Counted from the first letter of the stretch, positions 1 to 64,000 are shown. The stretch is 64,000 bases of DNA from Monocercomonoides exilis PA203 (GCA_001643675.2 LSRY02000017.1:1054001-1118000); one strand, 5' to 3'. Made by a program: numbers and translations. Notes: generated from the letters alone by a model not told the origin.

Positions 1-765
1 TTTCAAAAAATTATGAATAAAAATCATATTAGTCCATATTGCAGTTTTGATGTTAAATCGAAGTGATATTCAAAAAACCAAAGTTGTAAAAGCTAAAACG
101 AGATAAAAATAAATATATATTGTTGGTTTTTTTCTTTGGCACAATATACTTCGTTCACAAAAAATTGATTTTGTCCAGCTGATTCGATCCGAATCAGAAG
201 CAGTTATTAAATTTGATAGTTAGCAAAAATATCGAAAAAAACATTAATAATAAGTTTAAAGAAAGTCTTAATACCCCAAAATGCAAATATCAAACTATAA
301 AGGACAAACAAAATATTGTCGATCGAAAGTGGTATATAACAAAATTTGAAAGTGATCAAGATTCTGATTGAGTAAAATCATATTTGACTTAATCAAATCA
401 AATTAATCCTTTCCAATTCACAATCACTCATTCTTTGCAAGTATCATAAATTGAAACGAAAAAGGTCTAATAAAAAAATAAAAACAGACAAACAGTTGAA
501 CAGCACATGAAGAAAATTAAAAATAAAAACTTTTTTCAATGTATTTATGTCTTTTTCCAATTTTTATTTCCTTTTCTTATCATTCCATTTCATTGCTTTT
601 TTTAAATTTCTTTTAAAGAGAAAGCACACATGAGTATTATTTTTATTTTTTCTCTTGGAAATTTACAACAGAAGAATTTCCTGAGGTTCAGAATAGTTAA
701 TGCTATGGGTATATTTGAAATGCTTTTTTTCTATTTATTCTAATAGGAAAAGGTAAAGTTTTTAT

Positions 766-3700
766 ATGAATGAAGAAATTGTAAGTAAAACAAATGTATT
801 AGTGATTGGCGATCATTTTGTTGGAAAAACTTCACTCATTTTGGCAATTGATGCAAAAGAATGTTCAACCATTGAAAGTGGTTTGCTATAATAAATTTCA
901 AACAATCATAAATGTCTGTTCTTTTTATGAGATTTTCTGAAAAACATCAAAGAATTTAAAAACAATTTTCTAATTTGGAAGCTATTGATTGGAAAAGAAT
1001 CAATTTTTTATTTTTACGAGAATTCCGATGAAAATTTTTCGATTTTAAGTCGGTGTGGTTATTTTATTCTTATTTTTTATGCAAAAGTCATCACTTATCG
1101 ATATTTAAGCATTCTTCCTTTCATTGATATAATTTTGTTTCTTTTTGATTTTTCGAAAAAATCTTCTTTTGATTCATTGAATCAAAAATGGTTCAGCATT
1201 CTTGAAAAATCAAAAGAGTCTTCGTGCATTTGTTTTCTGGTTGGAACAAAAACAGACTTGGCTGAAATGTGTCAAGTTTCTCTGAAAGATGTTTGTAAAT
1301 TTTTTCAATTTGTCTTTTATGAAAAAGAATATTTAGGCAATGACAATTACGAAGCAAAAAAAATTAAACTTTATTGAAGTTTCCGCTCTTGATAATTGCA
1401 ATATACCGTTGCTGAAAATCTTTTTACTGAATGCTGCCAAAACATCTGAGCTTATGAAAGAAAAAAAAGGCACCATCGAAAAAATGCTGCTTGACTCGCA
1501 AAGTAGTGAAGAATACGAAGAAGATACTGAAGACAAAGAAGTAGATGATAGTTCTGAACCGCTTGTGATTAGAAAGATTAAGAAGAAAAAGAAAAAGAAA
1601 AAGAAAAATAGAATTGCAATTGAGCAAACTCCAAAAGAATTAATCCTTGTTGAAGAAACTGAAGACAATGACAACGACAACGACGATGCAGAAGAAGAAG
1701 AAAATGAGAAAAAAGCATACAGCAATAATGATGAAAACCTTGAAAAGGAGATTTCTAAAAGACCAGTTTTCGTGACAACTGCGAAAAAAATTTCAAACAT
1801 TCAGCAAAACAAGGGAAAGAAACAAAGCTCACACAGAAATGCCAGTGATGCCAGAAGCAGTGTGCAGAAAAGTAACCAACCGGAGCAGACACAACAGATG
1901 GCAGAAGAGTCCAGTCTGAGCGATGGCTGTGAGTCAAGCGAGGAGAATTCTGAGGTGAGAAACGAGCCAACCAGCCAAATTAGCATTTTGAAGAGGAAGA
2001 ATCGAAAAGAAAGGAAAGACGAGCTCGAAGAAGCATCGCAAATGGAGCTGGAAGAAGCGTTGATCCGACTGAAAATGAATATTGAAGAGTCATTTCAGAG
2101 AAATCCAGATGTTGTAACTTACAATAACGTTGCAAAAAACAATCTTCTTCACATTCCTCAAAATAAAATGAAGGAAAAGGAAAGCAATGCTGATTTAAAG
2201 TCAGAGCAAAAGCATTTGGATGAAGAGCCAAGCCAATCTCTCGATGAAACAGAGCAAGAAAAGCTGTTCAAATCAGGTCATTTGCTTCAAGGTGATGGAA
2301 ACAGCCATCGTTCCATTGAAACTGCTTGCGATAGCAAAACAACAAAAACAGAGGAAATGCAAAGTGATAGCCAAGAAATAAGGAATATTCCCACAGCAAC
2401 AACAAGCGAAGCAATCAGAGAAAAGGTTGGCTGCTTATACGAGAAAGAAAAAGAAGATGCTGTCGATGAAAGCAAACATGACACAGAAGCATCGACTGAA
2501 GCTGAAGAAAGCAAAAACAATAGAATTGCTAAGAAACCAAAACCAAAAGCGAAAGCTAGACAGATGAAGTCAAAAGATTCATCACAAGAAGCAGATGCAG
2601 TTGAAGAAGAGCTTCAAAAAGAAGAGACAGAAAATGAAGAAGATGACAATTTATCGATAAAGCAAGCTCAAAGCTTTAAAATGAGAGCAAAACCGAAATT
2701 ATTATCAAAACAAAAGCCGAAACCCAACAAAAAGAAGCATTTAAAGAAAGGAGAGCAGTTAAACAGCGCAGACAGAAAACTTATTGAAGAAGAAAAGCAG
2801 CCAAAGAAGATGACATCTTTACCATTGCAAAAGCGCAAAAGGAAAGGAAAAAAACAAAAGTTATCAAACGACGCAGCAGAAGAAAACGAAGACACCACAG
2901 AAATTACTTACAGTTTTGAAAAGCAAAGAAATGACAAAGAGGAAGAGGATCCAGAAAATCAGGCTGAAGACGAGAAAATGGAAGAATTTGAGCTCTCAAG
3001 CGAAAGTTTTATAACATCAGATGTTTTTGCAACAGATGAGGAAAAAACAACTGAAGGAAGCAGACTTTGCTTGGATGCTGTGCTCAAAGAAGAAAAACCA
3101 TGCGAAAATGCTGAGGATTCCATTGAACCGTTCAATGATTCAGGAGAATTGAGTGAATGTGAATGCAAAGAATCAGATGATGGCAAACATGTGGGAAATG
3201 CCTGTGATGCAGAAGAGCCACAAACAGAAGAGGGAATTTTCTGTTCAAAGGAATTCGAAGCCGCTGGTGAAGACGATGATTTGTCAGTTCATTTTCAATG
3301 TGATGTGAAAGAAAGCATGAACAGCGAAAGAGAATTCGAGAAGGCACAAGAAAGCAAAGATGGCCAAGAAGCATCTGAAGAGAAAGAAGAAGAAGATGAT
3401 TTTGAGGAAGATTGCAGCTTGAAAGAAGTTAAACGAAAGAAGAAAAAGAAAAAGAAGAAGAAGAAGAAGAAGAGCCTTTTGAGCGAAAAAACAAATTGTG
3501 AAGAAGAACTGATTGGTCAAATAGTTGACAATGAAAATGACGATATTCCTGTTGAAAATGACTTGAAATCACAAGAAGAAAAAATGTTGAAAGCAAAAAA
3601 GAAGTCGAAAAAGAAGAAATTACTAAAAAAGAAAGCACGTTCCTTGAAAGAAAACGATCAGCTTTCAGAAAAAGAAGGAAAAGAGGGAAAAGAAAAGGAT

Positions 3701-6700
3701 GAAAAAGAAGAAAAAGAAGAAAAAGAAGAAAACAATTGTGATGAAAAAGAATCTCAATCTCAAATTTGCAAAGAAAGCCAATTGTCAATCGCAAAACGAA
3801 CAAGAAAAAAGAAAGCTCGCAAAAAGTCAGATTCGAATGTGATGCAGCAGCCAAATTCAGCTGATGGTCTGTTAACACAACTAAGTTCTCTGGATTTAAC
3901 CTCGACTTCTTCACAACCATCAACGCCTTCATCAGTCAGAACACAACAACAACAGCAGCAGCAGCAGCAACCTCAACAAAAAAATACTCAACCTTCTTTT
4001 TCGTCGATCAGCCCATCGTTTTTCCTGACTCCGAATCTCCGAATATCGAAGTTCAGCCGCTACCCCAACGGAGCAGTCGTTCCAGTTGTTGATGTCCCGT
4101 TGGCGTCAATCAAAAGCAGCACGCCAATTTCTTTGAGAACAAAATGCCAGCTGAGAAACTCCTCGAAATCGTTGGCATCGCAGTCGCTTGTGGCAAGCAA
4201 TTCTACCAGTGACAGCCGTTCGAGTGGATTCGCACAGCAATCATCTTCTGATTTTTCATTGGGAAATAATCAGCAAGAATGTGACATGCAAACTTCATGG
4301 CAAAGATTTGAAAAAGATCATATGCCAAATGAAGCGACAGGGAAAGATAAAACTGGAACAGAAACAAGAAAGAGCATATCTTTAAATGACTCACCTTCAT
4401 CTTCAGCATCTGCTTCTGCATCTGTGTCTTCTTCTCAATCAACAGCCATTCCATCACCTTCTGTGCTTCCTTCGTGCTTTGATTCAGCCTCCTTGTCAAC
4501 CATTCCTTCCGAATCAACAACAACTCCAACGACTCCAACAACCCCGACTCATTTTCCGAAATCATTTCACGGTTCATCTTCCTCTTCCTCTTCCTCTTCC
4601 TCTTCATATTCTAATCCAAGTTCCTCTTCCTCTCTCTCTTCATTCCGATTCAATTCATCATCATCATCACATACATCACATCCATCACATTCAACACACA
4701 CACCATACTCGCCACACACCACACCAAAGCGCTCTTCACTTCAGCAGCGCCACACAATGCCGTCGCCGACTCCTCGTCTCACAACCATCTCCTCTGAAGT
4801 CATCAGAGCATCGATCAACCATCCAACTTTGTTCCGCGAGCCAAACGAAGGATATCGTGTCTCGTCAGCTGAGACATTCAGCAAAGAAGACAGCGAGTCT
4901 TCTGTTCTGCCTTCGTCGCCTGCTTCTTCAATGCTCAGAAACACTTCATCGTCATCATCTTCATCATCATCATCTTCTTCTTCATATTCTTCTTCTTCAT
5001 TTTTTAATTCTTCTTCTTCAAATGAAACAAGCTCTTCACCCACTGGAAATCTTCTTTACAGCCCCTCACGCCTCCACAAGAGTTCCATTCAACGTTCATC
5101 GCTTTCTCCTTCAGAAGCTGCGATGGTTGCTTCTTTCTCGGAATCTCCCTCATCTCGCACACTTTCAATTGCACAGAGGACGAAAATGAGTAGAAAGGGG
5201 CATCTGCTCACTCCTGAAACTGACAGGTTTTCCTCTTTGAAGAATAAAAATGATGTCAATTCAAATAGAAATTTGCCTGTTTCATTGCAATCTCCATCAT
5301 TATCACCATCTTCCTCTTCCTCCTCTTCTCTTTCTTCTTCTCCTACTCCTCTTCCTCCTCCTCAAAATTCGTCACTTTCTTCTGAAGTGTTTCAGTCTTC
5401 GCTTCAGTCAAGTCCTCATTCCGTGCCTTTCTTCCCTCCTTCTTTCAACATCTGGCGCCCTCGTCACTCGAAGATCTCAGCGACGCTGCTTCCTCCAACA
5501 AAAGGAGAAATAGTAGAAAGGCAAAAACTGATGAACAAGAAGAAAGGGAAGGGGAAAGGGAAGGGGAATTATTCATTGAATCCAACACAAATGAGTCAAA
5601 TTGAGACTTCTTCTCTTCCCGAAGAAGGTTATAAACCGTTTCCTGAGCAATCAAGAGAAATGTTCAATGAAGAAGGCGATGATAAAGATGAAAAGGATAT
5701 TTCAGATGAAAAGACAGAGAAAAATGAAACAGAAAATTCGAATGCTCAAAAGAAAGAGGAAGAAGGGGACGAAGGTCAAGACGAAGAAAAATTTGAAGAA
5801 AAAGAAGAAAGCGAAGAAGATGAAATAAAAGAAGAAGAAAATGATAATGAAGAAAATGAAGAAAAAGAGAATGTGGAAGAAGATGGCAACGAAGACGATG
5901 AAGGTGGAGAAGAAAAAGATAAAGAAGACACTGAACAAGAGTTAGCATCAAGACCAATGCCCAGTTCTGCATCCACAAAAACGATTTTTCAACCAAACGA
6001 CACTCGAAACGCTGAAACATCACAAACACTCGAGAAACAATCAAAAATTACAGAAAGTGCAATAGCTTCTCCTTCAGCTAAGCCACAATTCTCTTTTTCT
6101 CATCTGTCACCCTCTTTGCTTCCTCCTGCTTTTCCATTCAGTCCTTCTTCTCACTCACAATCACTTCTTTCCTCTCCTTCTCGTTCTCTCTCTCCTTCTC
6201 CCTCTCTTCTTTTTTCTCCTTCTTCCTCTTCCTCTTCCTCTCTTCTTTCCTCTCCTTCCCTTGTGTTCTCTTCCGATCCGTATCCCTTTGTGCAGCCAAA
6301 GACGCGTGACGAGTGCATTGGATTTATCACCATTCAGCTGTCTGCTACGAGATCAACCACACTCCGCATCACAAAAAGCACTGACCCTGAATTCGCAGCA
6401 CATTCGGTTGCGCAGACGTGGGGGCTGAAGCAGGCGGAACAGAATGTGCTGCTCGAAAATGTGAAGTTGATTAAAAGGAGATGGAAGGAGAAGGAGAATG
6501 GACAATTGGAGTTGAAGGAGGTTGGCGAAAATGAAAATGAGAGTAAGATTGATGATAAAATCGAGGAAAGCAAAGAAAGCAGAGAAAGTAGAGAAAGCAG
6601 AGAAAGCAAAGAAAGCAGAGAAAGCAATGATGAAATGTGTGAAGATTATAAAAGCATGGCGGAAAAATCTGTTTTTTGTGAACAAAAAAGCGATTCACAA

Positions 6701-7102
6701 AGCATTGTATCTGAATTTACCAATGAAAATTCGAGTTCTTCGAAGCAGAATCAAGCTGAAGAAGGGATGAGCGATGCATTGAAGACTCTTTCTTCGAATG
6801 AGACTTCTCCAATGCCTATTCAAACACCACCATTGCCATTGTTAGCAAAGCAGTCAGACGCTTCATCAGTCAAAACTCGCACTTCTTCCTCTTCCTCCTC
6901 TTCTTCAAAAGGCGCTCTTTTTTCGCTAAGTTTGTCGCTTCCAAATGGATTGACAGAAATTGTTCATGTCAAACCAACCGACACGCCGAGGTTTCATGCA
7001 ACAAAAATTGCAGTGAAACATAAACTGACTAGCGAAGAAGAAGAGTCGATTGTATCTATCATAGATGGATATCTTGAATTGTGGGCAAATGCTTGCCTTT
7101 GA
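766..7102 (+). CDS. Giant (~2,050 aa) protein with divergent N-terminal Ras-superfamily small GTPase domain and long acidic/Lys/Ser-rich tail
   Basis: ATG 766 reads MNEEIVSKTNVLVIGDHFVGKTSLIL (P-loop). GT-AG introns 881-931 and 1291-1336 (plus a probable in-frame one ~1055-1109) join in frame to IILFLFDFSKKSSFDSLNQKWF, CFLVGTKTDL (G4) and FIEVSAL (G5), continuing into ORF 1340..7102. Confidence 0.8.
6566..6628 (+). repeat. 9-bp coding minisatellite (gaaagcaga-like, ~7 units; ESK/ESR)
   Basis: gaaagcaaa gaaagcaga gaaagtaga gaaagcaga gaaagcaaa gaaagcaga gaaagcaat. Confidence 0.9.
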
Positions 7103-7724
7103 AAATTCATGAAATATTTCTTTTCATTCAGTTATATGTTGATCTTTTTCGTTGAACTGGCTTCAGTAAGTTTTATCTGACATTATTTAAATACAAATGA
7201 ATATGAAAGCATTGCTTATGGAATGGAGTTTGCGAATTTTAAAAATGAAAGATGTTATTTTTTTGGATTAACAAGAATAAAAATACTTCTCATTTCTCCA
7301 TATTTTAAATAATTTGTTTTCATTTTTCAAAATAAGTGAATTATTTTTTGTTCTCCAAATATTATGTTTTCCTATCAAAAGCAAATAACATTCTTTGTTA
7401 TGAAGTAATTATAAAAAGTTGATAAGGAAAATTAACCTAAATGAAATTTGATAAAATAAAACTCAACAAAAGTTGTATGTGAATGACTGTCGAAAATCAA
7501 ATTCAAATAAACATCCAAAGTTGCAGTTATAATATTACTTGAAAAATTGTTAAAAAAAAATGAGTCGGAAATGTTGTCGAGCAATTATTTCTTTCTCTCA
7601 TTTTAAATGCTTCTTTCTTTAGAACATTTTATTCAAAGCTTTGGATTGAATAAATAAATGCAAATGTTTATTTTCTTTTTTGATGAAAAACACTTCATAC
7701 ATAAATTGGTATAGTTGATCATTA

Positions 7725-10700
7725 ATGGAAGGTTTTCCTTTTTTATTGCGTTATGCAAGTTTTATAAACAATTTATTTTTTAATTATATTTATATAAATG
7801 CATTTTCAATATGTTTGCAACAAATGCTTTTTACGCAGATTCATCTTGGAGCCCTGAATTTGTCACGCTACTTCGTGAGACTGGAACAAGAGAGGAACTT
7901 GTTCAACTATTTTTACAATTTCTTGGTACTCAAACAAACTTATGTAACGTATTTATCCAACATAAAAAGAAAGAACTACTTGTTACAAACCTTGCTGACG
8001 TTCTTGAAATTGATCGAGCAAAAGCACAGGCTTTAGCCGATGCAATATTTGCTTTGGAACTCACACCAACTGGAGTTGATGAAGGTGTTATATTAGTCAA
8101 GAATTTGACAACTGCACTTTGTGGATCCGATGAATCTTTGATGATACTTCATTCAATGAAATTCCTAATGTATTTTCGAGACATTTCAAAATGCGCAAAG
8201 CGAACATGCCTTGACTCAAGACCATTATATAAAGCTTTGTGCAGAAAACTTCATACGTTTTCTGTCCAAGAAAAAGAACACATGATAGGCTTACTTATGG
8301 CAGTTCATGTAAGAGTTATCCAACGTCGTATGTTTCTTCTTGTTAATATTCTTTTTTTAACATAACTTTTTTGTGATTTTTCATAATATATATATATATT
8401 TAAGAATCAAATCAGGAGTTGGCTGCGGATTGTGATATAATTCCTGTTATTATTCACCTCATTAATAAACCCACTTCACCTCTTACTATCTTAAAACCTG
8501 CTTGTCATTCACTGAATAAACTTGTCGAAAGTGATGGTTTGAAATGCTGCGTAAACGTTTAATTTTGTAAAAATTTGAACTTTCCTTTGCTTTTGTTTTT
8601 CAAAATTTATTTTTTTTTTTAAATTCCTTATTTTGTTTTTGAAATTAAAGAACAAAATCGTAGCGTAGCTCTAAGCGAAAACGGAGTGAGCGTGATGATA
8701 GCGACTTTGAGCGCTTGGATGCCAACAGAACCTTCCATTGCAAGCGATGCCATGTTTGTGATGGGGTCGCTGCTTGAAGACAACAAAAAAGCGCAACAGC
8801 AGTTTCTCAGCGGAGGAGGTGTTTTATTGGCAACACAGGCAATGCAAAAGGCAAGCGAAGAAATCAAAATGACCCAAAAAAAAGAAAGCACTAAAGAAGA
8901 CAAGAAGGAAAATGACAGCGAAAAAGAAGAAGAAGAAGCCAAAGTGACAGAGGAAAAAAGCGAGACACAATCGAATGAAACTGAAACAGATGCTCCGAAA
9001 GAAGAGGAAAAAGAAAAAGAAAGCGAAAGCGAAAACGAAAATTCCTCAGAAGAAAAAACATCAGAGGAAGAAAAAGCTGAACCTAAAACTGAAACCGAAA
9101 CTGAAACAGAAGCCAAAGAGGAAGACAAAGCCGAAACTGAAGCCGAAACTGAAGCTAAACCCGAAGACGAAAAGAAGCCTGAGGCAGCACAAGAAGAGCA
9201 ATCCGAACAAGATCTGAGCAAGTTCATTCCGAACATCGCTCTCCAGCTGCAGCGCTATCTTCTGATCTGTGCCTCGAGCTCCGTGCTGTCTTTGTTTGTG
9301 AGACAGGAAGGCGTGCTTTCCTCAGCCAACCAAACACAACTGGCAGAAATTGTGGCAAAGGCAGTCGATGTTGTGCGCCCGTTCCACCTGCCGTGTGTGG
9401 TTGAAGGAGATTTACATCCAACTTCATCATCATCATCATCATCATCCTCATCTACTGCTTCTGCTTCTGCTTCTTCCTCCTCTTCTTCTTCAACTTCTTC
9501 TGAAGCAACCACCGACGATGAGGATATTCTTGATGAAGACAGTGCGATGTCCTTCACTTTATCTGAGCGTGTGTCTCTTCAAATGCGCTGTGTCCTCTGC
9601 TTGTCTCTGCTCATCCAGCAGATCCACTCTTCCATCCTTCCGCTGCTCATCAGCCGCATCAAAGCCAACGCGTCCATTCAGCCAGGTCTCGCCATGGCGT
9701 CGCTGGAGGCGCTGCGCTTTGTGCTCTCCCCGCCAAAGACGGCTGAGGCGTATCGCTCGCTTATCCCCAGATTCATGTCTGCACTGTGGAGCGAGGGATC
9801 GAATGAGTCTGAAGGAGCTACTACTTCTTCTTCTTCATCTTCTGCGTCTGCGTCTGCTTCAAGCTCTTCCTCTCAGGAATCGTCTGCAGAAGGCAGTGAA
9901 GAGGCAGAGCAGCCGAAGAAGATTCTTCCTCTTCCGACATACGAAGCACTCTATTTGCTGTTTGTGAGAGAGAAAGGACTCGACGCCCTGTTCATGTGCC
10001 TTTCGGTCTTTGGCCTCCCATCTTCTCCTCTGTTTGATGCTGCACAATGCTTCTATCTGGATTCTTCATTGTTGACTTCATCTGCTTGCTCATCAGCATC
10101 AGCGTCTGCATCTTCTTCTTCTTCTTCTTCTGAATCATGCCATTCAGAAATATGTCTGAAAAGCAAGCGTTTCCCCACCCCCTTCCGTCCGCTGCGCCAA
10201 ATAGCAGCGATTCTGCGTGGTTTGACCACCAAGCGTGAACACGCAGCACCGATGGCTGCAACAAGAGGATGCCCCTCAAAACTTCTGATGATCCTGTCAG
10301 AAATGGCTTCGTATGTGGAAGAAGAGGAGAAAGAGAAAGAGAAAGAGAAAGAAACAGAGGAGCAAGAACAGAGCAAGTGTATTGTTCCAATCAGCTATTC
10401 GTATTTGAACTCTGCGCTGGTTGATGTCAAGCTGGCTTTGATTGCTGTCTGTTTTGTGGACGACTTCATCAGCACAGCACATTTTGTGCACGAAGGCGGA
10501 ACTGTCCCACTGGCTGGCCTGATCGAACGATGCACCAAACGCATTTGGGATCAAAGAAACAAACAGTGCAAAAAGGAATGCGAAGAAGACAAAGAAGAAG
10601 AGAAAAAAGAATGTGCCAAAGTGAAATGCGCATCAAACACCGCACTTTGTGGAGTGTTCACTATTTCCCTGCTGCATGCGCTTATTCAGCTGGGCATCAC

Positions 10701-13700
10701 AGTCACTCGCCCATCGCTGGATGATGAGACGCTGCAGACGACTGTTACAAGCTCACAGAACTTGCTCATCACAAACGGATGCGTTGATATGCTGTCAGTG
10801 CTGGTGGCTGATTTCCCAGTGTTTGCATCAGAGAACGGAAAAGATGAAGAAGAGGAAGGGAAGAAGGAGGGAACAGATGAAGCAAACAAAGAGAGTTCAG
10901 AGGCTGAGAAAACAAATGCCTCGTCATCTGCATCAGCAAAAGATGAAGAATACTATGAAGATGAGAAGGAGCTTTTGAACGAATTGCAATTTGACCCACA
11001 ATTGGAGCCATTGAACGAGATGTCTGCTGCTCTTCTGCAGCAGCTTGGGTCGAAATCGATGCCTTCGCTTATTGCAATCCTCCAGTTGCACAATAGAGAC
11101 TGCAAGGAATGCAATGAAAATGGAGAAGAGAAAAAGAAACAAGGCTCTTCAAAGTGCTCGTGCGCTGAACAAGAAACAGAAAAGGGAGAAAGCTCAGCAG
11201 AACAAGAGCAAAGCGCCTCAGAAACTGTTGATTCATTTGATGATATTGGTGTCCAGGAGCAATTTGCTTCCTTTGTGGTTCCATCGCTTCCCAGCGAGAT
11301 CCCATCTCCTTCTGAGTTGCTTCGTGCTGCTCCAATGGAAGCTCTATTGATGGTATTTCCAGGTGTCTTACACACACTCTCCACACTTCTGAGTGATGTT
11401 GTCACAAGAATCGCCTTTGTTCGCTTGGACGGTGTGAAAGTTCTGCTTTCATTGGCTGCTGCTCTGCCACCAGAACAGACACGGTTCATTCCACCTCTGC
11501 CTGTTCATCAAGCTATCGCTGGGTGGAGCACCTCGTTCTCCTCAACAGCCACACTCATCCCGTCATTCACTCCATCTTCAGCATCCGCTTCTTCATCTTC
11601 TGCGAGCTCTGGATCAGAAGCATCGTTCACTCCATCCTCAGAGAGCGCATCTTCAACGTCTGCACAGCCAAACACCAAAAAGTCCGTTGCATCAGCAGGA
11701 ACTCGCATCCACCAGCTGTGTGCCTCACTGTTCGGTCTTCTCTCTGCACAGCTGATTCCTCCGCTGGTGTCACACTTGCGCAGCCTTCCTTCCACTCAGT
11801 CATTTTTGGATGCTGTTCTCCCTCTCTTCTTCATCGCCAAGTCTGCCCAGAACAACGCTACACACTCCTCTCTGATGATCTGCGGTGTGTCGCCTGTGTT
11901 GTGCAAGGGCCTGTGTGATGTATCAGACGCCTGCTACAGGAACGCTGTCTCACTGGCTGTGCCTGCATCTGCTGATCCAGCCACTTTCATTGACAGGAAG
12001 TACTCAACATTGTCGTTTGTGTGTGACACACTTCGCTCGCTCTCTGTGTTTACTCCATCTGTTCTGGATCATCTCGAGTCACACAATGGAATCTCAGCAC
12101 TGTTCTCCTGCTTCTTGTCTCTTCCATCTCTTCCAAATGAAGATCTTTCTATTTCTTCATCCACCTTGCTTCAGATCGCCATCACCTCTGGCTCGTCCTC
12201 TCTGTCAGCCAGCGTCCAATCTGCTGCTGCATCCGCTGGAGGTGTGTCTTCACAGTTCACCACACCCGCCACCACACCAAAGTTTGGCGTTGGATTATCA
12301 CCTCGCTTGAGCGTGAGAGGTAGATCGCAGCGTTCAGGTACACAGACACCGAATTCTCCTCTTGCAGCATCTCGCAGAAGACTCTCTGTTGCGCAAAGGG
12401 CAGACATCATGCGCCTTCCACAGAGTGTGTTTGGCGGCAATGCTGAGGGACAGATGACACAGCTGATGAGCACATCACTCACATTCCCTGGCGCATCATC
12501 TGAATTGCTGACTGCTCAGCTGGCTGCGTGCCACGTGGCTGCCTTGCTTTGCCGCTTTGGCTTGCGCTTGGCGCCGTTTGTGGTGAAGGAGCTGGAAGCA
12601 GAAGAAGCGAAATTCTCACAGACAACTCAGAATGGAGCGTACTATCTGCCCAGCAAGAACTTGATCTTCCTCTGCTTGATTCTGGCTGTGAATGCACTTC
12701 CTGCAGAACCACAGAAGCACTCTTTCTTATTCCCCTTGCTGCACTTTGTGTTTGCTACCATCAACAGATGCCGAGAAATCATCAATGCGGACTGTTCTGC
12801 CTCATCTTCCGAGGAGAATGGAAAGGAAACAACGTGTAAAAGAGAAGAACCGCGCGAGATTGTTCTGCTATGCTTTGATGTTGTGCATTTCCTGTATGCA
12901 AACGAAGGTGTTGTTGATGTGCTTCAGTCTGTCTCGCTGAATGCAAATGGACCAGAAGCGCTTATTCCGTTTGCTGCTGGTGCGTTTGCGTGTGTGGATT
13001 GCAAAGCGGGAAAAGAGGAAAAAACGGAGCCAGCTGAAAAAGAACAGGAGAAGCCAAAAGAAGAGGAAAAGAAGTGCGAAGAGAAAGAATGCGAATCAGA
13101 CAAAGTGATTGAAGAGGAAAAGAAGGAGACAGAAAATGAAACTTCTGGTGAAGCATGTGAAAAAGAACCAGAACAGGAAAAAGAACAAGAAAAAGAGCCA
13201 GAGAATGAGCAAGAGAGCGAAAAGAGTCAAGCTGAAAAGGAGAAAGAAGAATGCTCTGCATCTTCATCTGCATCAGCTTCTGCTTCTGCCTCTTCTTCTG
13301 CTGCTGCTTCATCAACTTCTTCTGAATGCCGTGCGAAACCCACATTTAACTGCACCAGCTGCAACGAGCTGGTGACAAAGGCCTTTGAACTGCTCTGCTT
13401 CTTCCGCTCTTCAACTGTTGCACCTCTTCTGATGTGGATCCGCTCTCATCCTTTGGTCAGCGACGGCGTGCGTCTGAGAGAACTGGGCTGTGCTGTGCTC
13501 AACAAGATGCTCAGCATCGAAGCTGGCGAGGGAGACTTCGCTATTCGTTCTTTGTCTCCTCCACCTGCACGCAAGTACAGCAGTGCTGGTTATGGATTGG
13601 GCAGCTCCTCATTGTCTCCAGTTGGGTCGCCTTTGTCTGCTGGACGTGGATCAGAGTCGCCAATGGGCTCTCCCAACAGCATCTACCGCGGTGGATCAGC

Positions 13701-16700
13701 TGCACAAGTGAATGACACTCCACTCGATGTAGCTGTTGCAGCCAATGGCGGACTGAATGACATTGCAGAGACGCTTCTTGTTCCATTTGAGGATCTCAAG
13801 GCACTTTGCCACACGTCTGCTTCTTCAGCTGCTGAGTGCAAGCAAAGACCATCCGGCCTTCTCTTCAACCGGTTTGGCGCGCGCACCCTGGCTGCTCTGT
13901 TTACGTTGTTGCAGCGCCATTCAGTGCACAGCACAGAGACTGACAACAAAACACAGTGCGCAACGATCTTCAAGATGATTAATCAACATAAGAAGGATCA
14001 ACAGTTCGAGAAGATGGCTATTGAGGCTGATGGCCCAGCAGCATTGCTTGCATATTCCACGTTCTTGTTCTCGTTGTGTGGAATTGGTGCTTCTTCTGCA
14101 TCAGCATCGTCTTCTTCATCTTCATCTTCAGCAAATGCATCTGCTTCTGAATGCTCTTCTGATGCTCCCTTGAGTGCACCACCACAGCCAGAAGAGGAGA
14201 TTGTGGAGTATTTGTCCTCTTCTCTCAGCATGCTTGCTGTGTTGGCGGCATCATCAGCGCCTGTCCAGGATGATCTGTGCAACAGCGGAGCTATTCTCAC
14301 CCTTGTCACTTACACCAGCCATCTCAGTGCATTGAAAGCAGCTTCAGGAAATAAAGGTGATAAGACAAAGAAGAATGAAAAGAAAAATAATTCGATTGCA
14401 ACTGATGCGATCTCAGAAGAGGAAGGATGCGTTATCAAAGAAGTGGACGAGACAGAAGAAGAGACAGAAGATAAAGATGACAACGACGATTCAGAAAAGG
14501 ACGAAGAAGATACGTTTGACGACAACGAGTTTGTGGTGGAGCTGTTCAAGCAGAATCTTCTCTACCACATCAACGCCTCTCAGCTGCAGACATCACACAG
14601 AATGTCTCCGCACGGCTCATTGCGCTCACCGAACTCGATGCGTGCTGCCTCAAACACATCGCTCTTCTCTACTCATCGTTCATTCCTGTCGTCCATTTCC
14701 CCATCTTCTGTTCGCTCTGTCATCCTCTACGTGGCTGCTCTTTGCCAAGTGTGCGGTTCAAAGGCCATTGCATCTTCAATCGCCCTGATTTCGAACTCTG
14801 CCTCGTATGACACAAACTCCTCGTTCCTGTTCACTTTGGCTGACTGCAACGCATCTCGCATGCTGAGTGAGTATGCTGGACGCTGCAGTCTCCGCTTCTG
14901 CCTGTCATTCCTTGATGCGAGTGTGAATGGGGCAGAGGAGAAGATGGAGGCTGTCGGGAGAGGCGGAGGTGTGTCTGCTGCTGTTGCATCACTTGTGCAG
15001 GCAGCACAGACAGCTCATTGGAAGACGAAAGGATGGGAGAATGAGAAGGAACTGGCAAGAGAGGAAAGAGAGAGCAAAGCGAAAGGAGAAGAGGGAGATA
15101 AATGCGGAGCTGTGCAGGAAATGGAAGTGAAAGAGGATGCGGTAGAAGAAAAAATGATTGAGACCGAAGTCGAAGAAGAGGTTGAAGTCGAGACAGAAGA
15201 AGAAGTGGAAGAAGATGTTGAAAAGGAAGTGGAGAAAGAAGTGGAAGAAATGGTCGAGATGGAGGTGGAAGAGGAAGTTGAAGAGGAAGTTCCGGTTGAA
15301 AGCACTGAAGAAGAAAAGAAAGAAGAGGACGAAGAAGACGAAGAGAAGAAAGAGGAAGAAACAGAAGAAGGAGCAGAAGAGGAAAAGAAAGAAGAAGAGG
15401 AGGAAGCTAAAGAAGAAGTGAAAGAAGGTGAAGATGAAGAGAAGAAGGAAGGTGAAGATGAAACAGAAGAGAAGAAAGAAGACGAGACAGAGGAGGAAAA
15501 GGAGGAAAAGGAGGAAGGCGAGTCAGAAGAGAAGAAAGAAGAGGAAAAGAAAGAAGAAGAAGAAGAGAAAGAGGAAGAAGAGAAGAAAGATGAAGAAACA
15601 GAGGAAAAGAAAGAAGGCGAAGAGGAGAAAAAACCAGCAACAGAAAAGCGGATGGTCAAGAAAATGGTCAAAAAAATAGTTCCACAAAAGAAGATTGTGA
15701 AGGAAACAGTTGTTGTTAAGGAGAAAGTTATGAAGCCAGTCAAGAAAATGGAAAAGAAGATGGTTAAAAAGATGGTTCCTGCTCCAGAATCATCAGCTTC
15801 TTCATCATCTTCTCTTTCATCTTTTGAAGAACCAAAATCAGAACAGTCATCGTCTCTTCTCTCTCCTTTGGATGTCGCCTCGTCGCTTCAGCTGAGCTCT
15901 CTGCTGAGCCGCTTTGCGGAGGCGCCCAACAGAGCATGGGCAGACGAGATTTCATCGAGCAACGGTGTTATTTCTCTTCTAAGGACAGCCATTCGAATGG
16001 TGTGTGTCTCGGCAGACGCACCGAAGACAGCGCTGGTTGGTTTGTGTGACGAATCTGCTAATGAAAACGATGTGAAGAAAGGAGAAGAGGGAAGCAAGAT
16101 GAAGGAAGAAGGCAAAGTTGAAGGAGGAGAAGGAGAAGAATTTGAGGAGGTTGAAGTTACCGAAGAGGTGGAAGAGGAAGAAGAGGTTGAGGAAGAGCAA
16201 GTTGTTGAAGAGGAGCAAGAAGTGATGGATGAGGAACACGAAGAAGAGATTGAAGAGGATGAAGAAGAGGAAGTGGAAGAAGAAGTAGAAAAGGAGATTG
16301 AGGAAGATGTGGAGGTTGAAGAAGAGGAAGAGGTAGAAGAAGACATATCAGCTGAGAGCGAAGAAAAAGAAGAAGAAGAGAAAGAGAAAGAGAAAGAGAA
16401 AGAAGAAGACGAGAAGAGCGAAGAAGAGAAGAAAGAAGGAGAGGAAGAGGAAAATAAAGAAGAAACAGAAGAAAAGAAAGAAGAGGACGAAGAAGACGAA
16501 GAGAAGAAAGAGGAAGAAACAGAAGAAGGAGCAGAAGAGGAAAAGAAAGAAGAAGAGGAGGAAGCTAAAGAAGAAGTGAAAGAAGGTGAAGATGAAGAGA
16601 AGAAGGAAGGTGAAGATGAAACAGAAGAGAAGAAAGAAGACGAGACAGAGGAGGAAAAGGAGGAAAAGGAGGAAGGCGAGTCAGAAGAGAAGAAAGAAGA

Positions 16701-19700
16701 AGAAGAGAAAGAGGAAGAAGAGAAGAAAGATGAAGAAACAGAGGAAAATAAAGAAGAAGATGAGGAGAAGAAAGAAGAAGCATCAGAAGAAGAGAAAGAA
16801 GCTGAAGACACAGAATCAACAGAAGAAGCAAAAACAGAAGAAAAGCCAACGAAGAGGATTGTCAAGAAGCTTGTGAAGAAGATTGTTCCACAAAAGAAGA
16901 TTGTCAAAGAGATTGTCAAAGTTAAGAAGCCAACTGGACAGAAGAAGATTGTCAAAGTGAAAAAACCAATACTTGTCAAGAAGATGGTCCAAGTCACAAA
17001 AACAGTCAAAGTTACGAAGCCCGTCAAAAAGACAGTCACTCGCACTGAAAAACGCCCAATTCAAAAGAAGCCAGTGTCTCAGCCATCGCAACAAAAGAAA
17101 GTGGAGTTTGTCATTCCAGTGTGGAATCCCAAGGAAGAAGAACAGATAAATGCCTCACGCTGCACAGTTCGTGCTCTTTCTGCACTGATTGCAGTTGGCG
17201 ACTCAGCTGCTTCAGTTGTTGCACCAACAGCAGCCGCCACAGCAATGAAGCTGGCTGCAGTTGACTCTGCAATTAAACAGGGGAAGATGTGTGAAGGTGT
17301 GATCAAGAAGAGAACAGAGCTGGAGTTGAGTGTGGCGACGTATGCGCTTTCTCAGATTGTCACACGTGCTGCTTCAGCACCAACGTCCTCTTCATCGAGT
17401 GGCTCTTCGTATGGACAGACTGGCCTTTCATCAACGATGGGCTCGCTGAGCCTCCGCTCTTCTCGCCGCTCGACCCACGCGGGATCAAACATTGGTGCAC
17501 TCCTCTCTGCTTCTGCACTGGACACATCATCAATTGCACCTTTGCCATCAGCCATCGCAAACAAAATGAAAGGTGTTCTGGCGGCTGGCGCAGTCTCTGC
17601 ACTCATTCAAGTGATCTCTGTCATCTTGCAGTACATCAACATCGAGCAACTTGTAAATGCACAAGCAGCACAGCAAAGTGGAAATTCGACTGAAGAAGTG
17701 AAAGAAGTTCTCGAAGCTCCACCAACCGCTGAAAGCGTCCAGAAACTTCTTGTTGCTGTCATGACGAATGTGATGTCTCCACTCAATGAAAGCGGGCCAA
17801 CTGCATCGCCATATGGACCAGCCTTGTCCGCTTTGCGAGACTTGAAAAATGCAATCTTGCCATATCTTTCTTTTGAACCAGCGATGCTTCTGCCGTTCCC
17901 AGCTGACCAGATGCAGCTGACTTCAAATGTCTCCACACTCTCAATTGCGATTCCAGTTGCCACTCCAACACACCAAGCATTCTCGTGGGCATGTGATGCT
18001 CTCAACATCCTCCTCCGCTGCCCGCCGTTCCCCAACACAGCACGGTTGACAATCACCACTGGATTTGCCACACTTGCTGCAAGAAAGAGACTGCTTTCTC
18101 TCGCAGGAAGAGGAAGAACAGGCGCAGCCGATCCAGACCTCACAGCAAATATTGAAGCACTTCGTGATCACGGAGCGCAGGGAAGTGCTTTGCTGATGGA
18201 CGGAATTGGTGATTGGTTGAGCGATAAAGAGTCCGAAGAAACTGGAAGCCCGAAGAAGTTAGGAGATCTAGAATTGAGTGATTCCAGCGCAATTAGTGAG
18301 GCTGCAGAGCCAGAGCCGATGTCAAAGATGGCAAGAAGTGGACTGAGCTTGGCAATCTCCATTCCACATCAAACGCCACACTGGTCTCCACTTAATGTTG
18401 ATGGCAAGACTCGCTTCTCGGCTGTTGCACGTTGTCTGGCCATTGACTCAGATGAGGTTATCACTGCTGCCATCACAGCAGACGATGGTGTTTTGTGGCT
18501 GATGTCGCAGTCAGAGGAGCCAGAGCAAGCGTTTGTGGAAGATCTAGGCGACGATGTTCGATTTGTGGATGTGAAAGCAGGACACAGATTCTTCGTGGCA
18601 AAGACATCAGAAGGAGTTCTTGTGACATTTGGAAGCAACGAACACGGAGAGCTTGGCAGAGGAATGATTGACGAACAGGAAGCAGAGAGAGAGAAACAGA
18701 GAGCATCTGCAATCAAATTACTGGCTTCAAAGACTGCAGCTGGTGTGTATCCTCCATCTACTTCTCTCAGCATCGAGTCAGAACAGCACCAGAATCCATT
18801 TGAGACTGAAGAAGAGGACGAAGAGGAGCAGATGCTTCTTGAAGCAATTGAGCGCCGCTCGCGTCTTCTTCCATCGGCTGTGCAAACTGGAAGGATGAGA
18901 TGGATGGATTGGGGTATTGTACGTGGCTTGGAAGGAGAAGTCATTCATCCTTCTTCTTCTGCTTCCTCCTCCTCTTCTGCTAGCGGTGTTCTTTCCTCAG
19001 TTTCTTCGACAGCATCACTTTCTTCTTCTCCGACGTCCTCTCTGTTGTCAACTGTATCTTCACCGATGGGTGGGCTTGGAGCTTCATCGTCTCTGGTTTC
19101 AACAACTACTCCCTCGCCAACATCGCCTAACATCCGTGATCGTACACTCTCTCCCTCAAAACCCAACCGCACTTTGTCCATTTCGTCTCGTCCTGCCATC
19201 AGCGGGAAGGTTATCTCATACTCATGCGGTGCCAGCCACGTAATTGCAGTGACAGATGCTGGACGTGTCTTTGCATGGGGCTTGAACGACAAAGGCCAGT
19301 TGGGTGTGAACGACTTCATATCACGTTCACAGCCTACAGAACTGACCGCTGCTTCTTTGCGCGACTTCTATCTTGCAGAGGAGCATCAGGAATTCCTAAA
19401 GAAGATCGAATCTGACGCTCGCGCGGAAGTTGATGCTGAGGAGAAGATCATTCGTGGTCAGCAGAACTCGCCGTTACTTCTTCGTGGCTTCAACACATCT
19501 TCGCCAAAGCAGCGCATCTCTTACACGCCTCGTGCTTCCACTACACTTGGGTCAACTGCTGGAAGCGAAAGACCGACCAGAACAGCTGCTGCAAAGAGAA
19601 TGATGCCATATGGAATCTTTGGCCCACATCGCATCATCAACTGTGCTGCTGGTATCTCCCACTCTCTCTTCCTCACCACTTCTGGAGATGTGCTCGTCTG

Positions 19701-20229
19701 TGGAACAAACTTTGTGTGCCAGTTGGGTATCCCTTCAAAACTCTGCCCATCTGTCCTACCAATCCCAACAGCTTTGCCAAAGCTTTATTTCGACCACACT
19801 CCAGTTTCCGTTGTGGTTGCTGGCTCATTCCACTCTGCAGCCATCACCAACCACGGCGATCTCTACATTTGGGGCATGAACGACAAAGGCCAGGCCGGCA
19901 TCCCATCAGAGCGAGCAGGCCATCTGCCGATGCCCACTCGCGTGCCGCTTGAGGTGTGTGCAGGTGAAACCATTGTCTCTGCTGCACTTTCACATTCAAC
20001 AACTCTTGCCCTCACTGCATCTGGCAGACTGCTTGTGTGTGGCGATGGGAACATCATGGACTCCAACGCATCTAGCGCAGGGGCAGCCGGCAGCAACGGT
20101 CCATTCATAACTCGCACGTCATCGTTTGTGGATGGTACTTTGGATGTTCAAAAAGCTGCCGATAGTGCTATGGTTCGTGTTATGGGTGTAATTGCAAGTC
20201 GGTGCTGCATAAGCTTAATGATTGAATAA
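7725..20229 (+). CDS. Giant (~4,050 aa) ARM/HEAT-like helical-repeat protein with C-terminal RCC1 repeats
   Basis: Exons 7725-7731, 7839-8327, 8405-8536, 8651-20229 join in frame across GT-AG introns. RCC1 motifs near the C-terminus: AGHRFFVAKTSEGVLVTFGSNEHGELG, CGASHVIAVTDAGRVFAWGLNDKGQLG, AGISHSLFLTTSGDVLVCG, AGSFHSAAITNHGDLYIWGMNDKGQAG. ARM-like helices such as AQQQFLSGGGVLLATQAM and VQDDLCNSGAILTLV. Confidence 0.85.
15309..16748 (+). repeat. Near-identical intragenic direct duplication (~15309-15608 and ~16467-16748) encoding a Glu/Lys-rich spacer
   Basis: Both copies read EEKKEEDEEDEEKKEEETEEGAEEEKKEEEEEAKEEVKEGEDEEKKEGEDETEEKKEDETEEEKEEKEEGESEEKKEE with matching codons; copy 1 has an extra 18 nt. 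Confidence 0.9.
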
Positions 20230-20482
20230 CTTAATGAAAGATGGGAAAACAACATTTTTTTTTAAGGTTAATTTTTTTTATCAATGTGTTTTGAACTTTG
20301 TTCTTTGTTTAACTATCTAGCAACTCATAGCTTCTCTCTTCATTCTATTTTATAACTTCTAACCAAGATTCATTCATTCATTTCTAACAATGTACTGCTT
20401 TTTTTCAATTATTTTTCTGAAATTATAATCCCAAATGAAAACAAAAATAAAGTTAATTATGCATAGATTTTTTTTCTTCTTT

Positions 20483-21211
20483 TTATTTCTCGCTATCTAA
20501 AGAAAATTTAACTTCTTCGTCTTCGCAGCACTCCGTCCTTCCCTCACCAGTGAAATCAAGATCATCTGATCCATCTGAACTTTCATCTTCTGGTGGTGGA
20601 AGTAAACTTTGCATTTTTGAAACAAATTCAGAAGCTTTTATTGCTGAAATAGAATAAAAAAAATCAAAGCAGAAAAAAATGGTTGAAAGACGAATTATAA
20701 ATATATTTTTAAAAAAATGCTATATTTATATCACTAAACCATTTTCTTTTGATAAAATAAACCAATATAAAGAAGGATCGTTTTTAATTGAAAGATCAGA
20801 TGGAGACGACGATGTTTCCAAGTTTTCTTTTGGTTCGAACGCATTTTCTTTATTTTCTTCCTTCAAATGTGAATATGTTGGCACTACTTCTTCATCTTCA
20901 CTTTCGTCATCGTTGAAAATTTGAATAAATAAAGCAGATTGAATTTCAATGTCTTCTTTTAAAACTCCTTGAAGACAAATGTTTGAATAAAAAATTGTTA
21001 TTGGTTGAATGGTTGTGTGTGTCATTGCTCCGGAATTATCAACTGATTTGTGAAACCAGCACAATTTATCGTTTAATATTGTTAGACAACCTCTACCAAT
21101 TTTAGATTCTCGATTTCCGTGGCAACATTCAACATCATCAAACTCTAACGAATTTATTGAATCTTTATTATCCAAACTCAATTCAGAGTAGGTATTTTTT
21201 TCTATTTCCAT
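20483..21211 (-). CDS. CLNS1A: pICln / Voldacs-domain protein (methylosome subunit, Sm-ring assembly chaperone)
   Basis: Exons 21211-20740 and 20643-20483. GRGCLTILNDKLCWF...IFYSNICLQGV...ALFIQI-acidic patch...FVSKMQSLLPPPEDESSD follows the ICln pattern (GxLxIxxxxLxW, YPxIxLHA, LYxQL, acidic loop, QxLHPDPED). Confidence 0.75.
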
Positions 21212-21240
21212 TTACGTTTTCATAGATTGGTAAAGATCAA

Positions 21241-22364
21241 ATGACATTTTTCTTTTTGTGCTTGATCTCGTCTGCTACCGCATCGTTATTTGGGTCCAAA
21301 CCATGGACCTTGGAAAATTATTTAGTTTCATCTTGGGATTTAAAGTTTTCAAAACAGAATTTGAAGACATCAGTTTGATATCAATTTTTCCGATTCTTAT
21401 TTTTTATTTGTGTTTTTGTGCAAATGGGACCAAATTGTTATCATTTTTTTATTATTAACTTTTACAAAGGAAATTGAACCACTTGAATGGACAGCTAGAA
21501 TTCGCCCTATCGGAAAAGAGGCTCAGACTTTTAATCTTTCAATCATAAACGTAAAGACAATGGAAAGTTTGTCAAAAAGATTGATACTGAAGCCTGCGAA
21601 TAATCAGACTGTCGAGCTTTACATGAGCGATATACCATTTGCCTCAGAACAAAATAATGGTAAGGAAGGTCAGTCAGACGAAACAAGTTCTAATGGCGAA
21701 GAAGCAAAAGACGCAAAAGATGAAGAAGCAAAAGATGAGCTACAGCTTGAACCAGAATTGGTTCTTAATCTTACAGTTTCTCATTTTGCGGATGGTGATC
21801 TTTACTCAACCTTCATCAAACTTCCAAATGTTAATTCTGTTGCGCATTTAATTCTTCATCCAAATAACGTTTTCACAGTATATATTTTACCTTCAAGTAA
21901 AGTGCCCTCGGAGCAAGTTGAGAATCTTCAGCAACTCAGCGTCCATGTTGAAGATATTATTGGTTGTTTTGATGATTTAGATGAACAATCTGCATTTATT
22001 GTTACCGGAAATAAATTTGTTATTCAAAAACCAAATCCATTTAGTACTATGTTACCTCTTATAATGATGTTTGTGTTCAACTGAATTAAAGTTGAAGTTA
22101 ATAATTTGTTTATTTTTATCAATTATTTTGCAAAACTTATTTATTTGATATTCATTTAGGATGGTAATGCAACATTTAACAAAAAAAATGCCAATGCCTC
22201 AACAAATGGCACAGGGAGCTGCAGCTCAGCAAGACGGGCAACCACGTCGCCAGCAAGCAACTGTTGAAGAAATAAATGATGATGAAGAAGGGGAAGAAGA
22301 GGAGGAAGGAGAAGAAGAGGACGAAGATAAAAAAGATGGAGATGAAAAAGATAAAGTTGATTAA
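21241..22364 (+). CDS. Signal-peptide, single-pass membrane protein with acidic C-terminal tail (function unknown)
   Basis: Exons 21241-21372, 21470-22068, 22160-22364 are in frame. N-terminus MTFFFLCLISSATASLF, hydrophobic PFSTMLPLIMMMVM, tail of Gln then Glu/Asp. Confidence 0.75.
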
Positions 22365-22668
22365 ATAAATTTACAAATGTTTTTTCAACAGCATTTCACT
22401 TCGCACATACATATTGAACAAAATAAAAGTTGAAGATATTACAATAATGCTCTCAATTTGTTTTGAGATATTTATTCATGTTATTACTTCTGAAAAATTG
22501 AAACGTAAAAAAGGAAAAGATAATTTTTTTTTTGCTTGGACAAAAAATAAATTTGAAAAATAGAAAGTTATTGTTGCATCATTTTCAGTTGCGGCAAATT
22601 AAAAGAATATCGGAACTTTCAAATTATGATTATTCTTGTTTCTATTGATTTCTTTTGTGTTTATAAAG

Positions 22669-23137
22669 TATACCTCTGTGACCTGACAAATAACTTGAAG
22701 CCTCGTCTGTCACAATAAAAAAAAAAATTTTTTTTTCATAAATTAATATAAAATAAACTATTGCTAAAACTTTTAAAGACTTTTCAAAGCACTATGGAAA
22801 AGATTTGTTGATAGCATCCGTAATATTTTGTCGATTTTTCTCTTTTGTCAGCTACCGTCAGTGACCGTCAGTGACTGTCAATGACAAATTGTGACAAAAA
22901 TATTCCTCAACTGACATTTCGTGACAAATTAAATAAATATTGGGAACCTGATCATTTTATTTTTATTTTAATTTTTACAAAATAATAAGAATTATTTCAT
23001 GAAGATTTTCAAATTAATTATTATAGTAATTAAGAATTATGAAATCATTATAAATAACCCTTTTTGACAAGTCATAAATATCTTGTCAGTCATTTTGTCA
23101 TTTTTTCAATTTTCTTTTGTCATGTCACAGAGGTATA
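22669..23137. mobile_element. Non-autonomous MITE nested inside the Merlin element (hAT-like TSD length)
   Basis: TIR TATACCTCTGTGAC(C/A)TGACAAA at both ends; 8-bp TSD TTATAAAG at 22661-22668 and 23138-23145; many internal TGACA/TGTCA motifs. Confidence 0.88.
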
Positions 23138-23231
23138 TTATAAAGTATTGAAATGTGAAAAAAGTTGTCGGAAAACGTTAAAAAAACTTTCAATAATTTT
23201 TTATTAAAGCTGATCAAATGAAAATTTCTGC

Positions 23232-24287
23232 TTATTCATCAGAATAATTAGAAGCATCCTCTCCGTCATCAACGCTATTTGAATCTTCTTCTTTTTCATC
23301 ATCACGCGGCCCATGCAGTATATCGTCAGCATCAGGAATTTCTTCATTTTCTGAAAAATCAATTTCTTCATCAGCAATAATGGATTTTTCTTCTGGAATA
23401 AAATGAATCATTTTTTGCAAAATATCAGCAAAACTTGGTTTAAGATTCCTTTGAACAAGCCACATGGATAAACAATCAGCAATGAATGTTTTCCTTACTC
23501 CATGCTTTGGAAAAAACGCTCTTCAATGACTCCACAACCCTTTAACGGAATTGGTGCAAGCACCTGTTTCTGGGTCTTTGAAGTTCCTTTTATGACAGAC
23601 CGTTATATGTTCATAACCAATATCTTTCAGACAATTATAGCTTTTCCATTCATCACTAATAATTGTTGTGCCTGCTAATATCCTTTCTTGAATAATAGGG
23701 ATCAATGTTTCTTTTTTCCTGTCTGGCACGATGATAACAAAATTTGTTCCAGCTCCTCCTCCTTCCTTCCTCTCAACTCCTCCGAAAATCCACAGCAAAT
23801 CCTTCTTTCTTCCTCTTCCATATTTCCTTCTCCTCCAAACAGCCTCATCTATTTCGACGTATTTTCCTGGTCCTCCTAATTTCGGCATCGTTTCGTTCCA
23901 AATTTGTGTACACGCACCTCTCACAACGCTTGTCCAGTAACCAATAGTTGGATATGAAACACCCGTCAGCAAATGAATTTGTTTTAATCCAATTCCAATC
24001 CAATAGTATAATAGAATCTGCAAAACTATATTTATTGGTAGTTTCATTTTGGAAGATACGGAATTTTTAAATATTGAGGTTTTTTTTCGGCAAGTTTGAC
24101 ACCAAAGATATTTGTAACCTTCTGTTTCCTCCCTGATTCTCCTTTTGCTTCTGCATTTAGGGCAATCCTTGGTAGCGAACTCTTGAAAACGTTTGAAAAA
24201 CCAATTCCACGTTTCTTCTTTATCATGGAAGATCATTTTCAATCGAAATACTGTTTGACTATTTTTTTCCTCTTCAGATCTTGCCAT
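23232..24287 (-). pseudogene. ISXO2-like DDE transposase with premature stop
   Basis: Zn ribbon CPKC...CQTC, HTH, VEIDE, WIFGGVER, TIISDEWKSY, HITVCH, NSVKGLWS. In-frame TGA at 23525-23523, after which the same frame continues RAFFPKHGVRK... to 23232. Confidence 0.9.
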
Positions 24288-24878
24288 TAAACTTTTTTAA
24301 TCATAAACCATAGATTAGAATTTTTTTGACTTTTCCATGTTTTTTTAAACTTCTAAAAAAGACTTTCCGTTAGCTGAAAATTTGCATATTGAATCAATAT
24401 ATAACGTAAATGACTTTCACTATTTTATTGTGCAAAATTGAGAGTTCCGATACACTTTCATTTTGCCTCAGTTGCATTGATCGTTATTATTTGACTTTTT
24501 CACAATAGTTCCCCTCTCATTGATGAAATATTCATAGTTTTTTTTTTGATATGGTTTATTCTTCTTTTATTTATTTTTGAATTCCTTTTGATCAAATTTT
24601 TAAGATGAATGCAATTGGAAAACTTTGTTTTTAATATGTGGAAAAAAACTAGAAAATATTTTTGAAACTTTTAGACTTTTTTTCACCAATATCTTTTTTT
24701 GCATTCAAACTGAATTTTTTCTGTTTTTGTTGAATTCCTGTTTCATTCCTGTTTCCATTAAGAATATCATCATATATATATATTGATGTTGTCGTTTCTT
24801 TCTTTTTGTCTTTACTTGAAAGAATTCTCTTCTTTTTAATGTTTTAAACCTTCTTTTTGTTGATGTGGTGATAAATCC

Positions 24879-25359
24879 GGCATAATGCTACTTAAAGGGT
24901 ACCTAAAAAATTAAAAATAAGCTTTATGAAAAGGCTAAATGTTTTCGAGTGAACTATCATTAACACTCTTTGGTGTAGACTATATGATTAATTTATCATT
25001 TTTCTTTATTAGGGTATTCGTTCTCAAAAACAACTGTACCCTAATTGAAATTTTAATTAAATTTTTTTGATAAATTAATTAAATAACAATAAAAAACATT
25101 TTTAGGTTTATAAATTTGAATATTAGTGCTATTTGCAATTGTTAGGGTTGCTAAAAACTCAATTCAAGCATTGAAATGAGAATTGAAAAAAGCCTCATGA
25201 AAGTTATTATGTGAATAAAAAATCACTCAGTCATTTTTTGCTTTGATCAATTTGTTATAATAAATCTATTGTATTTATAATATCTTAACATTGTTTTTTT
25301 TAGCTATTTATTCATGGATTTAACGAAAAAAACGGGTACACTTAAAGTAGCATCTTGCC
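24879..25359. mobile_element. Non-autonomous Merlin-type MITE
   Basis: TIR GGCATAATGCTACTTAAAGGGTACC versus reverse complement GGCAAGATGCTACTTTAAGTGTACC; perfect 8-bp TSD ATAAATCC at 24871-24878 and 25360-25367; no coding capacity. Confidence 0.9.
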
Positions 25360-26310
25360 ATAAATCCTGGAAATTATAGTGTGATCAGCTCAACATTATT
25401 TGTGGCAAAATTTTTCCAATTATAAAAAAAACTGGGAATTGTTCTAAACTTTTTCTACAATCTCTTCATTATAAATCAACCGAAACTACGCAAATAATTG
25501 CAGAAGAATTTAAAAAATTGAGAAAAATATTTGAAAGAGAAGAATGGAACAAAATTCATAAAGCAAAATATTTCGCCCCATTTTTAAACATCAGATCTTG
25601 ATCATGTTTATCCTTGTGAAGTGGATGTGGTTGCTTTCTGTTTATTCAATCTCAAAAAAATATTGTGAAATCTGCTTCGAATAAAACGTGCAGACAAACT
25701 ACAAAAACTTCAACCACTAAAAAAATCTCACAAAAACATGGATGTACAAAAAAATAGTCAAAAAATAAAAATATCTTCAAAACGTTGCTGGTATTAAAAT
25801 AAGAACAAAACAAAAACAAACAAAACGAAAAAATGAAAATGAAATTTGATCCCCAACCAACAAAAACAGATTGCAACCATGAAAAAAAAAGGAATATGCA
25901 AAATATAAAAAGAAGAAAGTGAAAGAGAACTTCAGTGAAAGAACAGCATTCAATTATTGCTCCTCCCCAATTGTCACAATGATTGAAAATGGTGTTCAGC
26001 AAAAAAATCACAAAGTTAATACGAAACAAAACAAAATGCAATAATATTAATAATAAATACACAGCTCTAACAATTTGTTTGCCAATCCAATTCGCATTTT
26101 CTGCAATCTTTCAGAAGACCACAAGTCTCGAAAGATTCAATCCAAAATTCATGAACATACACACAAAACATCATACTCATTCAATTTGGTTTTCACTCCA
26201 TTCCTTGAACAATCTCTCCGTTTTCAACTTCCAACTGAACTCTTCAAAAGAAAAAAAAAAATAAACAAATGACTTTATCAAATGCCTCGAAACATCCCGT
26301 TCTTCTCCAC

Positions 26311-29300
26311 TCATCGAATCAACGAATCTCCACTCTCAGCTTCACTATCCCCACTTCCATCTCTATCCCCCGACCCAACCTCCAACCCAATCGCATCAGT
26401 CACTGTGACCATCACAGCCCCGGCCGGGAAGTGCCCAAACAGCTCCCGCTTCACATCCATCAGCCCTGGCCTCTCCTCTCCATTCTGCGACAAGCACGCT
26501 TTCACCCCCTTGCTCAGCTCGCATCCCTCAAGCTCCTCTGGCCCAGGCCTCTCCCCATTCGCAATCTTCTGCCCCGCCACCTCCGCCTCATACTCCCCAA
26601 ACGGGATCTGGAGCGTCAGACACTCCCACGCCATCATCCCAATCGAAAACACCACCGACTTCTTTGTCGCTCCCATCTTCTTGTTCATCAGTAGCTCAGG
26701 TGCCTTCCACCTCAAACACTCTTTTTTGAAATCATCATCATCCTCAAACGCTGATGAAGGAAGAGAATCATCATCATCATTGTCACTGGCAGATGTCACA
26801 ACGGTCGATGACGAGGTTGAGGATGAATCTGAATCTGAAGAAAAGTCGGAGTGCATCACAATACAAATGACCATGTGTTCTGAGAATAGAACAATATGAG
26901 GACTGAGATTGGAAAGAGATTGAAGAAAATTTTCCATCTCATCAAAGGAGTGAAGTGCGAGATTTGCCACCCAGAACAGGATTTGGGAAGCTGTCTGCTC
27001 CCTCTCCTGCAAACTCCCAATTGCCATCTCTTTTTTCTCATTTCTTCCATGAAGAAGCATGAACAATGAATCTCTTAAATCCACAATCAGCTTCTCATGA
27101 GGAGACGAGCAGGCCATTGCATCCACCAGATTCGACATTGATGATGTGGTGGGGCACAAATCCTCCCCTCGAACAAAAATTGAATCTGAATCAGTTGTTG
27201 AAGTGGATGAAATGGAAGGTGAAGGGGATCTCTTTCTCACCTCTTCTTCCTCAACCTTCTCCAATGCCCATTCAGGAATCTTATCTGAATCTTTCCCCAG
27301 AATGTATTCTGTGGATCCGCTTTCAGATAGAAGATGCTCAGATGACTCTGAATGCTGCATATTCGTATCATATATTCTCTTTTTCATTCTCTCATCATTC
27401 TTCCTCTCTGCCTCTCTCTCCGCTCTTCTCCATTGCTCCTCGGGAGACATCTCCATCGTAGTCATCTCAATCAGCTTCGGATCCTTTTTCACTGTGTCTT
27501 CCACAATGATTTCCAACTCCTCTGTTCTTCGCTTTTGTTTTCTCCATCGAACAGCCAAAACAACAGACACAATAAGCACAATCATGAGAATGATTGCCAT
27601 GATGATCACAATGATCAGCCAAAATGATTTTTGATCTTTTCCTCCTTCAACAATCCTTTCGTTTCCATTTCCCTTTGTTTCACTTGCATTTTTCAGAACA
27701 AATGGATTTGTTGATGAAGGAGACTCTGCATTTCCAAAGAGGATGTGCACACTCACTTCTATTTCGTCTCCGCAATTGCAGAGGAGATCCTTTGCCACAC
27801 TCCCTTCAATTTCTCTTTCTGATAAAAATCCATTTGAATCAAAATCATGCTTTTCGATCTCTTTCTCTTCTCCCTTCCTCTTCACAACTGAGAATGACAG
27901 ATTACAAGGAACAAGAAGCATCCCTTTAAATGTCAGCTTCATTCTACCAGTTTCTTCTTTTGCTTCCACACACTCCAGAACAGGAATGAAGAATGATGAA
28001 TCTCTCTCTGAAACAATCCCTTCAAAACTGCACCCATCATTCAACATCCAAAGTGAAGAGTGATCCTTCAATCCATCTCCTCCTTTCAAACTCAACACAT
28101 TCAATGTTCCTGAATCTGAACAAATGATGTTTCTTCTCAGTGATGAATATCCTTCAATGGATGGATTATTGTTCAAAAACTCTCCTTTTTCAATATTCAC
28201 ATTTCCTCCACTCATTGTAATTCCACCATCTGGTGAAGTCGATATTGTTGTGTCTTTCATCACCACAGAACTCTTCACAACATCCACAAGAGATTCTAAC
28301 CATCTGCACATCTCTTCTTTTGTATTCAAATTCTTTTCATTTCTTTCCTTTGTACTCCCATCAAAAATGCAATTGTCCATTTTCACATCCAAACAATCCT
28401 CCAATTTCATCAATTTCCCTTTTGTATTGTTTGTACTGACTCCACCCATTGTGCAATTTGTCAATTGCATTTCCTTTTTCATTGTCAAGCAAGATATCAA
28501 CGATTCTTCATCTCCTTCAACTGTGATATTTTCAACCTTTAATTTGTCCATATTCAATTGACCACATTCAATAATTTCTATTAGAGAAGTTTTAATTGTT
28601 GAATTGCAAATCGTTAATGAATCGATCAATGATGGAAGAGAAGATGAAAGATGCAATGCAGATTCATGAAGCACAAGATTTGACGCTGTGCATCCATCAA
28701 GTTGCAATTCTCCTTTTTCCATTTTTATAATGTGAAATGGAATATTTGCAAATACTACATTTTCTCCATCCGCCGATTGTTTTGCAGTGAATGAACAATT
28801 CATCACTTCAAGAATCCCTCCTTTTTGTGACATCAGTGAATCATGTCGAGAATTGAAATTCGAATCAAACACAAAGTTCACTCTCAGCAATGAAACTGTT
28901 CCACTTGTTGTAATCAAAGCCTCTCTTGTTTTTTCAATCTCTGTTTCAACTTCAACTTCACACATCTCTCTGTTCTTTGAGCTCAAACTCATCTCCTCCA
29001 AATTCATCTCTTCACCAATCACACTCCCCTCAACAACGAACATTTGGCTAATGAAATTTGAAGTCAGATGCACCAGCCCATAATCAATCGAAGCACATGG
29101 AAGTGTGTTGGTTCCACACTGCCTCTCATTCGATCCATTCACTCTGCTCACAACAATTGTATCGCTCTGATGGATCGTCACAAAATCAATCAGATCTGTA
29201 TCATTTGTGTGCTCACAACTATCAATTCCATATATCGCATTCATTCTGGTGTAACGGCCTTCTCGAAGATCAAATCGAAACTGGGTTTCATTGATCTGCG

Positions 29301-32300
29301 ATGTGATGTTGAAGCATTCAATGAAAATGTCATTCCCCACACTTGCTGTGTTTGCGTTGAACTTCATCTCCATAAATGTGAAATTCAAATCTCCTCTTTC
29401 CTTTGTTGCCAGATACACCCCTCCTCCTCTTCCCGTGCTGTCGCTGCAGCTGCAATGGCTGATTGCTGAGTCAATCATATTCATCGATCCAGATGCACCC
29501 AATGTGAAGAATATTGCTCCTCCTTTTTCACTCAATTCTGCTTTGTCTTCTGTGATGTTACTCTCATTCACAACCAAACAAATCTTATTCTCACTCGCAG
29601 ACTCCAAAATGCTCGCTCCATTGTCACTTCTCTTTACTCCTGAAAATGATGATTTGTTAATCTCAATATTTGTCCATTCTTCATCTTCTTCATTTATCTT
29701 CAATCTTTGTTCTGATTTCTTGGTTGACAAAATGCATCCTCCACTTTCATTCAACAATTCCACTCGAACATTCACCAAATGGCAAACAACTCCAGAATCG
29801 CGAATGGTAAATATACTGTTTCCAACATTGCACGATTCCATCGACAAATCATTCACTTTTACGCTTCCTCCAATCACATCCACAAACACACAATCATATC
29901 CATTGTTCACTTCTGCTTCTGAATGGAATGCACATCCAGTTATCACTAAATCTCCTTCTTTGTTTGAAATAATCGTTTTGGCTGAGTTGTCAAATCCAGA
30001 TTTCAGTTGAAGTTGGATATTTATCAATTCAAGATGATTATCATTTTCCATGAAATATTCCAGTTGACTTCCAATTGCCTTTTCAAAATTCAATATTGCT
30101 TTTGTATCTTCTTCTCCCATCTTTACACTCTTTTTGATCTGATAATTGGACACATTGAATGAATCTCGAATAATTGTTGATCCTTCGATTTGTATTGTTT
30201 TCATTTCATCTCCCTCTTTCATGTTTTCCATCCCTTTCCACATCGTGAAGCATGGTTCTTCTTCACTTCCACAGCGTTCCACATCAAATCCACTCGATGA
30301 GATAAATATCTCAATTGAGCTGTACGGAACGAGGAACATGAATAAATCTTTTTCTTGATGAAAATCATCACTTCCAACAAACAAAGTCTTATCATCCTTC
30401 ATTGATGAGTAATCAAACTTGAATGAGTCATTCGTCACAGAACTGTTGAAATCCTTTCCCAAAATGAACATATTCTTTCCAATATCTGCTTTGTTGCTAT
30501 CAAACATTACACCTTCCAAAAGAAATGGTTTTTCAATCAAACAATTTTGACAATCCAAATACAAGAATCCTCCTTTTCCATTTGTTGTTAAAAGCGAACA
30601 AGAAGATGCATTTGTCGATTTGATCTCCAGTTTTTCATTCCCTTTCAAAATCACTTTTGTTGAACCTCCTTCACTGCTTCCAGTGTTCACAATATTTGTA
30701 AAGTTGCAGTCTTCAAGCAAAACAGAAGAAGACATCATCATTGGGGATTTGACAAACGAACAATCTGTCAGACTGCATTCTTTCAATGTGCAACTTCCGC
30801 TTGTTGTGGTTATCAAAGAGTATTGAATGATATCTGATGACTGATTTTCAAAGGAACAGTTTTTGAGTTGAAGAATCCCACTCGATGAAATCAACGAATT
30901 CATGTTTGACACAAATTGACTTGGAACCTGCAACTTCAAAGACAACAAGCTGAATGAAACTGTTGATGAAATAACAGATGAAGAAGATGCAGAATCTCCA
31001 TTGATTGTCCCTTCAAAATAAACTGTCTTGTGTTTGATTTCATCTCCCTCATTCACACATCCATCAATTACAAGTGTATCTGTGAAAGAATAAATATCTT
31101 CAATTGTCCCTTCATCTTTAACTTTCATTTTCATTTCTCCTTCTGTCTCACTTCTGTCAATGTGGTCAATTCCACTTTTCATCGATTGACATGGGAATAT
31201 TTCACTCCCACATCCCAATGTGTCATGCCCATCCTTCGACACAGACACAACCATCCACTTCAAAGAAACAAGAAACACTCGGAGATCCATTTCTCCATAT
31301 TTCCCATCTTCCCCAACAAATGCATTCCCATCATCCTTATATTCCGCGCAATCAAATGCAAAACGCTCTGTATTCACAGTATTCACCAGATTGTTGCTCT
31401 TCACAAACATGTTCTTACCAATTGCTGCCCTGCATCCAGAAAACGATATTGACGAAAGTTGAAATCCTCCTTCATTCAGGCTGCAATCCAGATATATCCC
31501 TCCACCTCTTCCTCCGGAACTCGCATCCTCACTCACACAACAGTCGGAGAAGGTGGTGTTGCTCACTGAAAATGCATTGTCAGAGGCGGATGAGGCGAAT
31601 GAGATGCATCCTCCATTGGTTGCAGTTTGTTGGTTCAGCTGTGATGAGTGGATGTTGACCATGGTGCAGTTGGTAATGGAGAGGGAGAGGGCAGGGGAGG
31701 TGGTAGAGGAGAGGACACAGCTGGCGGGGGTGGCAGTGGAGGTGATATCGGTGATGTTGGAGGAGTTGAGGGTGAGGGGAGCGGTGAGGGAGGTGAGGTG
31801 GAAGATGCTTTGGCTGTTGAGGGTGAGACTGGTGATTGCTGTGTGGTTGAGGGCGAGGGAGCCAGCAGTGAGGAAGAAGAGGGGGGTTGTGATTGATGAT
31901 GAAGATGGAGTTGTTCCGGTGATGATGGTTGTGTTGAGGTTGAGGGAAGGGGAGTTTTGGGAGAGGTGGAAGAGGATGGGGGCGATTTGATTTGTGGAGT
32001 TGTGTGCGATGGCGAGGGCAGAGACTGTGAGAGAGCCCTGTGTTTGTTGGAAGAGGGCAGAAGTGGCAGATGGATCTGGTGAAGAAGATGCAGATGAAAA
32101 TGATGAATATGATGAATATGATGATGATGACTGTGATGACTGTGAATGTGAGTTTGGTTGTTGAGGAATGCCACTGGATGCGATGGTTGTGGTAGTTGTG
32201 CTATTTCCTGTGATTTTTGTATTTGGTGCACGGAACGTGAGTGTCTGAGCTGGAGTGAAAGTGGAGAGGAGGAGAGTGAGGGAGGCATCGCTGAAGGGAG

Positions 32301-34212
32301 CAATGCATCCGAGTGCATACTCCATCGTGGCACATGGGTTTTGCTGTGTTTTGCCACAGGCATCGACATCATTTCCACCATTTGCAACGATTTTGTTCTG
32401 GTTGATGATTGGTAGCCAGCCATTATATTCAGCGTTGTCAGCAGTTCCATTATTCCACACTCTTTTTGTTGGAGCTGTTGAACCACATTGCTGGAAAGGA
32501 GATTGGGTGATTGCACTTCCGCTGAAGAACACATCATTTCCTTTGCCACTAGAAGCGGAATTACCATCAAAGAAGCAAAATACTATGAATTTTGTTCCAT
32601 TCATCCAGACATGTGTTGATGCAATAAAAATTGCTGCCCCACAACTCGATGTAGGAGCTGTCAATTCATTATCAACAAATGAACACTCTTCGAGTAAAAA
32701 ACTATTTGGCTTTTTGACTGGAGAATAATTAAATGTTAAAGAACCTGTTGAATCAACTCCTGAATTTGCAATACACTCACATTTTATAAATAAGAATTGT
32801 GCATTTTCTGGAATGCCACCAATCCCAAAATACCAACCTGTTCCAAAGGTGCTTGTTATTTTGCAATATTCAACTCTGTTTTCTTGGAACATCCAAACAG
32901 AAAATGATTGAGGGCTCCAAGCCGTTAGTGCTCCTCCATTTCCAGCTAAACAGCTTGTGAAATTGGATTTCGTGATGTTGATATTTAACGAATAATCAAA
33001 ACATATCGCTCCTCCATGATCACTTGTTGAGCAATTATTAAATATGCATGATGCGATTGTGGAACTCGCATTCTTACAAAAAACATAAAGTGCACCTCCT
33101 GCAGAAGACGCACCATTTGAATCTTCCCATTCGCACCATTCGAAGCGATGGCTGTTCAGATCAAATGAATCCATTCTTTTCAGTTTCACTCTTTGAGATT
33201 CTGTTCCTTCATATATAACAGGATTATTCGGAGAAGAGCGAGTTTGATGGATGAAAGAAGCATTGAAGGTTGAGAGAGAAGTGGATGGACTGTTGAGGGA
33301 AGGGAGGATGGCACCATCAACTGGGTTGTGAGTGTGGATGAAGATGGTTGAGTGAATGGAAATTGATGAGTGAAGAGAGTGGAAGGGGATTGTGTTTGAA
33401 TTGGTGTTGGTGGCAGTGGTTGTGGTGAATGAGTTGTGCTGGTGTGCGGTGTTTGTGGTGGTTGGGGTTGTTGTGGTGAATGTAGTGATTGAGTGTGAGG
33501 AAAGTAATGTTTGTGTTAAATGTGGTGAGAGAGAAGAGATGTTGGAGAAGAGCGTGCTTGAGAGATGGAGATTGAGGTGGATTTGGGGGTGAAGAGGGGA
33601 AGAAGGGGAAAAAAGGAAGGGCTGGTGGAAGGAGACGAAAGAGGAGAAAGAGGAGTGGGAGATGGAGAAGGAGGTGGAGACTGGGGAGTGAGAAGAAGAG
33701 AAGAGATAATTTGGGGTGGAGAAGAAGGGGAAGGAGAGAATGGCCGGTTGAGGGACGAGGAGGGAGAAGTTCGTGAGGGAGAGAGAGCTGTGTGCAGAGA
33801 GGAAGAGTGGGTGGTGTTTGTGATTGTGATTGTGGTGTGTGTGGATTTGGCAGGCAGAGGAGAAAATGGTGGCAGCTGAGTGCTTGTGGGCAGTGACAAA
33901 CGCACAGCCGCTGAGAGGCACCATGGTGAGGTGGCTCACGCACAACGAGCTGTTGACGATAACAAGACTTGTTTCAGCACAACACAACCGGTTCCCAGCT
34001 GCATTCCCAATAACTTCCCTTCGAATGAAATAATTATTGTTATCCGCTCCTTTTTCATCTGATATATTGATCTCGCCTTTTGGCATCTCCTCATCGCATA
34101 TTTGTTGAATATGCCTTTCTTCAATGCCTCTGCAACTGCAGCTGTAAGCAACCAGCAACAACAATGCAGCAAAATGGAATGCAGTTTTTATGCTGGTGGA
34201 GCACCTCACCAT
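26311..34212 (-). CDS. Intronless receptor-like surface protein: signal peptide, beta-helix (pectin-lyase/PMP-like) ectodomain, one TM helix, degenerate TKL/tyrosine-kinase-like domain
   Basis: 2633-aa ORF; N-terminal hydrophobic FHFAALLLLVAYSC; repeated GGA(I/L)x / FxxN(C) motifs and four CGxxxxPCx(T/S) motifs; TM FWLIIVIIMAIILMIVLIVSVVLAV followed by RWRKQKRR; kinase C-lobe RWKAPELL...VFSIGMMAWECLTLQIPF...GERP. Confidence 0.88.
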   Translation of the reverse strand: MVRCSTSIKTAFHFAALLLLVAYSCSCRGIEERHIQQICDEEMPKGEINISDEKGADNNNYFIRREVIGNAAGNRLCCAETSLVIVNSSLCVSHLTMVPLSGCAFVTAHKHSAATIFSSACQIHTHHNHNHKHHPLFLSAHSSLSLTNFSLLVPQPAILSFPFFSTPNYLFSSSHSPVSTSFSISHSSFSSFVSFHQPFLFSPSSPLHPQIHLNLHLSSTLFSNISSLSPHLTQTLLSSHSITTFTTTTPTTTNTAHQHNSFTTTTATNTNSNTIPFHSLHSSISIHSTIFIHTHNPVDGAILPSLNSPSTSLSTFNASFIHQTRSSPNNPVIYEGTESQRVKLKRMDSFDLNSHRFEWCEWEDSNGASSAGGALYVFCKNASSTIASCIFNNCSTSDHGGAICFDYSLNINITKSNFTSCLAGNGGALTAWSPQSFSVWMFQENRVEYCKITSTFGTGWYFGIGGIPENAQFLFIKCECIANSGVDSTGSLTFNYSPVKKPNSFLLEECSFVDNELTAPTSSCGAAIFIASTHVWMNGTKFIVFCFFDGNSASSGKGNDVFFSGSAITQSPFQQCGSTAPTKRVWNNGTADNAEYNGWLPIINQNKIVANGGNDVDACGKTQQNPCATMEYALGCIAPFSDASLTLLLSTFTPAQTLTFRAPNTKITGNSTTTTTIASSGIPQQPNSHSQSSQSSSSYSSYSSFSSASSSPDPSATSALFQQTQGSLTVSALAIAHNSTNQIAPILFHLSQNSPSLNLNTTIITGTTPSSSSITTPLFFLTAGSLALNHTAITSLTLNSQSIFHLTSLTAPLTLNSSNITDITSTATPASCVLSSTTSPALSLSITNCTMVNIHSSQLNQQTATNGGCISFASSASDNAFSVSNTTFSDCCVSEDASSGGRGGGIYLDCSLNEGGFQLSSISFSGCRAAIGKNMFVKSNNLVNTVNTERFAFDCAEYKDDGNAFVGEDGKYGEMDLRVFLVSLKWMVVSVSKDGHDTLGCGSEIFPCQSMKSGIDHIDRSETEGEMKMKVKDEGTIEDIYSFTDTLVIDGCVNEGDEIKHKTVYFEGTINGDSASSSSVISSTVSFSLLSLKLQVPSQFVSNMNSLISSSGILQLKNCSFENQSSDIIQYSLITTTSGSCTLKECSLTDCSFVKSPMMMSSSVLLEDCNFTNIVNTGSSEGGSTKVILKGNEKLEIKSTNASSCSLLTTNGKGGFLYLDCQNCLIEKPFLLEGVMFDSNKADIGKNMFILGKDFNSSVTNDSFKFDYSSMKDDKTLFVGSDDFHQEKDLFMFLVPYSSIEIFISSSGFDVERCGSEEEPCFTMWKGMENMKEGDEMKTIQIEGSTIIRDSFNVSNYQIKKSVKMGEEDTKAILNFEKAIGSQLEYFMENDNHLELINIQLQLKSGFDNSAKTIISNKEGDLVITGCAFHSEAEVNNGYDCVFVDVIGGSVKVNDLSMESCNVGNSIFTIRDSGVVCHLVNVRVELLNESGGCILSTKKSEQRLKINEEDEEWTNIEINKSSFSGVKRSDNGASILESASENKICLVVNESNITEDKAELSEKGGAIFFTLGASGSMNMIDSAISHCSCSDSTGRGGGVYLATKERGDLNFTFMEMKFNANTASVGNDIFIECFNITSQINETQFRFDLREGRYTRMNAIYGIDSCEHTNDTDLIDFVTIHQSDTIVVSRVNGSNERQCGTNTLPCASIDYGLVHLTSNFISQMFVVEGSVIGEEMNLEEMSLSSKNREMCEVEVETEIEKTREALITTSGTVSLLRVNFVFDSNFNSRHDSLMSQKGGILEVMNCSFTAKQSADGENVVFANIPFHIIKMEKGELQLDGCTASNLVLHESALHLSSSLPSLIDSLTICNSTIKTSLIEIIECGQLNMDKLKVENITVEGDEESLISCLTMKKEMQLTNCTMGGVSTNNTKGKLMKLEDCLDVKMDNCIFDGSTKERNEKNLNTKEEMCRWLESLVDVVKSSVVMKDTTISTSPDGGITMSGGNVNIEKGEFLNNNPSIEGYSSLRRNIICSDSGTLNVLSLKGGDGLKDHSSLWMLNDGCSFEGIVSERDSSFFIPVLECVEAKEETGRMKLTFKGMLLVPCNLSFSVVKRKGEEKEIEKHDFDSNGFLSEREIEGSVAKDLLCNCGDEIEVSVHILFGNAESPSSTNPFVLKNASETKGNGNERIVEGGKDQKSFWLIIVIIMAIILMIVLIVSVVLAVRWRKQKRRTEELEIIVEDTVKKDPKLIEMTTMEMSPEEQWRRAEREAERKNDERMKKRIYDTNMQHSESSEHLLSESGSTEYILGKDSDKIPEWALEKVEEEEVRKRSPSPSISSTSTTDSDSIFVRGEDLCPTTSSMSNLVDAMACSSPHEKLIVDLRDSLFMLLHGRNEKKEMAIGSLQEREQTASQILFWVANLALHSFDEMENFLQSLSNLSPHIVLFSEHMVICIVMHSDFSSDSDSSSTSSSTVVTSASDNDDDDSLPSSAFEDDDDFKKECLRWKAPELLMNKKMGATKKSVVFSIGMMAWECLTLQIPFGEYEAEVAGQKIANGERPGPEELEGCELSKGVKACLSQNGEERPGLMDVKRELFGHFPAGAVMVTVTDAIGLEVGSGDRDGSGDSEAESGDSLIR

Positions 34213-34575
34213 GGATGTGTATGGAAGAAAAAACGAAAATCAAAATTGCCTGCACCCCTTATTATTTTCTTTTCAAAGAAATTAAATATTTTGAAAAAGT
34301 GAAAGATCACTTCTAAAAAAATATTCCATATGTTATTCATATAAAAATATATATTTTAATTAATTTTATTTTTGTTTTTGATAACTTTTAAAATTGATAT
34401 TTAAAAAATACTGAATTAAAAAATGGAAAGGATCGAAAAAGAAAATTTTCTGCAAATGATAACTTATAGCGGAAGCTCAAATTTTGTTAATTGTTTATTT
34501 TTTATTATTATCGTATATTGGATGATTTTTATTAGAAATTATGTTCGAAAAGTTAAAAAAAAAACTTTATGAATA

Positions 34576-35768
34576 CACCATTTATTATTCAAATTTGGTA
34601 AACTTATTATTTGAAATTGGCCAACTTATTATTTAAAATAAATAAACTAATTATTCGATTTTGGTGAACTAATTATTCGAAATTGGTTAACTTCTATTTA
34701 AAATTAATAAATTTGAGTATTTTTTGAAAAAAAATTTTTTGTGAAAAATTGGTTTTTACTTAATATCGGAATGTGATTAAAATATAATATATTTTTTCAT
34801 AATTTATTAAAAAAATGAGAACTTGAACCCCGAATTTTTTAATTTGTCAACAAACATGAAATTTTCTGATTTTTCTGAAAAAAATCATCATCATGATAAT
34901 CGGATAATTTTTGAATTAATACACCTAACATTGTTTTATTATGAAAAAATCAATCATGAAACGTTATTTGAAATTGAAGATCTTAAGATAAACAATAAAT
35001 AACAATAGAAGAATTCCGAAAATGCAATCATGGATTTATGAAATTGTGAAAAATATTGGAATTTTGTTAGAAAAATTGATTCAAAATTTTTTTCTTGGTT
35101 GAATTATGCATTATTAATCGATGTGAGGTGAATTCATTTGAAAATTATTCTATTTCCATGATGATGATTTTTTTTCTATAAAATTAGAAATTTTCATGTT
35201 TATTCACGAACAATAATATTCGAGGTTCAATTTCTCATCATTTTGATAAATAATAAAATGAAATAATATTTTAATCACTTTCCAACACTCAACCAAAAAC
35301 CGATTTTTCTCAAAAAATTTTTTTATAAAAATACTCAATTTCATGAATTTCGAATAAGTTTTCCAATTTCAAAAAAAATGTTTTACTATTATGAATAATT
35401 AGTTTAACAACTTCGACTAATTGGGTGATTATTTTTGAAATCATAACTTTTTTCGGGATTTGCATAATTATGAAAATTTTATGAATTTGAAAACAAAATT
35501 TTTGTTGAAAAGTTTTGTTCATTTTATATAATCTTAATTCATAGTTTGATGTGAAAGAAAGACAGAAATGATATTAGATGGAGTTATTTCTTTTCTGTGT
35601 TCATTGACAAAAATGGAAAAGGAAAAATTTAAACAATAATATTAATCCGAATTATTTCTTCGAAGAAATATGATTTCGAAAATAATCACCCAATTTGTTA
35701 ATTAATTAAGAATATGTAGTCGACCAATTTCGAATAATGAGTGGACAAAATTTGAACATTAAATGGTG
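34576..35768. mobile_element. Foldback-type non-autonomous element with long inverted arms and 22-bp subterminal repeats; TA target duplication
   Basis: ta|CACCATTTATTATTCAAATTTGG ... CAAAATTTGAACATTAAATGGTG|ta; 22-bp units (attattcgaaattggttaactt-like) in both arms; ~34710-34990 is the diverged reverse complement of ~35065-35340. Confidence 0.8.
35423..35691. mobile_element. MITE nested in the foldback element (GGG termini, AATT flanks; Sola-like signature)
   Basis: TIR GGGTGATTATTTT(T/C)GAAATCATA; AATT on both sides; removing it plus one AATT restores the host's 22-bp repeat period. Confidence 0.82.
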
Positions 35769-35773
35769 TATAT

Positions 35774-36240
35774 GGGTAATCATTTTTGAATTCGTATTCT
35801 CTCTATCAAATTTTCGGTTTGAATATTTGTTTAGAATATTCATAAAATAACACAAAAAAGTGTTGGATCTATTCAATGACGTTTCTGCTATTTTTTGGTA
35901 TCAAACTCTTGCTTTTGTTGTTATTGATATGCATTCAACATTTAAATGAAAAATATTTAACTAATGACGAAAAACATTTGGATATAACTGATAATTTTTG
36001 AAATTACATTTTTTTATACATATTTTTCTGTACAAAAATTTCCTTTGAATAAAAATTAATCATCACTGAAGAGTGAAAAGGCTCAATAGAGAAATGTTTA
36101 TCTTCATTTCAGCTGATTCACTTATTCTTAAAATATTTGTGATAAATAAAGCATTTGAATTCATAAGCTTCACGCAATGATAAACAGAATTTGAAAATAC
36201 AACACACCGAAAAAAGAAATGATTTGAAAAAAAATCACCC
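35774..36240. mobile_element. Older MITE related to 35423-35691
   Basis: Starts GGGTAATCATTTTTGAATTCGTA, ends GAAATGATTTGAAAAAAAATCACCC; flanks ATAT / ATTT (one mismatch). Confidence 0.6.
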
Positions 36241-36442
36241 ATTTATTTTTCAAAATATTTCAGTTCAACTTGGTTATTGGATCATCTCCACTTTTAAAAA
36301 CTTTATATGCATATTCTCCCTTTCTTTTTGAACAATTGTCACATAAAAAATTAAATAATATAAAATTAAATAAATGATGGCACCTTTTCCATTCCGCTAT
36401 TGAAAGAATTATCCGCAAAAATTGGTAAAGAAAAGAGTGAAG

Positions 36443-37916
36443 GGCAAATGCATACTTAACGGCAATTTTAAAATTAATGAAAAAGCAGTTTATATATATA
36501 AAGCAAGTTATTTAGTGTATATATTATGAACAAAATAAGTGCGGAAACCATGATTTTTTGATTTTTGAAATCTATCGTTTTCACATATTTATGGGATTTT
36601 TGATCACTCAAAAATCAAAAATTTCATGGAAGAAGTGTCTGATTCAGACGATTCACTTGCTCTGCCTGGAAAACCTACAAACAAATTATTCAGATTGTTT
36701 CTCAATTCGGAGAAATCTGAAAAATGGATATTTTAGAAAAACATCAAAAACAAGCCAGAATGCAGAAGGCACAGAATTGAAATGGATTTACGGCGTTACT
36801 ATGGGAAGATGATGTGGGTTTGCAGAAAATGCAGCAATTGGAAATCAGTTTGCAAGAAAACATCCTTTTATCGAAGCAGGATATAAATAAATGTGATTTT
36901 GTTAATTATCCTCTTTATTTGGAATGGTGCTAGTGAAAATTTTTGCTCGGAAATGTTGGGAATTCATAGGAACTCTGTTGCATATTGGTCATCTGTTATG
37001 AGGTGTTGCGCAATGGACATCATAAATCAGAATGAAACTATTCTTTGATGTTAAAACATTAGTGTTAAAATAGATGAATATGTTTAAAGGAGAAGAAAAT
37101 AACATAGAGGAAAAAGAAAGAAACAAATGTTGGTCTTTGGTGCAGTGGAGCGAAAGAAAGATAAAATGGATGAAACAAAAAACTTTTTTGTCATGACTGT
37201 TCCAGACCGTTCAGTTTCGAAGTTGATTCCTATCATTCATAAGCACAATCTTCCGCATTCAACAATAATGTCAGATGAATGGAAGGCATATTCATCTCTT
37301 TCTCGTCTTGGACACAACCATCAAACAATGTTCCATAAAAGAAAATTTTATGATGAAGAAACTCACGCATGCACAAATACAATCGAAGGATTATGGAGCC
37401 ATATGAGAAGATTTTTTCCTCCCCATGGAATTCGAGAAATATTTGTTGCTGATCAGTTTGCTTTTTGGATGATTAATAAGAGAAAGATTGTGACATTTAA
37501 AGTATTTGTATCAAAAATTATTTTCAACAAAGAAAAATAAACAGAAGAAGCTGAAGAAGATGAAGAAACAGAAGAAACTGAAGAAGAAATACCTGATTTA
37601 GATGATTTACTTATTTCTAATGACAGCGAAACAAGTGAAACCGATAATATTGACCCAGGCGATGGTTTATCTGCCTCTGAGTATTCAGAAAACTCATAAA
37701 GATAAACTTTTTCATTTTATTTTGATTTTTTATTTTGTTTTTTTTATTTTTTAGAAAAAAATTTGACCCATTTTCATAATTTTTGAAAAATTAAAATTTT
37801 ATTTTAACGAACTTCCGCATGTTTTTATCTACTCAAAACATCACAAATGATGTTTATAAGCAATAATCAAACGAAACGTGCAAGAATTAGAAATTGCTGT
37901 TAAGTGTGCATATGCC
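36443..37916 (+). mobile_element. Second Merlin (IS1595/ISXO2-type) transposon, decayed
   Basis: TIR GGCAAATGCATACTTAACGGCAATTT versus reverse complement GGCATATGCACACTTAACAGCAATTT; internal transposase remnants; no matching TSD. Confidence 0.85.
36626..37699 (+). pseudogene. Fragmented ISXO2-like transposase
   Basis: VFGAVER, TIMSDEWKAY, CTNTIEGLWSHMRR in ORF 37127..37540; upstream KIDE and Zn-ribbon remnants broken by stops and frameshifts; acidic tail follows an in-frame TAA. Confidence 0.85.
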
Positions 37917-38535
37917 GTCCAGAAAATAAAATATTTATTTTTATTGGGACAATAAAGAAAAATGAACAAATAGAATACAACCCTATTCATATACGTATCT
38001 ATATTAAACAATAAGCTTTTTGTAACATGCTAACTTTTGATGAGAACTTATTGTTCTTGGATATACTTTACAATAATTTTTCTTAAAGTTACCGAGGGTT
38101 AATAAGAATTTTCATCCAAAAATGAATAAACCAATCTTTCTAATTCTAATTTTTTTTTATTTTTTCATTCATCTTTGACTTTGTTATCAATAATAATTTC
38201 TTTTATAAAATCATTATATCTTTAAAGCAAGGCTAACTCTCTTTCAGATTAAATTAAATTATGAAAAAAGGAATATACTCATCAAAAGATACACTCCTCG
38301 AATCATAGGTATCGAAGTGATAAAAAAATGACGCAAATGAACGAGTTTAAAAATCTGATATCATTGTGAAGTCTTAACTTTGATCTGTTATACAGCTTGT
38401 ATCTCAGCTGCTTTCAAGATCATACAAAGAGAGTAAACCCAATAATCACTCCACAAGTTTTTCTTGTTAACATCCTCTTCATTCACTACTCAACTCTTCT
38501 TCCCTCAATCTCTTCTCCTTTTGTCATTCGAGGAA

Positions 38536-40363
38536 TCAGAAGAATGGAAGACCAGAATCTGCGCCTTCCTTAACAATTGTCTCAAAGTATTGATAAATTG
38601 TTGTCACGGCAAGTAAGATACCAGTGCCTGAACCCATGGCTCCCAAAAAGTCCGCCAACACAGTCAGCAACCCAACGCACATACCTCCGAAAGATGCTGC
38701 AATGGGAATGTAACGATTCAATTCATGAACAGTCGATTGTTCACGATGTCCGGGGAAGAAAACTTGTTGTTGCTTCAATGTTTCCGCAACGTCCTTCGCT
38801 GATGAGCCAGAAACATCAATCCACAACCTTGAGAACAGAGCAGTAGTTCCCAACATGAAAACTATATACACAATAGCATGAAGGGGATCTCTGATAACAT
38901 CGCCAAATGAACGAGGTGGAGAGATAAAATATACAAGTCCTCCTACTGGCGTCATCTGTGATGATCCTTCATTAGATTGCCATTCTCCGATCATTTTGAT
39001 CAAGAAGCTTTTAGGAAGTGATTTGTACAGCATTTGAGATAAGAAATACACTAACGACACGAGTGATGACTGAAGGATGATTGGTGTATTTGAGGTGTAG
39101 AACAGTTTAATTGGATAAGAACCTTGATAGTTACGTGATTGACGATGCTTCAATGAAAGTTCGACGCGAACACCCTGGAAGTAAACAACTACCAAAAAGA
39201 CTATAACCGTTGCAAGCAATGACGAGACGTTTGGCAAATGTTGACGAGTGAATGCTTCGGCAAGAGCTCTTCCTTTATCGGAACGCGTGATTAAAAGATG
39301 TATCAGAGCAATTATGCATCCCTCAAATTCAGTTCCTCTTCCATAGTTTGCAGTATTTGGAGAAAAGCATTGCCATACAATATTCTCGCAAATGTTTGTT
39401 GCAATAAACAAAGAAATACCGCTTCCTATTCCATATCCTTTCTGCAAGAATTCATCCTAAAATAAATAATTACATTATTTGTATTTAAAATAAAATATCA
39501 TTTTTATCTAATTGCTTTAAAAAGCAAACCAATAGGGTAATAACAAGTCCTGAAACGCTCAACTGAACAACCAAAATAAAAGCGGTCCAGAATCCAATTT
39601 CTCTAACTGGTCCATACATTCCAGCCAGAACATATGCGAGTGCTTGCACAATGGTAAAAATTAATCCAGCTAATTTTTGAACTCCATTAAATAACGCTCG
39701 TTCGGATTTAACGCTTTGATCAACGTCAATCAGTTTTGTTCCGGCAAGCAATTGGATGATCATTCCCGATGTCACAATCGGTGAAATGCCAAGCTCCATC
39801 AATGTACCTGATGAAAGTTATTTAAATATTAAAATCATCAAAAAAGCGAATAATAAATAATAATTTAAATAATAATAGAATGTAAAAAAATCACAATATG
39901 AATGATTGAAATTATTATTACAATACATTCAACAAAGTCATGTCTATTTTCATTGAACACAATCTTAAATCTCCAAACGTACACGCGTCACACCTCTGTT
40001 TGATGCCATGATTGAACGCAACCAATAAAAAGGATCTGATCCTTTTGCTTTAGTAATTCCAACAAGTGGAATTCTTGAGTAAAGCAAAAACAGCAACAAT
40101 GTCAGCAGAGTGTAAATTATTTTTTGCTTGAACGGTACCTGTACAATGAAAACAATACAAAGAAAAGTTTACAATGTAACGATAGGTACAGTCACCGAAA
40201 ATTCCGGTTATAAAAGAAATGTCAAACAATTTTAACGGGCTGTGTCACTTCAGGCACAAATTGAACAAAAGGCTTGCAGAAATCAAGAAACTTTCCTTTA
40301 TATACACAATATATATATAAAATTATCAATTCAATTCATAAGACAATCACATTCCAAACCCAT
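38536..40363 (-). CDS. SEC61A: Protein transport protein Sec61 subunit alpha
   Basis: Spliced: MG|[16 protein letters not shown]...[17 protein letters not shown]|[20 protein letters not shown]...|[24 protein letters not shown]...[17 protein letters not shown]...[10 protein letters not shown]. Confidence 0.97.
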
Positions 40364-40552
40364 CGCGTCTTTTTGATCAACCCTTATTTTGTCTTTTCAG
40401 TTTGAAAAGATGTCAATGGAATTTTTGTTGACAAATAAAATTCATACAACAATATGCAATAACTTATCTTTGTTAATAACATAATCACACTTTCAAAAAG
40501 GGAACCATCATATATATATTTTTATTTTTCTCTTATTTATTAATTTTTAAAT

Positions 40553-41997
40553 ATGTCTCAAATGCAATCACAAAAATCACCCAAAGATATTTTGCAATTA
40601 GTATTATCATATAAAGAAAGAGGAAAATCTGCTAAAGATTGTGTTGCTGAGTTAACCAACGATTTTGATGAAGATTATAAAACGGATAATCTTGAATCAG
40701 ACAACATGCAAGATGATGCAGACGAAAACAATCTTATGAAATCCTTAGATAATTTATCAAAAAACATTAATGATAAAATTCATCAAGTTGTAGACGACGC
40801 TCAACACTCTCCGGAACACTCTGATAATAATTTACCTGCTCAACAACAATTGTCAAACATACTTGATAAGCTGTATTTTTTTATGACTTCTATATGCGTT
40901 ATTCTTTTTGAGGTACTCTTCTTAATGTACAGTTTCTGTATCAAAAAAGAAAGCGGAATGGATTCACGCACAGTTATTTTAATGAATATATCATGCATGT
41001 TTTCATTAGTAAAGATATTTTCATTCTCCGCACAGATTTTTGAGCAGCTTACACACCACATCGTAAATCATGAGGCGAGACGAACTCTTTGGCCAGTTTA
41101 CACATATCTGCTGTGTATCATAAATGACTTCATATCTATTAAAACAATTATTAGCTTGTACAAGCAGAAGCACCTCTATGAGAGCAGAATATTATTTAAT
41201 CATAAGTTGCTCCAGATATTTAGAATTCTTGATATTTTGTTTAGCATAAAACAAATAAGGGATCTGGTTTGTTAGGTGAATTGTATTTTGTAGCATCACT
41301 TAAATTATTCAAACTCTCAGTTTAATAGAAATTATGAAAGTAGTCTATTGAAAAGAATTATTAAACGTTTGTCAGATGGGATTAGAAATCAATTACAGCT
41401 ACGAAATGTTTCACTTCTGGAATTAAGAAAATGTTTGCCATCATCTTGTATTTTTCCATGATTTTAATTTTTTTTCATCATTACTCTTTTTAAAAATTTC
41501 CCCTTCATCTTTCTTCCAATGTATTTTTCTGAATTTATAATGACATTTATATATACATTTTTTCCTTTCCTCATAAAAAGTCTTTTTCGAAATGACATTT
41601 CATCTCATATTTCTTGTGATACTGTACAAGAAATTATATCCCACTCATTTCATTATCAAACATCCATTCCATTGGGCCAATTTATTGCTATACACCATTT
41701 TTATTTCAGATTTATTTGTGAGAATATCACTCTTAAGAATGAGATCTGGATTGGTCTGCGATTCTTTTTATCAATTTTTTTCAAACTGCTTTTTCCTTCT
41801 TATTTATTAATATGTTTTAGGAACCTTTATTGATTCCAGCTATCTTTTGCAAAGGCATACCTGGAACTGTCTTTGCTTCCATTATTTCATTTTTCTTATC
41901 GCTTATACCAGATTGGGAACCCGAATTGACGTTCCATCCCAGAGTTGCAAATGCTCCTCAACCCACTGTTCAAGTGAACGATGAAGTTCAGGAATGA
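40553..41997 (+). CDS. Hypothetical multi-pass membrane protein (~400 aa)
   Basis: Exons 40553-41266, 41321-41447, 41581-41753, 41821-41997 join in frame across GT-AG introns; several hydrophobic segments. Confidence 0.65.
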
Positions 41998-42227
41998 ATC
42001 CGCGAATATCTGAATATTTGTTGAACTTATTTCAATTCATTCACACTTGAATAGCTTGTCTCATCTTTCTCCTTCTTTTGAAACATTGTTGAATAATACC
42101 TTTTTTACACAAAGAAATAAAAAGGGTACATTAACTTTTTGTTTTGTTTGCGTGTGATTTTTTTTATTAAATTGAATAATATATTGATTTTTTAATAATT
42201 TATTTGTTGTGAATTTTAGAATAACTT

Positions 42228-42747
42228 TCAAGTCATTCCTCTTGAACCATGCTAAATTTTAATAAAAATAAAAAAAAGATTATGCGAAAATCAAATTCAA
42301 AAATTTTAACATACTATTTTTCTTTCATAAAAGTCATCTGCCTTACTTGTTCCAATATTTATTATTTTGGGGCATCCTTCCCTGTCTTTTTCTTGCATCG
42401 TGCATTCTTTGCAATAATATGCATCAGCAACACCAGGTCCACCACAAATTACGCATCTGCCAGCATATGATCCATAGTTGCATTCATCGCAAATATGAAC
42501 CTAAATATCGAAAAATACGTTCAACACATTTTAAAAAAATATTTGTAAAACAAATACCAATGTAGTTGGTCTTGAGTATGAATCACAAATAACACAACGA
42601 CCGTCACATCCTTCGCACAATCTCCCAATAGCCGTTCCAGTTTGTTTTCTGCAAAACATTAAATCTGGATGATGTTTCTATTTTGAAAGATTAAAAATTT
42701 GTTATGTCAACAAAACATCTACAATTAATTCAAAAGCATACAGCCAT
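42228..42747 (-). CDS. PHF5A: PHD finger-like domain protein 5A / Rds3 (SF3b subunit, U2 snRNP)
   Basis: Missed by the ORF track. Four exons give MA|[40 protein letters not shown]|[62 protein letters not shown]|HGSRGMT*. Confidence 0.97.
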
Positions 42748-42956
42748 TTTCAATATAAATATATTTAATAAGAAAATTTGTGTTAACAAAATATATTACA
42801 CATGTTTCTGATCAATTAATTCAATATCTTTGTTGATTTTCAAATATTCTGCATATGTTTGTGCTGTTTTCATTTCAATCAAACTTTTGCATCAATTAAG
42901 CAGAAATGTGATCTGAAAACTAATTTAAAACAGAACTTGAATTTTATTAAAAATTC

Positions 42957-45151
42957 ATGACTAATACCCCAATTGGAAAATTTATTTTACCTCCAACAGA
43001 GGTCCAGACTTTGATTGAAAAAACAGCGCAATTTATTGCAGAAAAAGGAGCTTCATTCGAACAAAAACTTCTTGATGATCAAAAAGATAATCATCGTTTT
43101 GAATTTTTGAAACCCGAGTCTCAATATCATCAATTTTATGCGCACACGCTTCATCAAAAGATTGTCGAAGGAGGTATGAAAAATAGATTTATTTATTTGT
43201 ATTTTTTACGAAATGATTTCTTCATTTTATATTTGATATCTGTTTTAAAGCTTACAAGAAAGCGGGGCTTGAATCTGAAATTGTCAAAAAAGACAAGCAA
43301 AAAGTTATTTATTTTTATTTTTATAGGTTTAACGAAGCTTGTTGTCATTTCATTTTTAGGAAAAGAAGACAAGTCACACTGTTGAAAGGGCAGCTCAAAT
43401 TAGAAAAATTCCAAAGGAGGCACCCCCTCCATTTAGATTTGCTGTAGATCCTCCAAATCAAATCACTACTTTAGAATTGTTTGTTGTAAGTTTATTTTTT
43501 GACTTTATCAATATTATTTTTGATTGTGTTTTTTAGAGAACAAATAAAGTTAACTGCCTTGTTTGCTGCAAAAAATGGAATGCAATTCATTCAAAGCCTT
43601 CCAGAAAATGTTAAGGCAAGCCCTCAATTCGAATTTCTTCAGCCAAGCAGCACAAGGTACTTTTATTATCAGTCGCTAATTCAACAATACGAGATGTGTC
43701 TTCGCCCATCTCCAGAATGCCTCAAAAAAATAGACCTAGAAGCAGATTCAAAGTTTGCTTCTCAATTATTGTTCATTTAAAGAAAAGTTGATATTTTATT
43801 CCATTGTGAAAAAAATATTTTTTTTAATTTTAAATTTTAATTTTGAAATGAATGGTTATTTTTACAGATTCGCAATTTTTAAACGCATTCAAAAGCGAGC
43901 AGCGTGGGAGCGCTGGGCGGAAGAGACGAAGCAGCGGGACGCGCTTGCTGCGGAGGCAGAGCGAGACAACGAGGCTGCGCAGATTGATTGGCACGACTTT
44001 GTGGTTGTGGAGAGAGTTGTGTTTGACGACGACGAGGATGAGGATAAGGACAGGCAAAAAGAGAACAGCGGGCTTTTGAACTTGGGCGCTTCCACAGATG
44101 ACCACAACGCACACATAGGTGTGAAATTTCAAGCTGACACAAATGTTTTGTGCATGAAGGCAATGACTGTTTCGATGAGCCTTCTTCTTCTTCTTCTATT
44201 TTTTTATTTAAAAAATCAATTGCGTTGTTTCGAATGCAAATTTATTATTTTATTTTATTAATATTTTCTTTCTTTCTTTTTAACATTTTTTTTAAAAAAA
44301 AAACACATAATTCTATCAACTGTATTCATTTCCCCCCCCTATTTTTCACAGATTTCCTCGCATCTTCACTCGGAGGAGCGTCTATTGAAGGGCCGACATT
44401 TCAGCTGGGGCACGGCCGAGACGAGTCAGAAGACGTCGATATGGACATGGACATTGAGGAAAACGACGAGCAGCACCAGACAACATCCACTTCACACCCA
44501 CACACAGCCACATCATCATCATCTTCTTCTTCTTCATCTTCTGCTTCTTCTACTTCTGCTTCTTCTGCTGCAAATGCCACTCCTCTTTCGCGCGCCCACA
44601 CGCTCGCAGCAGCAGCCGCTGCGTCGCTGCGGATGGTGGTGTGCTCGTTCTGCGGGAAGGAGATTCCGGAGTCAGAGATCGACCAGCACATCAAAATGGA
44701 GATGAGCGACAGCACAGCCAGGCAGAAGCGCATACAGGCAATGAACAAGACAAAGGCCCTCTCTGCCTCGACGGGGGACGAAATCGCCATCTCGCTCCAG
44801 CGCTTCGCAGAGCGCAGGCCGGATATCTTTTCGAGCACAGGGAAGGAAAGCGCAGAGGAAAAGGCAGCGAGAGAAGCGAAGCTTGCTGAGGAGAGGAGGA
44901 TTGCACTGCAGAGAGAGGCTGGTGCCTGGGACGGAAGATTCGCTTCAAAGGCCACAGCCTCTTCAATTGCTCAATATCTTCCACAATCGTCTTCTTTCAC
45001 TCCAGATAAGCAGTTTGGACCGCAGATGGATGAGCAGCAACAATATATGCAGGAACCTCAAAAAAGACTGTTTGGAGATGGAATTCATCAAAATGGAATG
45101 AATCCTCAGTTTTCAAATTTGAATATGTCCAAGCGTACAAGAACAGAATGA
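42957..45151 (+). CDS. SF3A1: Splicing factor 3A subunit 1 / Prp21 (U2 snRNP)
   Basis: Two SURP domains (LIEKTAQFIAEKGASFEQKL...FEFLKPESQYHQFY; IKLTALFAAKNGMQF...PQFEFLQPS), AQIDWHDFVVVE, and LQRFAERRPDIF...WDG motifs across multiple introns. Confidence 0.95.
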
Positions 45152-45276
45152 TATATTTTGATTTAATAAATTTATTATTTATTTTTAAGTGTTTATTTTC
45201 AAGCATTTCAATAAAAAATTATCAGTTAATGATATTTTAAACTTTTTCATGGGATGATCAAAAGACAATTATTTTA

Positions 45277-47759
45277 ATGTCTCATTTGAGGGATGAAGAA
45301 GATGAATCATTAAATTTACCAGAAGGGAAACAAGGCACGCATTAAGAATTTTATTTTTAGATTTATTATATATGTGCTTTCTTTGCAACAAATATGATAC
45401 TCATATTTCATCGAAAAATATTTTTTAAAATTCAAAAGAGCGGATCATCGAATGTCCTTATATGGACACTATAAACAGATCAATTTTAAATTTTGATTTT
45501 GAAAAGTGTTGCTGTGTTACGTTATCTACAGTTAATGTTTATGCTTGTCTTGTGTGTGGAAAATATTTCCAAGGTTTGACACTATTTTTTGTTTATTAAT
45601 TATTTTTTGTTTACTATTTTGTACAACAGGAAGAAGCGAAAAAACACCTGCCTACTCTCATTCGCTACAAGCGGAACATCATGTTTTTATGAATATGAAA
45701 ACTTTGAAGGTTACATTTTTTTTTACATTTTTGGAAATTAAACTCTCTTATTTTTATACGATATTTAGGCTTATTGTCTTCCAGATGGATATGAAATCAT
45801 TGACGATTCTTTGAATGATATCAAAGTTTGTTGCAAATCATTTCGATTATTTATCTTTTTAACTTCAAAAATATCTGTCAGAGAGTTATACGCCCCCAGT
45901 TCAATATCGCATACATAACAGGATTGGAAAATGACATTCGTACGTGTCGTGCGTTGGATGGAACATTGTTTTATCCAGGTTACGTTGGCTTAAACAATAT
46001 TGATGGAAATGATCATGTTGCATGTGTAATTCATGTTTGAAATCTTTTTATTTCAAAATCCAATTGAAACAATCTTAATCATTTATATTGTTTGCAGGCA
46101 TTAGGACAGATTCCCCTATTTCGGAATTTTTTCTTGGATAATGATGTCTTTCGAATTGTATGCACTTGAGCAATATCCAAAACCATTTCAATATTTTCAA
46201 TTTTCCATGTTTTTTTTAATTTTAAATTTTTTGATAACAACTTCTTTGTCTCAACCAACGTATCGCAACATTCAGTTACATTCTCGGGCACAGCTTCCAG
46301 CGAGTGCACCCACACCTGAAGAAGCCGCGACTCGCCCTTCGCCCACCGTTGTATCACACGCCCTCTCAACGCTCCTGCGGCAGATGTGGTCTCCCTTCAA
46401 CTTCAAGTCCCACGTCTCTGCCCAGACATTCATTCACCTCGTCTCTCTCTTCCAGCCGTCTCTGATCACTTCACACTCATCTTCAACTTCATCTTCATCT
46501 TCATCCTCTTCCTCTTCCAGCTCGTCTTCTCGTGCCTCTTCCGCTGGCTTTGCTGCGATGTCCTCATCGTCAATTGCTCGCTCCTCCATCGCAGCGTCGG
46601 CAGACGAGCACCATTCACTTCCCCGTGACGCCCTTCGCTTCTTGCTGTGGCTGCTCAGCATTGTTGACTCAGAATGTGGGGATGTTATTTCGCCACAGAT
46701 GCAGCAGTCGTCCAAAGACGATTCTTCAAAACATCCAAATGAGAAGAAGAAGAAGAAGCAGGGTTTGTTGTTATTATTATCATTAAGGAATATTTCATTT
46801 TTTCCCACTTTGTTTAATGATAATAACAAATCAACTTTTTCTTCTGTGCGTTTGTCGTTGATTGTTGTTTAGGCATAATAAAGTCCAGCTTCCAAGGCTC
46901 ATTGAAAATAATAACACAGACACCATCCTCCTCCTCCACCTCATCTTCACCAGAATCTCAATCATCGTCATCATCTCCTTCTTCTTCTCCCTCTTCTTCC
47001 TCCTCTCCCTCTTCCTCCTCCTCTTCATCAACTGACACTTCGACCAAAACCACACAACACAAGCCATTTTTAGTGCTCACCCTCGATCTCCCTCCCATCC
47101 CTCTCTTCCCAGTCGACGAGGACGACGAGGAGAGCCACAGCGGCGTGACGTCCACGCAGGCCGGCATTCAGCAGGTGCCTCTTCCCATTCTGCTGGAGAA
47201 GTACTCAGGCAAATTCATTCCTGTTGTCCCTGTGTCTGCTGTGGGGACGTCGGCTTCTCTTCCTCTCGCAGAAACACCCACGAGGTCAATGAAGATTACG
47301 AAGTTCCCTCCGTTTCTCATACTCCACTTCAACAGATTTATTAAGAACCAGTTTTTCTATGAAAAGAACCCGACGCTTGTGACTTTCCCGATTTCTGGGC
47401 TTAATTTGGCTGAATGTTTGATTAATTTTATTTTTTTAATCTTCAAATAATTTTTTTCATTAACATAATTATTATTTAGATGGACTGTGCAATGAACGAA
47501 TTATATACGATTTAATAGCTTCAATATCACACGAGGGCTCAATTCAAGATGGTAAATATATTGTGCATGTTTATAAGCCAGTTTGTTCAAAAAGCTAATT
47601 AAATAATTTTTCACAATTTTCTTTTAAAAAAAATTAACTTTTGAATAGTCTGTAAAGCAATGGTTTTCGATTGAAGGACTTGTTGTTGAAGAAGTCTTGC
47701 CACAAACAGTTATGCTATCATCTGCCTTCATTCAGATATACCAAAAAAGACCTTTATGA
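45277..47759 (+). CDS. USP39: U4/U6.U5 tri-snRNP-associated protein Sad1 / USP39 (inactive USP family)
   Basis: CPYMDTINRSILNFDFEKCCCVTLSTVNVYACLVCGKYFQG (ZnF-UBP), PGYVGLNNIDGND (Asp at the catalytic Cys position), LRQMWSPFNFKSHVS, PFLVLTLDLPPIPLF, FFYEKNPTLVTFP; many introns. Confidence 0.95.
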
Positions 47760-47916
47760 AGAAAGAAAACTTTTTCGATTTGCGAAAAAGATTTATAAAT
47801 CTTTTTTATTATAAATTTAATAAGATTAAAAATAATTGAAAATTTATTTGCATATTTAAAAATTCAAAATACTTTTCATTTTGATCACAACCATATTTTG
47901 ATTATCAAAAACTGAA

Positions 47917-47924
47917 TATAAAAG
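47917..47924 (+). promoter_or_regulatory. Possible TATA box ~30 nt upstream of U4 snRNA
   Basis: TATAAAAG begins 32 nt before the predicted U4 5' end; the AT-rich background makes this weak. Confidence 0.35.
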
Positions 47925-47948
47925 AAAAGCGTTGGAAAGATCAAATTT

Positions 47949-48088
47949 ATCCTTGCGCTTGGGGCAATTGTTCGGCTATGATCTTGTTGAGCCTTACATA
48001 TTGCTGGTTGAAAACTATACCCAATGCCCGCGGTACGACACGAAATGTGTCGGACTGCAATTTTTGGAAGCTGTCTTTCATGGCAGCA
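47949..48088 (+). ncRNA. U4: U4 spliceosomal snRNA
   Basis: 5' ATCCTTGCGCTTGGGGCA (U4/U6 stem II), 5' stem-loop with kink-turn GGC-TAT-GA...GA-GCC closed by GCAAT/ATTGC, TGCTGGTTGAAAACT (stem I and conserved linker), central hairpin GCGGT-CGACAC/GTGTCG-ACTGC, Sm site AATTTTTGG (48059-48067), terminal hairpin GCTGTC/GGCAGC. Confidence 0.93.
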
Positions 48089-48185
48089 TAAGCTTACGTT
48101 CTATCTGTTAATAGAAATTGCTTTGAATGAATCAATTTATTTTATTTAAAAAAAAAAATAATGATAATAATAAAGGAATTATCAA

Positions 48186-51100
48186 TCAGAATAAACAAAA
48201 TCTTTGTTGAAGTAAAGTAATAAAAACACTAACAGAAATTCTCAAGCAATTTTTTGTATAAGAATCAGAAGCGGATGTATCGTCATCTTTATAAATAATG
48301 TTTAATAACTGCTGAAGGACCAATGACACCCTGAAATGAATGTATGGGTGGATGGTATTTCTTTTTGTCCTCTCAGCAATTTTGAAGGTATTAACAGAAG
48401 ATTGGTGAGTAAGATATATGTTTGAACGAGATGAAGAATTTGGTGGGAGAAGAATGAAGGGAAAAAGTGATATGAATGTCAGAAGGATCACGTTTTGAGA
48501 CAGAAAAGGGGAGAATATGACTGAATGAATGGAGATATTGCCTGAAAAATGATGCATTTCGCTCCAAAATGGCCAAGTCACAATGTGAAATGCTGCCGGA
48601 TTGTTGTTACTCAGCCAATTTAAGAGTGAGAACAGGCAAGTCGGACACAGAGTGTTGTGAAAGAGAGAAGAAACAGTCACGTTCTTTGCGTCCAGGCATC
48701 TTTGCATGCACTCACACGATTCTTGGAATAGAGTTGAAGGAGGGTTGATTGGCTGAGGAAGTGGACGATCCATTGAAGATTTATCCTTCTCTTTGGGTTT
48801 TAATAGCTCTGCTGGTATTGTTGGAGGAGCAACAAGAATTTCCAAGCTCACACCAGGCGGATTGAAAGAGTTGATAACGCCTCCTTCCCCAGACACCCTT
48901 CCTGCAACAGCTGACCCTCTGATAAATCTTGACTTGGCTTCCACAATTCTCTCTTTCGTCACTTTTTCATCGTTGCTCTGTTTGTCATCTTCTGTTGAAT
49001 CAGCATTAATCTCTTCAATGAGAGGTCTTGTCTTCACAGTAATAGCTTCATCTTTTTTCTCATCTGACACAATTTTCTCTTCTTGTTTCAAGCTTTGCCT
49101 ATCCGCAATTTCATTCAGCGTCTCTGCATCATACTCGAATATAAACTTTTCCCTCTCTGTCTTCTCATTCCTGCAGATGGCTCTTTTATTCGCTGTGATG
49201 TTGTCTTCACGCATCGGCCCGCCAGCCCACGTGAACAGCCTCTCATTGCAGAAGAGATGGAGCGAGCGAATGCGTTTTTGAACGAAAGGACACAGACGCT
49301 TTGAAAGAGGAAGAGAAGAAGCAGCACGCGAAGAGGAAGGAAGGCTGAGTGGGAAGTGTTCTTGGCAGTCGCAGAGTAAGATGGGGCAGTGTGTGCTGGA
49401 TTGGGAAAGGGAAGAAGAAGAAGAAGAAGAAGAAGAAGAAGATAATGAGGAGGAGGAGGAAGAAGAAGAAGACAAAGAAGAAGAAACAGAAATAACTTTC
49501 AACACATTTCTATCCTTCCCTCTTCCTCTTCCTCTTCCCTTGCCTCTGCTAAGAGCTCCACAGTGCAGCGACGACGACGCCACCTCAAGGAACAGGATGT
49601 GCGAAGGGTGTGGAGGGATCTGCGGGTAGAACAACTTCTGTGTGAAGAGAGAGGAATTACTATGGATAGACTCAAGAAGAGACGCAGAGTCAGCCAGCTT
49701 CTCGTTCAGCAGCAGGAACAGGATATTCAGCAGAAATGCGACTGACTTGTCGGTCGAGGAAAGCGGAGGAGAAGAAGAGGAAGGGACGACAAGAAGAGGT
49801 TTCTTTGTCATTTTCAATGCTCCTCCACTTTCTTCTGTTGAATACATTTGCTCCTCTGTCATTTCACTTATCTCCCTCAATCTCTCTGATACTTCCATTG
49901 TTTCGTCTGGCACACTTGAAACATCACTCAGATCGGGTGAGTGAGCAGCCAGCAGTGCGAGAAGAACAGGAAGGAGCTCTTCTTTCAGGCGGGCGAGGAC
50001 GAAGGAGCTGCAGCGAGTGATGAAATAGTTAAGCAATTGAGTGAGAGAGGAAGAATATTGAGAAGAAGAAGGAAGAGAAGAGAAGACAGAAGAAGAGGAG
50101 GGAGAAGAAGAAGATGATGATGATAAAGAAATTGATGATGAACCACTCATCACGCCCAACCCTCCCTGCCCTGCATCTCCACCTGACACAAAGACACCTC
50201 TAAACAGCAGAGAAAGAGGAAGAGCTCCTCCGTTGAGGTCACACCCAGTCTGCACTGCACCCGACAGCATCATCCTCAGCGTCGATATCATCGGTGCCCA
50301 CAGCAAATGGACGCTGTTCAGAAAGAGAGGGTGATGCGGAGGCTCAATTATCTGCTCTGATGGTGATGGTGTTGATGAGCTTTTGGTTTGTTCTTGTTTT
50401 TCTTTTTCTTTTTCTTTTTCTTTTTCTTTTTCTTTTTCTTTTTCTTCCTCTTTGTTTCTTCTGCTTCTGATACTTCCACTGCTATTTCTACTGTTACTGC
50501 TGTTACTATTATTGCTATTGCTTTTATTGCTTCCATTTCCCTCTGGCAGATTCAGCTCCATCATCTGCAGCGCCCAATATGCCGTGCTCAGTGCTGCTCC
50601 TTTGCACCTCCCTTTCATCCTTCTGTTCCGATCGTCCTCTTCCATCTGCATCTGCCGCTCTGCTTCTTCCTCTTCTCTGCTCCTCTCTTTCTCCCACGGC
50701 TCTCTTCCCATCATGCCTTCATCTCTTCCTCCTCTTCCTCCTCTTCCTCTTCCTCCTTCTCCTTCTCCTTCTTCTCCTCTCAAAACCAACCTCTGTCTGC
50801 TGGATGACCAGCTCCCACAGAAAGGCACAGCCATCTTCACAACATGCCTTGCTATCGTCGTCAGCTCCACAAGAAGCGCATTGTGACGACAGAACTGCTT
50901 CACTGACTGCTCTTCGTCTGTGTCTTTGGAACTAGACGCGGCTAAGAGACGACGTTCTTCTTCTTCTTCGGATTCGTTGTCATCTTCTGATGCTTCTTCA
51001 TCTGGTTCTTCTCCTTCTTTCTCTTTCTCTTTCTCTTTCTCCTTCTTTTTCCTCTTCTCTTTCTCCTTCTTTCTTCTTCTCTTCTTCTCCTCTCTCTCCT

Positions 51101-54100
51101 TCTCCTTCTCCATCACCCGCACACTGATGCATCTGGTGATTAATGCAGCAAACTTTGTGATTGACTGCAATGCTGACAGAATTGAGAAGACAATCGTGTG
51201 GCGCATTGAAAAGGGCACAGAAGAAGAAAGACGCTGTTTGGGAAGCAGAAAAGAGGAAAGCGGGAAGTTGCTTCGACGTCTGAATGAAGAAGAAGAAGAA
51301 GAAGAAGAGGGCATTAAGAAGGAAGAAGAGGAGAAAGAAGAAGAAGCTAATGAAGAAGAAGTAGAAGGCGAAAACGAAGGAAGTTGACTGAGAAGTGTCT
51401 GGAAGCAGTCACGCAGCAGAGGCACCATCACACCAAACGACGCATTCAAAGAAAATTTCTTCTTTTTCTTCTTCTTCTTCACTCCTCTTTCACTTCCTTC
51501 ACTTCTTTCTCTACCTTCTTCTTTACTTCCTTCTTCACAGTCTTCTTCTTCTTGTTCTCCTTCTCCTTCCTTCAGATGCAGCTGAGGGTACAACACCGAC
51601 GACTTCTCCATCAGAATCGCAAACACAAGTGCAATCACATGCGGAGCAGTGGCAATGTCCTCAGCAAGCGACGCATTGCGCAGCTCTGCCTGCCTTTGCT
51701 CAATGAACTTCTCTTTTATTTTCAGCTTCAGCCCCAATTTCTGCCTCTCCCGCTCTTTCTCCTTCGCTTTCTCCTCTGCCGCGTCCTGTTCTTTGCTGCT
51801 GCCTCCTTTTAATTCTGCTTCTTTTCTCGCTTTCTCCACTTCCCTTTTTAATCTGTTCTGCTCTTTCATCAGTCTCTTCCTCTCTCTCACTGCATTCTCC
51901 ACTTCTCTTCGCTCAGCCTCAAAGCGAACAGCCGTGTCTGCTTGCTGGTCGAGTAAAGAAATGTTTAAAAGAGCACAGTCGGTTATGTAGTCGATGTTGG
52001 AGAGGAGGAAAGAGGAGAGGAGGGAGAGGAGGGAGGAATGGAGGGAGAGAGCAGATTGGATGGAAGAGCGGGGAGGAAGTGAAGGTGAAGGTGAGGGTGA
52101 AGGTGAAGGGAGGATGGATGAGGATTCTGAAGATGAAGGTGAAGGTGAAGAAGAAGAAGAAGAAGAAGAAGAGGAGGAGGAGGAGGCAGAAGAGTAAGAT
52201 GAAGAAAATGATGATGACGACGATGAAGACGATGCATTCATACACAACTCCATCGCCTCTGTCATCTCCTGTTCGAGATGCGCCATCACCATCAGAGCAA
52301 TAGAGCTTGCTTTCTTCACATGCTGCGTGCTCTTCTGTGCTGATGCCAGCGACAGGAAGAAGAAAAGAACCTGCTGTTTGTACTGCGAAAAGCGCTGGGC
52401 GAAGATGTTGAGGCAATCCTGTGGAGAACAAGTGACTTCTTCTACGTGGGATGCAAACATCATCTTCTTTCTGTTCATTAGCATCATGTCTTCTTCTTCA
52501 TCTTCTTCTTCGTCTTCCTCCTCCTTATCATCATAATTACCTCTATCTCTTTCTCTATCTTCATCTTCATCCCTCTTCATCTGCTTCTCCACCCCCCTCA
52601 CCACCACTTCATCTAACTGCATCAGCTGAGCAGAGCACAAACACAGAAGAGCATGAAAATGCTGCACGGAAGGCGCAAAGCCGTCGAGCCTGGTGAATGT
52701 GAGTGGATCTGCTGTGCGTGACAGAGTGGATGGAGTGATACGGCGCAAGGTGTCGAGAGTGAGGTCGAGGAGATCGCGGAGGTGGGATAGAGTGGTGGAG
52801 GAGAAGAGGGGGAGAGAGGAAGAAGAAGAAGAAGAAGAAGAAGCGATATAGTTTTGACCAGTTATTGATTGTTGAGTGTGCTTATCATCATCACCATCAT
52901 TATCAGCATTAGATTTGCTGAACAAATATGACACAACGCCTGCAAACAGATACGGCAGTGCCACAAGAGCAGTGGCAGACTGCATCAGAATAGAGACAAG
53001 AGACTTGTTGCTGTGTGATGCTATCACGTCTTCCTCATCTTCTTCATCATCTTCTTCATCATCTTCAACCTCGTTTTCATCTTCATCTTTATTAATATTG
53101 ATATCGAAACCTCCATCTGTATTTGTGCTTATATTGCCATTAATTTCAATAGAATTCACAATAACTGAATCTTCATTGCTTCTGCTAACTCCTTCATCGT
53201 CCGCTCCATTTCTTTTCTTTTTCTTTGCCTTTTTCTTTTTCTTTTGCATTGAGCTTCCGCCAATCAGATCAGAAGCAGCAGCATAGTCACTCGAAGGATC
53301 GTCCAATGAACTGACGGTTTCGCTCCAGCTGTCTGCCACAAGAGAATGCTTGTTGGCAAGCTCAACAAGCAAATCAACAAGAAAACGAAGCAGAAATCCT
53401 CCGTCTCCTAATGATGCCTCGTCAGCATAGCCAATGAACTCTGCTTCTGCTTCTTCTTCCTTTAATTCTTCCTTTAATTCTTCTTCTGCTTCTGTTTCTT
53501 CTTCTTCTCCATAAATAGACATCATTGACTTCTTCTTATCTCTCCTTCTCTTCCTCTCCTTCTCCTTCTCCTTCTCCCCCAAATGCTCGTCCATTGTGAG
53601 TGCAGCTATCCTTCCCAGTGTGAAGAAGAACAAAAGCACCGCATGCTGCAGCGAAGACACATTCGGAGTGGAAAACAGGCGCTGCAGGCGGCCAGAGGAA
53701 AGGAAAATGCCCAGCTCGGTCTGTGTTGTGGAGGAGCAGTGGAGGAACTGGACTTCAAAGACTGTGTAGCTCACGAAGGAGGAGAAGGAGGAGAAGGAGA
53801 CAAGGGAAGAGAAAGAAGAAGAAGAAGAAGAGTTATTTTCCCTGGATTGATATGAGGATCTGGTTGTTGAGGGAAAGAAAGGGGAGTTCCATCCATATGC
53901 ACCTTCTCTCAAAATGAGCTGGATGAACTCAGAAGAAGAGGAGGATTCAGAAGGAGAGGCGCTGGTGATGAAACTGGATGGGGTGGATGAGTTGTCTGAG
54001 GAAAGAGTGAGTGGCATTGCAGAAGAAGAAGAGGAGGAGAAGGATGAAGAAGAAAAAGAAGAAGTATTAGAAAATAATAGTGAGCTACCTGAATTCAATG

Positions 54101-55802
54101 GAACCATCCTTCTTTCGTCTATACCAGCTGGCAGAATAAGACTAGACGAGCCAACAGGCAGAATACGAGAGGGCTCTTCAGAAACAGAGGGAGAGGAAGC
54201 GCTTGTGAAATCACGTGATCCGAAGATGGAGTGTGAAGAAGACGAAGAAACTGTTTCGAGCAGAGAGAGGCAGATGGGAAGAAGAGCAGGAATGCACTTC
54301 TGGAGGAATGAGGAGATGGCGAACTGGTCGAGACGGAAGCTGCTGACTGAAATGTTGAATGGAGAAGAAGAAGAAGAAGAAGAAGAAGAAGAAGAAGAAG
54401 AACAAAATGATGAAGTTAATGAAGAAGCAAATGAAGAAAGTGACATGTCAGAATCTCGCTGATTGCCTGTAACTGACAGCAGAATCGAGAACACGGACAA
54501 ATAATTCGTCAGCACGCGAACAGAAGCCAGCACATCATCCAGAGGCGCGGTCTGGTTCTGATAGGCGACAGACAGATAAGTCGTGATGCAATGCGGGAGA
54601 ATGCCTGTGGAGATGTGCTGAGTGCGGTCGAGGAGCGAAGGTAGGAGAGAAGGGGTGGTTAAAACTGAAGTGTGTGGGCTGACAAACCACTTGTGCAAGA
54701 GGATACCTAAAGAGGCGGATGAGTACATGGAAATTGAGGCCTGTGTGTTGGATGATTCGTCTAAAGAGCGTTCGGAGGGGAAAACGAGCTTGAGATGGGA
54801 CGTAGGTACTGTGCTTAATGCAACGGGTCCGGAAGGAGGCTGAGAAAGCAGAGGGATTGATAGCGAAGAGATGATGTCCAGTGAAATAGGAGAAGATGAG
54901 CTTGAAAGTGCTGCAGTGAGTTGGCTGTATAGGTCGTCTCCGCATTCGTTGAGGATGTATTCAAGAAGCAGAAGAACAATTGAGAAGGATGCTGAATGCT
55001 TTGGTTGAGGAGATTCTGGTGAATCAGAGTTGGCATTGGAATAGGCCATGGAATGATAAAAAGCAAACATCTTTTCACATGACATTAATAGCTTCCATGC
55101 ACTCCATATCTTCATTTGCCGAATGGCTATATGATTGCTCTGAACATAGTGCTTTGAATGAAGGCTGATTTCAGATCCAAAAATTGTTTTGATTTGTTCA
55201 TAGATATGATCGAAACTATTCAATAGCCATTGTTTGCTTTGAGAAAGAGACTCTTCATCCGAAACCTTGTGCTCTTCATCACGGCTTGGAACTGATTCAT
55301 CACTCGAGATTCTAATTTTTTGTACGAATCGTTTAATAGCAGGATTTATCTCATTTCTAGATGTAAGATAAGTGTTTGAGAGATCGGAAAAGCAATGAGA
55401 AACAATTTCAGTCCATATACGTATTGAAGTTATTATGATTTTTGATCCAAGTTTGCTATCTCCATTGATCAAGGAACAAAGAGCAGTCGAAACACCAGGA
55501 AAAAAGTTCTTTGTTATTTTTATGTCAACCAAAGTATGGACATAATACAGGCACTCCAACGATCTCAGTTGCAATGACTTATTTTTCTCGTGCATAGAAA
55601 AATCGATAAGAATATAACTCATGTTTCCAAGTGCATTTATGACATTTTCTGGAATCTGTTCCGATTGTGAATGACGAAAGAGATTTCGAGCAATTGGATC
55701 TTGCAGATATAGTAATAATTTTTTTGTTGCGTCATCCTTCTCAATTTCTGATTGATTGTTTGATTTACACAAAGAAGAATAAACTTGAACGAAATCCGTC
55801 AT
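48186..55802 (-). CDS. TTI1: TELO2-interacting protein 1 (TTT complex HEAT protein), inflated by low-complexity insertions
   Basis: FFPGVSTALCSLINGDSKLGSKII, FLLSNIDYITD, FLNSVHLLWAPMISTL and RCSSFVLARL match TTI1 motifs in order. First ATG at 55802. The 3' end may include a short extra exon (possible donor near 48220). Confidence 0.75.
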   Translation of the reverse strand: MTDFVQVYSSLCKSNNQSEIEKDDATKKLLLYLQDPIARNLFRHSQSEQIPENVINALGNMSYILIDFSMHEKNKSLQLRSLECLYYVHTLVDIKITKNFFPGVSTALCSLINGDSKLGSKIIITSIRIWTEIVSHCFSDLSNTYLTSRNEINPAIKRFVQKIRISSDESVPSRDEEHKVSDEESLSQSKQWLLNSFDHIYEQIKTIFGSEISLHSKHYVQSNHIAIRQMKIWSAWKLLMSCEKMFAFYHSMAYSNANSDSPESPQPKHSASFSIVLLLLEYILNECGDDLYSQLTAALSSSSSPISLDIISSLSIPLLSQPPSGPVALSTVPTSHLKLVFPSERSLDESSNTQASISMYSSASLGILLHKWFVSPHTSVLTTPSLLPSLLDRTQHISTGILPHCITTYLSVAYQNQTAPLDDVLASVRVLTNYLSVFSILLSVTGNQRDSDMSLSSFASSLTSSFCSSSSSSSSSSSSSPFNISVSSFRLDQFAISSFLQKCIPALLPICLSLLETVSSSSSHSIFGSRDFTSASSPSVSEEPSRILPVGSSSLILPAGIDERRMVPLNSGSSLLFSNTSSFSSSSFSSSSSSAMPLTLSSDNSSTPSSFITSASPSESSSSSEFIQLILREGAYGWNSPFFPSTTRSSYQSRENNSSSSSSFSSLVSFSSFSSFVSYTVFEVQFLHCSSTTQTELGIFLSSGRLQRLFSTPNVSSLQHAVLLFFFTLGRIAALTMDEHLGEKEKEKERKRRRDKKKSMMSIYGEEEETEAEEELKEELKEEEAEAEFIGYADEASLGDGGFLLRFLVDLLVELANKHSLVADSWSETVSSLDDPSSDYAAASDLIGGSSMQKKKKKAKKKKRNGADDEGVSRSNEDSVIVNSIEINGNISTNTDGGFDININKDEDENEVEDDEEDDEEDEEDVIASHSNKSLVSILMQSATALVALPYLFAGVVSYLFSKSNADNDGDDDKHTQQSITGQNYIASSSSSSSSSLPLFSSTTLSHLRDLLDLTLDTLRRITPSTLSRTADPLTFTRLDGFAPSVQHFHALLCLCSAQLMQLDEVVVRGVEKQMKRDEDEDRERDRGNYDDKEEEDEEEDEEEDMMLMNRKKMMFASHVEEVTCSPQDCLNIFAQRFSQYKQQVLFFFLSLASAQKSTQHVKKASSIALMVMAHLEQEMTEAMELCMNASSSSSSSSFSSSYSSASSSSSSSSSSSSSPSPSSSESSSILPSPSPSPSPSLPPRSSIQSALSLHSSLLSLLSSFLLSNIDYITDCALLNISLLDQQADTAVRFEAERREVENAVRERKRLMKEQNRLKREVEKARKEAELKGGSSKEQDAAEEKAKEKERERQKLGLKLKIKEKFIEQRQAELRNASLAEDIATAPHVIALVFAILMEKSSVLYPQLHLKEGEGEQEEEDCEEGSKEEGRERSEGSERGVKKKKKKKKFSLNASFGVMVPLLRDCFQTLLSQLPSFSPSTSSSLASSSFSSSSFLMPSSSSSSSSFRRRSNFPLSSFLLPKQRLSSSVPFSMRHTIVFSILSALQSITKFAALITRCISVRVMEKEKEREEKKRRRKKEKEKRKKKEKEKEKEKEGEEPDEEASEDDNESEEEEERRLLAASSSKDTDEEQSVKQFCRHNALLVELTTIARHVVKMAVPFCGSWSSSRQRLVLRGEEGEGEGGRGRGGRGGRDEGMMGREPWEKERSREEEEAERQMQMEEDDRNRRMKGRCKGAALSTAYWALQMMELNLPEGNGSNKSNSNNSNSSNSRNSSGSIRSRRNKEEEKEKEKEKEKEKEKEKQEQTKSSSTPSPSEQIIEPPHHPLFLNSVHLLWAPMISTLRMMLSGAVQTGCDLNGGALPLSLLFRGVFVSGGDAGQGGLGVMSGSSSISLSSSSSSSPSSSSVFSSLPSSSQYSSSLTQLLNYFITRCSSFVLARLKEELLPVLLALLAAHSPDLSDVSSVPDETMEVSERLREISEMTEEQMYSTEESGGALKMTKKPLLVVPSSSSPPLSSTDKSVAFLLNILFLLLNEKLADSASLLESIHSNSSLFTQKLFYPQIPPHPSHILFLEVASSSLHCGALSRGKGRGRGRGKDRNVLKVISVSSSLSSSSSSSSSLSSSSSSSSSSSLSQSSTHCPILLCDCQEHFPLSLPSSSRAASSLPLSKRLCPFVQKRIRSLHLFCNERLFTWAGGPMREDNITANKRAICRNEKTEREKFIFEYDAETLNEIADRQSLKQEEKIVSDEKKDEAITVKTRPLIEEINADSTEDDKQSNDEKVTKERIVEAKSRFIRGSAVAGRVSGEGGVINSFNPPGVSLEILVAPPTIPAELLKPKEKDKSSMDRPLPQPINPPSTLFQESCECMQRCLDAKNVTVSSLFHNTLCPTCLFSLLNWLSNNNPAAFHIVTWPFWSEMHHFSGNISIHSVIFSPFLSQNVILLTFISLFPFILLPPNSSSRSNIYLTHQSSVNTFKIAERTKRNTIHPYIHFRVSLVLQQLLNIIYKDDDTSASDSYTKNCLRISVSVFITLLQQRFCLF

Positions 55803-56073
55803 TTTGAAATGATAACACAAATAAAGAAACTTTATTTTTTTTTTCTGAATTAACTTATACTATGGTAATTGAAGTTGCCTCTTTCACAACTCTTAATTGC
55901 AAAATTAAAAGAAATTCAGGGAAATAAATAATGGATCTTTTTTCAATGAATGGGTCGGAATATTAAATAATAGTTTCATAAGTTTCGTTATTCTTTGCAC
56001 TTTGGAAAAAATCACAAATGAATCAATAAAAGATGGAGATAGTTTATTTCCCATATTTTGATTATTTATTATC

Positions 56074-56572
56074 ATGGGGTTCCCAGCTATCGTATTTAAC
56101 ATCATAGATATCGTTATTGGCGCATACGTCGTGTTCGCTGGTATTTTCTGGATCATAATGTTGTTTATGAACGGATTTTTCTTTGGATGTATGCAGTTTT
56201 TTATTTTGATCATATTCAACAAATGTTTTGATCTCAGCATTCATTGGCTCTCTTTTCATGATCCTGTTTGGATTGATTATCATCGTGTACGTGTTATGGC
56301 AGCCCACGATAATCACTCAATACTTTGGTCTTGTTAATAGTTGGCTTGGATATGGATTGTTTATCCTTTAGTTTGTTAAGCGCAGTTTCTTTTTATATTT
56401 TATGAGAACTAACTATTTTTTTTCAATTAGCTTGGGTGTGGCTTCTTGGGGAAGCAATCACATCGTTGTGTGGATCATTGGAGCGCTCACTGTTGTGATG
56501 GGATTCATTTACATTATCTTGCACTTTGTTAAATGTGTGGACAAGCCAGGTCCACTTCTTGGAAAGAAGTAA
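56074..56572 (+). CDS. TVP15: COPI-associated / TVP15-like Golgi membrane protein
   Basis: Three exons give a ~130-aa four-TM protein with QYFGLVNSWLGYGLFILYLGV (cf. YFxFLxSxLGRGxFYIFLG) and a C-terminal di-lysine GKK*. Confidence 0.7.
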
Positions 56573-56782
56573 TTTTGAATTTATTTACAAATTCTTTATC
56601 GTACTTTTTTTCAATTTCGTTTTCACCACCCTATCAAATTTGTTTATTTTCAAATAAATTTATCCATTCCCTTTTTTAAAATTTGGAATAAAATGCCGTC
56701 GTGTATATGCAATGATTGATTATTATTTTTTAAAAGAAAGATAAAAACAAAAATTGAGAAAGAAACAACTGTAGATCATCCC

Positions 56783-59829
<3,047 letters not shown>

Positions 59830-60684
59830 ATGTTGATAATTATAAGAATTAGATGAATTTTTTCTTGCAGCCGCAAGAATTTTATAAAGAGAAATTTCTC
59901 TGTTTGAAAAGACGATTGTCTGCCATTCTTCTTTCTGTGTGTGCTTTTTTAGTTTTGCCTTCAGTCATTTACACGCATTTGAATATTGTCTCATTTTTGC
60001 TTTTAAAAAATAAATATCGTTCTTTTTCTTTCTCTCTTTCGATTTTGTTTGAAAGATTGTTGTATTTTGCTTATATTATTTATGTAATGTTTGCATTTCT
60101 GACTGTTTGAAATGTTTGTCTTGATTGCATCTGTCGTTTCATTAACCCTGTTTTTGTTCAAAAGATTGTTTCATTGTTTTATTTCTCCGAACCTTTCGTT
60201 TTTTTTTTCTTTCTTTCCGTTCATTGGCTTTGTCTCAATTTAAGTACTACCTATCTCTTCTTTGTTATTGCGTCTTATTTTTCTTTATTCTTTATTTATT
60301 TTTTTCTTTATCTTTTAATTTTTACTTTTATTTTATTTTATTGTTGTTAATTGTTTTTTAAGATCTTGTCAAGCATTTTTAGTTCGACGCGGCTTCTTTG
60401 TGTGGCCTTTGTGTGTTTTATTCTATCTCTCTGTATTTCAATCCAATCTGCAAATCTGCGCTGCGTTGAAAAAGAATCGCTTGGATTGGAATTATTCATC
60501 GCTTTATGTAACTCCACAAAATATAAGAAAATTAATAAGAAGTGATGCTTTTTTTTTTATTTATTTTTCTTTAGGTGAAGTTAAATCAAAACAAAAAAAT
60601 GAAAGGCAAAAGTTATAAAAAATCAAAAGAAGAAGTGAAGAAATGAATAAAACGAACAAATTACATTTGACACAATGTGACGTT

Positions 60685-61914
60685 CTACTCCTCTTTGTTG
60701 TGCTTTGAATATGAAGAATCTTTTGGAGTCTCTCCAAGCTCGTCTGGTGATTGAACAGAAAACGCACAGCATATTGTCAGTCCAGCAGCAACCATCACGA
60801 TCAACAACACAAGAAGTCCTTGGAAAATGGCAGAGCTCATCAACAGCCCGTTCTTTATTGGATCCTTTTGAAATGCATTCATTTGAATAAAAAAAAATTG
60901 TTCGTTTAAAAATAAATTTTGATATTAATATTGTATTTAAGTTTGCGCAATTTAGCATATTCAAACAATGGTTACTGCATTGCCCAGATAGTAGGCGTCA
61001 AAGCTTTGGCAAGTTTCTGTGATTTTGCTTAAATAGTCACTTAAGTCATTTACTGAAAGTTGAATTAATGAACGTTATTTATGAATAATAATTCAAAAGT
61101 ACAAATTTCCATTTTTTTTGAAAAAGTAACATTGATTTTGTGGTGATTAAAATTGTAATTATTGACACACTATGTAATTCATTGAGATCTTCACCTTGAA
61201 CATAATCCATCATGATAATGTGAATGGATCCGTTATGATTCACAGAAAATGAAGAGTCAATTGAAATGGAAGTTGTCTGCATCACTTTCTTTGCTGAAAT
61301 GCATAAATCTCCAGCTTTTGAAATAAAGTTTAAAAACCAAACACAGAATAACTAAAACTTCAAACTTTGATTTCGGCAGTACAGATTAATCTGTTTAAAG
61401 TCGGCTTTTGAATCATTATCCGAGTGTGGTAGTGCGTTAAGAATGGAACGAGATTTTTCGTTCATAGAAATTTGTGATGTGAGATGAATGGACGATGCTT
61501 TTGGAGCAACTTTCTGAAGAAAGTATAATTATATAAAAATACTCAATTCCAAAATATTTGTCTAAAAAATAAATAGCATACGGATAATTCGACTTCGCTC
61601 AGCAATACAGCTGGTATCTTTCAAATTCATAAAAAATATTAATCAACAACGTTCATCAAGCAAATACAAACTTGTGGTTCAATAAATAAAAATATGTCGT
61701 GTTTCACATTTGCCTTTGTATAATTTTCGATTTTTGTTTTTAAATCTTGTGAGATAGAAGAGAAAAATTCGTTCTGCTGAATTGGTTCCAATGATTCCGA
61801 AATTTGTTTTGAGTTGCTTGGACTGGAAAACGTAAATTGTACAGCTGCTTGATATTCGGTCATTGCATATTTAAAATGAATGAAATAAATTAAAAAATTC
61901 CACAAAAACAGCAT
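60685..61914 (-). CDS. Signal-peptide type-I membrane protein, V-ATPase accessory Ac45/VOA1-like
   Basis: Multi-exon; begins MLFLWNFLIYFIHFKYA; last exon (phase-0 join) DPIKNGLLMSSAIFQGLLVLLIVMVAAGLTICCAFSVQSPDEL resembles the Ac45/VOA1 TM motif (xxPGIxMGLxxxx...xxIQTPDRF). Confidence 0.55.
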
Positions 61915-62004
61915 TTAAAATCTTTTTTGCGAAAAATTGGTGATCTTTAACCTATAAGTACAGTCTTTTCAGATTGATCCAAATACATAAATATTTATAA
62001 GAAA

Positions 62005-62229
62005 ATGGCGAACATGGGAGCTGCGGAGCCAAAAGTATTGTTCAGGATATCTATGATCCTTCTTGTATTAGGGTTTCTGTTTTATTTAGGCTACACACTT
62101 TTCCCTGAGCCAAGTTTGTATTTTTGTCTCAATTTATGAAATGTGCGTATCTGTAATTTTTCTTTTTCTTTTTAACCATTCGTTCAACATCAAGATCAAG
62201 TTGTGAAAAATAATTCCCCAAAAAGCTAA
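62005..62229 (+). CDS. Putative 47-aa single-TM microprotein
   Basis: Exons 62005-62113 and 62195-62229 across a GTTTGT...AG intron: MANMGAAEPKVLFRISMILLVLGFLFYLGYTLFPEPNQVVKNNSPKS*. Confidence 0.55.
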
Positions 62230-62391
62230 GTTATTGGCATTTTTCAGTTTTCCAACGTATAAATAGCACTCCTTTTTCTAAGAGATTACAAATCTCTCTT
62301 TATTTTAGTGGTGACATTCACTTTTTATATATGATTGATGAAGTGATGAAGTGGAGGAAAAATAAAATTATTCTTAATATTTCTTTTCTCA

Positions 62392-63580
62392 CTACACAAT
62401 TAAAACTGCATTCACGCAGCCATCATTTTCTGGATGATTTGTGATCTGCGCATATTTTCCTGGTCAATGTAAATAATATTAAGAGTAAAAATCAACAAAA
62501 TTCGTCATTTTGTTATTTGAGAAAAAAATTGTAAAACAGAGATAAATTTCATCTTCATTTAAAAGATTCAAACCCCAAATGACTTTCCCAGATTGTGTAA
62601 CAAGTGAAAGTTCACTGACGTTAACTTCAATAATTGTTCCTTTTGTAAGAATACCCAAAGAAGTGTACAATGGAGAAGAAGGGTTTTTCTTAACACCAAG
62701 AATATCAAGTTGAAATGTCGTTTTAAGTTCTGGATGTGTAACGTTAGCTTTTTTGAACCTTAGTGCCATTGGACGAATAAAGCGTTCGTATTTAGGTGGT
62801 TTTCTTGTGAAATCTTGACCAACAAATGTGGGCTTTGTAACAACACGTTTCCACATGCTCTCTATCAAAATACGTATATGCAATGACAAAAAATTAAAAA
62901 AATTAAAAATTAACTGTTATATATTGATGTTTTAAAAGCAAACTTCTTCTTTTTCCTGTCTTTAAAACACGGAACATTTCCTGATCTGAAATTGCTTTTA
63001 CAGATTGGATTGGCATCGACCACTTTCCAGCCTTTTCTTTACGCAACTGTTTCAAAGTATTACTCAAAACTTTACTGCGAGTAACTTCTTCTCTATCCAA
63101 AAGATAAGCGGGAAGGGCTTCTTCGTTTGGAGGAGCAGAATGTTCAACTTGTTTTTCAGTTGTAACTTTAATTCTAAAGATTAAAAATATTGGCATAACG
63201 ATTTCTCAATTTAATAAATATTGTTCAAACTTTTTGCGCAGAGTTGCTTTTTCCTTATAACGTTTTTGATTATAAAGCTTCGCTCTGATCCCGTGAACAG
63301 TTTTTGCGAATTTTGCCTGCTTATGGATTTCACGAGCAGCTTTCTTTCGTCTATATGTTTAGATAACAAATGGAAATGATAGAAATGTGTTAGTATATAA
63401 TATTTCAACATTATTAAATCCAGAAAACTAAAAAGATCTAACTTTCTTTCCTCATGATCAAGACGCAGTCCTTTTCGTTTTTTGTGCAATTCATAATAAT
63501 CTCCTTGTGCCTATATGCATGTGCATATAAAATGATTAAAAAAACAATTTACATGATTATGAAAAACGCTAAGATACCAT
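62392..63580 (-). CDS. NSA2: Ribosome biogenesis protein NSA2
   Basis: M|[23 protein letters not shown]...[10 protein letters not shown]...[32 protein letters not shown]...[12 protein letters not shown]...[21 protein letters not shown]. Confidence 0.97.
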
Positions 63581-64000
63581 TTCTGTTGATCAAATTTACC
63601 GATATATAAATATCTTGAAATAATAAAACAAGATTTCTTCTTTGTTTCATAATTTTTAAAATAAATTTTTTTTAAAAATCGCATGCTGAGTTGAAAAATG
63701 AAAAGACTAACCATAAACAAAAATTTATATTTATTTGTCAAAAGCCAAAAGATTAAGATTAAAGACATAATTATCAATTGGCAATCATGATGTATCTCAT
63801 ACAATTATTATTGTCGCCCCAAATGAAGATAACAGCCATCTATTTGTTATTGTTGTTGTTTTTCGGATTCTTTTCTCAAGTTATATGCTTTATTCATGAC
63901 TACATTTTATTTATGCCTGCTGAGTTTGCTTTTCATTTTTGTTTGCAAAAAAAATTATTCGTTTGATTATTTCAAAAAGCTGTTGTTATGACTATTTTTT

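Follow-up and report, generated by a model that had tools for sequence, protein, structure and literature searches.

Operons are known among eukaryotes from nematodes, kinetoplastids and tunicates, and bicistronic transcripts are known from green algae. The promoters of snRNA genes have been described with a USE and a TATA box in plants, and with a PSE and a 3′ box in animals. Neighbour clusters of eukaryotic genes that are co-expressed, or that encode members of the same complex, were reportedly described by Teichmann and Veitia in 2004 and by Hurst, Pal and Lercher in 2004. Bidirectional head-to-head pairs are known as well, such as the eIF4A-III/PRP9 pair that is conserved in fungi and the human pair PLEKHJ1/SF3A2 (PMC2871058).

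Here we describe a run of four spliceosome genes in Monocercomonoides exilis and compare it with these systems. The long-read assembly of this species holds 18,152 genes, with a mean gene length of 2,730 bp, a mean intergenic length of 1,855 bp and mean 5′ and 3′ UTRs of 62 and 312 nt, and the genome contains gene-dense regions in which the gene models overlap in their UTRs (PMC8767320).

Gene content and spacing of the locus

The window, by which we mean the whole stretch of 64,000 nucleotides that was analysed, corresponds to positions 1,054,001-1,118,000 of contig C11 in an assembly of 82.3 Mb and 101 contigs. One ORF of the window has 99% identity to MONOS_17450, an uncharacterized protein of M. 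exilis, in agreement with the species assignment. Exonic words of this stretch are present in four RNA sequencing runs, which contain 40-44% of the words. For the exon models, splice sites were read by eye from the sequence and phases were checked for closure; searches were run exon by exon.

Between positions 42228 and 48086 of the window, in less than 6 kb, lie the genes for PHF5A (minus strand) and for SF3A1, USP39/Sad1 and U4 snRNA (all plus strand), in this order and with no intervening gene. A preliminary description of this DNA had claimed four tightly spaced spliceosome genes in a row, mutually non-homologous and with no unrelated gene inserted; Pfam and Rfam searches confirm the identities, the order and spacing are borne out, and the absence of homology among the four is upheld. 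The spacers measure 209 bp from ATG to ATG between PHF5A and SF3A1, 125-310 bp between SF3A1 and USP39, and 189 bp from the USP39 stop to the start of U4, all of them about ten times below the mean intergenic length of the genome. The first and last of these values agree exactly with those given at the outset, and the middle one depends on the USP39 start that is chosen, as detailed below.

PHF5A (SF3b14b/Rds3), an SF3b subunit of the U2 snRNP, occupies positions 42228..42747 of the minus strand (Pfam PF03660), with its ATG at 42747 and predicted exons, read by eye, at 42747-42742, 42677-42558 and 42500-42315. There are two options for its 3′ end, either a read-through to the stop at 42306-42308 or a last exon at 42251-42228, the latter of which needs a terminal intron of 63 nt. 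Two of the exons match Pfam PHF5, at 47.7 and 92.2 bits, and cover positions 10-45 and 43-103 of the 104 positions of the PF03660 profile, as expected of the Cys-rich domain, and across exon 3 the identity with animal PHF5A is 84%. This is the one PHF5 locus in the M. exilis genome, in which no second was found.

SF3A1 (Prp21), an SF3a subunit of the U2 snRNP, extends over 42957..45151 of the plus strand, from the ATG at 42957 to the stop at 45149-45151. Its six predicted exons (42957-43173, 43251-43303, 43360-43489, 43539-43752, 43868-44118 and 44352-45151) follow from phase arithmetic, and the phases close to give 554 codons and a stop, a closure that is one of arithmetic only. The model encodes two Surp modules (62.6 and 55.4 bits) followed by PRP21_like_P on exons 5 and 6 in the Pfam search, the arrangement expected of SF3A1, and paired Surp modules were found at this locus only in the genome. 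No ubiquitin-like C-terminus was seen in the SF3A1 model. Exon 6, the largest of the six, gave no match in a set of 5.8 billion proteins, which is probably due to the length window of that search.

The ATGs of these two genes are separated by an AT-rich spacer of 209 bp (42748..42956), which is a candidate bidirectional promoter. The genes are divergent and their starts are less than 1 kb apart, the geometry of a bidirectional pair. PHF5A and SF3A1 are plausibly the only pair here that may share a bidirectional promoter region, potentially coupling two subunits of the U2 snRNP.

USP39/Sad1, a tri-snRNP protein, is encoded at 45277..47759 of the plus strand, with its stop at 47757-47759 and a UCH match in the Pfam search. 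Nine exons are certain, with splice sites read by eye: 45439-45573, 45630-45709, 45769-45825, 45882-46034, 46098-46157, 46276-46762, 46873-47415, 47480-47580 and 47649-47759. The start that had been proposed, 125 bp past the SF3A1 stop, holds only if the ATG at 45277 is used; this ATG is followed by an in-frame stop at 45343 with no GT donor earlier, and it is workable only via a GC donor at 45335. If translation begins instead at the alternative start, Met 45462, the spacer grows to 310 bp and the figure of 125 bp does not stand. In a search of 1.84 billion representatives, the protein is closest to sequences that bear the name ‘U4/U6.U5 tri-snRNP-associated protein 2’, the top one being from Streblomastix strix, and tblastn gave exon-by-exon matches to contigs with orthologues. 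In the translation of exon 45882-46034, the sequence of the Cys box is GLNNIDGNDH, in which Asp takes the position of the catalytic Cys. Because the catalytic Cys is replaced (GNDH), the protein is predicted to be catalytically dead, like USP39/Sad1. The zf-UBP match was sub-threshold (E=0.16, on a single 44-aa exon); this domain is split over three exons, which were searched singly.

The U4 snRNA gene lies at 47949..48086 of the plus strand and matches RF00015 at 83.3 bits, compared to a gathering score of 46, over model positions 1-138 (full length). U4 is the only Rfam family in the whole window, and one copy was detected in the 82.3-Mb assembly. At position 111 the RNA has AAUUUUUGG as an Sm site. 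Its 5′ segment AUCCUUGCGC is perfectly complementary to GCGCAAGGAU in the single U6 gene, with a U4/U6 duplex energy of -54.1 kcal/mol compared to -35.7 +/- 4.0 for shuffles. U4 and PHF5A are each single copy or the only copy detected genome-wide, and SF3A1 is the only locus with paired Surp.

Neither flank lengthens the four-gene cluster. Downstream of U4 and convergent to it is a TTI1-like gene of roughly 2,540 aa. The PHF5A side holds a 243-aa ORF at 40553-41272 and Sec61-alpha; since neither this ORF nor the possible small minus-strand exons at 41.3-42.1 kb have a Pfam identity, the cluster is not extended on this side. A gene for pICln had been placed about 21 kb upstream. This identity is not confirmed: a Pfam search of the candidate (20729-21211, minus strand) at E<=1 found nothing, and the one homologue that it has is an M. 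exilis entry named ‘uncharacterized protein’.

The U4 promoter and the ends of the transcripts

To find common promoter and 3′ elements, we located the five other snRNA genes, for U1, U2 (two copies, U2a and U2b), U5 and U6, and aligned the six genes from the first transcript base onwards and backwards. All six have the motif GATCWNNNCCAT at about -66 and a TATA box at about -32. In U4, the PSE is GATCACAACCAT at 47883-47894 (-66) and the TATA box is TATAAA at 47917-47922 (-32), both on the plus strand. The spacing from PSE to TATA is exactly 34 nt in U1, U2a, U2b, U4 and U5, and 39 nt in U6. The non-U6 genes also have a 3′ box (ATCTGTT ... TGAATGA) 10-45 nt beyond their 3′ ends, which in U4 is at 48103..48130 of the plus strand and is common to U1, U2a, U2b and U5, whereas a T-run is present at the end of U6. 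The combined PSE/TATA pattern has a single match in the window (47883-47922), compared to none expected, and 16 matches genome-wide, compared to none for the reversed control. Among the genome matches to this relaxed PSE/TATA pattern, the 11 that are not at snRNA genes are without an Rfam match or a 3′ box and were treated as background.

Because U4 is equipped with a PSE, a TATA box and a 3′ box, like the dispersed U1, U2 and U5 genes, it is an autonomous unit, and we infer that it is a Pol II type gene. The snRNA promoter and 3′ box of M. exilis are first described here, and they offer a means of searching for further small-RNA genes.

The published poly(A) hexamers of M. exilis are AAUAAA and AAAUAA (PMC8767320). 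We found AATAAA at 45165 and 45210 downstream of the SF3A1 stop, AAATAA at 47830 after USP39, about 50 nt ahead of the U4 promoter element, and hexamers at 42204/42205 and 42168 after PHF5A; they lie 14-71 nt past the stop codon of each protein gene. The hexamers are weak evidence, because about 0.8 per 100 nt occur in the AT-rich DNA here. With this reservation, their positions suggest separate mRNA ends for PHF5A, SF3A1 and USP39.

These elements bear directly on the proposal that the cluster is operon-like or formed by read-through, which we do not sustain. If SF3A1, USP39 and U4 were on one read-through transcript, with U4 processed from the USP39 3′ region, we would expect genes in the same orientation at close spacing, and indeed the three lie in one orientation, separated by 125-310 bp and 189 bp, either of which is exceeded by the mean 3′UTR of the species (PMC8767320). 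However, an operon has one promoter for all of its genes and none internal, and here the PSE and TATA box of U4 are internal; these and the U4 3′ box are at the same positions as in the dispersed snRNA genes. Poly(A) hexamers follow the stops of both SF3A1 and USP39, and the M. exilis genome paper makes no mention of polycistronic transcription (PMC8767320). We consider such a polycistronic unit very improbable.

Chance, conservation and selection

The number of spliceosomal proteins in M. exilis has been given by Hudson et al. as 115 (PMC6679479). To judge how often spliceosome genes would be adjacent under random gene order, we took K=121 genes (the 115 proteins and six snRNA genes) among N of about 18,158. 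The expected numbers are 0.8 adjacent pairs, 5e-3 runs of three and 3.6e-5 runs of four, and simulation agrees. The expectation for a run of four rises to 6.5e-4 with a class of 250 genes, and to 1e-3 if the genes are confined to 6,000 ‘island’ genes. The run is thus improbable under random gene order, with an expectation of about 3.6e-5, or up to about 1e-3 with the more generous nulls. In the M. exilis genome it is unusual even if some tens of comparable gene classes are allowed for, but it is less striking if its post hoc choice among the very many windows scanned is considered. The further claim that the genes are ordered by sub-complex carries no statistical weight, and this ordering adds nothing to the argument, because two of the six possible AABB orders are sorted.

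If spliceosome genes tended to cluster in this genome, we would expect other close pairs. We therefore compared the positions of 28 other spliceosomal loci: 15 LSM-domain loci, SF3A2, SF3A3, SF3B1, SF3B2, PRP3, PRP6, PRP8, PRP31 and the five other snRNA genes. The closest pair is 146 kb apart, none of the loci is on C11, and two pairs are within about 150 kb of one another, compared to 1.4 expected at random. Similarly, no recognisable splicing genes are neighbours of U1, either U2 copy, U5 or U6: a TRIP4/ASC-1-like gene is beside U6, and the neighbours are otherwise proteins without Pfam domains. There is, in this sample of 28, no general tendency of spliceosome genes to cluster in M. exilis.

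The linkage was next sought in the oxymonad S. strix, on three contigs (L017, L023 and L019). PHF5A is present on two of them, and in both a gene of unknown function lies upstream of it in the same orientation; on the longer contig, SF3A1 is absent within 4.7 kb upstream and 2.7 kb downstream. On the S. strix contig with USP39, a TADA2A-like gene follows 110 bp past the stop, and U4 was not found. SF3A1 and U4 are also absent from three further eukaryote contigs that bear USP39 (L020, L021 and L022), and the neighbours on the S. strix contigs and on these three have no match to anything else in the window. The linkage is thus conserved neither in S. strix nor on the three other USP39-bearing contigs. 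Microsynteny is absent in general on the compared contigs, and the cluster is at most a specific feature of the Monocercomonoides lineage. One Logan contig (L018), with PHF5A beside a UCH gene, was rejected as synteny; with its ubiquitin-like N-terminus, the UCH gene is USP14-like, not USP39.

Shared upstream motifs, which had also been suggested as a check, are not detectable between the promoter-bearing spacers; the 209-bp spacer and the spacer upstream of USP39 have no common k-mer longer than those in shuffled controls.

From these results, we think it probable that the locus consists of four separate transcription units, packed in one of the gene-dense islands of M. exilis. U4 would be transcribed from its own PSE and TATA box and its transcript ended by its own 3′ box, and PHF5A, SF3A1 and USP39 would each use their own poly(A) signals. 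The four genes may have been united in the Monocercomonoides lineage, or an older arrangement may have been lost in Streblomastix. A lineage-specific neighbourhood is favoured over an operon, because U4 has its own promoter, the cluster is absent in S. strix and the other splicing genes are scattered. As an explanation for the run, pure chance is uncomfortable unless the post hoc search over many gene classes and scanned genomes is counted.

Because the chance expectation is so low, selection for co-expression also has to be weighed. The four genes would then have separate transcripts, and a shared chromatin domain and a bidirectional promoter would balance the dosage of U2 snRNP and tri-snRNP, including that of the single-copy U4. 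The improbability of the run under random order would fit this explanation, as would the head-to-head arrangement of PHF5A and SF3A1 at 209 bp, spacers about ten times below the genome mean, the finding that each of the four genes is present, or was detected, in one copy, and the conserved divergent pairs with splicing genes in fungi, e.g. eIF4A-III/PRP9 (PMC2871058). It is harder to reconcile with the absence of the cluster in S. strix, the lack of clustering among the 28 other loci, promoter spacers without a common motif and a U4 promoter of a completely different type, and we regard it as possible but on the unlikely side. The specific proposal of a selected regulatory neighbourhood restricted to Monocercomonoides, in which a single-copy snRNA gene beside a protein of its own snRNP and a divergent U2 snRNP pair have their output balanced by shared chromatin, seems to us a doubtful one. 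If it were true, the locus would be a protein-plus-RNA ‘machine cluster’ of a sort not described for the spliceosome. Selection that keeps the genes linked would make this a rare eukaryotic case of dosage-balance linkage across the parts of one RNA-protein machine, the RNA included, and would provide a protist, with snRNA genes in single copy, as a simple system in which to test the co-regulation of neighbours. The cluster is statistically unusual, but at present we regard it mainly as a well-documented curiosity, which probably consists of four separate units in a gene-dense island.

Comparison with known systems

SF3A1, USP39 and U4 resemble the genes of eukaryotic operons in co-orientation, tight spacing and related function. 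They differ in that U4 has an independent promoter and terminator and that poly(A) signals lie between the M. exilis genes.

The snRNA genes of M. exilis are similar to those of plants and animals in having a TATA box at about -30, a PSE-like element upstream of it and a 3′ box, and also in that the spacing between element and TATA box differs between U6 and the other snRNA genes. This spacing is 5 nt longer for U6 in M. exilis, but about 10 nt shorter in plants, and the sequence of the M. exilis element (GATCWNNNCCAT) is lineage-specific.

The M. exilis locus resembles the known neighbour clusters in that non-homologous genes for parts of a single machine are adjacent beyond random order, and the genes of known clusters have their own transcripts. 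The published clusters are mostly pairs, whereas the M. exilis cluster consists of four genes in a row, one of them for an snRNA, and is isolated in its genome.

Like the known head-to-head pairs, PHF5A and SF3A1 are divergent, with their ATGs 209 bp apart, and encode housekeeping subunits, in this case of the U2 snRNP (PMC2871058). Conserved head-to-head pairs seldom combine subunits of one snRNP, unlike PHF5A and SF3A1. The latter pairing, a candidate for promoter sharing, is not conserved in S. strix. We place the M. exilis cluster among the non-random pairs and clusters of neighbouring genes known from eukaryotes (PMC2871058), as a new example that is unusually long and has an snRNA gene as a member.

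Gene ends and neighbours around the spliceosomal run

The upstream ATG at window position 45277, which the preliminary description took as the start of USP39, can be joined in frame to the next exon only via a GC-AG intron, the GC donor of which would be GCACGC at 45335 (window 45277-45461). An alternative translation start that requires no such intron is Met 45462. On the minus strand at 41300-42100, the reading frame stays open over short stretches that have plausible splice sites (one reads ...IRGFIPELHRSLEQWVEEHLQLWDGTSIRVPNL and then GTATAAG). They suggest a small gene immediately downstream of PHF5A, for which a Pfam search gave no match.

At the other end of the run (window 48087-48188), only 99 bp separate the 3' end of U4 from the stop codon of a TTI1-like gene on the minus strand (about 2,540 aa). 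The minus-strand poly(A) hexamers of the TTI1-like gene adjoin the U4 3' box (48103-48130, plus strand). The ends of these convergent units must therefore be no more than a few tens of bases apart.

The only basis for the proposed identity of the ORF at 20729-21211 (minus strand) as pICln was a loose motif resemblance. This ORF, annotated as uncharacterised (MONOS_17450), has no Pfam match and no homologue beyond M. exilis in a set of 5.8 billion proteins. The AT-rich gaps of the window hold two IS1595/ISXO2-like DDE transposase fragments, at 23526-24296 (minus strand) and 37103-37537 (plus strand).

Spliceosomal loci elsewhere

In the M. exilis assembly, the 1.34-Mb contig C20 carries U5, PRP3, PRP6 and one U2 copy at successive distances of 178-540 kb. 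This concentration has a binomial p of ~0.001 before correction for ~100 contigs, and may reflect either loose regional enrichment or chance. The two U2 snRNA genes (C20:1129252 and C36:753030) score identically and both sit within a duplicated segment (L009 8237-8620, minus strand, with L010; L012 1508-1906, plus strand, with L011); the segment includes a downstream protein gene (EALYLLASC...SLIDQI...) and more similar ORFs. Five Surp-module matches of identical score (C68:207489, C82:6347, C7:1507610, C59:169362 and C59:206471), whose open frames range from 282 to 1,488 aa, are a multi-copy gene or element with a SURP domain.

On a eukaryotic Logan contig from SRR9302960, PHF5A and a UCH gene are arranged tail to tail. 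We rejected this as a PHF5A-USP39 linkage: the likeness is superficial, as the UCH gene is USP14-like, with a ubiquitin-like domain and UCH.

Promoters and 3' ends of the snRNA genes

Two promoter elements are common to all six M. exilis snRNA genes (the window U4 and five loci outside the window): a PSE-like motif, GATCWNNNCCAT, near -66 and a TATA box near -32. In U4, this promoter occupies 47883-47922 (plus strand). U1, both U2 copies, U4 and U5 have a PSE-to-TATA spacing of exactly 34 nt and a common 3' box (ATCTGTT..TGAATGA), whereas U6 ends in a T-run; the U6 spacing is 39 nt. The spacing looks like a code for polymerase choice of the kind found in plants, but of opposite sign.
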